DNA of 64,000 nucleotides from Proteromonas lacertae. Lineage: Eukaryota. The notes beneath the pieces were generated by a model. The model was not told the DNA's origin, searched no databases, and was given only the letters and a program-made list of their open reading frames with translations. A program made the translations under genes and the position numbers. The stretch lies in assembly GCA_002245135.1 (NCBI GenBank), contig NGBS01000873.1, positions 124,001-188,000 of the forward strand. Direction: 5' to 3'. Positions 1 to 64,000 of this stretch are shown here, in pieces (within the stretch, counting starts at the first letter, position 1; each line of letters starts with the position of its first letter).

Positions 1-2522
1 GTAGAATTTAGCATATGGCAAACAATCAGGACTATTTTCAATACATAAATAAAAAAAATGAAAAACATATATACTATATAGAAACATAAGAATTCAGTTT
101 ACCTAATTCCAAATAGATAGAATAATCTGTATCATTCCAATATTCATATCTTGAATTATAACCTTGAACAATTGTCAATGCATTCACATAAGGATTCTTT
201 GGCTTTCCTTTAGTACGATATGACTCAAATATTTGATAAATACATTCATCTATTCTTGAATCAACAGCGTATTGAATATGTACAGCTTCTTCATATAATT
301 GTTCAGGATATCTGTTCATACTATAAGCAATTGCATAAGAAGCAGGTAAACTAACAACATAATTGCTTAGACATAAATCATTCACTTTGAATAACCAATA
401 TTTACTTATTAATGGATTTGGAACTATCTTATTTTCTTCAAGATACTACAATATATATTATATATAATAAGACATTATAAATACTTCATTGTAATATTTC
501 TCTATTAATTCTGTCAGTGATGTTGGTTCTCCATGTACTATAAAGAAATAATAATAAGAATATATATATATATTTATATACATGATTCTCTATGAACATC
601 CATAACAGAGAAAAAAGTTTGATATGAGATTGCATGTTCATATATTTCAAAATTCCATTTCAGTTTCTATATTGATATTAATATTTAACACAATATACAT
701 TCAATACTAATAATCCATTTTGTGTAGGATATGGATTAGAATAATCATTAATTATTAACCTTCCAAATAATTCTTTAAATATACAAGCAATTGGCTTGAT
801 ATATACTTCTGTATAATAAGTGAAATAATGAGAAGAATATTCCATGAATCTAGTACGAAGTAGTTTCATTTGATTATATAAATGAACTATATATAATATT
901 ATATATATAATATTTGATAAATACAAACATGATCTTTTATATTCTCTTTTTCCATATAACAATGTTTTCCATCTTCATAATCAACGTAAATCTTTCTTAA
1001 CTCTTCATATATTCTATAAATGTTCTTTATTTCATTTGTAAATGCATGAACATTACCTGACATATCTGTTAAAATTGGTTTTAATAATAAATACCTTTGA
1101 GGTTTATTCTGACAAGTTGAATGCAATAACAATTGAAAACAACTAAAGATAATACATAATAAAAAATATATATATACAAATTGTAGAGTGGTTTTTTAAT
1201 AAAGTCTTTAAATGCTTTATCTCTGTACTATACAATTCAATATAACAGTGACAATATATACTTCATTTAATAAACTAGGATTTGGTCTATATTTCAACTT
1301 ATGATAAAATGATAAATAATCTTCAGCTTGATCAGAATTCAAAAATACTCCATTTGCTAAACTTTGTAACGGATATTTCTCAAATATAATAGAAGGTCTA
1401 GCATCAGCAAGTATAATAGAATAATGTTTCTTAACTTTTATATAATAATAATTTGAACCATCTTTTATTTGAAAGAAACATTTCAATGTTACATATTTCT
1501 TTAATTCTAAAGTTGGTTTTATTGATTTCTTAAAGTTTTCACTCTCTGAATCGATTATCTGTTGAGGATTCCATTTTATTTTGTTTTCTATATTCGTATT
1601 ATTTTCAGTTTTAATCTTTTCGAATGTTGTTAATGAGAGTAATACTCCATGACAAACTTCCTATATATATATAAATATAAATACAAATGAATGTAATAAC
1701 AAATATACTTTTGGATTATTATCTTTGTCTAATACTATTGCTGAAGGACATTTCTATTTAATTGATTATAATAACTATAAATATAATACAATAAATTTAT
1801 TGATTTCTGCCAATATTATATTACCTAATGCATCACAAGACTATAAACAAAAAAAATTAAAAATTTAAAAAAAAGTCATACTTCATCTAAATCGTTTAAA
1901 GTTCTTGGTAAAACACTGTGAATATATAAATTAACTTGTGCACTTCCTCCATCTAATGATGAATAACAATCTTTGTATAAATATTCACTATTTTGAATGG
2001 ATATAAGAAATTTCTTTGGATTTTTCTCATACTCTAAAAAAAAGAATTCTGGTGTATTTCTTCTTAATAATGTTGTTAATTTTGTTAATAACTGTAAATT
2101 TAGTCTAAGCAACATGTGTTCAAATCCATAAAAACCAGCAGAATTACATATCTGATTCTTATCATTACAATCAAAGTCATTAGGTGTTAAAGATTCTTTG
2201 ATATTCTATTTCAAATAATTAAACAATCACATATTTAATATACATCAATAAATCTCATAAAATCTATTTCATGAGTCAATAATTGTCTAGCAATAAACGG
2301 ATATCTAAGTAAAATAACCATTAAATTATACGGATTCTCTGGAAGGTTAGATGATGAATATAGATTTATTAAAGTTTGTTGCAATGTAGTACTAAACCCA
2401 TTATTCTATAATATAATAAAACTAAATGATACAGTAAAATATTCAACTAAATCTGAGCCCATTTTATCAAAATGTTCTTTTATGACTATCCATGCAGGCA
2501 AATTACCTCTCCTTTTATTCAT
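1..2522 (-). CDS. Multi-exon hypothetical protein, 3' end runs off the window
   Basis: ATG at 2522 (MNKRRGNLPAWIVIKEHFDKMGSDLVEYFT). The minus-strand ORF pieces 1876-2115, 1217-1486, 899-1132, 678-962 and 74-385 appear joined by ~30-nt GT-AG introns. No family recognised. Confidence 0.6.
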
Positions 2523-2615
2523 TTCAACAATTTTAAGAATTAGGTGTTTGAAAATTATTTTCGTTAAATATATTATTGTTTTTTTCTAAATAAATGAAAC
2601 ACAAAATCAATTAAA

Positions 2616-3386
2616 TTAATGTGATTTGAAATACTTTAATTCGGGCATAGGAGGTGATTCTGGTGAATTATTCTCTTTAGAAGATTTATAAGGAGTTTCT
2701 GAAGAATTAAGTATTGTTGAAGATAATGACGATTCCTCTGATATTGAATCATCTTTCTTTTCATCTGCAATTTCTTGACGTTTAGCTACTGGTGGTGTTG
2801 ATAAATTAGAAGATATTGAACTTCTCTTTGAAGCTATTACTGTAGTATCATCATTTTCTACAAATGTCATATGTAGTCCAGATGGATATTGCGGTGATGA
2901 TTCATTTACTTTTGTAGGTGTGTTTTCAATTGATGTATTAGATATTGATTGACTATTATCTATACTTGGAGTTAATATATTTTGCGTGTGTAGAATAGGA
3001 GGTGTTAGTGTTTTGTTTTGAGTTTGATTTATTAAACTACTCTGATCTATTGTATTATCTACAATTTCATTCTTTTTCTTTTCAGGTGTTTCGGTATTTT
3101 GCATTTTGTCATCCTTCTCTGGAGAATTTTTATACCCAACAGGTTCATTAGGTTTTTGTTGCTCTTTTTCTTGAAATGAGTTAAAAAAAGACTTCCATGG
3201 TATTAATGATTCATTTAGCCTTAACATATTAGCAGTATATTCTTTGATTTTCTTTTGTATAGCTACACTAACCTCATTTGCTTTAGCAAAATTTTCATCA
3301 ATATTTTGTAATGTCAATATAATCTTTTGTTCTAAATCTTCTCTATTCTCTATTAATTATAGCAAATTACAATCTATACCAGTCAT
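2616..3386 (-). CDS. ASK1: DASH/Dam1 complex subunit Ask1-like
   Basis: Removing a 30-nt GT-AG intron (3350-3379) gives MTENREDLEQKIILTLQNIDENFAKANEVSVAIQKKIKEY...LIPWKSFF. This matches the Ask1 pattern LEQ.I.LTLQ.ID.NF..A...W..FF and is followed by a disordered S/T/P-rich tail. Confidence 0.75.
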
Positions 3387-3496
3387 AAATTTAAATATAA
3401 AATAATACAAATTAATACACAAGTAATACAGGTATTTTTCATTTGTTTCAGTATTTCTTATTTCTTAATAACCGTTTATAGTAACAAGTTGTTGTT

Positions 3497-3788
3497 ATGG
3501 GTAAGGGTTCTAATGCTCAGAAAAAAGCCTCTGTAAGGGAGAGAAAACGAAAAGAAATGGAAGGTAAAGGTGAAGGTGGTGGAGGTAAAGAAGGTATGGA
3601 AAAGAGAACTGGTCAACTAGCACAAAAGATTCTATGTAAAATATGCAAAGTATTGAATATTATTATGTTGTATTTAGACTTCATTTTTATGTACACAATC
3701 AAAAGTGCAGTTACAAGGACATTTAGATGCTAGACATCCTGGTAAGGCATTTGAAGAGTGTTTCCCTGACTATAAAGATAGTAAATAA
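3497..3788 (+). CDS. Small C2H2 zinc-finger protein (ZNF706/At2g23090-like)
   Basis: MGKGSNAQKK...CKICK, 28-nt intron 3650-3677, then TSFLCTQSKVQLQGHLDARHPGKAFEECFP; stop at 3786-3788. Confidence 0.8.
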
Positions 3789-3876
3789 CTTCCAATTCTC
3801 TTTTTTTGATTTTTATATGTATTTTTATTAGTTTACCATCCAAATAAACATATTTTATTTATATTATTCATGCATA

Positions 3877-5285
3877 TTATACTAACACAGCTTTCTGATC
3901 CTCTTTATAATAATCCAGAAAACTTAAACCCAATTGTTTGCCTAACTCTCTGTAATCATCACATGTCAATGGATGATTTCTACCATGCATATCAGTAGAA
4001 GCATAAAATGAGACTTCTAATGTATAACAATGAACATTATTTAATTCACTGGCTAATGTCCTTCTTCCACTCCCTTCTTTATAAGGATCATTATCAAATC
4101 TAAATAAAAATAATATAATATATAAATAAATATATAAATACTTAGTTTGTCTATAAGAAAACACTAATGAATTAAAAGCTAATCTTTTGGGGAAAGCTTC
4201 TTCTTTACATTGGTCAGATAACTTTTCCATTGAATTACAATACATAAATCCATTCTTCGCAGTTGTATGAGCATGTAAATCAATATAAAAATCTAAATAT
4301 ACACGAGGATCATTATGTAAATCTAACAACAGTTTTTTTGTATTAAAAATAGAAGGATGAAAATATTTACTTGGCGATTGCCAACATCTATTTAAATCAT
4401 ATCCCAAGACGTTGGATCTATAATTACCTAATGATACACCATCTACATTTAACATTGGTACAATGTAGAATATAAAATACTTTCTAATTAATCTAGCATG
4501 ATATTCATTTGATAATAAAAAGTTGATTAAACCTTCACATATAAAACTACTTGGACTTTCACCTGGATGTACTCTTGATGTAATGACTATTGTTCTCTTT
4601 TTGAAACCATTCACTTCAGTTGGACCTGGATCTGTTATTAACAATAAATCAACATTTCTATTCATTAAATATTATAATAATTGAATATATTACATTCATA
4701 CTTATTTAAAATAGTTTTACACAGTATTTGATGGTGAAAATATGGATATTTCTTTGATTCGATACTTAATATAAATTTCTGGAGATATGTATATGTATAT
4801 GGAAAACAGTAGGCGAAATAATATTGATCTGTTTCATTATCAAATTCAAAGAATATTGCTAAAACATAATGATTCTTTAAATATGGATTTTCATACCATG
4901 CACACTGTTTTGAATCTAATCTTTGCCTATTTAATATATATAATTGTATTTATAATACCACTCTGGTCTTGATGTTGAATATACGACTGGAGACATTCCT
5001 TCTCTATACAAACTCTTGTTTTTAGTTGATCCATGTATATAAAATATCACTTTCTGACGCATTTGGGTGTTTGTCACTCTGAAATAATACCATATTCTTT
5101 GTCTAAATAATTAATGAATATTTTAAATACCTATTATTACAAGTGTCAGAACGAATGTTTATATCATATTCATATTCTGAAACTCTCACTATATTACCAA
5201 TGTTTCCTGACTCAAATTTACAATCAAATATCAGCGCTGGTGTATCAAATGTTAATGGGATAGTTCTTACTTTGCCTGTTGTCAT
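3877..5285 (-). CDS. AGBL4: Cytosolic carboxypeptidase (M14, CCP6/AGBL4-like tubulin deglutamylase)
   Basis: Motifs FDCKFESGNI, WYYFRV, KSLYREGMSPVV.STSRPEW, RVHPGESPSS, PMLNVDGV..GNYR, DLNRCW, DLHAH and YTLEVSF; several short introns. Confidence 0.85.
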
Positions 5286-5349
5286 TCTTGGTATAAAAAG
5301 AAAATAGATTTTAATTCAATACTCTCAAATGACAATCAAGCCTACATAA

Positions 5350-5888
5350 ATGTCTGATTCACAATATATTAGTTATAAACGAACAAAATCGTTCGAGCAT
5401 TTGGTAAATAGAATAGATGATCCTAATAAAGAGGATGAAATAAACAATCAGAATGGAGATATAACGAAAGACATGATTCTTCAATTAGATGAGCTAAAAA
5501 GTGTAGAAGATAGAATTAGATCAACATCATCTTTATTTTGTATGATTTATATAATATTATCCAAATAGGGGGAAGGAGTAGAGATGAAGGTATAGACAAG
5601 CTAACAGAAGCTCAGAAACTTCAATTAGATATTTTTAGACAGCAATTAGAAGTTGAAAATAGTTTTGCTCCGATTATTCCTCCTTCTGAATTCACAAGTA
5701 AAGAATTTTGTGAATCTTCAAAGAATGTCTTTCAATCACAGAAATCAAATATCGATATAATATCTCGTAGAATTAAAGAATTGGCTAAATCCGTGTCTGT
5801 AATTAATCGAAGTAATATAGTTCATACAAAAGAGACTACAACAGTAGTTCCACCTACTTCATCATTTTCTCATAGTCCGCCTCCTTAA
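5350..5888 (+). CDS. Hypothetical protein (2 exons)
   Basis: ORFs 5350-5568 and 5538-5888 are joined by a short GT-AG intron at ~5540-5568. Confidence 0.6.
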
Positions 5889-6021
5889 TAAATAATTATA
5901 ATTTAATGAAATTAATAATATGATTTATTATTTTCAATAAAAACCAAACAAAAAAACATCAAACAATAATAACAATAAGTATGTTTTAAATCATTTCCAT
6001 TCTTTTTTTTAAATCATTTTA

Positions 6022-6931
6022 TTAATTAATTTGTTTTGATAAGTCATTCAGTTCATCTATTGAATGATATCCTGCAAATTTATGATCTTTAATAATCCAA
6101 GATGGAAATTTATCAATATCACTACAAACATTCTCATTCTCACTTAAACTACAATCAACAACATTTAATAAAGAAATAAATGAAGAAAACTCTTTAATTT
6201 GTTTCTCACACCATCCACAATGTTTTGTTACATACAAAACTGCATGTTTATCTTGTAATTGTTGAATTGTGGATGATATTAACTCTTTCTTATCAACATG
6301 CTGATTTGGCTTAATTATATCAATCCTTTCGTTAGTTTTACCATCCACATATACTATATAGTCAAAGTTACTATTCATTGTGTCTGGTTTCTGTATATAA
6401 ACTGTTCCATATCCTTTTGGACCAATCACATCAAATACTTCTCTTACATGAATAATTTCTCTTTCATTATCCTGAACTTTGAAGTAATATCTTTGTACAG
6501 ATCCTTCTTCATCTGATAATAAATTTCTTTTTATTACTAATGGATTGCCACATTTGGATAATACTTGAAAATTAGATTCAAGATATTGTTTTGCTTTTTT
6601 AGCTACTTCTGATGATCTAAAATATGGTGTGTAATATCCAGCAACACATATAACAATACCAAATCCTGTGAAAGCTCCTAGCCATCTTAGAAAATGACTC
6701 TTTTTTGGTGGTGGTGGAGGTGGAACTTCTTCTACTGTTGCCATCTATATAATAAATAAAATAGAAACAATACTTCATTTGAAAAGTAGCGAATTGATTG
6801 AGTTGCTGGAGATAGTAGAATAGTTTTGTTATTAGAAGTAAAAAATGTCTACATGCTATTTTAGATGAACCTAAAGTGTTTGATGGTACTTTCATCAATT
6901 TTATAACTCTAGAGCCTCCAATACGCAACAT
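6022..6931 (-). CDS. Putative mitochondrial membrane protein: presequence, TM, Tim21/Coa1-like region, thioredoxin-like CxxC domain
   Basis: Basic N-terminal presequence (…IRYFSNE after a probable homopolymer indel at ~6840), intron ~6745-6773, TM WLGAFTGFGIVICVAGYY, V.GPKGYGTVYI motif, and a C-terminal CGWC…VVDC…C…FPSW domain. Confidence 0.6.
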
Positions 6932-7099
6932 TTTGTTTTTATTTCAAAATAAATAGTCGTTTTATTATTAAAATCTATTTTGCAATTTCATTATTTCTAC
7001 AACAAATAAAAATAATTGATAAATAAAATTACCATAAATAACAATTAAATATAGATGATTATGTTATTCAATATCAAGTTTGGGTGAATTTGCTTGAGA

Positions 7100-9979
7100 T
7101 TAGTGAGGAGAAGGAGACAAGGATACTAATTCAGGTGGACCTTCTTGACTTAATGTTAAATCGTCATTAAAAACTTGTTCTAGCAAATCTTCATGTAACT
7201 CCAGGTAAAACCCAATATGCTCGAAATACTCTCTCTTTGTGATGACTTCCTTCTTATCAGGGAATAACACAACTAAATAACTTTCAGGAATCTTATAAAT
7301 CGTTTTCAGATCATCATAATAAATCAAATTCTCTTTCCTCATATCATATACATTGAATAAACTAGACCAATACTTTATATCTTCAATTAATTGTTCAAAT
7401 TCCTTTGGGCCTAATTTTGATAATCCCAAATTTCTGTGTAAAGTAAGCAACCATATCAGAAAACAATTCAACACTTTCTCTTGTAAAAACAACATTATCC
7501 ATCTCTCCTAAAGCAGCTTGGAATGATTTTAACTATATTACATAAATAAATAAATAGATATATAAATAATATATACAATAACTTCAGTAGTATTATGACC
7601 ATATTTCTTAAACAATAGCACTGCATCATTATAAGCAATTCCTTTCTTTTTCTTATTTCCATTTTCATCCAATTCTTCTATTTCATCTACATTATCAAAT
7701 GCTTCAACGATGTTTGTAGGACGTGGAGTTATTAAGTGTGGTTTCTTTACATAATCACATAAGTTAATATCTGGATAGGTTGGTTTTACGAAATTGATTT
7801 TATTTATCTTCAAAACGCCATTTTCATCTTCTCCTTCTCCTTCCACTTTTTCTTCATTCTTGTTTTCATTACTTTCTAATGCATTTTCGTTGTTGTTATT
7901 TTCTCCATTCTCATTATTTTTTCCATTTACATTCATTCCTGTCTTTTCATTCTCATTTTCACTATTCAGTTCTTCAATATTTGTGTTTATTGTTACATGC
8001 TTGTTGATTCTTCTTTTGAAATTTGATGATTTGTCTTTTGAACTATGTTTCGATGTTGGAGAATGTGGTTCTTTATTCAACTTTCCATTCATCTCATTCT
8101 CTAATTCTTCATTGATTTTATCTTCATCAATATCATATCCATTCTGATTCTTTTTCTTTAAATCATCTTTTCCATCACTTTCTAATATCTTTTCACCATT
8201 TATACTTGGCAATTTATTCTTACTTTTGTTTTGATATTTCTTCCTTTGATTTGGAATATCTCCAAACTGAAATTGGTTTATTCCATCGTAGTTTTTATTA
8301 TTATAAATACTATTATTTACATCAATCATATTTCCATCTTTATCTTTCAATATTTTCCCATCTAAATTAGTTATTCTATTACCATACATATCAATTATAT
8401 TACCATTTGAATCTCTTTTTATACCTTCTACAACATTTCCATTTTCATCATAAACATTATATTTCTTATCATTAAAATATTTCTCACTAATAATATTAGT
8501 AGCAATGCCATTACTACCATTTTTACTATTCATGCCATTCTCTTTGTTGGTTTTATTATCATTTAAATCAAACTCATCATCACTATCATCTCTATTTCCA
8601 TTATTATTCTCTATTCTAAGTGATACATCTTCATTTTCACCATTTTCTTCATTATCATTATTACACCAACCATCAACTTCTTCATTGATACCATCAAACT
8701 TATTGATATTTAAATTCTGTATTTTATTTCCCTTCCTACCCATATAATTCAAATTACCTCTATAACTTCGATGTAATACATAACTATGAATCTCTTTATT
8801 ATTTCCTTTCTTCAATTTTATTTTTCTTTTCATATTCTCTTCATCACCTTTTAATGATAATAATTCATTAGTATTATCCAAAGTCAATTTCTCTTTCAAT
8901 CTGTTTTCTATTGTTTCATTGGATAAAGAATCCACAACACTACAACATGATTCTGTTCTTGATTTTATTTCTGATTCATTATCTAATCTTATTAAATCAG
9001 GACTTGAAACTGGAGAATTATTACTGTTCAGTCCATCTAAATTATGATTAAAATACTTATTCTTATCTTTATTAAAATGTGAATGCATCAAAACTGATGG
9101 TTTAAAACTATAGGATATTGATGGAGAAGAGCAATAAGGTGGTGCAAAACGTGATGATGATGATGATGACAGTATATTATTAACATCATAACAACTATTT
9201 TTAGTATTTATCTCATTCTCATTTGGTAATATTTCATTATTATTATTGTCTAAGACTGTAGAAACCATTTCTTTTGCTTCACTATCGATAGGTCCAATTG
9301 TTGATAAATCAAATGGTTGTTGATTCTCATTTAAATTATCTCTTTCATCTTCACTGCTTTTCTCTTTTATCTCTTCTTCATCATTATCATTCATATTTTC
9401 TTTACTGTATATATTATAGTTATTATAATATTCATCCTGGAGATATTCCTGCAATACTAACTATATTTGGACTGGCTCTATTACTATTACTATTTTTAGG
9501 TGAAGAAACTGGAGCTAAAGAAAATGTAGATAATTCTGATATTCCACTTGATATTTCCTTTTGGATTGTTTGCTTTGGAGATACATTTATCTGTGGTCTA
9601 TCTTTTTTTGATTTCTTTTCGATTGAATACATGATATTTGCTGAATGATGATAAGTAGATTTATTGGAGGGTTTTGATTTAGGAGGAGCTGGCAATATTG
9701 ATGAACGAATTGGATAAGATTTTGAAGGTGGTCTGAACGTTTCTAGTGATAATTTTATTGACGGTTCTGTATAATGTATGTTTCTTTCTGATTTTGGGGG
9801 AATTTTATCAACAGAACTCATTTTAGATAAAGCAAACATATAAGAATCACATTTAGATTTATATATAGATTTAGTCTTTTCTTTACCAACTTTTGTTAAT
9901 TAAAGAGCTTTCACTTCTCACTAGATCATCATCAAGGAAAGGTACATACCTACACAATATAATAAATACTATACCACAT
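7100..9979 (-). CDS. Large low-complexity (N/E/K-rich) protein with possible degenerate C-terminal EF-hands
   Basis: Co-oriented ORFs 9432-9839, 7538-9454 and 7100-7495, joined by apparent frameshifts and introns; LFNVYDMRKENLIYYDDL is EF-hand-like. Start is uncertain. Confidence 0.55.
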
Positions 9980-10052
9980 CAATATGAACAATAGCTATTG
10001 AGAAAAAATGATTTGTAACAATATAACAGTTGACAAGTAAATTACTATAATC

Positions 10053-13000
10053 ATGTCAATTATTAATTGTAAGTCGATATGCTTGAAATTTGTTGATGAA
10101 ATGAGTTTGGACAAAAAAACAATAGAAAAATCAAATGAATTGATAAAAATAAATCAACATATTTATAATGTTGGCTTAAATCTTCTAAAAGAAAGTATAC
10201 AATAATATTAAACAGGATTAGATGATAATAAGAAAGTAAATTTGTTTTGTTCAAGATTATTATTAATTCTATTGTCTCCTTCCTTTGAAAATATCAAAAG
10301 TCACTTATTTAAACTGTATATAACATATATTTTTATTAAATGAACAGTTTTGCAAAGATATTGGATAAAATGGAGGATATAAACATTTTTTTGAAGAATC
10401 AGATAGAAATGCTCACTTTCTACAAATTTGACATCCCTAATATATGTGATAACAATGGTATATTTATATATTTGTATTTATATTTGTAGAATGTACCTTC
10501 AAAGATAAGATTTACATAATTACCACTTTACTAGAAAATCCATTAACAGCTACTTCATTTATTACTGCTAAATATAATACTGAATTGATATTTGAAACAG
10601 TTACAAATATTTTATCAAATCTGATTGACAAAGAAATTACACTGGAAAGAGAAGATATATGCTCAATAGTGTGTAGAATATACCAAATATATGGATTATT
10701 ATTGCAATCTAAAGTGTATGTAAATAAAAAGGAGTATAATTCATATTATAAATTGATTTGTGAATATGGATATGAATTTCTCTCATCTTTACAATCTACA
10801 AAAGTATAATGTATTATATTTTATATATGTATAGAATAATTATATTCACATATCATTTATAATTCTACTAATATATTGTAATTATTTGAATTTAAACAAA
10901 GATACTTTAAAATACAATGAATCTGAAGAAACTAAACAATTTTTTCATTTATTAGATGTTATTCTATCAGAAGATAATGCTGAAGATACTAAAAATGATG
11001 AAATTATCAATTATGGTATTATAATGGATAATACAATGTTTAAATTATCAATAATAAGATCTTATTTACTCATTTTACCATTTGATAGTTTTCAATCATA
11101 TTTACCACCAATATTCAATTATTTATCCATATATTGTGAGAATAGTGATTCAAATATATCATTTTATTCATTTCAATTATTAGAATTATGGTTAAAGACA
11201 GTAATCAATGTTGAGGAGAGTAAAATATCATTTATAAATACTTATATTTTATTATTGAAGTTGTTATTCAACAATTGGGAAAATCCAGTAAAAGTCACAT
11301 CCTATCAGATAATAAATATATTTACTCTGTTTATTCAACATAATAATAATATTTTTAACTATTTCAGTGATTTAATACTCTCATTTTGTTTAACATCAAA
11401 TATCAAATACAATTGTTTATCAATTATAGTGAAGTATATTGGTTATGAATATATATTGAATTATGATAAGAATATTATAACGAATTGTATTTTAGATATG
11501 GGTATATCAACTACAATTTCATCATTATCTACAAATCTAATAATTGAATTATTAATGGATATGAAGAAGAAGAACGAAAAAGACAATAATGGCTCAAACT
11601 ATTTGAATAAACATATTAAGGATATATTTGATGCTTATTTCATTGATAATAATAATAGTTTTAGACATAATTATTGTATTTACTTACTAAAAGAACTATT
11701 AATCAATATACCAGAAGTATTACCAATCATGTTTGAATTAGTTAATAGAATGATAAATGATAGTAATAATCAACATGAGAATGAGAGTTTAGAGATATAT
11801 TTATATCTTTTGAAATATATTAAAACATTAGGGATTGGATCAACAAAGTCAACAAAGCATTTAGAAATATATTCTAATCCTTTTTCTGATAGATTTCCAT
11901 ATTCAGTTGATTTACTCAACCATACTATTATTTCATTTTATAGTAATATAAGACTATTGACATTAGATTTATTGTGTTATTCAAAGAAGACTAATTCATT
12001 GCCATGTCAAAAAGAATATGAATTGATATTATTATATTTGAAGAATGTAATTAAATGTTGTGTAGATACAGAATAGTATATAATTCTTATTATGTGTATA
12101 GTTCATCTGCTTCAATATCATTCAAAGTCTTGCTTCAAAGATTAAATAATGGAATAATTTCAACAAACAAATTGCTGAAGAATGAGAAGAAAGAAGATGT
12201 TAAAAAGTATAATATCTTTCAATTTATACACTGTTTACAATAGAGAAATGGAATATAAAATCACAATAGCACATCAATTCCTTGAAGATTCATTAAAGTT
12301 ATTACTTTCTTCAGTCTATGAAGGAATTATAGAGTTAAGAATTCATTTTATTTTGATGATAATTCTTCAATACACAAATAATATATCAATAGAAACACAA
12401 TTCAATTTATATCAATATTTTAACATAAATATAATCTCATCATTATTCCATATATTGTTTGAAGGTTGGGATGAAGTGAGAGATATTGTTATGACTTTAT
12501 TGCTACAGATTCCAATATCGAAATACAATGAAATTAACATAAATGAGACATTGAAATGGCTATTAATAAAGACCAAAAGCTTTAAACCAAAAGATTGTGA
12601 TGGCTCAGGAAAATTGTTATATTTCATATACTTAAAATATGTTGTAGAGAATAATATAACACTGAATTTGTTGGATTATGAAGAATTTGATGAAGATAGT
12701 AAAAGTAATAAGATGTTAAAACAATTGAATGATAAATATATACCTCAGAATAACCAATTGTCATTTATTAATGATATATTTATATTGTTGTTAAGAAGAT
12801 TACCATTGTGTTTAACTGAGAAAGATAATTATAATGAATTAAATGTAAAGAATATACCAATACTTCAAGGATTATTATGTTGTTTAAAGTATATTTATAA
12901 CAGTAACAACAATGATATAATAAAATCAATACCAAATGAAATTGTGAATGAATATTTGAATATACTTTATGTAGTTTATAAATACGTATAATTGTAATAT

Positions 13001-15767
13001 TTATATATAATGATAGTGTGTTTACTTTCTTACTGATAATCCTATAGAGAATATTTTTGACAATAAATATGATGATGATAAAGAAAGCGAAGATGATGAT
13101 GTGGTGTATAAGAGTGAAGGAGGATTAGATCAGAATAGAAAGTTGGTAATTGATTGTAGAGGTCATTTAATAACAGATAATGATGATAATAATAATAATA
13201 ATGGTGAAACAATTATTCAAACTCCATCAATCATCACAGCATCTTGGATTAGTTGTAGAGAATGTTCGATGTTAATATCATATTTTATACAATCTTATAC
13301 TTCTAATGGTATATATATATATATATATATATTACCTGTTTATATTATTCTTATAGATATAATATCAAATGAAATATTGATGAAATGTTCAAATATTATC
13401 ATTTCATCACTTCTGACTATTAAACATCTTGGAGCTATTTTGTATATCTCTGAATCACTTGAGTTGTTAGTAAAGTCTTTATTACAATCAAAGAACAATG
13501 AAATATCAAAGTATATAATGATTGGTTGTTAATATTATGTGATTAGATTACCATCTTATTGGTTAAAAGAGTTACTCAACAACACTAAACTGCACAGAAT
13601 CAGATTCATTTTAAGAAGAAGTGTTGGTTATGTAAAGTCATTAATATCAATACTAAAAGCAGAAAAACCTAATTCAAGACATGAATTACTTTGTAATACA
13701 ATAGAATATATAATAACTTCATTAAAGGAAGAATCGGATGATAATTGGAAGATAAAAGTACATTCATTGAATGTATTGAAAGGAATAGTGAGTAATTCGA
13801 ATTTAGCAGCTTATCTATCTGATTATTATTCAGAATTGTTTATAATATCAGTTAATGGGTTTAATTCAGAAATGTATAATGTTAAAATTTGTAATATATC
13901 TCAAATAGATGGTCAATAAAGAATTCTTCACTGATGTTATTCACTGCAATAATTCTTAGAATGATTAGTACAAATAAATATCAACAAAACCTTAATAATG
14001 ATTCAAAATCAAATTATAATTACTCATTTTCACAGTTCTTTAATTCTTATCCAACATTATACAATTATTTATTAAATTACTTCAATGAGATTAAACAGAG
14101 TAATAAACAAAATGATTTATCCATTTACCCTCTTATTCTATTACTCTCTCATTTAAAATCTGATTGTTTAGATAATAGTAATACAAAATATTCATCATTA
14201 GATTATTTCAATGGAATTACACCAATAGGAAAGAGTAATAATGAAATGATAAGAATAATTACTTCTAAATCACTTGTATATACGATTATATTATTTTGTA
14301 TTGTTATAGAAACCACTCCTATCTAAGTCAAATCTTTATATTATTTTCCCATCACTTTATGAAAAATTTTATCAATGCTTTAAAGATGGAAATACCAATT
14401 ATAGTCATGGTTTACTATTACAAATACATGAATGCTTTGATTATTGTGTGAATAACAATCTATATAGTAAAGATAAAAGAATAGATTGTTATTTATTGTT
14501 TTTTATTAGAAATATAAGTATGGATTTGATTAAACCAAATATAAAGTGTTATTCTATTCGTGTTGTAATAGTAAAGATATTAAAAACCTTTTACTCCATT
14601 TATAATGAAGAATCTGTGGAAATTGTGAATATAAAGAGAGTCATAAACACCATCTTAGGTGAAGAAATAATCAATAATATTAACATAGATAATGATTGTG
14701 TTGATTATATGTTATTCTGTAAATCAATTATAGATATGTATATTGAAATGAATAATAGTGACAAGTGTATATCATCATCCTCTTTCTTAAATACTGTTTT
14801 GCAGTTAACAATATCATTAAGAACAGATATCCGATTATATACTACGCAAAGAATTAAGAAACTGTTCAAGAGTAGAGAATTAGATGATGTGATAGCTAAA
14901 ACATTAATATTACCCATACTAAATAGTGTAGAGAATGAAAAATATCACGTAATTCCTCATAAATTTCACTTATTAAATCGAATTGTTATTAATACTTCAA
15001 AAGAAACGTTATTGGTTATAATGAACGAATCAATTGAAGTAATACAATCATATATAAATATTTTAATAAAGAATGGGAATAATAATAACTCTAGCAAAAT
15101 CATAAGAAGGTTTTTGGAGTTTGTTTGTTCTTTTTTATGTTTTTTAGATGAGTTGAAAAGTTATACTGAATTGCTGAATTCTCTTTGTGATATTATGTTA
15201 AAGAATGTAAATGATTCTGTGTATATTCGTTATTCAATAAGTCAGTTGATAAAAATATTCATTCCTAATGGTGTTAATGATTCATTTTTCAAAACATATT
15301 TGAAATTGACATTGAATTTAATAGATGATGATAATGAATTAGTTCGTGAGAATATAAACAAATCTTTGGTTATATTTTTAAACAAACAACGACAACAACA
15401 AACAGGAGAAAAGAAAATATTGTTCAATCCAAATAATGTTGAAGAATTATTTTACTATTTCTTGTCTAGTGTAAAAGTTGATAAAGAAATAATGAAAATA
15501 GTCTTAGATCCTTTATATGAAGAATGGAAAAGTTTGTCTAACAATCATGAAACTGACTATATTGTGTATGATAAAGATGAAGATAGCTTTTATTCAGAGA
15601 AATATTACAAATTTTTAAATATTCTTTATTGTTACAATAATTGGAAGAATAGTGAAATTAATATAGCAGAAGAAATGAGAAAAACTGCTAATAAAGTTAT
15701 AGAGAATATAAAAGCTGATAGATACAATGTAGGGATTTATTATGCAAAATTAATATTAAATGAATAA
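10053..15767 (+). CDS. THADA: THADA/Trm732-like ARM/HEAT protein (tRNA 2'-O-methylation cofactor)
   Basis: Multi-exon HEAT-like protein with DUF2428-type motifs IDCRGH, SWISCRE, KHLGAI, LRRSVG, VHSLNVL, W.IKNSS.MLF and IYPLILLLSHL. The 3' end may extend to ~15990. Confidence 0.85.
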
Positions 15768-16034
15768 GAAATGGTTTTTAAATATTTATTTGTTTGTTTC
15801 AAACAATACTCGACAGCTTCAATATATCATTATCAATACTTTCATTTCAGGGAAATTTTACTTTTTGGAATGATTCTTGAAAATTATTCGCTTCATATTC
15901 ATTCAAATCAGTTACGTCTAATAAATCATGAATGAAAAATAATTTGAAGAAATAATAATCTAAAATAGATTCTTTCATATATGGTAAATATAATAGCTAA
16001 TTTATTAGACACATAATCAATAACAGACATATTA

Positions 16035-17725
16035 TTATTTATTTATAGTATTTTCTAATTGTTTTATCTTATCAAAACTATCATTCAATGTAGTTTTCAT
16101 TATTGGAATACCATAATATGACTGTGGACTTACACCATTTACTTTAATAATTACATAATCACCTTTATTAATTACACTATTATCTACTGATGTTTTATTT
16201 CCATGTATAACACACATTTTATTTCCTTCATATTTACCTATATACTGAACATTATCTTCACTAGATCTTTTACTATTTCTTTCTACTAACACAGTACAAT
16301 AACGACCAATCATCTTCTTTCCATTATTCAAAGATATTTCATTTTGCATTGTGTTTATTTCATTTAATCTTTTCAATTTTACTTCTTTTGGTAAATCATT
16401 ATCTTTGTAATGTTTAAATGCGTATGTATGCTCTCTCATTGAATAGGCAAATCTATATACTTGATCATACTTTACATATTTTAATAAACGATACGGTATC
16501 TTGATGTTCTTCTTCAGTTTCACCACAAAATCCACATATTAAATCTGTTTCTAAATATATATTTGGAATTTTCTATTTAAAACAACACAATTATAAATAA
16601 GAATTATACTGCTTTTATTGTATCAATCAGATTAATATAATTTTCTCTTGTATAACCTCTATTCATTCTTTTCAATACATTTGTATTACCACTTTGAACA
16701 GGTAATTGTAAGCTATTACAAATGTTGTGAGTATCTTTGATCAAATCAATTAATTTCATTGGAAAGTCTTTTGGATGAGGAGAAATAAACCTAATTCTTA
16801 CTTCAGGAGATAAATCTGATAATTCTTTTAATAAATGAACAAATCTATATCCTTTATCAATATTGTTTTTATAATTACTTGTAAAACCTGGTGTTAGTTC
16901 ATATTCACTTTCTACATCACCACTTCTATTTATATAATACAATTATTTGTAAAAATTATACATATCATGATAAGAATTAACATTCTGTCCTAACAGTATC
17001 AATTCTTTATATCCTCTATCTATTAAACCTTTTGCTTCATTGATTATAGATTGTAGTTTTCTACTACTTTCTCTTCCTCTTGTATATGGAACAATACAGT
17101 ATGAACACATGTTATTACAACCTCTCATTATTGGTATATAGGTTGAAACATTGTTTTCTAAATGTCTATCTGGTACTATATTATCATAATGTTGATATTC
17201 TGGTTTTATGTTGATATATTTTGGTGATTTAACAATTTCTGATAAATGTTGGTATTGATCAGGTCCTAGAACGATGTCTGCACCTTCATTCAGCAATTTT
17301 TCCTTTAAATGACGAGTCATGCAACCTAGTATACCTATCAAATGTGGATCTCCAGTCATTTTTCGTCTTTCATTCAATTGTGTAATTCTTTGTAATACTT
17401 TGTTTTCAGCATGTTCTCTTACGGCACATGTATTTAATAGAACAATATCAGCATTATCATGTTCTATTTCAGTAAAACCATTCGCATTGAGAATTGAACG
17501 AACTACATTGCTATCAGACAAATTCATTTGACATCCATATGTTTTTAGAAAATATGTCTTTGGAACATAAATAATAGTAGTATCAGCAACACTAGAAGAC
17601 TATTATTAATGAATTAGTGAAAATACTGAGATAAATTTCACATCAATGGGGAATTTATTTAATAAAAAAGGTTTTGATAATGATTTTAATCTAGATAAAC
17701 TCCTTGATCGAGAAAAAAATGACAT
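16035..17725 (-). CDS. CDK5RAP1: Mitochondrial tRNA methylthiotransferase (CDK5RAP1/MiaB; UPF0004 + radical SAM + TRAM)
   Basis: [32 protein letters not shown] (CxxxCxxC), [17 protein letters not shown] and a C-terminal TRAM domain; N-terminus [14 protein letters not shown] is presequence-like. Confidence 0.92.
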
Positions 17726-17798
17726 TTAAATGTTTGTAATTCACTATATAACGACATTATTTATTATTTGATTATGATTTGAAAAAGCAATAAGAAAA

Positions 17799-19172
17799 AT
17801 GAATAATAGAAATCAGAATGAATATTATAATAACAGAAGACCATACAATCAACAAAATAATCAAAGGCAGCAATATGGTAACCAGCAAAGATATAATAAT
17901 ATCAACAATAACAACAATTATCGAAATAACCAGAATCAAAGGAACAATAATTACCAGAATAACAATAGAAATATGCAACAGAATAATGGAAATCAATTCA
18001 GACAACAAAATCAGAGGTATAACCAACATAATTATCACAACCTTCAACAAATACAACAACAACAACAGCAACAACAGCAACAACAAATGATATTACAATA
18101 TAACAGTAATCAAGAGTTACTTTGGTTAAAATCATTTTTAGAAAAACATTTAGTAGAATCAATTGATTATACATCAGGTAAGTTAAAGAAAGATCCATTG
18201 AAGAAAGAATGGACAAAATTGAAAATTATGAATGAATTATCAAACATACAAACATCACTTAAACATTTAAATGAATCTCTTTCAACTCTATCATCAGAGA
18301 ATATAGATAAAATGAATGAATTTAATTTTGAATTGGATAAAGTAGAAAAGAACTTAAATGAAATATCAGATCCTAAAATATTAGAAATTGTAAAAGACAA
18401 AATAAAACAATCTTTGAAAAAGAAAATGTGGAAAAAGAAAAGAGAAAAAATATTAAAAGCAGAAAGAGCAGTTGCAAGAGCTTTAAAACAAAAAAGAGAA
18501 AAGTATTTATTATTATTATTACTTATTACTTATTAAAATAGAGATATTGATGAATATTATACACAAATGAGAAAAGAAGAATTAGAAGAAATGAAAAAGA
18601 AAGAAGAATTAGCAAAGAAGAAGAAAGAAGAAGAAGAAGAGAATAAAATGAAAGAAAAACGAAAGAATTTTGAGATGTTAATAATGAAAATGATTGAATT
18701 AAGAGATATTAGAAGGCAAAAACAGAATATGACGAATGTGCCATATAAAGATACAAATGAATTCTTTTTATTAAAGCAAAATTATTACACTTATTTAAAA
18801 GAAAAAGAAATGAAAGATGAGAAAGAAAGACTAGCAAAATTAGATAGAAAACAACAACAACAACAACAACCAATGAATAGATTAAGAAGACAATTAGATA
18901 CAATATCTGTAGAAGATCCAGTTGCTTATTATTATCAAGCTGAAAAGGATATAAATGATTTAATAAAGATAAGAAGAGAATGGGATGAGTATATAGTTCC
19001 AGAAGGTACTGTTGGTAGTAGTAAAGTACCTTGGGCATTTGTTGAACCTCCTATTCCATCTAATTATATTTGGGAGTCGTATTTATTAGCTGAACCAAAA
19101 GATGTTGTAAATGAGGTAGAAAAAGATGGTGGTAGTGTAAAAAAAAACATAGATAATGAAGAAAATAAATAA
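17799..19172 (+). CDS. PDCD7: PDCD7-like, U11/U12 snRNP 59 kDa protein
   Basis: N/Q-rich N-terminus, coiled coil, and the C-terminal signature YYQAEKDINDLIKIRREWDEYIVPEGTVGSSKVPWAFVEPPIPSNYIWESYL; intron ~18503-18541. Confidence 0.8.
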
Positions 19173-19309
19173 TTATTTAATTTATATGGAGTGTATTTAG
19201 TGTGGGGGAAATATATTCAATTGAAAATGAACATTAAAAAAAAAGGATAAAAATATATACATACATACATAAATATACATATACATGTATATTACACAAT
19301 AAACAGCAA

Positions 19310-19797
19310 TCATTCTTTTGAAAATGATGGATGATTAATAACTACTGCTCTAATAAAACCAATAGAGAATATTTCAATATACTTATTCAACACACATATC
19401 CATTTATCTTTCTCCTCTTCAATTTCAGAATATATAAGATATCTTTCATCTTTCAACTGTAATTCAATACAATTTCTATTCATAACAACAAAATTATATC
19501 ATACGGTTTATTAGATGTTGTTAAGTGTTTGATAGAAGTACAATCAGATAAATTTATTACACCGTGAGGTTTTGTCTAAATAAATACATATAAGAACAAA
19601 AACAATACATTTGGACCTTTTGAAAAATACAATTTATTGCCCAAAAGAAAGAAATATCTTAGCCTCCACTGTTTTAACCACATACCTAAAAAATTTAACA
19701 CATAAACACATAAAATACTCTGTTTAATCAAATAACCTGAGTAATCGGGTTGAAAATCAGCAGCAAAAATATCTATAGTCTTTTTATTTTCATTCAT
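19310..19797 (-). CDS. Small single-PH-domain protein (5 exons)
   Basis: Spliced translation GYLIKQSMWLKQWRLRYFFL.GNKLYF…PHGVINLSDC…NCIEL…EEEKDKWICVLNKA. Confidence 0.85.
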
Positions 19798-19894
19798 ATA
19801 TCACAAAAAACAATTTAAAAGGTTGGAGGTAAATTACGATGTCATAAATTATCATTTTTACCACATTTTGACATTTATAATTACATTTCTAAAA

Positions 19895-21538
19895 ATGGAT
19901 AATGAAGAGATAATTATTCTTGATTTTGGCTCTCAATACAGTCATCTGATCGCTAGAAGACTTAGGGGTATGAAAATTCTACTTAATACCTAGAATTGAA
20001 TATCTATTGTGAATTATTAACTTGTTTAGTGAAGGTAGATGAGTTTAAAGAAAGAAAAGGAATAAAGGTATTTGTTCTGTTATTATTCAATATAGGGAGT
20101 CATTTTTTCAGGAGGTCCTTGTGGAATTTATGAAGAAAACGCTCCTCATGTTGATACTGAAGTTTGGAATTACATAGCTGAACATAAATTACCGATTTTA
20201 GGTATATGCTACGGTTTACAAGAGATTATCTATAAATTTGGAGGTAAAGTAGAAGCTACTAAAAAGAGAGAATATGGTAAAGCTGAATTAATACAATTAC
20301 CTTTAGAAGGAGATATAAAGAAAGGAGCAGAAGCCCTGTTTACTGGTGTATCGAATAAAACTCAAGTCTGGATGAGTCATGGAGATAAAATCAATGAAAT
20401 TCCACCAAATTACGTTGATATTGGTACAACTTCCAACTCAAACCATGCATGTATAATGAATTTAAATGAAAGAATCTATGGTATTCAATTCCATCCGGAA
20501 GTTACACACACTTTAGAAGGCAAAATATTATTAAAGAATTTCGCTATTGGAATATGTAATTGTAAAGCCACTTGGAACATGGGTTCTTTCCATGAAAATA
20601 TAATTAAGTCAATTCGTGAAAAAGTAGGTGATAGTCATGTAATAGGTGCAGTTAGTGGTGGAGTAGATAGTACAGTCGCAGCATTATTAATGAACGAAGC
20701 AATTGGTAAACAATTCCATGCAATATTAGTGGATAATGGATTATTAAGAAAAGATGAAGCAAATCAAGTAATGATAAGATTAACAAAAGATGGAATAGAT
20801 TTAAGAACTGTAGATAAAAGTGATTTATTCTTAGACTTATTAAAAGATGTAAGTGATCCAGAAAAGAAGAGAAAAATTATAGGAAATACATTCATAGATG
20901 TATTTGAAGAAGAATCAAAGAAAGTTGAAGAATCAATCGGTAAGAAAGCTGATTTCTTATTACAAGGTACATTATATCCAGATGTTATAGAATCTACCAG
21001 TTTTAGAGGACCAAGTGCAACAATTAAGAGTCATCACAATGTCGGTGGATTGAAAGACAAAATGAAGTTGAAATTGATAGAACCACTTCGTGAGTTATTT
21101 AAAGATGAAGTAAGAGCATTAGGTCGTGAGTTAGGTTTAGATGAGAAATCTGTAAGTAGACATCCTTTCCCAGGACCAGGTTTAGCTATTAGATGTATTG
21201 GTGATATTAAAAAAGAATATTTAGATATTATCAGAGAAGCCGATGATATATTAATCTCTGAATTACATGAAAGTGGTGATTATTATAAAATTGGTCAAGC
21301 ATTGTGTGTGTTATTACCAATAAAATCTGTTGGAGTGATGGGAGATTGTAGAACTTATGAAAAAGCAATTGCTTTGAGAATTGTTCAAACAACTGATTTT
21401 ATGACAGCTGATTGGTATAGAATTGATTATGATTTATTGGGTAAAATCAGTAATAGAATATTAAACGAGGTTCATGGTGTTAACAGAGTTGTTTATGATA
21501 TTTCATCAAAACCTCCAAGTACAATTGAATGGGAATAA
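19895..21538 (+). CDS. GMPS: GMP synthase (glutamine-hydrolysing)
   Basis: [49 protein letters not shown] and KPPSTIEWE; two 5' introns. Confidence 0.97.
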
Positions 21539-21651
21539 TTTGATAAATTTTATTTTATTTTGTATTGTTGATTTGCTATTTTATGTTTTAAACATTCTTC
21601 AAATTTTTTGTGTGTTGCAAAATAAATTTTGAATAACCATATATTTTAAAA

Positions 21652-22870
21652 ATGTCTTCAAAAGACATTCTATATCATAAAAAAATCAGGAAAATACTTG
21701 TAGAACATTCTAGTGAGTATATATTGCATATAAATGAATTAGAGCCTTAACACCAAAGAAAGTAAGAACATATCTTGCTAAAGAGTTAAATCTACCACCA
21801 AGTGAATTAGAATCAATAAAAACTTACATATCTACTGTAACTGCTGTATATATAATCTATGCATACCATAGAGTGAAGTTGAACAATTAAACGCTTTAAA
21901 GAACAATCCTCTTACTAGAGCAAAAAGACAAGCAGCTAGATATGTATATATTTAGAATAATATATATATATATTATGAAATAGATATCAAAAGCTCAATC
22001 ATCTCCATATTTTAACTTTTTGAATGAATACAGAGTAATTCTTAAAGCACAAGATCCATGTAAATATACTTATCTATATTAATTTTGTTAGTATTATCAA
22101 TGAGTGCTTTGAATGAGATATGTCTGTCAAAATGGAAAGCAATGTCTGAAGAAGAAAAGAATAAATACAATACAACTATAAAACAGAGTAATATTCAAGG
22201 AGGAGGTAGTGAGATATACGATGAAACAAAATATATTGAACATTACTTAATAAGAAGTGGTTTTCATCAATTCTATGAAATTAACAGTAACCAACTGATA
22301 ATATCATTTCAGGATGTAACTCCAAAAGAATTGTATGATGTATGTACAAACAGATGGAATAATTTAACGAAAGAACAAAGAATAGTATATATATCTATAT
22401 TTATATAAATATAAATAGATGTATAATAATCGATCTACAGTCAATGTTCAAGATGATGCATTTGAGTATAAATATAATATTTGATATAATTATTATAATA
22501 ATTTTTAGATCAACAATTCCACCATTACCTCGTTCTCCTTATTATGTATATCTTCAAAGTCAAAAAGATGAAATGATAAAATTATATCCAAGTATAATAA
22601 TTATAGTTTGTTATTAAATAGATAATACATTAATTGATATAGAAAAGATAATATTTGAAAATTGGAAGAGGTTAGATGAATCAAAAAGACAAGATTATTA
22701 TTTACGTTCACAGCAAGAACAAGATCAATATCCACTTACAGTTACACAATGGAAATATGAATTGTATTGAATAATTACATTTTATTATTTTTGTTTTTTT
22801 AGCCCTGAAATACAAAGAAGAATTTTAAAGTTAAAGAATTGTTTAAATAATTATACTGAATATCATTCTG

Positions 22871-22905
<35 letters not shown>

Positions 22906-23163
22906 AGCAATGTCTAGAGATGAATGCTTACATAGTTGGAGTTTAATGACAAATACCCAAAGAATTGTATTGTTTTTGTTGAGATTTATAAATAGAAATA
23001 TTCTGGTGATATAAAGAATTTGAATTTACCTTATGAAGACTTTTTACAATCAAAAGTTACATTTAATCCGTTTGTTCCTCTGTTTGTTCGATTTAAAGAT
23101 CCTCATTTCATTAATGTATATTTTATATTAATGATATTTTAATAGGATAGAGAAATATGGTAA
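21652..23163 (+). CDS. Multi-HMG-box protein with DEK-C-like N-terminus
   Basis: Many short exons; SPYFNFLNEYR…SKWKAMSEEEKNKY, SGFHQFY…RWNNLTKEQR and PRSPYYVY…WKRLDESKRQDY resemble repeated HMG boxes. Confidence 0.7.
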
Positions 23164-23427
23164 TTGTAAATATATATAATATATATATGTCTATGCATTT
23201 TTTGTTGATTTTTGAAATTAATATAAGAATACTATTTTCAACTGAATATACTATTTGCATCAGTTTTGTATACATCATCATTACAATTTCATAAAATTTT
23301 ATCATCAAAACACTAACTAACACTATCACTTACTATTTATCATTTGTATTATTACAAAGTATGCAATATACATTAATAAATCATAATAAAGTATAATTGT
23401 TTTTATCACGCCTTCTGCATATAAATT

Positions 23428-25630
23428 AAATCACATTTTAATTTTTGGGTTATTCAAAATTTTGATAAAAATCGAATTTCGTTATTTTTGTTATATATTT
23501 ACATAAAGATGATAATAAAAGTAAATAAAAGCATAAGAGAAGAGGGGTATTTTTTATATTTATTTTTATGATAGATTATGTCGAAAATTGGTCGAAAGTG
23601 GTTTTGGTGATATAGAAGTGAAAATTGGAGATAGCCGAATAATGTCAATCAAGTCAATTTTAGTGAATGGAAATGAAACTGTAAAGAAACTGTTGTTAGA
23701 TCGTGAGTTTGTTGGAGTTTTAGAGTTATATGAAGAAATCGAAGAAATTGGCTATTATGAGATGGAGAAATACTACAGTGGTGGTGAACTGATAATCTGT
23801 AAAGAGAATGTGATGTGAAGTGTTGATGTTTTGTTTATGTTATTGTGAAAAAGAGATAATAAATGATTGTTATGAATTTGTGAAAGAATAATATAGATGA
23901 TGAAGTATTAATGAAATTAATTCATATCTGTAATGTATTTGGTGGATGTCTGAGAGAGATAGAAGACTTGAAAAATATGGAAATAGAAAAGCGAGGATAT
24001 AAATATTTATATAAGAATGAATATTTGTTGAGATTAGAAATGAATAATTTGAGTAGAGATATTAAATATGAGAGATGTGATAATAGTGAATGAATTATGG
24101 TTATTAAATCGTTTATTAGAATGGTATAAATTCCAAAAGAATAAGAAAGATAATAAAGAGATAGAAGATGATTTCAAACATTTGATAGAAGAAGATATCG
24201 ATTGTGAAAAGATAAAAGAGAAAAAGATAGAAAAAGAGAATAAAGAAATGTTAAAAGAAATGAATATAAAATTAAAGAAAAATGAATGTAAAAATCATAT
24301 AGAAATATATTGTATAAAAGATGAGAGAATTCAAAATGTGATAATCAACAAATACAATGAAGATAATAAAGAAGAAGACTTTAATGAAGAAGAAAGAAGA
24401 ATATTGGATAAGATGAAAGAAGAAGAATTGAATGATGAAATACTGTGTATATTAGAAATGAATAATATAAAAATGATGGAAATAGTATTGATGATAATGA
24501 AATATAAAAATATGAAAATGGAAAGTATAAATACTAAAAATATATTTAAATAGAATATATCTCAAATATAGAAAAGAGAAATCTATTGGATAGATTATGT
24601 ATAGAATATAATGAGAGTAAAAGAAATCGAACAATGAAATGTTTATATTTGTTTGTTGATGATAAGAAGAATATTTCAATAATAGGAAGAAGTATGTGGA
24701 AAAGAGATTCTTTTCAGAATATTGAATGAAGATTATTATTTAATCTCCAAATCCATAGAATTAGTAATAGAATATATAAAAGAGAATAAATTGAGTTTTG
24801 AAGAAGATGAAGAAATGATTGTAATAATGAAAGATAAAGAATTATTGAAAGAATTAAAAACAAAAGAAATCACATCATTTTCATATCCTCAATCAGAATA
24901 TTCATTTATATTAGATGAAGAAATGTCAATAATTCCATTATTTGATGGAAATCGATGTGAATTTTCAATAAATCCTTCATTGCCAGATGGAATAATGATA
25001 AATAAAGAAAATGGAATAATTAATGGAAAAGTGAATAAAGAAATCGAAAAGAGAGAATATGAAATAAGTTGTAAGAATATTGTAAATGAAAAGAAATTCA
25101 AAATATCATTAGAGTTTGTTGATGTAAAATTTACAGAATTAAACAAAAGTAGAGGAATATCAATATCAAATAATGGAAAAACAATAACAAATGCAAATTA
25201 TGACTATTATCATTGTTATTTGAATTTGATAATGGAAAATGGAGTTTATCATATCAAATATCAATTTCATCAAAATAGAAATTATTATGATGGTATGATG
25301 TTAGGATTATCAACTAATAATACATATTCTGGTAATCATATTTATTATCAATCAACAACATGTAATTATGCTGCTTGGAATGGTAAAAGTCAAGATATAA
25401 CTGATTATTGTCATATTGGAAGAGTTGTTAATTCAAAATCCAAATTTCAATAATCATGGAGATGGTTCAATTTATGAAGTGATTGTTGATATGAATAAAA
25501 GAGAATTTTGGATTAAGTCATAATAATTCATCTCCTGTTTTACTTGTTAAAGATTTACCTTCTCCATTTATATCCATATGCTGAATTATATGGTGAAAAC
25601 ACTTCAGTTGAATTATTAGTCAGTTTCTCA
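23428..25630 (+). repeat. Dispersed ~2.2 kb duplication, near-identical to 61310-63520
   Basis: Both copies start at aaatcacattttaatttttgggttattcaaaattttgataaaaatc and share long identical stretches up to the stop-codon region. Confidence 0.95.
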
Positions 25631-25640
25631 TCATGATTAA
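23509..25640 (+). CDS. BTB/BACK-like + putative Ig (He_PIG-like) + SPRY/B30.2-like protein, copy 1
   Basis: ATG 23509, 28-nt intron 23547-23574, 29-nt intron ~24525-24553. FGDIEVKIG…KSIL (BTB-like), INPSLPDGIMINKENGIING (Ig-like), ISISNNGKTI…GVYH…MLG…VDMNKREFWI…LPSPLYPYAEL (SPRY-like). Several frameshifts, which could be errors or decay. Confidence 0.65.
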
Positions 25641-26677
25641 ATAATTTGCTATATTTATTATTTCGATATTTTTTAAATGAGAAAAAAAGAAATAAAGATA
25701 TAAAAATGGTGTTGTTTAAAATATAATTGATTTTATTCATTCAGAATATTTTTTTGTTTCAAACGCTACTATAGACATAATTGCATCAGCTGAGATGAAT
25801 AGAATGTGAAAATATCGATATTAAGGAAATTATAAATGGAAAAATGAAAATTGTGTTCAAGCCTCTTTCAAGCCTATTCTTCAAAAAATTGGAAATAGCC
25901 CAAAATGGTTAAATCGAATTAAAACTATATTATTGTATGGTTTTGTATGTTTACTATAGTATTTTGTTGTTATAGAAGGCAAGATATTATTTAAAACTTT
26001 AGTATTTTACACAATTTTGTGAATTTAGTTCTATAAATTATTGTAGGTTACGAAAGTTTGAATGAAATGTTTGAATAATCCAAAGAGAAGAATCTAAAGA
26101 AATATGCACATTTGATGTGAAGAATGAATAGAAGTCCAAAGAAATGGGATATTCATTTCCGCATAATTATAAAAGATATTAGAAAAAGCTACAAAACAAT
26201 AAAATAGAAATATGTGAAATTCAGTTGATTTATTCGAAGCTTATGATTTATGGTATTATTGGTTGATGGATTATAAAACAGTGACAATGAGTGGTGAAAT
26301 ATAATATTATCACAATTTCGCGGATTTCCTACAAAGATATGTTTATTTATGTAAACAGTGCTATAGGATGGTATTTAATATAGATGATGAAGTAGCTGAA
26401 GTAGTATTTTAAAGAGAATTATTTAAGAAAGATGTATTTGATAAAAAATTCGTTTTAAAAAACATGAAAAGGAAGTATTATTAATAGAAATTGCTATACA
26501 ATTTTATTGTTTTATATCTATTCTAAAACAGAATATTATGATATACTAAATTAGAACTTTGTTTTAAATTATTGAAAGAGCTTGTTTTTATGAAGAGTTT
26601 TCTATATTTTGTATTTGCAGATTTGAGTTTTCATGTGATTTATCTAGAAAGTCAATAACACATCATCAAACATATAT

Positions 26678-29600
26678 TTAGATTACTAACTTAATATTTA
26701 ATTTATATTTCGATTGAAATTCAAATAAATGTCTATACAAAGAAGACTTTCCACATTCATCAATCATATTATCTATTACATTAAAAAAATATGAAATACT
26801 ATTTATATATAATGTTTGTAAATGAGTTAATAAAGACAGTTTATTATATAATGACTGCAAAGAACTATTTGTTATTCTATTCTCTGAAATATCTAATAAC
26901 CTCACTCCTTTAATTGAATCAATGTTATTCATTAAATCCTCAAAATACTTATCACTTATATTTAAAGCTGTTATATAAATATAATAATCATAAGAGAGAT
27001 ATACACTTCAATTTCATCATATAACACTCTTCTGAATTCTTGAAGATATTCGATTCAAATACACTTTTAAATTCTATATTCTTATATATTAAATCATTGA
27101 GATATTGAATCTCATATTTATCACAAAACGAATAACAATTCCACATCTTATGAAGAAGAAATAAACACTGTTTCAATTCTCCTGATTCATTATATACATC
27201 ACATAACATTTTCAGTAATTCTACGTTGTACAATAATAATATAAATACTTCGATTATATCTAAACAGATAATGCCTATTTTTGAAGTAATACACGTTATT
27301 ATTTAAGAGTATGTTAAGAGGAATTGTTTTTTCTATTCTATCATTAAATCTACTATCTACATCCATTTCTATATAGATTAAAAAAGCAATTAATAATATA
27401 CTGTTTAATGAATCACATAAATTATCACAACTAATTCTCTTGAATGGATTTATTTGTGTTAAACTATTGAATAAAAACTGATAATTTGTATTTTTAATAT
27501 CAATATTTAATTCATCTTTATCTGAATAAAGATTCTTTATTCTATATTTTTCAATCCCATCATTCAAACTTTTTCCATTCAATATAAAATACATTATGCA
27601 ACCAACACTAAACATATCCGATGTTTTGTTTATTTCTTTCTTTAATATCACTTCTGGAGGCAAATAACTGTAAGTTGTTAAAGGCAATAGTATATCAGAT
27701 CTTAAGTTATATAAACAATAATCATCAATAAACAGATTAAAATCTTTGTCAAATAGGATATTAGTAGGTGATAGACTACCATGAATTAAGTTAACTGAAT
27801 TTAGACCTTTAATTGCTAAGCAAATATCTATCAAAATTTTGTTTATATTTATTATTATTTCTTCTCTATCTTTCAGCATTTCAAGAGAGTATGATAATTT
27901 TGGTTCACTAATTTCAACGGATAATTGACTAAATCTAAATGATATTATTGGTAATAAAAAACTGAATTTCATTATATTAATAATATGAGCAGATTCTTCA
28001 TAATGTTTCTTAATAGAAGTAAAAGATGGATTTATAACTTTGATCTTCTCTTGTGTTGATGTTTCTTCTTTTATAATATTACCAGTAGAATTATTTGGTA
28101 TTACTATATAAGCTGCTTTTGATGAATATTTTCTACATTTTGGATAGTGTTCTCTATAATATTATAAATCAATATATATACTTTATGAAATCTTTACACA
28201 ATCTTATTAACGAAACATCATCACTATTATTCAATACATATTCTATTTGTTCAATACAACTTTTATCAATAAACATTTGAAAATATTTATGTGAATCAAT
28301 TGAATTGTTTATTTCTTGAGCTTCTGAATTCTATTAAATTACATACCTATAAACATTTTAATACTCCTAATATATCATCATAAATATAGATTGAACTTTC
28401 AACAATATTATTATAGTCAATCATTCTGATAGTATAATTCACTAAATCAAATATTCCTAGATGAATCATTTCATTAACAGTATTTATATCTCCTTTATTT
28501 ATAATACTTTGAAATATGGAGATGATATAACCAATTTTTGTTACTATATCATCTTTGCTATCTTCAACACTGATCATATACTTGAATATATTAATTATTA
28601 ATGATAACAAACCAGAATTATATATCTTTTTGTAACTTTTATTTGAACCAATTGAAACAATATTCTTTACAATCGTCAAAACTCTTGAAATTACATCATT
28701 TTCATCATAACCTTCATTTATTTTGTACTGTCTAAATGCTACAACCAAAACTCTGTATATCTCGATTAACAATCCTTTATTAATAAGTGTAATTCCATAA
28801 TTATCAGAATTAATAGAAGAAAAGCCAACAAAAGTGTATATTATATATTCTATTAAAGAAGTAATTTCATTCTTTCTATTTTCATTTGACAATAGTTGTA
28901 TAAGTTTATTACTTGTACTTGAACACATTAATTTCACAAATTCTTCATCATTACTTCTACTAAGCTCACTAAAACTACACACACAAGTAAATATAATGCT
29001 TGTAGAAGATGAATTAATGAATATTTCTAACATAGTTGAAAAGAGTAAATAAACATGATTTGGGGATGGAAGTGTTTCATTAGAATGACAAAATAAATAT
29101 AAACTTGAAGTATAATCTTCTAGAATTGATTCACAAAAATCATTCTATTTAATTATAAAATTATAGTTAATTTATATACATTTTCTATTTTTCCTATAAT
29201 TATTGGTAAAATATCTTGATTAAGTATCGAATCTCTAACTATATCTGATATTCTACTCAAATTTCCAAGTGTTAACGAAGAAAATTCAATAATTTTATTA
29301 TCTTCACTGTCATGCATCACTTGACAAATAATATTAACCCCATTTGCTGCAACTATACTCTGCATTTGAAATTATTAAGGTAATAATAATAAAAATAAGT
29401 ATAAAAATAGGATATTTGATCTTCATTCCCAGTGGACAAATGTAGTATGATATAAATACTAAATTGTTGTATATTAGTATTACTGTTTTGTAAAAAAGAT
29501 AATAATGTGGTTACAAGACCATTGTCAATTATATCTTGAATTGTATATGATTTGCTTTGATACATATTGTTTAATGCATCTAAAGCTTCTATTACGATGG

Positions 29601-29681
29601 AATCATCACCAGATTGTAGACCATTTATAACATCAGTGAGCTAAAAAAGTAAAATCTTAGTTATACAGTTCTATATCTCAT
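26678..29681 (-). CDS. Importin-alpha-like ARM repeats + pseudokinase + C-terminal LRR protein
   Basis: IQDIIDNGLVTTLLSFL…LSTGNEDQ…LTLGNL…VRDSIL (ARM); IHGSLSPTNIL, DDY, YLPPE and SDMFSVGCI (kinase-like); LLDISENRITN (LRR). The reading frame continues across short introns. Confidence 0.7.
29366..29415 (-). other. U12-type intron (AT-AA, alternatively AT-AG ending at 29360)
   Basis: 5' ATATCCTA, branch site CCTTAAT, 3' TTCAA; removal joins GNEDQ to MQSIVAANG in frame. Confidence 0.7.
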
Positions 29682-29803
29682 AAATCGAAAAAATAAAAAA
29701 AAGAAACACTTTTGGCTTTTTTTCGGATAACCATAAACCTCCCACTATTTTAAAATCTAAAATGATTACTATTCTATTAATTAATTGTATTTATTTTATA
29801 TTA

Positions 29804-31509
29804 TTAAATTAAAGAGTGATGGCCTGTACCATCCTGCTTGCATAAAGGACATTTTCTATTATATACCAACCAACTGTCGATACATTCACTATGAAATATG
29901 TGATTACAACATAATATCTTTATTTTCTCACCTTCTTCAAAATTATTCAGGCAAATTGAACAAGTATCATAATTTACAAAATCACACGAATTATACACTG
30001 TTTCTGGTAATAACATAATTTCTTTATAATCAGCAGCTATAATAGGCTCACGAGGTATCAATGGAATTTGCTATAATCAAGAATAATACAAATGTATATA
30101 CAAATCTTCTTCTTCTTCTTATTTCTCTTACAAATACAAAGATAAAATAGATACAAACTATAAGAATAGTAACTGTTAATATTGCTAATAAATATAAATA
30201 TAATATTAATATAGAAAATTATACCAGAAAAATACAAAGTAGCTTTAAGAAATGATGGGTATGGTTTTGGATCATTTTCGGAGAGTGTTAAATGGATTGT
30301 AGTTAAATTCAGCGCTTTAATTGATAAATCAACATCATAATAACCACCACCAATTACATACAGAGTGAAAAATAATATTAAATGAAAAAAACACTTATAG
30401 CAAAAGAAATTAAAAAAAAAAATGATATAATGATGTTCTATCATCAATAACCATTGAGTAACCAGCTCTAGGATAGTTCAAATCTTTAATCTAAATAAAT
30501 ACATAGATAGATAATATATATACTTTATTCCATATCAATATTTTCTCAGTTATATTCAACACCAATGTAATTCCACTAACACTTTCACCTAAACCATAAG
30601 GATATAATCCTCCATGTAATATAAATAAATCTTTATAAAATACAGCACTATGTAAATATCTACAATAATGGCCATTTTTTGGGTATAACTCATACCATTC
30701 ATTCTTTTCTACTATATAATACCATATATCACATAATATTTCATTCTTTTCATAGGATAATCCACCATGTATGAAAAAATAATGTAAAGTTGTTGTATTC
30801 TTTTTATTATCAATAAATTCATACATTGCAGCTAATAAATATTAATATATAATATATATATACATGCAAAATAATATCTTTGTTTAGGATATTTCTTAGT
30901 ATTTATTGTCTTCCATATTCTTGAGGTTAAATTATAAATTGTTATATTATTGTCTATTTTTCTAGTATTTCCTCCCCATATGTATAATAAATCATTTATT
31001 GCGAAACTGCTATGACCAAATCTTGATATAAACTGCTGTGGACACTATATATTACAAATATATCGATAATTATACACTTCTGTGATAAGATCTTCTTATT
31101 TTACTAGGAACAAATCTATAAATCTCTTTAGTAGTGAGTCCTTTTGAATCAATACCTCCAAGTACAACTAATTCACCTTTTCTACTACCTTCTGTAATAA
31201 TCGACTAAATATTAACATAATATAATTTTTAAATACCATTGAATGATCAGATAATTCAGAGTCTGTAAGAATAACAGAAAAATTCATCTCTTTTGTGATT
31301 GGTGTATCTGTTAAATTGACAACTGTTAGGTGTGCTTCATATCTTTTTTCTCTAGTCATTGAAGCAACTCCACCATAGGAATAAAGAATTGAATCCAAAA
31401 TCACACTTTTATGAGAAACAATTTTAGATAAAGATTTGGATGTCTCTAATATAGGAATCCAATCTGATGAGGAACAAAATTGAAGGAAGATTAGAAAAAT
31501 AAACACCAT
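29804..31509 (-). CDS. Signal peptide + kelch repeats + TM + RING-H2 E3 ligase
   Basis: MVFIFLIFLQFCSSS signal; repeated H.S….LY..GG kelch motifs; TM followed by RRRRR; CSICLNNF…CNHIFHSECIDSWL…CPLC. Confidence 0.8.
30365..30428 (-). other. Probable U12-type AT-AC intron (64 nt)
   Basis: 5' ATATCATTTTT, putative branch CATTTAAT, 3' TTTTCAC; removal restores the kelch motif RAGYSMVIDDRTSFLYVIGG. Confidence 0.7.
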
Positions 31510-31597
31510 TTTCTTAAAAGAAAACGGATTGATTTTTAAAATTCTTACTAAAAAAAGATTCGTTTCATTCAATTTTAAACTGAATCATGATAATTCG

Positions 31598-32990
31598 ATG
31601 AGCAAATATCAGGAAATTACTAATCTATACAATCAAATTGGTCTTTCATCAACACCTACAAATTTAATAAAACCAGAAGAACCTCCTTTCTCATCTGATG
31701 ACTCATTAAATTCTACAAAATATGTATATCCAATAAATGAGATAAAATAGAATAAAAATAAACGACCACCAACTTCAAATTTAAATGAGCCAGTATATTT
31801 TTCTTTAATTTGTGATATTAGAAACCCAAGAAAAAACGGTTTATGTGGGATGAATTGCTTCATAAAAAGTTCTTAGCAAGTATTTTTGATTTTGGACTTA
31901 AAAGTAATTGTTTTTTTTCTAATCCTTCTAGCCATTTCCCCAAAGTGGATTCTTCAATCTTTAAATGTTTTTCCAGCTGAACTAACTTCAGAAAATATAA
32001 AAAGCCATCTACAAGTAAGATATATTATATATATATATATATTTAATTAGAAATATCGTCTCAATTCACAGAAGAGTAGAGATTCCTTTATAAATTGTTA
32101 TAATGAGACGATCAAAAATTTAGATAGCCAACCACACGTATACAATTAATAAATAAAATAAAAATAGAATTACTATCAAGCTCCTTCAACAAAATTTAAT
32201 CTCTATCCAATCTCACTTCCAGATCCATCAAACCCAATGTCTGATATAAATACAAACATTTCTACAACAACAACAACAACAGATACATTTAATCCATTTA
32301 GAGGTGATGGTGATGATGATAATGATGAGAATAATAGTAATGACAATATAAATAATAATAATAATCATTCAAATGAGAGTATTTCATATCAACAATGTTT
32401 GAATAACTTTCTAAAACAAAAAGTATTGAAATATTCATTATTATTTATAGGAATTATATGATGAAGCAATGAAACAATTACTCTCATCATATCAATCATT
32501 AGTAAACATCAATAATAATAATAATAATAATAATATTCCTCAATCACCTCCTTTATTACCATCATCTACATCAATGATATCAAATTCATTGAGTTATGAA
32601 ATACAACAACAACAACAACTTCCACCACCACCGCCACTACTACTACCTACATCATCATCATTATCAACACAACAACAACAACAATTTCAACTGCAGAATA
32701 ATAACAATCAAAGTGAAGATATAAAACAGAATTCATTTTTTACACTTCCTTGTATATATATATATTAATTTAATTGAATAGCTCCTTTAGATAATTCATT
32801 TTCGTTGTATGGAGGTGAAGGTAATATACAAACAAATGAAATTGTTCCAATGATGAAGCAGATTGAAATGCATAAACAGATTAAGACTCAGCATGATATG
32901 AGGTTTGTTGCTAATATGCAACAAAGTGGAGATATATCTCCTTCGATTAGTACAAGTGGTAAAGATGATACTTTTGATTTTTTGAATTAA
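31598..32990 (+). CDS. GARP/SHAQKYF-class Myb-like transcription factor
   Basis: Spliced KPKKKRFMWDELLHKKFLASIFDFGLK.ISPKWILQSL…LTSENIKSHLQKYRL, followed by a Q/N/P-rich tail. Confidence 0.85.
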
Positions 32991-33104
32991 TTTATAAATT
33001 ATTGTGTATTTATATTATTACATAAGTATTATCTATGATTGTGTATTTATACTGTTCTTTTAACACTAAATAAACTTCATAAATTAACAAAAATATTAAA
33101 TTAT

Positions 33105-33637
33105 CTATTGTTTATCACTATTATTATCATTATTCCATCCCCATTCAACAGGATTTTGATTATTAAATGCTGATTTTGGAGCTGGTATCATTGAAGGAGG
33201 TAGAGATTGAACTTTTACTGGTTCTCTTAGTTCTGGTGGTAAATTACCCAATGCAGCAGATTGTTTCACTTCTACAGGAGTCCATTTCTCAAAGTTAGTT
33301 GCTGAATAGTTGTCTCTGAAGATTCCAGGAGGTATTACTCTTGTTGCACTGTCTTGATCTTGAAATGAACTATGAGCATATGGACACGAATTTCCAAGAG
33401 AACAATTACCTGTAACTTTCCAGTTTACACATTCTGGTATAGAACGTTCTAATGCTAATTCTTGTGGGTCTAATCAATATATGCGTGTTTTTATATTATT
33501 ATAATACTCCTAACAGAATCATACCACATCTTCACATTCATTTTATGTTTATAAGAATTAAAATGTTGTGCTCTAATCTCAGCACTATCGTTGAACGTCC
33601 TTCTACAATATTCACATGTGTATTTAGGAAGTGGCAT
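33105..33637 (-). CDS. ZMAT5: ZMAT5-like, U11/U12 snRNP 20 kDa protein
   Basis: U1C-type finger KYTCEYCRRTFND…RAQHFNSYKHKMNVKMWY, CCCH finger CVNWKVTGNCSLGNSCPYAH, and C-terminal LPPELR…LPPSMIPAP…VEWG. Confidence 0.8.
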
Positions 33638-33698
33638 TAGGAGAAAAAAAGAAAAATCACTCTCAAACGAAATCAAGCTTTTCAATACTCTTTTTTTA

Positions 33699-34465
33699 AT
33701 GTTTACAGGAATTGTTGAAGAAATTGGCACAATTATATCTGCAGAGATGAAGAACAACATTAAATTATGGGATGATACTATTGGTAATGGATTTATTCTT
33801 GTAATTAAGTGTGTTGAAGCTCTGAAGGAATGTTACATTGGATGTAGTATTGCAGTGAATGGAACATGTTTGACAGTAATAGAATATGACAGTGAAACAT
33901 TTACTGTTAATTGTGCTCCAGAAACGTATAATATGTTTAATATACTCAATTTAGATTGAGATGTACAAATTTAGAATTGTTAAAAGCAGGTGATAAAGTA
34001 AATTTAGAAAGAGCATTGAAAGAAGGAGGTAGAAATTCCGGTCACATTGTCCAAGGTCATGTTGATTGTACTGGCGTATTAGATGATAAGCATATTGAAG
34101 GAGATTCACTTTGGATAAGAATAAAATGTGATAATGAAACTGTAATGAGACAAATTGTTCCAAAAGGGTTTGTTTCGTTGGATGGAACGAGTTTGACAGT
34201 ATGTGAAGTGACTAAAAACACATTTACTGTTATGCTTATATCACATACTCAACAACATATTATAATTCCTCAAAAAAGTATAGGTGATAAGATAAATATA
34301 GAAGTATAAATGATATGAATATATTTATTTTAGACTGATATAACTGGAAAATACATTTATAAGTACATTAATAATATCTATGACACTATTAATTCAATGA
34401 ATAAAAGAATTAATGAAAGACTTGATAAAATTGAGATGAGAATATCTCAATTGGAGAATAAATAG
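33699..34465 (+). CDS. RIB5: Riboflavin synthase (alpha chain)
   Basis: MFTGIVEEIG, SIAVNGTCLTV, VNLERA, GHIVQGHVD, KGFVSLDGTSLTV and INIE|TD; two short introns. Confidence 0.95.
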
Positions 34466-34633
34466 TGATTTTAAAGTTTGTTATGGTGTGTATATATGTG
34501 TCTGTTGTTGTTAAAAACATAAATTACATAATTGACAATAATACATGTCATTGTAATGTAATATTTATTTTTTGAATTATTTTTAAGACTATAAGATTTA
34601 TATACTTTCTTTAAATACTATCAAGCTATATAA

Positions 34634-36863
34634 ATGGCGCATTTACTAGGGGAACTAGAAAATCTGATTAATGAGAATAGTAATTTAAAAGAGAAGTACA
34701 ATCAATTGTTTGCAGATTATCAATACAATATTTCATTGTTTAAGGAAAGGGATGAAGAATTAAATCAGATGGATAAGCAATTAAGAGAATTTCAAAGAGT
34801 ATATTCACTTTGTGTAACAATTATAGCATTTTGGAGATATGGAAAATGTCATAGACAAACAAAATATAGAAATACAAAAATTAAATGACTTAAGAAAAGA
34901 AGATCATGAATCATTTAATTCTGTAGAAGGACAATATCAAGAACACATACAAAAATTGACATTAGATATAAATAAACTACAAGAGAATATGAAAGAGGAC
35001 AAGAACGAATATACAAAAGAAATGAAGAATTTGGTATGATATTCACTTTAAGTTAAATAATAGAAAATAAAACACACTAAAGAGGTAGAAAACCTTAAAC
35101 AGAAGTACCAGGCAAAAATAAAAGATATAGATTTAGAGAATAAGAGTAGAATCAATGAACTTAAAAACTGAATATAAAACAGTATGAGATGGAGAATAAA
35201 GCAATACAAAAACAATCAAATTTGTATATATACTATATCATATTTAATTGATTATTATAATATAGAAATGAAGATAAATGTTATCAATTTCAAGAACAAA
35301 TAATGACATTAGAAAATATAAATCAGGATCATATTCATAAGTTAGAAGAAAAGAAAATTAAAATAAAAAAATTAGAAGAAGTTGAAGATAAATATAATGA
35401 ATTAGTTACAGATTACAATTCTTTAAAATCAACCAATGAACAAATGACAAATGATATAAATGAATATATAAATAAATTAAATGAAAATGAACATATTATA
35501 TCTAAATATGAACAAGATAATTCTACACTACATAGTTTAATAAAAGAGTATAAATGTTTATATAACATATTTTTATATTTATAGAGGTGATGATAAAATA
35601 AATTCATTTTCTTCTGAAAATGTAAAATTACAAGGAATAATCGAAGAGTTGCAAGTAAATTTAGCAGACTACAGTCAGAAATATAATGAAATAAACCATA
35701 AATATATTCAACTAGAATCTCAATATGATAGATTAGATAATGAGAATAAGAATATAAATGGAGTTATTTTGAATAACAAAAACGAATTATATGAAAGAGA
35801 TAAAAAGATGATTAGTCTTTCAGATGAATATAAAACTCTTCAACAACAATATAATGAATTGAAAGAGAAATATAATAAAGATATATCAACCTATAGAAAT
35901 GAATATAATGATCAACTGGAATTAATGAGTAGTAAATATGAAAATGATGTAAGTGAAAAGGAGAGAATTATCAATGAATTAAATCAACAAATACAACAAT
36001 TACAACAACAAAATCAACAACAATATAATCAATCACCACCACCACCACCTCCTCCTCCTCCAATGATTATTACTAATAATTTGCCTGATCCAGATGAACC
36101 ATCGTTATCAACAAATGATTCATTAAAAGAATTTGCTTCAATTTTAGCGATGACACCAAATACAAAGAAATTATTAGCTGATGTAAAAACACCTCAAAGT
36201 AAAAGCAATAATAATAATAATAATATATATATATATGAACCACATAATCCATCTCCTTTAAAACAACAAATAAAATATAATAATAATGACTATGAAAAAG
36301 CAGAATTGAATAATCAAATAATTGAGTTACAAGATGAAAATCAAAAACTAAAGAATCAAATATTAGTTATGACTCAAACAGTTACAGTATGAATTATATT
36401 TGAATATATTTTATTATAGGAACTTGAAAAACGAATGAAGAATAAAATTGATGTTGGGATCAACACTGATAATGAGCAATATGATGATATTCTCAATCAA
36501 AATGAAGAATTGAATAAAGAGAATGAAAAATTGAATGAAGAAGTTGAAACATTGAAAAATGATTTAGGATAAACAGAAAGATATGAATTCTCAATTAATT
36601 TCTAGAAGTACAGATAAAACTAGACAAATTAGACAATTACAAGACTTATATGATTCTATTCTAAAGAAATACAATGAATTGAAAGATAATCAACCAGTAT
36701 TGATTATTATAGTTAATATTTTTAATAGACACAATTAAAAGTCATTGGACAACAGCAATCACTATCTCCAAAACCTCCTGTCTCTTCTCCAGCAATAATA
36801 TACCCAAAAATGAAAACTAAGAAACCACAAATGAAAATTAGAAATTATAACCAAAAAGATTAA
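34634..36863 (+). CDS. CCDC57: CCDC57-like centriolar coiled-coil protein
   Basis: N-terminal LFADYQYNISLFKERDEELNQMD and C-terminal KIRNYNQKD* resemble the conserved ends of CCDC57; long coiled coil, many introns. Confidence 0.65.
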
Positions 36864-36975
36864 TAATTATTTAATATTCTATTAGTTTATATATATTTAT
36901 TATGTCTAAAACTCAGTTTTTTCAAAATACATTTACAAACCCATTTTCAAATCAAATAGACGTTTTTTATTGAAA

Positions 36976-37982
36976 ATGAACGATATATACACAAATAGAT
37001 TCCAAAGAACTGTAACAACAGAAGATCAGTTGTTTACATATGTATATCTATTGAATTAATAACAATAGGGAACTAATAAACCATGTCGTGTACCAATTAG
37101 TGAACATCACGAATACCAGACATGGGACTTTCTAAAAGAGACAGAAAATCCAGAAGAATTTCATCCTATATCATCTACAACAACAACAAAGTATTATTTA
37201 TTGTTTTTATAGAATTTTCATAGATTTCACACTGGTTTCAGAAGAAGATATCAAGAAAACATAGAGCCAGAGTATTATCAACAAAAGAAAATAAACGAAC
37301 AAATAAAAGAACAACAAACTGCTGAACATAATGTGAAAAGAGCAGAAAATTTAAATCAAATGAAAAATGTATAATATATTTGTGTTTATATAATTAATTA
37401 TAGAGACATGGATACAATATAATAACAGGAGAACCACTTCCAAACCCAAATCCTTTACCAGACAAGCCTAGAGCGCAAAGACGCCATTTAACAGGTGAAT
37501 TTTCAGATGAAATTAAAAGAGAAACTGAAATTCGTTTATTAAATTCAAAACATCGATTTCATGCAGAAACTAAAGATACTGTGAATAGTTTAGAAAGGAC
37601 GAACTTACTAGCACAGAATGGTATTCCAGATAGTCATAAATTTAGTACAATTATCGGATATGGAACGAGAAATCTACAATCTAAAGGAGTTCAAGATAAT
37701 TTCGTTGGTAATGAGTATTATAAACCTCCTGTTGGTGCTACTATTAATACATTAGCAGCAGCTGGAACTAGTGTAACACGTGTACCATCTGTACATAACA
37801 ATTACCCAAGAGATGAGAAGTTATTTACTGGAAATGCAACTGTTGAGTCCTATTTGTCACAATCTCAAGCTAGACCTCCTACTTATAAACAATCATCGAA
37901 TAGAACTTCTGCAAGAAAGAATAATGGACCACTGCCAAAGACTTTAGAAATACAATCTGTTAGGGATTTACCACCCTACTAG
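36976..37982 (+). CDS. Hypothetical protein (multi-exon)
   Basis: ATG 36976 and short GT-AG introns leading into ORF 37581-37982. Confidence 0.6.
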
Positions 37983-38140
37983 TTTAATAAGTGTCTTATT
38001 TAATTTATTTTTTATATAAAAGTGTAAATTAATGGATTGTCTGTTTTGTATATCGCAAAGAAAAAAACATAATCATTTTCATAATATTTGATAAGGCTTG
38101 ATAAGTATATTTGTATGTGTTTGAAATTTGAATATTTGTG

Positions 38141-40110
38141 ATGAATAAGAGAGTTACTTGGTATTTTATTGTTTATTATCTAAACTAATATTATAGGAAC
38201 CCTATCGAAAGATCATATTTTCCAGGAGATGACAGAATTCATTTTCAAAATCCACTGTAAACTTTATTTTAAATATTGATATGAATAGATCGGATATGGA
38301 GGAACCACATTATTTTAACAGAGGTTATACACAAAACAATGAAGGCATTAAAACGGGATTGTTTGTGTTTGGGGATAAAACAGAAGTAGATATAACAGAT
38401 TATCCTCTGTTTATAACCAAAAAGCTAAGAGAAGAACAATTAGAAGAAAGAGCAAAACAAATTTCAAAAATGTCGTATACAATAGTGGAATGTAATAGAG
38501 GAGCAGTAATATCTACAAACTTAAGAGATTCAAATAACATATTTGAAGGAGCTTTAATAGAAAACAACATAAATAATGAAGTAATTTGTGCAGAAGAGAA
38601 TGCTTTAATTCAATTGGTAGAAAGACATAATAATTTAATACAAATAGAATTGATAGTAATATATGTCGATAGTGACGAATTATACTATCCATGTGGTAAA
38701 TGTTTACAAAGAATTAGTGACTTTGTGAATAGAAACAATGATGATAAAGATTGTTATATTCTCTTAATGTGTAATAAAAATATAGAAAAATTGTATAAAT
38801 TATCAACTTTATATCCATTTAATAACACAAATACAAGTAACAGAAGAATAAATATCATAAATGAAAATAATAAAACATTAAATTATAACAATAATATACC
38901 ATTTGATGAAAATAACATAATGAGTTGGAAGAATAGTGATATATGTAATTGGTTAATTGAAATAGGATATAAAAAATATGTAAGACAATTTGAATATAGT
39001 AATATCACTGGAAAAACATTATTTATTTTACAAGAAAACGATTTAGAGAATATAGGAATCCCAGTAAATGTAATACCTAATTTAATGAGATGTATAAATA
39101 GCCTATTAAATCAAGATCTATTAAAACATGGTTTAGATGTTGATAGAATAAATGATTATATCTGTTTATTAGATGGTCAAAGAGTGAGAAGTATTTGTAG
39201 ATTAAAACGATATTTTGATAAATATGATTTAGACAGAGATGGTTGTGTAAATAGAAGTGAATTAATGTTATTATTGGAAGATTTACATGTTTATAATAAT
39301 GAAATGTTAAGAGGTTGGTTGGAAAGAAGAAGTGAAGAAGATTGTTTGCTGATATTTGAGGATTTTGTTGATGCTTATATGACTTTTATACAAAATAATA
39401 AAGAACCACATTCTCCATTATCTAGTAGAAGTCATAAAAGAATATTAAGAAAAAGAAAAGAGGATGAATATAATACAATAATGCAAAGGATGAAATGGAG
39501 AGAGTATAACTTTATATATATACATATATATTCAAATAGTTATGTAAGATATTTAGATTCAAATAGTGTTCATCGATTACAGTATTGGTTTAATAAATAC
39601 GATGATAATGGAGATGGTAGATTATCATTGAAAGAATGTATGGAATTGTTTGAAGATCAAGGATATAAATTAGATGAAGAAAGATTGAAGAATTTCTTAA
39701 TGGGAAGAGGTCATGTGACTATGGATGGATATTATGATGATAATTTGTTAAATTTTTATGATATTGCTGAAGTGGCATTAGTATTTTGCAAGAAAAGAGA
39801 AGGTGATGATAATAAAGAAAAAGAAAAGGAGAAAGAAAAAGAAAAACAGAATAATGTAAGCGAAAATAATGAATTTAATAATACTAATAAATCGTTGAGT
39901 GAATCGAAAATGGGTGATGATTTTAATGTCAGTAAACCTATTGGAAAATACCAAATAAATTATCAAATTATACTTAATCTCTATTACAATTGTTGTTTAG
40001 AGTGTTCAAAATTAATCATAATCAACCTATTTGAAATGCATACTATCATTAGTTATTTAGTTACTCCATCATTGAATTTAGTAGCACTTTATCAAAATGA
40101 AAGTGACTAA
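38141..40110 (+). CDS. Cytidine-deaminase-like + SAM + EF-hand protein
   Basis: GALIEN…ICAEENA…PCGKCLQRISDF (CDA-type zinc motif); SWKNSDICNWLIEIGYKKY…ITGKTLFILQENDLENIGI (SAM); DLDRDGCVNRSEL and DDNGDGRLSLKE (EF-hands). The C-terminal ~60 codons are doubtful. Confidence 0.75.
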
Positions 40111-40471
40111 TACTACAATATTGATTATTCATTAAATTATAATCAGTATTATACTCGCATTCACCACATTTCATGGTTATTTATAAGTAATAAGGTTTTT
40201 AAACGATAAAATATAGATTTAAACATATTTTAACCTATAATCATCATATACTACTCACATCAAAGTAGTTTTTGTTTTTATATCATCTATATTAGCACAT
40301 TTAAATCATATCATTCAATTTTTGATTTTTAAATTTTTAAACCAAAAAATTACGAAAAATCCCCACATTATTGAATCTTGATAATTCTTACCAAAGAATG
40401 TAGAAAACAAAGAATTGTTAATAAATTGTGTTAAGATCGATTGTAGAATTATTAGTTACAATACTAATTAA

Positions 40472-41564
<1,093 letters not shown>

Positions 41565-41684
41565 TAAAAAGTTATAATATGATATTATAAATCATTTTTG
41601 TTTTTTATAATAAATTTTAAATGTATATTTGTATAACAAAATACATAAGATAAATAGATAAATATATATATTTCTATAATAATT

Positions 41685-44181
41685 CTATAGAAAATCATCA
41701 TCATCACCAAAGTCATCATCCAAATCCTCTTCTTCATCTTCTTCTTGTTGATTCTCATCATTATCTTCCTCAACATTTGGTAATTCTGTAATTCCACCTT
41801 CTGTATTTCCATTTTGATGATTTGATATTTCATCTGGAGATTCTCTTAAAAAGTCATCATCACCACCATCTTCTTCTTCTTCATTATTGTTTTCAACCTT
41901 TGAAGGATTTTCAGAATGTAAATTCATCATCATTATCTCCAAATGTATCTGTAGATGGTTGTTGTTCAAATTCTGTTTCTTGTTTTGATTGTTCTTCATT
42001 CTCTTCTTCTTTTGAAGGTTCTTCTTCTTTGTTATTTTCAATTTCAACTTCTTCTTTATGATGGGTTTTCAGATGCAAATTCATCATTACTGCTTTGTTC
42101 ATGTTCTTCATCCTCTTTTGTTAATTCTTCTTCTTTATTTTCTTCTTCTTCATTATTGTTTTCAACCTTTGAAGGATTCTCAGAAATAAAATCATCATCA
42201 TTATCTCCAAATGTATCTGTAGATGGTTGTTGTTCAAATTCTGTTTCTTGTTTTGATTGTTCTTCATTCTCTTCTTCTTTTGAAGGTTCTTCTTCTTTGT
42301 TATTTTCATCTTCAACTTCTTCTTTTGAAGGATTCTCAGATGCAATTCACCAACGTGTCTGTAGATGGTTGTTGTTCAAATTCTGTTTCTTGTTTTGATT
42401 GTTCTTCATTCTCTTCTTCTTTTGAAGGTTCTTCTTCTTTGTTATTTTCAATTTCACTTCTTCTTTAGATGGTTTTCAGATGCAATTCATCATTATGCTT
42501 TGTTCATGTTCTTATCTCTTTTGTTATTCTTCTTCTTTATTTTCTTTTCTTTTATTGTTTTCAACTTTGAAGATTTCAGAAATAAATATCATCATTATTC
42601 AATGTATCTGTAGATGGTTGTTGTTCAATTCTGTTTCTTGTTTTGATTGTTCTTCATTCTCTTCTTCTTTTGAAGGTTCTTCTTCTTTGTTATTTTCATC
42701 TTCAACTTCTTCTTTTGAAGGATTCTCAGATGCAAATTCACCAAACGTGTCTGTAGATGGTTGTTGTTCAAATTCTTCTTGTTCTAATTGTTTTTCTTGT
42801 TCTTCTTCTTTTTTATCACCTTCTACTGAAGCTATACTTGGCTGTGCATCATACAAATCCTTCTGACTTAGACTAGTAGTATTGGCTATATGACTATATT
42901 TAGAATAATCAGTTTCATAAGATGGTTGTACTGACACAGATTCATTTTGACATATGAATTCTTTCAATTGTGTTGAATCATATTCACTAATACTTCCATA
43001 TTGACCAAATACTGGTATTTCATCACCATCTTCATATACTTTATTAACATCATTATTCTCACTAAGTTTAGTTTCATTCGGTTTTTCTTCATTCTTCTTT
43101 TCTTCATTTTGTTGTTCTTCTTGTTGTTTTTGTTTCTTAACATAATTACTACTTCTTCGTTTATATGACTCTCTCTTCTTATTCTTATCAACTGAAGGAG
43201 GTTGTGGTTGTTGTTCCTCTTCTGCCTTTGATGTTCTTTTTATTGATCGTTTATTATGAGGCGTATGTTCAACTGGTGGTTTAGAATCTGGTGGATGTGG
43301 CTGTTGTTGTTGTTGTTGTTGTTTTTGTTGTTGTTGTATTGCTAATTCTACTTCATCTTCTCCATTATCTTCAGATATTATACCAGTTGGATTTTCTCTA
43401 TTCTCTTCTAATGGAGGTAATTGTGCTTTATTTAATACAGGCTAATATATATAATTATAAATAAGATATATATATACAGATAATAATTCTGAATCTTCTT
43501 GAGTAATAAAACAATTATCACTTGTATGTTGTGATCTCATTAATGATCTTTTTGATTCTCTACTCATTGATCTTTGCTTTCTTTTCTCTTTTATTTCTGA
43601 AGGTGATAAAGGTGTTTTTGGACTATTTATTACACTACTTCGTGCACTACTTACTGTACTCATTGCACGATACTATTTTATTGTTATTAAAAATAAATTT
43701 ATACTGTTCTTTCATATCTTCTTCTCTCTATTTCTAATAATTGTTTTCTTTTTTCATCTTGAGCTATTTTTTTCTCTGTTGCTTCTTTATGTCTTTGTTC
43801 TGCAGTTCTTGCCATTTCCTATGGTTTAGAATTATTATAATAACCCTATACTATTTTATGTGTTGTTGTTGTAATTGTATTGTCTTTCCATAATCGATAC
43901 ATCAGAAATCCTGAAAATCTATTCAAATAGTAATTTAAAATATTAATACGATGAATTCTTACCATACCATGGCCTAGGAGCATTTAAATCAACTTCTGGT
44001 GGTCTTGGAACTGGATTTCCATTTTCATCATAATCCTCTTCCTATTAATAAATAATAAAAAATAATTATACTTCAATTCCAATGTCTGCAGCACATAATG
44101 GAGTAGTATGAGTAATATATGGTAACTAAATCAATAAAGAGAAATATATACTTTCTTCAAAATATCCATAGATTGCCACAT
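41685..44181 (-). CDS. Hypothetical protein with coiled-coil/Q-rich middle and acidic tandem-repeat C-terminus
   Basis: ATG 44181, short introns, then E/D-rich repeats EQQPSTDTFG…SENPSKEE…; many frameshifts within the repeat. Confidence 0.55.
41870..42780. repeat. Coding tandem repeat with alternating long and short units
   Basis: gtagatggttgttgttcaa recurs at ~41951, 42218, 42361, 42610 and 42753. Confidence 0.9.
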
Positions 44182-44318
44182 TTTGATTTGTGGTTGCTAA
44201 ATGATTAAAAACAATAAAATATAAAAAAAACTGTTTATAATTCAAACTATCGGCTTGATTATCTATTTTGAATAAAACAAGAAAATAAGAATAATAATTC
44301 ATATCTATTTATATAATT

Positions 44319-47098
44319 CTATTTTTTGTTTAATTTAGCTGCACATTGTTTCATTTTATTTTTGAGCTTTGAAGGATTGCTAACCATTTCAATAATTTCT
44401 TTAATTTCCATGTCTAATAACATTCCAGTAATTTGTGGAGCTTTTTCAGGATATTCATTAAATACAGAATAATATAGTTTTTCACTTAGTTCTTTCTTTT
44501 TATCTTCTTCTTCTTTTGCCTTTTCAATTAAAGATCTTGATAATGGTTTACTTGACTGCTGTTTAGTTGGTTGCATTTTATTTGATTCTTTCTGATTAAA
44601 AGTTACTAAATCAGCCCAGGTATGTTTTTGTTGTTGATGCGGTATATCATTCAATTTTTCTTCAACAGTATAATTAATACGATTTTTAGATAAAAGTGAT
44701 AATGTTTCCTGAATCTTTCTTTTTAGAATATCAGGATTATCAATCATCTTCATAATATCAGGTATTTTCATATCTAATAATATACTAGCAATCTTTGGTG
44801 CTTTCTTTGGTAGAGTTTCAGATATTTTTTCATACAAATAATTACCTAAAACATCCTTTTGTTCATTAATAGTTATACAGTTTACTATTAATGATTGAGA
44901 TAAAGATTGTTGTCTTTGAGGTTGAGGTTGTATAGAAGGAGGTATTGGTTGTTGTTGTTGCTGCTGCTGCTGTTGTTGTTGCTGTTGTTGCATTGGTAAT
45001 CGTAATGGTGATATTACAATACCTTGACGAATAATTGGTTGTGGTTGTGATGATGTTTCCTTTTCATCTATTGGCATTCCACTACCAGAAGATGTAGAAG
45101 ATGATTGCAATTTCTCTTCTGTAATACTACTAAATTCATCAATTAATTGTTGAATTCTATTATCCAACATATCAGGAGTATCAATTATTTTAAATATCTT
45201 AGACATTTCATTTCTAATATTCTCAGTTATCAATTAATATCTTCCAGTTATGCGATAATACTACAAAAAATTTCTTTTGTAAACGGTTATTAATATATTT
45301 TCTAATTTTTCTCTTTTGATTATCAACTGTTTTACTCTTACCAATAATTGATTGAGATAATGTTTGGGGAGGTAATACTATCATTTCTTGTGCTAGTGGC
45401 TGTTCTCTTATTAGGATTTTTGGTGGTTGTGGCATATCTATCATTGATCTATTTGATCTACTTATATATTTTACAATACAAAATGGTTTTCCTCCAAATG
45501 ATAAAGGTTTTCCATTCAAACTCTCAACTATATTTACAGCTTGTTCATTTGTTTCAAAACATACATATCCATACCCTTTATCAACTTTAATACTTTCTAC
45601 ATTACCACCATGATTCTTAAATAAGCTTATTAAATCATCTTTTTCCCATGTTTTTGGATAGAATTTAAAATAACAATTTCTCCATGTATTTTTATTATCT
45701 TCAGCTTCCTTTTCATTATTTTCCTTCATATTATCTAATAATGATAAACATTCTCTGATTTTCATATCAAATATGGGTGGATTATCAATCATAAATAATA
45801 TTTCTGGTAATTCCATTTGTATCAACATATTACTTATATCGTTTGCTGCATATGGATGAAGTTTGTGTATTTTTTCATATATATACTTCTTTACAACATT
45901 CAGCTGTTCTTCCATTGTTTTAGCATTTGCTAAAATTGAATGAGAATGTGATGGTGATAATGACTGTAATGTGTATGACATATTCATTACTTCAACATTT
46001 ACTTTATTTAATTTTTCACTATTTATCACATTATTTATATCTTTAATTTTTTCTTTTAATAGTGAAGGAGTATTGATGAGTGATATTAAATCAGATATTT
46101 CCATTGACGATAAACTTTTAACTATTTCTTCACTATTTTCTAGATGTAATTTATCAACTGTTTCTTTTATATACTGATTAAGTATTTTCTTTTTTTCTTC
46201 TATTGTTTTACAGCAGAATACTGATTGAGATAAATGTTGTTTCTGTATATCTACATTTATTTCTATTTTCAAAAATATTAATTATATTATATTATACTAT
46301 CTAATTCAGCTTTCAAATCTTTTAATGTTATTCGATTGGATGGAATAAACTGTAACATTTTCTTTAATACACTATTGTATATCTTTGAATCATTACATCT
46401 TAATTCGTAATATACACCTTCTGATATATTTTTTATAGTTTTCTCTATTGATTCTCCTTTAAATGCGTGTTTTTTACTCAATATATAGTAATATATACAT
46501 CCTATACTCCAAATATCACTTTTATCAGTAATTAGTTTATTTGCAATTGTCTCAGGACTCATATATGCTATTTTATCTTCAGATAATACGATGTTTTTAC
46601 CATAAAGTGAATTCTTACAGTAATCAGCAATTCTTATTGTATTTTCGTCAATAAAAATATTATTAGGGTGAAGATTTCCATTCACAATGTTCTTTCCATG
46701 TAAACTCAAATTACAATCACATATGGACATGAATGTATCTAATATATTATCTTCATTGAAGAAATTTAAGGCACTGACTGATGAGAGAGAGTGTGGATAT
46801 TCATACATTTCTAATAATACATACTCATCGTATGCATAAATTTTATCATATTCAGCAAGTGTCTCTATACCTAATTTCTTGATTTGTTGAATTAGCCTTA
46901 AATACTTGATATAATTCGTTTTACTTACATCTTTTATATTTATTTTGTTGAATCTTCTTTTCGCATTAGTCACAATATCATAAACACTGTAAGATTTACC
47001 TTCAACCTCTTGAATTGACTATTAAATAATAAATGGAGATATACTGAGTATTGAAAATTATTTTGTAATAACACAGGAAGATTATTTGCTTCAGACAT
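44319..47098 (-). CDS. Pseudokinase + multiple MLLE (PABC) domains + RRM
   Basis: Kinase-like exon (NGNLHPNNIF, ADYC, YMSPE, SDIWSIGCI) splices in frame (intron ~46263-46295) to MLLE-like repeats (LGNYLYEKI…APKIASILLDM; APQITGMLLDM) and an RRM (KGYGYVCF). One frameshift or intron near 45240. Confidence 0.72.
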
Positions 47099-47552
47099 TC
47101 AATGTGAAGTTCAGTGGGTATAATAATTTTGGCTAAAATAAAATCCCCAAAATCTTTTAAAATACTTTATTTCTCGTTTTATTCACAACTAAATATCAAT
47201 ATCACTCTATTTACATGATCTGTACACCTGCATTATAGTCTCTGTATAAAATAATTTAATAGTTTTAGACTTGTATTCTTTAAAGTCCTAATACTAACGA
47301 ATATAAATATTGTCATTAATTCTGTAAATAACATTCAATAACAATCATCTAATCTAATCATAAAACCATTCATCTTGTATGTTTAAGTATTTACAACTTA
47401 GAATTATATGCAAAGCTAAAGCATTAGTATTATATTTCATCTTTAATTCTTAAAAGTCTTATAAAATCAACTTTCTTTAAATAGCTGGTGCAAAAAATTA
47501 GGATGAATTTAACCCCATAATTTTATCAGTTATTCTTTTTCTTCAAGATAGT

Positions 47553-48706
47553 ATGTCTACCGATAGAGAAACGTATGGAATTCGTTTTATTTAATTATTT
47601 AATAGCAAAATGAACAATATGAAAAATAGTAGCCGCAATGAGTCAAAAGAATGTATAAAAGTCTATTTATATCCATTTTAATTAGCATATACATTTCGTG
47701 GAGTACGAGACAAAGGGAATAGAAGTTCTGTATTTATATTCTGTTTAATTGTTTGTAATAGCAAAGACTTAGCAGAAGATTTGATATAGACCCAAGCTCA
47801 AGTAAACCCTCATGGCTTTGCGATGAGTTAGCAACTGCAGATGGTATATTTTATAACTTTTTTAAAACTCATTTATAAAATATAGATTGTCAGTTGATTG
47901 ATTTAGGTAAAAAAGCATTTCTTAAGCATAAAACTATTAAGAAAATGCGTAGATCCAATTCGACAAACACACTATACCTAAAAGATGAAATTGATAAATT
48001 TGATAATCGTCAGCTGTTACATTGTATAGCTGTTGTATTACACCAACTAATGGAAAATGCATCCAATCCAAAATTATCTCAAAATACCGAATATGAGTTA
48101 TTCAATCAAATGTATCCAGATGCCCCTCCATCTTATTCAACTAAAGTTCCAGTAACTTCAATAGATGATATATGGAATTTTTTACTCAAATTATCAGAAA
48201 AAGCACAATTAGAAAGTGAATGCATCGTAATGTCAATTATATATATCGAAAAGTTCTTAGAATGTACAAAAGGATTAATGCCATTGAGATGGTATAATTG
48301 GGCAGCTCTAGTAGTGGTTAGTTTTATGTTAGCTTCAAAAGTGTGGGATGACTTCAGTATGTGGAATTGCGACTTTAGTGCCATTTGTCCATTTTTAGAT
48401 TTGAAACGACTAAATAAATTAGAGTCAATGTTTTTGAATTCTGTTCATTTTGATGTTAGAATTACTAGTAGTACTTATGCTAAATATTATTTCAAATTAC
48501 AAACAATGCTTGATTTACCTGATGATTATATCACCGTATATAACTCTCCAGTTGCTGTTGATAAAAGAATTGAAGAAATGAAGAATAGTTCGATAATGAA
48601 TAGAGGTAAAAGTAGTGATATGGATTTAATAGGAAAAAGAAAAGTTAGTATTCCCAAAGTATCATTAGAAGAATATATATCAGCAAGAAAAAAATCAACT
48701 CACTAA
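47553..48706 (+). CDS. CCNY: Cyclin Y-like cyclin
   Basis: RRSNSTNT, AQLESECIVMSIIYIEK, LASKVWDDFSMWNCDF and YAKYYFKL; several tiny 5' exons, start uncertain. Confidence 0.85.
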
Positions 48707-48868
48707 ATCTATACTTTGGTGGTGATTGTAAGTAACAGAGACGAATAGTAATGATAAATTTTAATTTTTTGATTATATTATATGTGATTCTATTATGAGT
48801 TTATTGAGAAAAGTGAAAAAACAGGAATTAAACATCAAACATTTGTCATTCGTATTTTGATTTTTAAA

Positions 48869-49253
48869 ATGGTATTTTTGTCATTTTTATCTCAATAGTC
48901 GAACAAAAGAAACATTTTGGATTTAAAAAAGAATATGGATAAATTGGTTAGAATAAAGATGCAAGGAGGAAGAGAAGGTATAACATTTTTATTTATTTTA
49001 GTTGTTGGATTGCTCAAAGGGTATGATGACTTAGCAAATATTGTATTACATGATACCATTGAATATTTAAGAGGTAAATATCAATTTTTATGTTATATCT
49101 ATAGATCCTTCAGATCCTTACAACATAACCGATGAAACAAGAAAATTGGGTGTTGTTGTATTGAGAGGACCATCATTAATGATGGTAACACCAATGGAAG
49201 GTTATGAAGAAATTGATAATCCTTTCTTAACTAACAATGAAGAAAATGAGTAG
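48869..49253 (+). CDS. LSM7: Sm-like protein LSm7
   Basis: Three short introns; ILDLKKNMDKLVRIKMQGGREVVGLLKGYDDLANIVL…YLRDPSDPY…TRKLGVVVLRG…GYEEIDNPF. Confidence 0.92.
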
Positions 49254-49345
49254 ATCTGTTATAAAGATAATTATTTATTTATAAGAATTGTTGAGTTGGT
49301 ATATTTTAAAAAGATCAAACTTATTTATTTGGCTTGGATCAACAA

Positions 49346-52300
49346 ATGTCGTTTCTGTTTTTCTCACTTATCTGTTTGTTACCGATTTATGCTAATGTGT
49401 GTAACAACCTAAAGTTTATCATGGATACAAGTGACACTGATATGACTGATTTGATAGAATCTATTTGTGGGATGTATTATGATAGTGTCACTTTAGATAT
49501 AACAGTGTTGTCACCACCTGATATAACCACTTTAGAGGTGGAATTTAAAAAATCTCAAAAAATTGGAAAAAACGTAATTGTGAGTAAATTGAAGTCTTTT
49601 GACAAAGTAGAAGTTGAATCTCTCGCTAAGAAATACAATATAATAGTTTGGGATGCTAATCTTAAGACAGATAACACTTGTCTTACCAATGTTGTTGAAG
49701 GTTTTGGTGGTTGTGTAGCAATTGCATTTGGATTGTCGGTAATTCATTATTCATATTCAAAATCAATTGTTGTATATGATTCTTCTTCACCTATATCAGC
49801 TTGTAGTGAACAGATTTATAATTATTTATTGTATGAAGGTTATCCTGGTCCAGAGCTTATAAAAGCTGAAGATCATACAGCCATAGATGATGTAGTTACT
49901 GCATATAAAGATGAAGCTGATACTATCGTATTGAATTTCTTAACTGGTGGAGTAACAGGAAGTAATTCTGAATACTTGTTCAGTCAAAGAGCTACTCAGA
50001 CAGGTCAATTTAATATTATATCATTTCATAATGTAAAAGGTCAAGAATTACTAGCTTATACCAATCCTAAAGATAGTTTGATATTATCAGAAGCATTATT
50101 ACAAATTGATATAGCTGGAAGAAAGGAATATTTAGATATTGATAAGTTTATAATGTATTAATTATATATATATATATAATTAAATAGGGTTCAATTTATG
50201 TTATTACTAATTGATATAGGCATGAATACTGGAGAAAAAGATTTATCAAAAATACATGCATTAGTGGCAGGTACAAGATATGAATTAAATGGAGAAGAAA
50301 TATTGTTATTACCAAACTTATCTCTTTCTGGAGATGTATATTATAGTAAAGTAGTAGAGGATAGTACTGGAACTATGATTTTAGAATCTATTAGTTTCTT
50401 TCCAAGAGGTTCATCAATACCTTACGTAGATATATATTCGAATCCGTATGAAAAAATATGTGATGTAACAGTCAATACTGAAGGAGAGTTTAGACCTTCT
50501 AGCTACTACTTTATTATATTGACTTATATGTCTGGTTTTTATTTAACATTTGATAGACCAATTAGAAACTGTGTAGAAGCTGCAGTTACATTATTAAACA
50601 ATGAAGTATAATAATCTATTATCATTATAAATGTGAATAGTTATCAATATTGGGTGAAAGAATATATGCAATTCCAATAGATGCAAATGATACACCAAAG
50701 AATATAAGTGATAAGATTATGGACAAATTTGAAAATTTCAATGTTATTGGGATGGTTACAACACAGGAATTTAGTGATTTTGAACAGTTGTTAGATGTTG
50801 CAAATAGTTCAATATTTGATGTAAATCTTTATTACTTGAATATTGTTCCAAATGAAATTTGTACTAGCAGTTATTATTTCAGTGGTTTAAATGTCGCTAA
50901 TATGTGGAGAGAAACAAAATCGTATTTCAATCCAACAAATATTGTTTTGATTGGAAATATAGGAACGTATTTTTACATATTTAATTATATTCTATTCTAT
51001 AGACTATTCAAAAATGCTTTAATATATATTGAAGATGACTGTAATTTAAATGATATTAATATCAGAGGAAGATATACAATGGATAGTCTATCATCTCAAC
51101 ATGCATTAAACGCTTGTAATGAGATAGAATCAGGATGTAAAAACTATGACGACTGTCTTATAGTTGTTATAACAGAAAGACAATATTTACAGATGTTTTA
51201 TGAAGAGTATTATACAAGACATTTCCCATATAAGATTTTGAATTTCAACTTGGATGAAGCAATGATTAATGTTAATAAAACACTTGTATTATATATATAT
51301 AATATTCATTATTTTTATGTTTATATAGTATGAAGGATCTTATGTGATTGGTTATTATTTTGATTCAATGGAAGGTGATAATAGTTATGATGATGAAATA
51401 AGAAATTATTTTAATAGTCCTTCAACTACAGTTAGAAACACTTATATTACTTCAACTGCTGCAATAGGATATACTCAAGTTAGGTTGTTTGCTTTAGCTA
51501 TTGATATAGCTAGAAAAACAGATAAAGATTCAATAAAGAATACAATGCAATATACTACCTATTATGGTCCAGGTGGTTTAATATATGGAAGTTCACAAGG
51601 TTATAATAGTTTTGCTGCACATGCTGGAATAGTATATACATATATTGTTCAATTTTTATTTATTTTAGGTTAAAGATGGAAATATTACAAGGTTACATAC
51701 TGCCTATTATGTTGAAAGAACAAATGCATTTGGTTTGTACAATATATCATGTGATTGGATTAATGAAATTCAATCTGTTAAAGAAAGTAAATATGTTATA
51801 TTTTTGTATGTAAGAAATCACTATACTGAAGAAGATGTTAATGATTATATATTAACAGGTCAATATGCTATTGAATATATTAATAATCAACATGATGGTG
51901 TTGCAGGATATAAACTAAGAGCAATCACTCCATACTTAACATCAGTAGAAGAGATGGTTCAATATGTGAAAAATACTATGAATGATAAAGATGTATTAGT
52001 ATATGTTGGAACATTAGCAGTCGAAGAAAGAGAAGCTATTCATAGCTTATTAGAAGAATCTAATAAACTGTTGTTAAGTATTCATCCAGCAGAAGGAAAT
52101 CAATGTTATCAGAATATTCTACAAATATCTTTTTTTTTTAATGCTGTTTATATTTTATACTTTGTTATCTTTAATGTAATTGTTTTTACTTTGGAAGATT
52201 ACCTCAGCATTATGCATTCTCAGTGTTAGCATATTCATATCAATTCCTTAGAAAATGTCTAATAATATATGATGATTTGCATTATAGTGAACATGTAGCT

Positions 52301-55300
52301 AATTTCACATTAGAATATACAAAGAATATTAGAACATTAGAATGTATTGCAGTAGAAATTAGTCATACCACTAATCTCACTGAATTTGTCAATAATACTA
52401 TCTATGAAGGATATCCTGATGGTGTTATAATATTAACAATTGTCAATCATATAACTGAAGATTTATTATATGAATTAAGAGATGCTGATAAAACTAAATA
52501 TATGATTACTATATTGGATCATATAGAGTATAAGTATTCAAATAGCAAACACAACGAAATATATGAAGGTGTTTATTATGTTACATCTTATACATATAAG
52601 ACATTATATGAGACAAATCAAGTTACAATTAGTATAACAGAATCATTTTATGGAAAACCTGAAGATCTAATGACTGATTCATCAATTACCCTTTACTCTG
52701 CTTTGAGATTATTAGATGCAGCTTACAGTGAAGATGTTAATCAAATGAGATATAATATGTATGAAAAAACAGTCGATACTCCACTAGGTGATGTAGAAAT
52801 GACAAGTGCAAATATGTTGAAGATATATTTCTTTTTGATGAGATTCGAGAATAATAATGAGAATATCATATTAGAATCAGAATATAGTTATGAAGAGAAT
52901 CAATTTTCAAGTACATTAAATGGAAAGCATCTGAAATGTCATTTTGAAGAAGGAGCTAAAGCACCGTCAATACAGGAAGAGGAAGTATATGAAATTGGTG
53001 TATGGTTAGAAGAAGATGAAAGTGTTAGATTTTCATTAGAGGAGTATTATTATTATGTTAATAGTAATGGTGGAAATGCTGGTATAAGATTTGTATATAT
53101 ATTATTTCATTTATTTTTTTACTTTTTTTTTTAATTAGGTATTAACATCGTATTATTGTAATGAAACTGATCAATTAATTGAATTAATCATGAAAGATGG
53201 TGTTGATTATATATTATCATTATGTGATGATGAAGTTCATCATAATTTATCAAATACAATAAATGAAAATAACATCACAGTATTTGCACTACAAGACCAA
53301 TATGAGTTTATGTGTGAGCCAAATATGTATATATATATATTATCATATTATTTATTTTCTTTATATATAGTGTTACAATTGGTTCATCTCCATCTCAAAG
53401 AATTATTCCATTAATCGAGTATTTATTTACTCATCATGAAACATCAGTTTATGTTATTATGCCATCTCATTATGATCCATCAATTGAATTGGATTTACTT
53501 TTATCTACCATTGAAGTGCATGGAGGAGATTTAATTAAAACACTGTTTATTGATGAAGATAATGAAACAATTTATGATGAAAATATCAGAAAAATTGGAG
53601 ATTTTGTTTCAAGTGTTCATCGTTATACACCTGATGGTGGAATTATATTAAACTATTTATATACTCTTACAGAATATGTATATCAAGCAATGTATCAAAT
53701 ATTACAGTTAAATGAAGTTCCACCAGATGAAATGTCTTTACAATTTCCAATTGTCACAATGGAGTATGATAGTTTATCAAAAATAAATATTACATATATG
53801 GATAGTCAATTTGCATTAGCAATAAATCATCTTTCAAAAGATATAAGTGAATTTTTATATGGTTTAAGTGAAAGTACATATGGTAAAGATAATGATTTAA
53901 GTGTTTTAGAAGGAAGAGCATTAATTACAAGTGAAATTATCTATACTGTAATAATTGGATTGCAGAAGAGTGAATATAAAGATTTATTATCATATGTTCA
54001 TAAAACTAATTTCACTACTTCATTTGGTGAAATTCATATTACTGAAGATAATTATTTACCTGCTATTGTTTCATTATATCAATCAGATAGATATAAAAGA
54101 ACAGCAAAAAGAATAGTACTTTCTCAAGCATGGCCAGGTGAAATATATAGAGAATCATTTCAAAACACAACTCTATTTGATGTTTGTAATGTGACAAAAG
54201 CATTAGTTGAGCCAAAAAGAAAAGATGGAACAAACCCTGCAAGAGTAAGTAGAAAATCACTAAATATTGTGTTGTTTGTTCCATTATCTGGATTATTAAA
54301 GATTCCAGGTTATGACATGTTGTTAGGTTATTTGGCTGTAATTGATTATTATAATAAAGAAATGACTGATGATAGTAGATATCTAAATCCAATAGTTATT
54401 GATACAAAATTGAGTTATGAAACTCCATTAGAAGAGATTCCTTTAATGAGAAGCAAATACCATACATTATTAGCATTTGGCATGGATAGAAGTGAAAATA
54501 GAATGAAAGTAATTGAAGCACTTGAAGATAATAATGTTATTTTATTCTATCCAAGAGATTTTGAAGGTTATGAATGTAAAGAGAATATTATATATACTGG
54601 TGTTCCATTCTCTGCTAAATTGCCATATTTGTCATGGATATTAGGCAATTTAGGTACAAAGATCTATATAATCTATACTGATAAGTATGGTAATAGAATA
54701 ATACAACAAATGGTTGAACATGATATGTTTTTAAGAGGCTATTCAATTGCTGGATTTACCAGAGTTCCACAATTGAATTATATGTTGAGTCAAGCTATTA
54801 ATCAAATTAGAGAAACCTTAAAGACTGGTGGAGTTATTATCTCGTATTTAGAAGGATCAGCAGGTTTGGAATTCTTTAAGTTAATGTATGAAAATGGTCT
54901 AACTTCTGATTTATATCATATTGTTGCTGACAATTTGGATTTGAGTAATTTGAATAGCGAATATGCAAAGTATATGGAAAATCATTATATATGGAATACT
55001 TTTTCAAGAGATGGTTATAGTTTAGAACCATTTACTAAACTCTTTAATCAGAAATTTACATTCATTAGTAGTGAATCACAAGGATATGTTCCTTCATCTT
55101 TATCAATTGTAATATTGGCAGAAGCAATGAAAATGGCAAAATTCAATTTTAGTAATGAAGTTCCATATACATTCCATGATGTGTTAGATGCAATTCATTC
55201 TGTTAGTACAAGTGAAATAAAGGTATATTCTGATAATTATATATCGTTTACACTTGTTATGCATAAAGTAGTTAAAGGTAAAGATGGTCGAATATGTTGG

Positions 55301-58300
55301 AGAAGATATTTATACATATAAATCGTATGGTAAACCCAATCCATGGTCTTCTACTTACAATATGAATGGGAAATATATTTGTGATTGGAATACTTCTAAT
55401 CCTGATAGAAATGAAACAATCCAAGTTGAAGCTATTAATATTGCAATAATATTACCATTGACTAGTATTACATTAGGTGATTTTAGTACAAGTATGCTAG
55501 AAACAACCATTGGTACTTTATTAAAGATAAATGATGAAGGAGGTGTTAATGGATTGATTATAGATTATGATGTTTTTGATACTGGTAAAGAAACTCAAGC
55601 TGAACTTGATATGGTTGCTAAGAAGATATTAAATAGTAAGAATATAGTTGCTGCTTTTGGTTGTTTATCTGAAGAATGTAAAGATACAATATCAGGTGTA
55701 ATTAAAACGAATGATATTGCATTATTTTATCCTGGTTTAGCATATGGACAAGAATGTAATAAGTATGTATATTATACCTCAACAGTTACAAATCAATATT
55801 TAGATCCACTTATTACTTATTTAACCACTTATCTAAGTGATAAACAAGTGTTATTAATAGGTGATACAAGTAGAGGATCAGGATATATAACTGAAATTTT
55901 GGACAATCAATTTAAGAATATAATGAATATTGCTGATATAATAATGCTAGAACCAGTAGATGAAGCAATTCAAGCAAAAATAACACCAGTTATAAACTCA
56001 TTACCAAATGGTGCAATTATTATAACTTATGTTCAAATAACTAATTATATTTCGATTGTTAATACATTAGAAAGTACAATTTATTCAAGTGGTTTATTTT
56101 CAATTTATGCGATAGGTATTCATAGAGATGCATTGAAAAGTATTACTACTTCAACATTAGTTGATTTGTATTTCATTTTCAGTTATTTTTCTGAATTTAA
56201 AGAACATGATCCTTATAAAGATAGTTTAGGCACTTATACTGGAAGAACAGATACATATACTACAGGTAACTCATTGTATATTTCTTTATATTTATGGAAA
56301 GCTGGTGTGGAAAGAGCTAATTCATTCAAAACTGATTTGGTTAGACCAAAGTTGTATAATGTAAAAATAGAAGGAGGAGCTGGATTTGTTGAATTATTGC
56401 CAAGTCATTATTTAACCAATCCATTCTTTATTGCTAAAGCATCAGTTAGTACTAATTCATTTTCTTTGGTATATAGTCAAACTATAGTAATTCAACCAAT
56501 GCCATATAATTGGAATATAGAAACTACATATGGTAAAACATGTAACTTCTTAGAAGATAAACCAGAAAAAACATCTATTCCATTAACAGTTATTGTAGCA
56601 GTATCTGTGACAGGATATAATAATGAAATGGAATCTGGTATTTATAACATTATTAATATGTGTATTACTGATTTAAATCACGATAATAATGGCTTATTAA
56701 ATACTCAATTGTATTTAGAAAAAGCAGATATTGGTTCAGATGATAATGTATGTATTGACACTCTGCGAAGTTTATTCAGTAGTACATCAGCTAGTATTAT
56801 TTTTACTACAGCCTCTGAATATTGTTTGAATGTGTTGATGAATGATGCATCAAAAGCTGATATTCCAATATTCCATGTTGGTTATACACCAGGTGAATCA
56901 TGTCATTATGAAGTAGTATATGGTAATAAGGATCCAAATGTTATTGAAAGAATTATTGATGTAAATTTCCAAGCATTTGAAGAATCAACTTATTATTACT
57001 CAATAGTTGGTAGTAGTGATCCTGCCAGTTCAAATTGTATAGAATATGCAAAAAAGTATATAGATTATAAAGGAGCATATGTGTATGTAACAAGTAGTTT
57101 AAATCCTGATACAGTAACAACTCAAAATGTGGATTCTGTTGTTAAAAATATTCAAGGTCAAGCTCCAAATGGTTGTTATATTCTTTTCTTTGGAACTCCA
57201 AAATTACATAAAATGTTAGATGACTCATTAAAGAAGCATTCAATGAGTTATGATAAATATCCAATACTCTCTTATTCTACAGGTGAGATAATGAATAATT
57301 ATGAAGATATTGCACCATTTATATCTGCTCAATCATTCTTTCCTGAAAGTCATCTATCTAATACAACATTATATGATCATATAAGAGAATATACAACAGT
57401 TCCATTAACAGAATATATTGTTAATTCATATGTGTTATTTCAAATGTGGGTAAGAGTAGTTGAACAAGAACATGAATTGAAATGGAGTAAAATTCGTACA
57501 AAAATGTATGATGTTCCTTTTAATGCACCTGAAGGAGCTATTCAGATCCATTCAAACAATTATCTTGATCATCATCTTGAATTAGGAAGATATAATCCAC
57601 AAACAAAGAAATTCGATATATATTATTCATCATCCAGTTCAATTGCTCCAACACCATGGAAAAGATTCATTAATGAAGGAAGATTTATTTGTGATTTTGC
57701 TACTTCTACTGCTGGTGCTAGAAAAAAACAATCTACAATTACAATTGGTTTATTAGCTTCGTATTCTGGTGATAATTCTATCATGGAAAGATCAATTGCT
57801 GAAGGTGTTTTTTATGCTGTTAATTTGATAAATAGACAAGGTGGATTGTTAGGAAATCAATTGATTGTAGAAATAAGAGATCCAGAATCAAAGACAGAGT
57901 TATATATAGAATATGCAAAAGAATTATCACAATTAGAAGAAGTAAAAGCTGTTTTTGGTGGAGGAAGATATTCTGTACAACAATTAGTTGCTCCTATTTT
58001 AGATACATACAAATTCCCATATTTCTATCCAGGCATATCAGGTGGTGAAATATGTTATGAACATTTATTCTCAACACAATCAACTGTAAGTCAAATATCA
58101 ACTGTTTTGTTGAAATATGTTTATCCAGAATTTGAGAATATGATTATTGTCACACAAAATACATCATTTGCTCAATTATTAGAAGAATCGGTTCATTCAA
58201 TGGCTGAAATTGTACATACAATTGTATTTGGCCCTTATTTATATCCAACTCTCGATGAATTATATTCATTAGAACCAAGTTTTATTGAAAATGCAGCAAT

Positions 58301-59502
58301 TATACTATTAGCAAATGCTGAAGATTATTCAAGTATAATCAATACATTGTGTGATCATAACATTGTTGCTTCAAAGGATAATATATATGCAATTACTGCG
58401 GATGGAAATAGATTAGCTGCTGTAAGACCTGAATGTATTAGAGGAATTAGAATTATTACTACTTTTCTAAAAGAAATAGGTGAAGATAGACTAGAAACAG
58501 GATATATGGAATCTGCAGCATCATTTGTAACTGATATAAAAGATAATTATGGTAATTCGGTGGTTATAACATCAGCAATGGAAGCTGCATATTCTGCAGT
58601 GCAAGTTTATGCAGATGCTGTTAAAAGTTCATATACAGATGATCCAGAATTAGTTACTCAATTGTTATGGGGTTATAGTATGAATACACCAACTGGTACA
58701 ATGAATATAAATTATAATGGGTATGCAAGTAGAGTATTCTTTTTGTGTGAAACTATAACATCTACTGATTTTAAAGTTATTCATTATTCTTCAGCAGCCT
58801 GAATATCCTGATGCTTATAATCAATATATTCAAAGAGAATTATGGTGTTGTTTGTGATTGGACAGATGGAGGTGATAAGTATAAGTTAAAATCGTTAAAA
58901 GTTGCATTTGTTCATGAGTATAATGTTTCTGCATCTGCAATGGAAGTAGAAATAATGATTCAAGAGTTTAACAAGATTAGAGATATCAATAACAACAAAT
59001 TAAATGGATATTTCTTAGTTCCATTAATGTATTTTTGTTCAACTGATGAAGACTATAAATTGATGTTGGATGAATTAGAAAATGAAGAAGATTTATCAGT
59101 CGTTATTGGGTGTAGAAGTGCAGGTTGTCGTGATAAAGTATCTGAGAGAGTAAATGCTATGAATGTGTTATTTTTATATACAGGAATAAGTGTAGGACAA
59201 AAATGTTCTAAGAATCTAGCAACATTTGGTACAACAGCTACACAGAAATCTATTCCAATCATTCAATATTTAACTGAACAAAATTTCGATTCTTTTATAT
59301 ACATTTCAACAGATGAAATTCTTTATGATACTTATTATGATATACTCATTTATGATGTTCAGAAATATTCAAATATAACTAAAATGCCGAGAGTTACAAT
59401 TCCTTCAAAAAAAGTAACAAGTGAAGATTATAAGAATGCAATAGCATCAATATTAAGATATTCTACTGAAAATCGTATAGCAGGTATACTATATTATTTA
59501 TA

Positions 59503-59535
<33 letters not shown>

Positions 59536-61240
59536 TAAATAGCATTCTACTATATGAATGGAGAAATAGGAAAAGCTTTTCTTGATGAAATGATAAAAGA
59601 AGGTATAGACTTTAGACAAGTAGTATTAATCTTAATGAGATACTCTCAAGCTGATTTTGAAGGTGATTATTTAAAGAATCTCTCAGGTGCATTAAGACCT
59701 GCTTCATTTGCTCAAGATCTTGAATCTCCGTTATCAAGATCATTTATCAGTGATATGAGAGATGGGATGGGATATGATAGTATTATTACAGAAGAAATGG
59801 AATATGTAGATTCTGCAATAAGTATATGGGAAGTAAGTATGGAAAAGAGTGCAACTGATAGTGAAAAAGATAATCCACCAATTGAATATGTTAGATTGAA
59901 TATAATTGATAGAGAAATATCAGCACCATCAGGAACAGTGAGTTTAGATAGTAGTTTGTATATTAGAAGAAGTATTTATGTATTAGAAGTGAATGATAAT
60001 GGAGAATTTGTTCAAGTATATCCCCAAACTGGTTCAACTATTATGTTTGATCCAGAACCATATCCAAAGACTGGAACTCCACCAGAATGTAATTTTGGTT
60101 TAGAAGTGAAGTATTTTGAATATAGTAGTTCAATGGTTGGTATAAGTTATGGATTAATGGCAATATCATGTATTTTGTCAATATGGACATTATTGTTTGT
60201 ATTTGCTTCAAGAAATAAGATAATTATTAGAGCATTTGGAAGAGCTTATAATTTTGCATTTGCTATACAATTGTTGATGCTTGCTTTATCGGTTATACCA
60301 ATGGCAATTCCTCCAACAGAAACGAATGGAATATGTAAAGCAAGAGTAGTTATATTGGCAATATGCGTAAAAGGAATAATTGGATTAATGTTATGTAAAA
60401 CCTACAAAATATATAGGCGTGTAAGAAGATTAAGACAGAAAATAATGAGAACAAAAATATCATTTGTTAGAGTGTTGTTATTCTGGATAGCTTTTGAATT
60501 TGTTGAAGCAATTGTCTTGATATTATGGTTTTCAATTGATCCTAACGAATATCAAGCAGTATATAGTCAGAAGTATAGTGAGTATTTCTACAGCATGTAT
60601 ATAAGAGAATGTACAGTTTCAACTCCTTTTATGTATATATATATTTATATACTATTATTTATTATTGAATAGTGTTATTCAATTAATAACAGATGGTTTA
60701 CCTACTCTCTTTTTAATTTACATTAGTTATAAGATAAAAAATGCAGCTAATGAACATAATGAAAGTATAGGATTATTTATTTCTTCAGCTGCAATTGATA
60801 TCTTTTTTTTTATTAATGATTTATTGATAGTATATTCTTAATTAATATTTTTACCTCTACTTGGAATTATAATGGTTGCTTTAGATTTCAATATTAATAA
60901 TGAACCTGATAGTGTATTGCTTTTAAGAGCAATGGGAATTGAAATAACTCAGATCATATTGATATTACTTCAATATGGATTAAAGTTAGTGAATTTGTAT
61001 ATCAATGAAGATGCAAATCGTAATATATCTTCTGGAAGTCAATATACTAACATGAGTGCTGGAAGTATGAGTAAGTTGTCAAGAACTCAATCAATGTCAC
61101 AATCTTCAGCATTTAAAACAACTCATATGAAATCAATGTTTACTCAATCAGCATTAACTAATACTAACTTAACATTAAAAACACAGAATAATCCAGGTGG
61201 AACTACATTAACAAAGAATAATGCAGCTGTAAAGAATTAA
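49346..61240 (+). CDS. Giant class-C-like GPCR: signal peptide + ~9 tandem periplasmic-binding (Venus flytrap, UrtA/AmiC-like) domains + 7TM
   Basis: Signal MSFLFFSLICLLPIYA; repeated modules with IN..GG..G, FYP…GxEC and TP.G.V motifs, each ending C[DN][WF]; hydrophobic helices at ~60130-61000 including CKAR, KTYKIYR and HNES. ORF pieces are joined by introns and a few apparent indels. Confidence 0.85.
52125..52189 (+). other. U12-type AT-AC intron (65 nt)
   Basis: 5' ATATCTTTTT, branch TCTTTAAT, 3' TTTTTAC; removal joins QCYQNILQ to FGRLPQHYAFSVLAYSY in frame with ORF 52223. Confidence 0.88.
60798..60854 (+). other. U12-type AT-AC intron (57 nt)
   Basis: 5' ATATCTTTTT, branch TTCTTAAT, 3' TTTTTAC; removal gives the TM helix GLFISSAAIALLGIIMVAL in frame with ORF 60872. 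Confidence 0.88.
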
Positions 61241-61390
61241 TAAAATAATTTATATAATATAATATATTTTTTTATTTACTTAAATACTCACATTCATATA
61301 TCAACAAGAAAATCACATTTTAATTTTTGGGTTATTCAAAATTTTGATAAAAATCTAATTTCGTTATTTTTGTTATATATTTACATAAAG

Positions 61391-63527
61391 ATGATAAAAA
61401 AAGTGAATAAACGCATAAGAGAAGAGGGGTATATTTTATATTTATTTTTATGATAGATTATGTCGAAAATTGGTTGAAAATGGTTTTGGTGATATAGGAG
61501 TGAAGATTGGAGATAGCCGAATAATGTCAATCAAATCAATTTTAGTGAATGGAAATGAAACTGTAAAGAAACTGCTGTTAGATCGTGAGTTTGTTGGAGT
61601 TTTGGAGTTATATGAAGAAATCGAAGAAATTGGCTATTATGAGATGGAGAAATACTACAGTGGTGGTGAACTGATAATGTGTAAAGAGAATGCGTGTGAA
61701 GTGTTGATGTTTTGTTTATGTTATTGTGAAAAAGAGATAATAAATGATTGTTATGAATTTGTGAAGAACAATATAGATGAAGATGTGTTAATGAAATTAA
61801 TTCACATATGTAATGTATTTGGTGGATGTTTGAGAGAGATAGAAGAATTGAAAAATATGGAAATAGAAAAGCGAGGATATAAATATTTATATAAAAATGA
61901 ATATTTGTTGAGATTAGAAATGAATAATTTGATAGAGATATTAAATATGAGAGATGTGATAATAGTGAATGAGTTATGGTTATTAAATCGGTTATTGGAA
62001 TGGTATAAATTCCAAAAGAATAAGAAATATGATAATAAAGAGATAGAAGATGATTTTAAACAATTGATAGAAGAAGATATCGATGTAGAAAAGATAAAAG
62101 AGAAAGAGATAGAAAAAGAGAATAAAGAAATGTTGAAAGAAATGAAAATAGAATTAAAGAAAAATGAATGTAAAAATCATATAGAAATATATTTAATAAA
62201 AGATGAGAGAATTCAAAATGTAATAATGAATAATTACAATGAAGATAATAAAGAAGAAGACTTTAATGAAGAAGAAAGAAGAATATTGGATAAGATGAAA
62301 GAAGAAGAATTGAATGATGAAATACTGTGTATATTAGAAATGGATAATATAAAAATGAGTGAAATAGTATTGATGATAATGAAATATAAAAATATGAAAA
62401 AGGAAAGTATAAATACTAAAAATATATTTAAATAGAATATATCTCAAATATAGAAAAGAGAAATCTATTGGAAAGATTATGTATAGAATATAATGAGAAT
62501 AAAAGAAATCGAACAATGAAATGTTTATATTTGTTTGTTGATGATAAGAAGAATATTTCAATAATAGAAGAAGTATGTGGAAAAGAGATTCTTTATAGAA
62601 TATTGAATGAAGATTATTATTTAAGCTCCAAATTCATAGAATTAGTAATAGAATATATAAAAGAGAATAAATTGAGTTTAGAAGAAGAAGAAGAAATGAT
62701 TGTAATAATGAAAGATAAAGAATTATTGGCAGAATTAAAAACAAAAGAAATCACATCATTTTCATATCCTCAATCAGAATATTCATTTATATTAGATGAA
62801 GAAATGTCAATAATTCCTTCATTTGATGGAAATCGATGTGAATTTTCAATCAATCCTTCATTGCCAGATGGAATAATGATAAATAAAGAAAATGGAATAA
62901 TTAATGGAAAAGTGAATAAAGAAATAAAAAGAGAGAATATGAAATAAGTTGTAAGAATATTGTAAATGAAAAGAAAATCAAAATATCATTAGAGTTTGAA
63001 GAAGGAAAATTCACAGAATTAAACAAAAGTAATGGAATATCAATATCAAATAATGCAAAAATAATAACAAAAACAAATGGTCTTTATAATCATTGTTATT
63101 TGAATTTGATAATGGAAAATGGAGTTTATCATATCAAATATCAATTTCATCAAAATAGGAAATTATTATGATGGTAATGATGTTAGGATTATCAACTGAA
63201 TAATACATATTCTGGTAATTATATTGCATGAATCAACCAACAACATGTAATTATGTATGCTCATTATGAGATAAAAGTCAAGTTATATTACTAGAATATT
63301 GTCATATTGGAAGAGTTGTTAATGAAAATCCAAATTTCAATAATCATGGAGATGGTTCAATTTATGAAGTGATTGTTGATATGAATAAAAGAGAATTTTG
63401 GATAAGTCATAATAATTCATCTCCTGTTTTACTTGTTAAAGATTTACCTTCTCCATTATATCCATATGCTGAATTATATGGTGAAAACACTTCAGTTGAA
63501 TTATTATCAATTTCTCATCAAATGTGA
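61391..63527 (+). CDS. BTB/BACK-like + putative Ig + SPRY-like protein, copy 2
   Basis: Paralog of 23509-25640 with the same intron positions (61429-61456; ~62407-62435); frameshifts in the 3' third. Confidence 0.65.
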
Positions 63528-63719
63528 ATTTTTCTAACATTTTCATTCTATATAATGTATTGTTTATTTTATTCAAAAACAATGAAAATATAAAAATAGC
63601 TCGAATTACTATTTCAAAGGCTTGATTATCATTTTAATAAAAAACAAAATAAATAAAATAAAATAATAATAGTTTATTTATACTACATATTTCCACTTAA
63701 TCTCACACTCATTTCTATA

Positions 63720-64000
63720 CTACACTACTTTCAGGATTAACTTTCTTACTTTTGTTTAGTTTGTATTTATAAATATAGAATATCATTCCTAAAATACATC
63801 CTATTAAAATTATTGATCCAACAGTAACTAAACTTATCAATAAAGCTGGTGAATCTTTTTTATTACTTGATTCGTTTGATTGTTCTTCTTCCTCCTGTTA
63901 TTTCAACATCCGCTGTTGTGATAATATGTTCTTCTGGAGTAGTAAAAGTTGTTGTTATAGATGGTGTTGTTGTTGTTGTTGCTTTTTCTGTAGTTGCTGT
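63720..64000 (-). CDS. 3' end of a mucin-like type I membrane protein (partial)
   Basis: Thr-rich stalk (ATTTTTPSITTTFTTPEE), TM ALLISLVTVGSIILIGCILGMI and a basic tail ending ESSV*; small indels. Confidence 0.6.

What the first reader, a model, noticed from the sequence alone, without database searches (positions are those of the whole stretch)
49346..61240. Giant class-C-type GPCR with about nine tandem UrtA/AmiC-like Venus flytrap modules
Seen: one ~11.9 kb gene (~3,800 aa after splicing) with a signal peptide and about nine ~370-400 aa modules (approx. 49400-50470, 50500-51760, 51790-52945, 52985-54190, 54260-55390, 55430-56550, 56580-57700, 57740-58860, 58895-60095), then a 7TM region and an S/T-rich tail. 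Modules share I.I….SG, IN..GG..G, FYP…GxEC..N..YTG (e.g. LFYPRDFEGYECKENIIYTG) and TP/AP.G.V motifs. Known: that FYP..YEG.E..NI.YTG motif typifies bacterial UrtA/AmiC (Peripla_BP_5) urea/amide-binding proteins, and canonical class C GPCRs (mGluR, GABA-B, CaSR) carry a single flytrap. Inference: a multi-ligand or avidity chemoreceptor, possibly built from a bacterially derived binding domain. I am not aware of this architecture being described.
Basis: partly seen in the sequence, partly recalled or inferred. Interest (0 to 1): 0.92.

Follow-up and report, generated by a model that had tools for sequence, protein, structure and literature searches.

The report
Nine-flytrap class C receptor family
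A single-celled gut-type protist carries a gene predicted to make one giant cell-surface receptor with nine ligand-trap domains in a row, where animal glutamate, GABA and taste receptors have one; the traps likely descend from a bacterial urea-binding protein but here have lost its urea-gripping residues, and relatives with two to nine traps occur in other protists and in chytrid fungi.

Summary
Confirmed. 49346-61240 (+) reads as one gene: signal peptide, nine ~386-aa modules, 7tm_3 domain, S/T-rich tail, 3,801 aa after 11 short introns (two AT-AC). Three one-base frame breaks are likely assembly errors: 20 of 20 long orthologs read through. Modules 6-8 fold confidently (pLDDT 90) as type I binding proteins closest to UrtA; module 1 is only weakly supported. 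The modules are 10-20% identical and keep 0-3 of UrtA's 8 urea residues, so the avidity reading fails for this protein; only module 5 shows a somewhat conserved, acidic pocket. It belongs to a family: 42 AT-rich proteins whose modules cluster by position, an unnamed protein with nine modules plus 7tm_3 in one frame (5 of 8 full modules with all urea residues), and 2-3-module receptors in Capsaspora and chytrids. The host is likely Proteromonas-like (sister to Blastocystis); a published table gives P. lacertae 116 class C domains and 7 G-alpha, Blastocystis none. No transcript, ligand, dimer or G-protein test was possible. Ten literature searches found no description of the architecture. New variant of class C GPCR.

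The parts
49346..61240 (+). Whole gene, 12 exons, 3,801 aa when read with X at three breaks
   Evidence: orthologs and paralogs collinear
49346..49396 (+). Predicted signal peptide
   Evidence: hydropathy peak; similar N-terminus in P0171
49397..50467 (+). Module 1 (weakly supported flytrap; intron 50155-50187)
   Evidence: (E 9e-4); first exon 65-67% identical in P0171/P0172
50468..51758 (+). Module 2 (introns 50606-50640, 50967-51002, 51286-51328, 51632-51668)
   Evidence: 1e-34
51759..52945 (+). Module 3
   Evidence: 2e-51
52125..52189 (+). AT-AC (U12-type-like) intron, 65 nt, 5' ATATCTTT
   Evidence: removal restores continuity with P0029 and P0035
52946..54193 (+). Module 4 (introns 53093-53138, 53327-53370)
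   Evidence: 2e-32
54194..55388 (+). Module 5: the most UrtA-like pocket, acidic (LFYPRDFEG); likely main ligand site
55275..55295 (+). One-base frame break, absent in orthologs
55389..56549 (+). Module 6
   Evidence: phmmer to UrtA 8hic E 5e-21; model Z 45.9, rmsd 2.4 over 380 residues to 8hic
56550..57698 (+). Module 7
   Evidence: 2e-80; model Z 36.9, rmsd 2.7 over 355 to 3i09
57699..58861 (+). Module 8, with two one-base frame breaks near 58794 and 58831
   Evidence: model Z 42.5, rmsd 2.6 over 343 to 8tg1; breaks absent in orthologs
58862..60096 (+). Module 9, membrane-proximal (intron 59484-59542); likely relay module
   Evidence: (9e-73)
60133..60982 (+). 7tm_3 domain, seven helices (introns 60633-60672 and 60798-60854); short stalk, no nine-cysteine domain
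60798..60854 (+). Second AT-AC intron, 57 nt
   Evidence: spliced product aligns without gap to P0028/P0029; P0004 runs into the same splice-site letters at this place
60998..61240 (+). Cytoplasmic tail, 31% Ser+Thr, and stop codon

Best explanation
This is predicted to be one intact class C-type GPCR gene, likely of a Proteromonas-like gut flagellate, whose outer part is a chain of nine flytrap modules that likely descend from a UrtA-type urea-binding domain and likely work as an ordered stalk in which module 5 binds a small, probably cationic nitrogen compound (not urea) while the modules nearer the membrane would relay the closure to the 7TM domain and a G protein. Shown: architecture, fold of modules 6-8 (model), loss of urea residues, position-specific conservation of modules, open frames in orthologs (about 0.9 together). 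Inferred: single transcript and assembly-error origin of the breaks (0.9), host lineage (0.85), G-protein coupling (0.75), relay role of proximal modules (0.55), module 5 as main site (0.45), cationic ligand (0.3).
For: One gene: all gaps are 33-65 nt with splice signals, one signal peptide, no strong internal hydrophobic helix before TM1. Single open frames in relatives span the joins: P0001/P0002 modules 4-9 plus TM1-4 at 87/82%, P0035 signal-like start plus nine modules, P0029 seven modules plus full 7TM, P0026 nine modules plus 7tm_3. Breaks: 20 of 21 cluster members read through both break regions, the 21st is a 358-aa fragment; a MiaB-like housekeeping gene in the window also has a one-base shift. 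Fold: pLDDT 90.4, pTM 0.84 for modules 6-8 together, which suggests a defined packing between modules; top matches UrtA, then AmiC. Two cysteines per module are nearly invariant. Position is inherited: 156 modules of 38 proteins need 13 changes of position label against at least 86 (mean 95) in 500 shuffles; 141 of 156 nearest neighbours share the position. Pockets: only the fifth module from the membrane exceeds background (0.50 vs 0.33, p 0.03 in 8 close relatives); across 22 such modules Y141 19, D/E at Q144 18, E146 15, D/E at N246 11. The proximal module is degenerate in P0026, P0059, P0064 and P0152; distal modules with 6-8 of 8 urea residues occur in the first three. Host: GMP synthase of the window is sister to two Blastocystis (97/95); GC 26.0% vs 27.0% for P. 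lacertae and 21.5-23.1% for tortoise Blastocystis (PMC12129017); its Table S5 gives P. lacertae 116 GPCR family 3, 182 PBP-like I, 7 G-alpha, 75 RGS and no urea transporter, and eight Blastocystis genomes 0 GPCR family 3 and 0 G-alpha.
Against: No transcript or read evidence. Module 1 is barely detectable. The module 5 signal is weak: p 0.03 uncorrected for five positions tested, p 0.07 over all 22, nine columns taken from UrtA; modules 1-4 had too few relatives to test (module 4: 5 rows, not above background). A different ligand could use other residues, so low conservation of UrtA columns does not prove empty pockets. The TM7 proline of the class C PK motif is missing here (YGLK). The pTM comes from a prediction whose coordinates I could not inspect. 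Host assignment rests on one gene tree with no Proteromonas row. Relay across four modules is mechanically demanding (PMC4352136 notes that linear arrangements may dissipate distal signals).
Confidence: 0.55

Rival explanations
1. Multi-ligand integrator: each module has its own ligand and the receptor sums several gut chemicals.
For: Modules are fixed by position and individually conserved; pocket residues are nearly unchanged between the window and P0001 and partly in P0003; BvgS-family kinases with 1-5 flytraps are proposed to integrate signals (PMC4352136 passages).
Against: UrtA pocket columns of modules 6-9 are not above background in 7-10 close relatives (p 0.40-0.87) nor in the whole set; the proximal module is degenerate even where distal ones are intact.
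Confidence: 0.25
2. Contact or mechanical sensor: the array is a long glycosylated rod that binds a surface or polymer (mucus, bacteria, another cell), and small-molecule binding is lost altogether.
For: 30 NxS/T sites (0.79 per 100 aa); confident multi-module model; a Dictyostelium class C receptor recognises LPS (PMC5969738, search listing only); EhVFT acts in motility and phagocytosis (PMC12965686 passages).
Against: Module 5 keeps a UrtA-like pocket in several paralog groups; relatives with intact urea sites show the family began as small-molecule sensors.
Confidence: 0.12
3. Pseudogene or several separate genes joined by my splicing.
For: Three frame breaks in the assembly; exons of modules 1-4 are linked to the rest only by predicted introns; no RNA seen.
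Against: 20 of 20 long cluster members are open across the breaks; a housekeeping gene in the window shows the same kind of one-base shift; paralog P0035 has nine modules in one frame and P0026 nine modules plus 7tm_3; no intergenic-sized gap or second signal peptide.
Confidence: 0.06
4. Avidity sensor for urea or short amides.
For: Closest structures are UrtA and AmiC. It fits the relative P0026, where 5 of 8 full modules keep all 8 residues.
Against: In this protein no module keeps more than 3 of 8 urea residues or 1 of 4 hydrogen-bonding ones; single mutations at those four sites reduce or abolish binding in UrtA (PMC10392092 passages); modules only 10-20% identical.
Confidence: 0.02

Closest known systems
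Animal class C GPCRs, GABA-B type (also mGluR, CaSR, T1R)
   Same: 7tm_3 domain with TM3/ECL2 cysteines, TM3 lysine and TM6 acidic residue; type I flytrap outside; like GABA-B, no nine-cysteine domain
   Different: Nine flytraps per chain instead of one; flytraps closest to UrtA/AmiC, GABA-B far lower in Foldseek (rank 39); 7TM only 19 bits to mGlu7 and 14 to GABA-B2 against 36 to P0026; TM7 proline absent
Bacterial UrtA (TIGR03407; PDB 8hic, 7s6e, 7s6f, 8tg1) and AmiC (1pea)
   Same: Fold (Z 46, rmsd 2.4 A), the EG.EC cysteine and the C-terminal P..WN...CDW end that forms each module boundary
   Different: Below the family cut-off (236 bits for three modules vs 493); urea residues lost; fused in tandem to a eukaryotic 7TM
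Capsaspora CAOG_05347 and chytrid proteins KAJ3101170.1, KAJ3207669.1
   Same: Tandem Peripla_BP_5 modules plus 7tm_3, degenerate proximal module
   Different: 2-3 modules; database entries named hypothetical; PMC3251606 reports N-termini up to 1667 aa and ANF domains, with no tandem array named in the passages seen
BvgS/EvgS sensor kinases
   Same: Tandem flytraps (1-5) with a distinct, closed membrane-proximal domain (PMC4352136)
   Different: Bacterial histidine kinase output; a different binding-protein class (type II, recalled); at most five modules
Non-canonical class C receptors of gut fungi and diatoms; Entamoeba EhVFT
   Same: Bacterial-type binding domains recruited as sensors in microbial eukaryotes
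   Different: Type II sugar-binding or pectin-lyase domains (PMC5168858), one PBP domain shown (PMC3727952), or GPI-anchored without 7TM (PMC12965686)

Membership tests
Class C (glutamate, 7tm_3) GPCR | 7tm_3 domain with seven helices | tested here: met
   64.6 bits vs cut-off 33.5 on TM1-4 exon; seven hydrophobic segments; aligns end to end with relatives scoring above the cut-off
Class C (glutamate, 7tm_3) GPCR | TM3 and ECL2 cysteines, TM3 basic residues, TM6 acidic residue | tested here: met
   NGICK, CKTYKI (Lys for the usual Arg), RECT, HNES; features as listed in PMC3727952
Class C (glutamate, 7tm_3) GPCR | TM7 PK motif (conserved, not universal) | tested here: not met
   YGLK here and in close relatives; PK present in P0026, P0040, P0064
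Class C (glutamate, 7tm_3) GPCR | Extracellular type I flytrap after a signal peptide | tested here: met
   module 1 inconclusive
Canonical mGluR/CaSR/T1R/GABA-B subfamilies | One flytrap per chain | tested here: not met
   nine modules
mGluR/CaSR/T1R subfamilies | Nine-cysteine domain between flytrap and TM1 | tested here: not met
   no NCD3G hit; about 12 residues from the last module's cysteine to TM1
Class C (glutamate, 7tm_3) GPCR | Obligate dimer | not tested
Class C (glutamate, 7tm_3) GPCR | Activates a heterotrimeric G protein | not testable with these tools
   indirect only: 7 G-alpha and 75 RGS entries for P. lacertae in PMC12129017 Table S5
UrtA urea-binding proteins (TIGR03407) | Score above curated cut-off | tested here: not met
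   236.5 and 80.4 bits vs 492.75
UrtA urea-binding proteins (TIGR03407) | W120 S122 Y141 Q144 E146 Y190 N246 S274 | tested here: not met
   modules 1-9 keep 1,1,1,0,3,1,1,2,2 of 8; 45 of 92 prokaryote-type domains keep all 8
UrtA urea-binding proteins (TIGR03407) | Type I periplasmic-binding fold | tested here: met
   modules 6-8, Z 37-46; modules 1-5 and 9 not folded
U12-type AT-AC introns | ATATC(C/T)TT 5' site and AC 3' site; removal restores the protein | tested here: met
   splicing itself not observed

The most novel reading that the evidence does not exclude
An unrecognised, old subfamily of class C GPCRs uses tandem arrays of 2-9 UrtA-derived flytraps with a degenerate membrane-proximal relay module. 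Some members (P0026, P0059) are the first urea-sensing GPCRs, P0026 with five or six intact sites per chain; in Proteromonas-like gut flagellates the array froze at nine position-specific modules and expanded into a large chemoreceptor repertoire that Blastocystis lost together with G-alpha and flagella.
Probability: 0.55. Interest if true: 0.87.

Novelty: new variant of a known kind. Interest (0 to 1): 0.74.

Why it matters
Class C activation is understood for one flytrap per subunit. A natural receptor with nine, fixed in order across many paralogs, asks how a distal closure reaches the membrane and gives a system to test it. The family links a specific bacterial ligand-binding lineage (UrtA) to class C receptors, which bears on how often flytrap-7TM fusions arose. 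The intact-site relatives are directly testable candidates for a eukaryotic urea receptor. It also gives structure to an unremarked entry in a published table: 116 class C domains in P. lacertae against none in Blastocystis, a concrete piece of the signalling loss in the commonest human gut protist.

Tried and rejected
No whole genome is held, so paralogs and G proteins of this organism could not be counted. No sequencing run was listed: no evidence either way on expression. Single-sequence fold failed (pLDDT 35) and was not used. Self-BLAST printed nothing; repeated per module. ESM Atlas did not complete. The wide VIA search was busy; the second-look mode ran. Earlier findings: none by sequence, words or place. 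A 25-nt GT-AG intron could formally explain the break at 55280 but is GC-rich unlike the 11 others and orthologs are open there; rejected. Blastocystis proper as host was considered and lowered: tree position and zero class C domains in eight genomes. Recent horizontal transfer was considered: modules lie 3.6-4.3 changes per column from the nearest prokaryote-type row and prokaryote-type rows form one side of a branch (93-94 SH-aLRT), but long branches and composition bias make the deep tree unreliable, and no AU test was run. Monophyly of the 7TM domains against animal receptors was not tested (no outgroup sequences held). Literature searches found no paper on multi-flytrap GPCRs; one search returned only irrelevant listings (30 of 53 seen).
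Full report
1. Observation. The window is 26.0% GC with short AT-rich introns. From ATG 49346 to TAA 61240, nine GT-AG and two AT-AC introns of 33-65 nt join the ORF pieces in frame. Three one-base frame breaks remain (about 55280, 58794, 58831). Read with X at the breaks the product is 3,801 aa: a hydrophobic N-terminus, nine repeats each ending in C-[DNH]-[WFV] at 374-399 aa spacing, seven hydrophobic helices and a tail of 31% S+T. Pfam on 14 ORF pieces gives Peripla_BP_5 above cut-off in four (modules 5-9), below cut-off in three (modules 2-3), and 7tm_3 at 64.6 bits. A family profile finds nine domains; module 1 is weak (9e-4) and profile-profile tests of its first exon are inconclusive though in register.

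2. One gene, and the breaks. The longer-protein search returned four Logan proteins of 2,367-2,470 aa, 52-87% identical to the query exon, each an open frame from module 4 into the 7TM domain. Of their 21 cluster members 20 read through both break regions; the other is a short fragment. A MiaB-like gene in the same window carries a one-base shift inside a conserved motif, so the contig likely has stray insertions. The 5' exons are tied on by prediction, but paralog P0035 has a signal-like start and nine modules in one frame, P0029 has seven modules and a complete 7TM, and P0026 has nine Peripla_BP_5 stretches and 7tm_3 in 3,745 aa. Removal of both AT-AC introns gives ungapped agreement with relatives that lack them. 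No run was listed, so splicing is unobserved.

3. What the modules are. phmmer against PDB gives six hits, all UrtA-type or AmiC; module 6 matches cyanobacterial UrtA end to end, including the C-terminal P..WN...CDW that forms the module boundary. AlphaFold2 with a 41-row alignment models modules 6-8 at pLDDT 90.4, pTM 0.84; Foldseek ranks UrtA first and GABA-B at 39; VIA gives Z 45.9 (rmsd 2.4, 380 aligned), 36.9 (2.7, 355) and 42.5 (2.6, 343) for the three modules. Two cysteines per module are almost invariant, a likely disulfide. The nine modules are only 10-20% identical to each other. Against the eight residues that are strictly conserved in UrtA (PMC10392092, passages) they keep 1,1,1,0,3,1,1,2,2, and at most one of the four hydrogen-bonding residues; 45 of 92 prokaryote-type domains keep all eight ('prokaryote-type' is inferred from architecture, only one cluster was named). 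The window's ORFs fall below the TIGR03407 cut-off.

4. The family. The representative search gave 1,263 hits, 36 at E 1e-30 or better; the best 150 were examined. All 22 long proteins scanned carry 4-9 Peripla_BP_5 stretches and 10 of 22 reach 7tm_3 (9 above cut-off); the others stop earlier, mostly inside the last module. Of 33 further proteins, 7 have 7tm_3; named ones are Capsaspora CAOG_05347 (three modules) and the chytrids Phlyctochytrium and Dinochytrium (two). Among 42 AT-rich proteins with three or more modules (P0002 and P0004 left out as near-copies), 38 could be numbered from the membrane and four were dropped as unclear; their 156 full modules need 13 changes of position label on the tree against a minimum of 86 in 500 shuffles, and modules at the same position in different proteins are more alike (21.5%) than modules within one protein (15.7%). 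The order of the array is therefore old and kept. In P0026 five of eight full modules keep all eight urea residues and the two proximal ones keep 3 and 2; P0059 and P0064 show the same gradient. In the AT-rich set only the fifth module from the membrane has pocket columns above background (0.50 vs 0.33, p 0.03 uncorrected, 8 rows; p 0.07 over 22 rows), with acids replacing UrtA's Q144 and often N246. A quick IQ-TREE run on 53 modules puts the prokaryote-type rows on one side, the intact eukaryotic modules beside them, and Capsaspora's proximal module with those of the AT-rich set (88), but with long-branch warnings.

5. Host. The window's GMP synthase has Blastocystis ST1 and a tortoise-type Blastocystis as best informative named hits (66%) and branches as sister to both (97/95; 28 rows), the place expected for Proteromonas, for which no row was available. 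PMC12129017 (passages) gives P. lacertae 27.0% GC; its Table S5 (rows seen) lists 116 GPCR family 3, 182 PBP-like I, 7 G-alpha, 75 RGS and no urea transporter for P. lacertae, and 0 GPCR family 3 and 0 G-alpha for eight Blastocystis genomes. The main text has no occurrence of 'G protein', 'receptor' or 'periplasmic'. AT-AC introns are known in this lineage (PMC10639083 and PMC5608401, passages).

6. Mechanism. Best reading (0.55): a class C-type chemoreceptor in which the array is an ordered stalk; module 5 closes on a small, probably cationic nitrogen compound; modules 6-9 relay to the 7TM through a short GABA-B-like stalk; a heterotrimeric G protein then likely steers motility. The division into sensing and proximal relay modules parallels BvgS (PMC4352136, passages). 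Rivals: multi-ligand integrator (0.25), contact sensor (0.12), pseudogene or split genes (0.06), urea avidity (0.02). Ligand, dimer and coupling are untested.

7. Novelty. Ten searches and passages of surveys of non-animal class C receptors (PMC3251606, PMC3971589, PMC3727952, PMC5168858, PMC12716839, PMC12842992) show varied N-terminal domains but no tandem flytrap GPCR. Not seen: figures, de Mendoza supplementary figure S3, eLife supplementary file 12 (one held file, no match), the P. lacertae genome paper, and subscription journals; the 2-3-module Capsaspora and chytrid proteins may be drawn there. Verdict: real; new variant of class C GPCR and a family apparently undescribed; interest 0.74.

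Noticed in passing
P0026 (unnamed Logan protein, 3,745 aa): Nine UrtA modules plus 7tm_3 in one frame, from a GC-richer eukaryote; 5 of 8 full modules keep all urea residues and the cut first module looks intact too. Best candidate for a urea-sensing GPCR.
   Followed up: partly
P0069 and its 46-member cluster: UrtA-like modules fused to a glutaminase-family domain; its last module is degenerate like those of the receptors. Unexplained.
   Followed up: no
window 38233-40110 (+): Cytidine deaminase + SAM + EF-hand domains in one ORF, an unusual fusion.
   Followed up: partly
window 23519-25633 and 61401-63520 (+): Two copies of a 2.1-kb gene, 94.7% identical with 23 gaps; one has a weak He_PIG hit; both look frame-broken.
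   Followed up: partly
window about 16490 (-): MiaB-like radical SAM/TRAM gene with a one-base frame shift in a T run, likely an assembly error.
   Followed up: yes
window 52125-52189 and 60798-60854: Two of 11 introns in one gene are AT-AC, suggesting many minor introns in this genome.
   Followed up: partly
P0058, P0060, P0061, P0070, P0076, P0078, P0085, P0143: Prokaryote-type proteins fuse UrtA-like domains to histidine kinases, Ser/Thr kinases, GGDEF-EAL or HEAT repeats: the domain is already a signalling input there.
   Followed up: no
window 47879-48706 and 48950-49253 (+): Upstream neighbours: a cyclin and a small Sm-like gene (LSM7-like, recalled) ending 92 bases before the receptor's ATG.
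   Followed up: no
window 2616-3356 and 3877-4671 (-): DASH Ask1-like protein and an M14 cytosolic carboxypeptidase.
   Followed up: no

Follow-up and report, generated by a model that had tools for sequence, protein, structure and literature searches.

A class C GPCR-like gene in the window (meaning here the whole stretch of 64,000 nucleotides analyzed from contig NGBS01000873.1) is interrupted within its third module by 65 nucleotides that begin with AT and end with AC. This locus raises the question of whether the segment is a minor (U12-type) intron, as an earlier note on this DNA had proposed, and, if so, how a donor that departs from the U12 consensus by a C-to-T change would be recognized and where the intron came from.

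Sequence affinity of the window

The G+C content of the window is 21–30%. One of its open reading frames was compared with known proteins:

20096–21538, + strand: GMP synthase open reading frame, with similarity to Logan and named proteins

The GMP synthase is 95 and 81% identical to unnamed Logan proteins, and one diatom transcript matches it at 65% over 69% of the query; among named proteins in NCBI records, two from Blastocystis match it best (66%, full length). The available part of a study of tortoise Blastocystis isolates describes low G+C and longer, variable introns, as in the window (PMC12129017). Judged by its sequence, the window is likely Blastocystis-like and AT-rich.

The host receptor gene and its major introns

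49346–61240, + strand: host gene, class C GPCR-like, with a hydrophobic N-terminus, nine periplasmic-binding-protein-like modules and a 7tm_3 domain

PF13433 is detected in most of the nine Cys-hinge modules of this gene (none for module 1). The receptor, with nine modules before its 7tm_3 domain, has many unnamed paralogues in Logan, and no Blastocystis paper on such a gene was among the matches listed in the literature search. Its major introns comprise nine GT-AG introns of 33–59 nt, all of which start with GTAT and end with TAG, and which contain 4% C. Across the window, 63 motif-defined major-intron candidates (a set that includes nested duplicates and excludes anything <28 nt) have a median length of 36 nt and a range of 28–68 nt. 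The interrupting segment had been described as about twice the length of ~30-nt major introns; at 65 nt it is indeed ~1.8 times the median, but the major introns are themselves longer than 30 nt. A GT-AG intron in module 4 (53327–53370, + strand) is placed 7 nt upstream of where the U12-type intron would fall in this module, and the homologues P0126 and P0138 appear to end at its position.

Near 55290, 58797 and 58833 on the + strand, the frame of the receptor gene appears to be broken without a typical intron, apparently by assembly indels or pseudogene damage; apart from these three breaks, the receptor has open reading frames of 667 and 1,176 aa. Elsewhere in the window, a 2.1-kb block is duplicated (23428–25500 and 61310–63390, + strand) at 94.8% identity with 19 gap openings; many one-base gaps separate the copies, and the frame is more fragmented in the first (23428–25500).

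The interrupted module and its signals

51669–52124, + strand: upstream exon, of which residues 65–151 of 152 correspond to PF13433 positions 25–111
52125–52189, + strand: candidate U12-type AT-AC intron in the third receptor module; 65 nt, phase 0
52125–52132, + strand: 5' splice site ATATCTTT, with C>T at +6 relative to RTATCCTT, followed by a T run
52168–52175, + strand: branch-site-like TCTTTAAT (putative branch site), 14 nt before the 3' end
52190–53092, + strand: downstream exon, of which residue 5 corresponds to PF13433 position 117, giving a gap-free join

The reading frame of the upstream exon stays open over 51669–52227, and that of the downstream exon over 52175–53132. Read as coding DNA with a homopolymer error (a changed T-run length), the segment yields stops, and this reading was rejected. 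Excision of 52125–52189 joins …NILQ to FGRLPQ… in phase 0, as the earlier note had it, and the segment does sit in the third of the nine Cys-hinge modules; the proposed 65-nt AT-AC intron is thus borne out by the sequence and by the gap-free protein join.

The segment starts with ATATCTTTTTTTTTT (ATATC followed by ten T), ends with TTTTTAC, and contains 15% G+C and 63% T, while the flanking exons contain 27–29% G+C. Its AT…AC termini fit the AT-AC or GT-AG rule for U12-type introns, and its ATATCTTT donor agrees with RTATCCTT when one C-to-T change is allowed at +5 or +6. The GT…AG ends (here GTAT…TAG) that mark the major (U2-type) introns of this genome are absent from it. The branch-like TCTTTAAT matches TCCTTAAC at 6 of 8 positions, which is a weak match in an intron that is 63% T, and its distance from the acceptor, given earlier as ~13 nt, was measured at 14 nt. 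The C-to-T changes reported at both donor and branch site hold up, and every departure of this intron from consensus is C>U.

Choice of the junction

Removing 52125–52189 gives a gap-free match to the intron-less paralogues and to PF13433, colinear across the junction. A phmmer search with the downstream exon returned 21 matches, five of which (P0124, P0127, P0128, P0138, and P0139) run unbroken through the intron site; all five align across the junction, P0128 and P0124 without a gap there. A profile of these five homologues was used to score all 6,043 stop-free joins, 55 of them splice-site-like (GT-AG, GC-AG, GA-AG, or AT-AC ends). The AT-AC join at 52125–52189 scores 110.9 bits, which places it first among the 55 splice-site-like joins and sixth among all 6,043. 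Ahead of it stand five 65-nt slides that lack splice-site ends (112.2–113.0 bits), and because these score 1–2 bits higher, protein homology fixes the length of the intron but not its exact ends. The best GC-AG join scores 102.4 bits, the best of 19 GT-AG joins 98.1 bits (12.8 below the AT-AC join), and a 32-nt GT-AG join 89.2 bits. The claim that no suitable GT-AG intron joins the flanking frames therefore stands only in part: such joins damage the module motif, but 19 that restore the frame do exist, including the 32-nt 52176–52207. With a profile built from the gene's own six later modules, the AT-AC join is again first of the 55, with a margin of only 1.1 bits over GC-AG and a rank of 26 among the 6,043.

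The motif alone is not evidence for an intron, since ATATCYTT occurs often in the AT-rich window: both strands together contain 33 copies, including 25 of ATATCTTT. At the 65-nt gap fixed by homology, ATATCYTT…AC arose in 37 of 200,000 shuffles, and in 170 of 200,000 when only ATATC was required of the donor. The intron at 52125–52189 is almost certainly real, and by its sequence it is of the U12 type.

Orthologues at the intron site

Four related genomic ORFs (39–85% identical) break at the same codon as the window. The Logan ORFs were evidently predicted from unspliced DNA and hence read into introns, and the deductions about orthologues rest on these translations. P0142 (85% identical) and P0143 (61%) read through at this codon as NILQ-ISF… (Q-I-S-F), as in the window, with the +6 base unreadable from either translation. 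The translation of P0143 goes on into a shifted downstream exon, which implies a 55-nt intron with C as its last base, and reads Phe-Asn (TTY AAY) where the branch-like site would fall. P0149/P0151 (75%) have Tyr (TAY) just before LGRLPQ, and P0153 (39%) has a Tyr (TAY) end just before [FL]GxLPQ. P0153 translates the whole intron in the downstream frame and reads K-Y-P-F-F against K-Y-L-F-F from the window; its intron would therefore be 73 nt long, with CC at +5/+6 and TAY at the end. As far as these translations indicate, the base at +6 varies (C6>T) within one conserved intron, of which P0153 would carry the canonical CC donor. A search for longer homologues of the downstream exon found none among 1,442 candidates, and orthologue DNA was confirmed in 0 of 48 and 0 of 341 stretches in two metagenome scans.

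Further U12-type candidates in the window

When the window was scanned for RTATCY[TA] donors that have a branch-like site and coding sequence on either side, 60798 and 52125 came out on top; a third candidate lies in another gene:

60798–60854, + strand: second U12-type AT-AC candidate, in the receptor gene; 57 nt, phase 1, donor ATATCTTT, in-frame stop inside
29366–29415, - strand: third U12-type candidate, in an importin-alpha-like ARM gene; 50 nt, phase 0, AT-AA ends

The second candidate has TTCTTAAT at 60835–60842, 12 nt from its end. Excising 60798–60854 gives seven hydrophobic segments, and the two shortest (120 and 123 nt) of five GT-AG alternatives give six; a 63-nt form ending at 60860 is a possible alternative to the 57-nt form. 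A Pfam search with the exons flanking this intron did not match 7tm_3. The third candidate (29415–29366, - strand) has a canonical ATATCCTA donor (ATATCC) and a ACCTTAAT branch-like site, and the register of the ARM repeats is kept only by its 50-nt form. The branch-like sites of all three candidates end in AAT and lie 8–14 nt from the 3' end.

Two other scan candidates were rejected, one at 6586 on the minus strand (33 nt inside an open frame, reading as coding) and one at 59011 on the minus strand (antisense to the receptor coding region). An Rfam search of the window returned 0 matches. For annotation, these candidates carry a warning, as any model of the 12-kb receptor gene has to include two AT-AC introns.

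Recognition and fate of the variant donor

The reading favored here, with a probability of roughly two in three, is that the minor spliceosome excises 52125–52189 as a U12-type intron and that G-U wobble, with unaltered snRNAs, likely accommodates its C>T changes. Both U11 and U6atac have a G opposite donor position +6. First U11 and later U6atac would pair with ATATCTTT through a U-G wobble at this position, U12 would pair with TCTTTAAT through two wobbles flanking a bulged A, and the AC located 14 nt past the branch-like site would serve as the 3' end. Strong AT pressure (the major introns contain 4% C) may push such signals toward T where wobble allows. Since all the changes are C>U and could be absorbed by G-U wobble, compensatory snRNA changes would not be required. 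Going by general background and by the available part of the Physarum preprint, the branch-site C>U changes would face G's of the U12 recognition sequence (bioRxiv 2020.10.12.336362).

T at +6 is found in two of the three window introns, compared with 3 of 339 in the available Blastocystis ST1 rows (P = 0.0002, or 0.018 without the discovered intron). This exceeds the ST1 expectation, and therefore a sequencing artefact or a shift of the lineage also fits. In the former case the U12 intron would be real and the donor variant an assembly error, a true CC having been miscalled before a long T run. Both variant donors directly precede 9–10 T, which the intact ATATCC donor does not; moreover, the receptor gene has three apparent frame breaks, aligning the two copies of the duplicated block over 2,088 nt requires 19 gap openings, and 336 of 340 ST1 donors in the available rows are ATATCC. 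However, the T-rich branch site also appears in an independent assembly (the Phe-Asn of P0143), the same change appears twice, and unbroken frames totalling 15,283 nt contain 203 C-runs, although these frames were chosen as unbroken and would not reveal a substitution miscall. A miscall is accordingly considered unlikely.

A shift of this AT-rich lineage to a ATATCTTT donor and a YTTAAT branch site, with compensatory changes in U11, U6atac or U12, is an improbable account. It would explain the excess of T6 donors over ST1 as well as the branch-like sites, which all end in AAT at 8–14 nt from the end in contrast to the ~4–7 nt of the available ST1 rows, and intron-snRNA co-evolution has a precedent in what is available of the Physarum study (bioRxiv 2020.10.12.336362). 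On the other hand, the window itself has a canonical ATATCC donor (29415) and P0153 has one at the equivalent site, only three introns are involved with both variants in one gene, and C>U changes need no compensation.

It is very unlikely that the gene copy is a decaying pseudogene in which the C>T changes are unselected decay: typical AT-rich GT-AG introns leave its three apparent frame breaks unexplained, but its frames otherwise run for hundreds of codons (the 667- and 1,176-aa ORFs), the orthologues keep 75–85% identity, and the same donor position is changed in both introns. Excision by the major spliceosome, through GT-AG or GC-AG ends (52176–52207, 52146–52207, or 52143–52207) or through the AT-AC ends, is highly improbable as well, for although these three joins restore the frame and one has the typical length of 32 nt, they score 8.5–21.7 bits lower, lose the conserved GRLPQ, insert intron-like residues and lack the GTAT start and TAG end of the gene's nine GT-AG introns, and the orthologues break at the AT-AC position.

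Origin of the intron

No intron is present at the equivalent codon in the gene's other eight modules or in five paralogues, and because the site is absent from all of these, a gain within the receptor family is likely; it probably took place in a single module-3 lineage. The three intron-bearing sequences group together as a single clade (100/99) in a 26-row tree, from which near-copies and the upstream-only P0142 and P0143 were left out. A 12-row tree that was rooted with modules 5, 6, 8 and 9 has long branches and does not resolve its base, and the hypothesis that the five intron-less paralogues are monophyletic could not be rejected (p-AU 0.242). A single gain explains the distribution most simply, but an intron gained at the root of the module-3 group and lost once is also allowed. 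A de novo gain of 52125–52189 in the receptor family, taken by itself, is somewhat favored and, if true, would mean that Blastocystis makes new minor introns. It is unlikely that such a gain was combined with a move of the signals to ATATCTTT and YTTAAT and matching snRNA changes in AT-rich Blastocystis; if true, gain with snRNA compensation would be a second Physarum-like case of intron gain plus intron-snRNA co-evolution.

Comparison with known minor-intron systems

Minor introns are already documented in Blastocystis. The available part of one study reports 346 U12 introns, all four minor snRNAs and seven proteins in ST1, with U11, U12, U4atac, and U6atac present in both ST1 and ST7 (PMC5608401). 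In its available rows, 340 ST1 introns start with ATAT, comprising 336 with ATATCC and 3 with ATATCT, two of the latter being ATATCTTT; in roughly 60 of the rows, the ends are AC, AG, AA, or AT and a branch motif is found ~4–7 nt from the end (PMC5608401). A second study, in the part available, counts 253 minor introns in ST1 (77% AT-AC, median 39 nt, 49% phase 0) and raises their recent gain as a possibility (PMC10639083). The intron at 52125–52189 resembles these in its AT-AC ends, ATATC start, phase 0 and a length somewhat above that of major introns, and a variable 3' dinucleotide, including AA, is likewise shared. In contrast, 52125–52189 is 65 nt long against a median of 39 nt, has T at +6 against 3 of 339 in ST1, and has a branch-like site that ends in AAT and lies 14 nt from the end rather than ~4–7 nt. 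It belongs to a class already published for Blastocystis, with a described donor variant.

With respect to canonical U12-type introns, the donor falls within the published rule, which lets T replace one of the two C's at +5 and +6 (PMC2846911), and the branch distance is close to the optimum of 11–13 nt (PMC3584512), as stated in the available parts of these papers. The intron differs from them in two C>T changes in the branch site relative to TCCTTAAC, in being very short, and in lying in a lineage-expanded receptor gene and not in an old housekeeping gene. A literature search with the exact motif returned nothing, a blank that shows no novelty, as the variant is described in other words in the available text of PMC2846911. 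The earlier U12-type AT-AC reading is thus strengthened by homology, by the breaks in the orthologues and by two further candidates, while the surprise it implied is weakened by this prior description.

Physarum polycephalum offers a parallel in its signals, since ATATCYTT-AC introns are a counted class there, alongside a T-rich branch motif, AT-AA ends, and intron gain as an invoked process, according to the available part of the preprint (bioRxiv 2020.10.12.336362). It differs in having thousands of introns and a TTTGA branch motif with a matching change in U12, whereas the window has three candidate introns and a branch ending in TTAAT. The window offers evidence for minor introns in an AT-rich, Blastocystis-like genome, for which no minor-intron study was among the matches listed in the literature search. 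As a single intron, 52125–52189 is ordinary for Blastocystis, and the leads that it provides are a possible drift of the minor-intron signals and a possible de novo gain.
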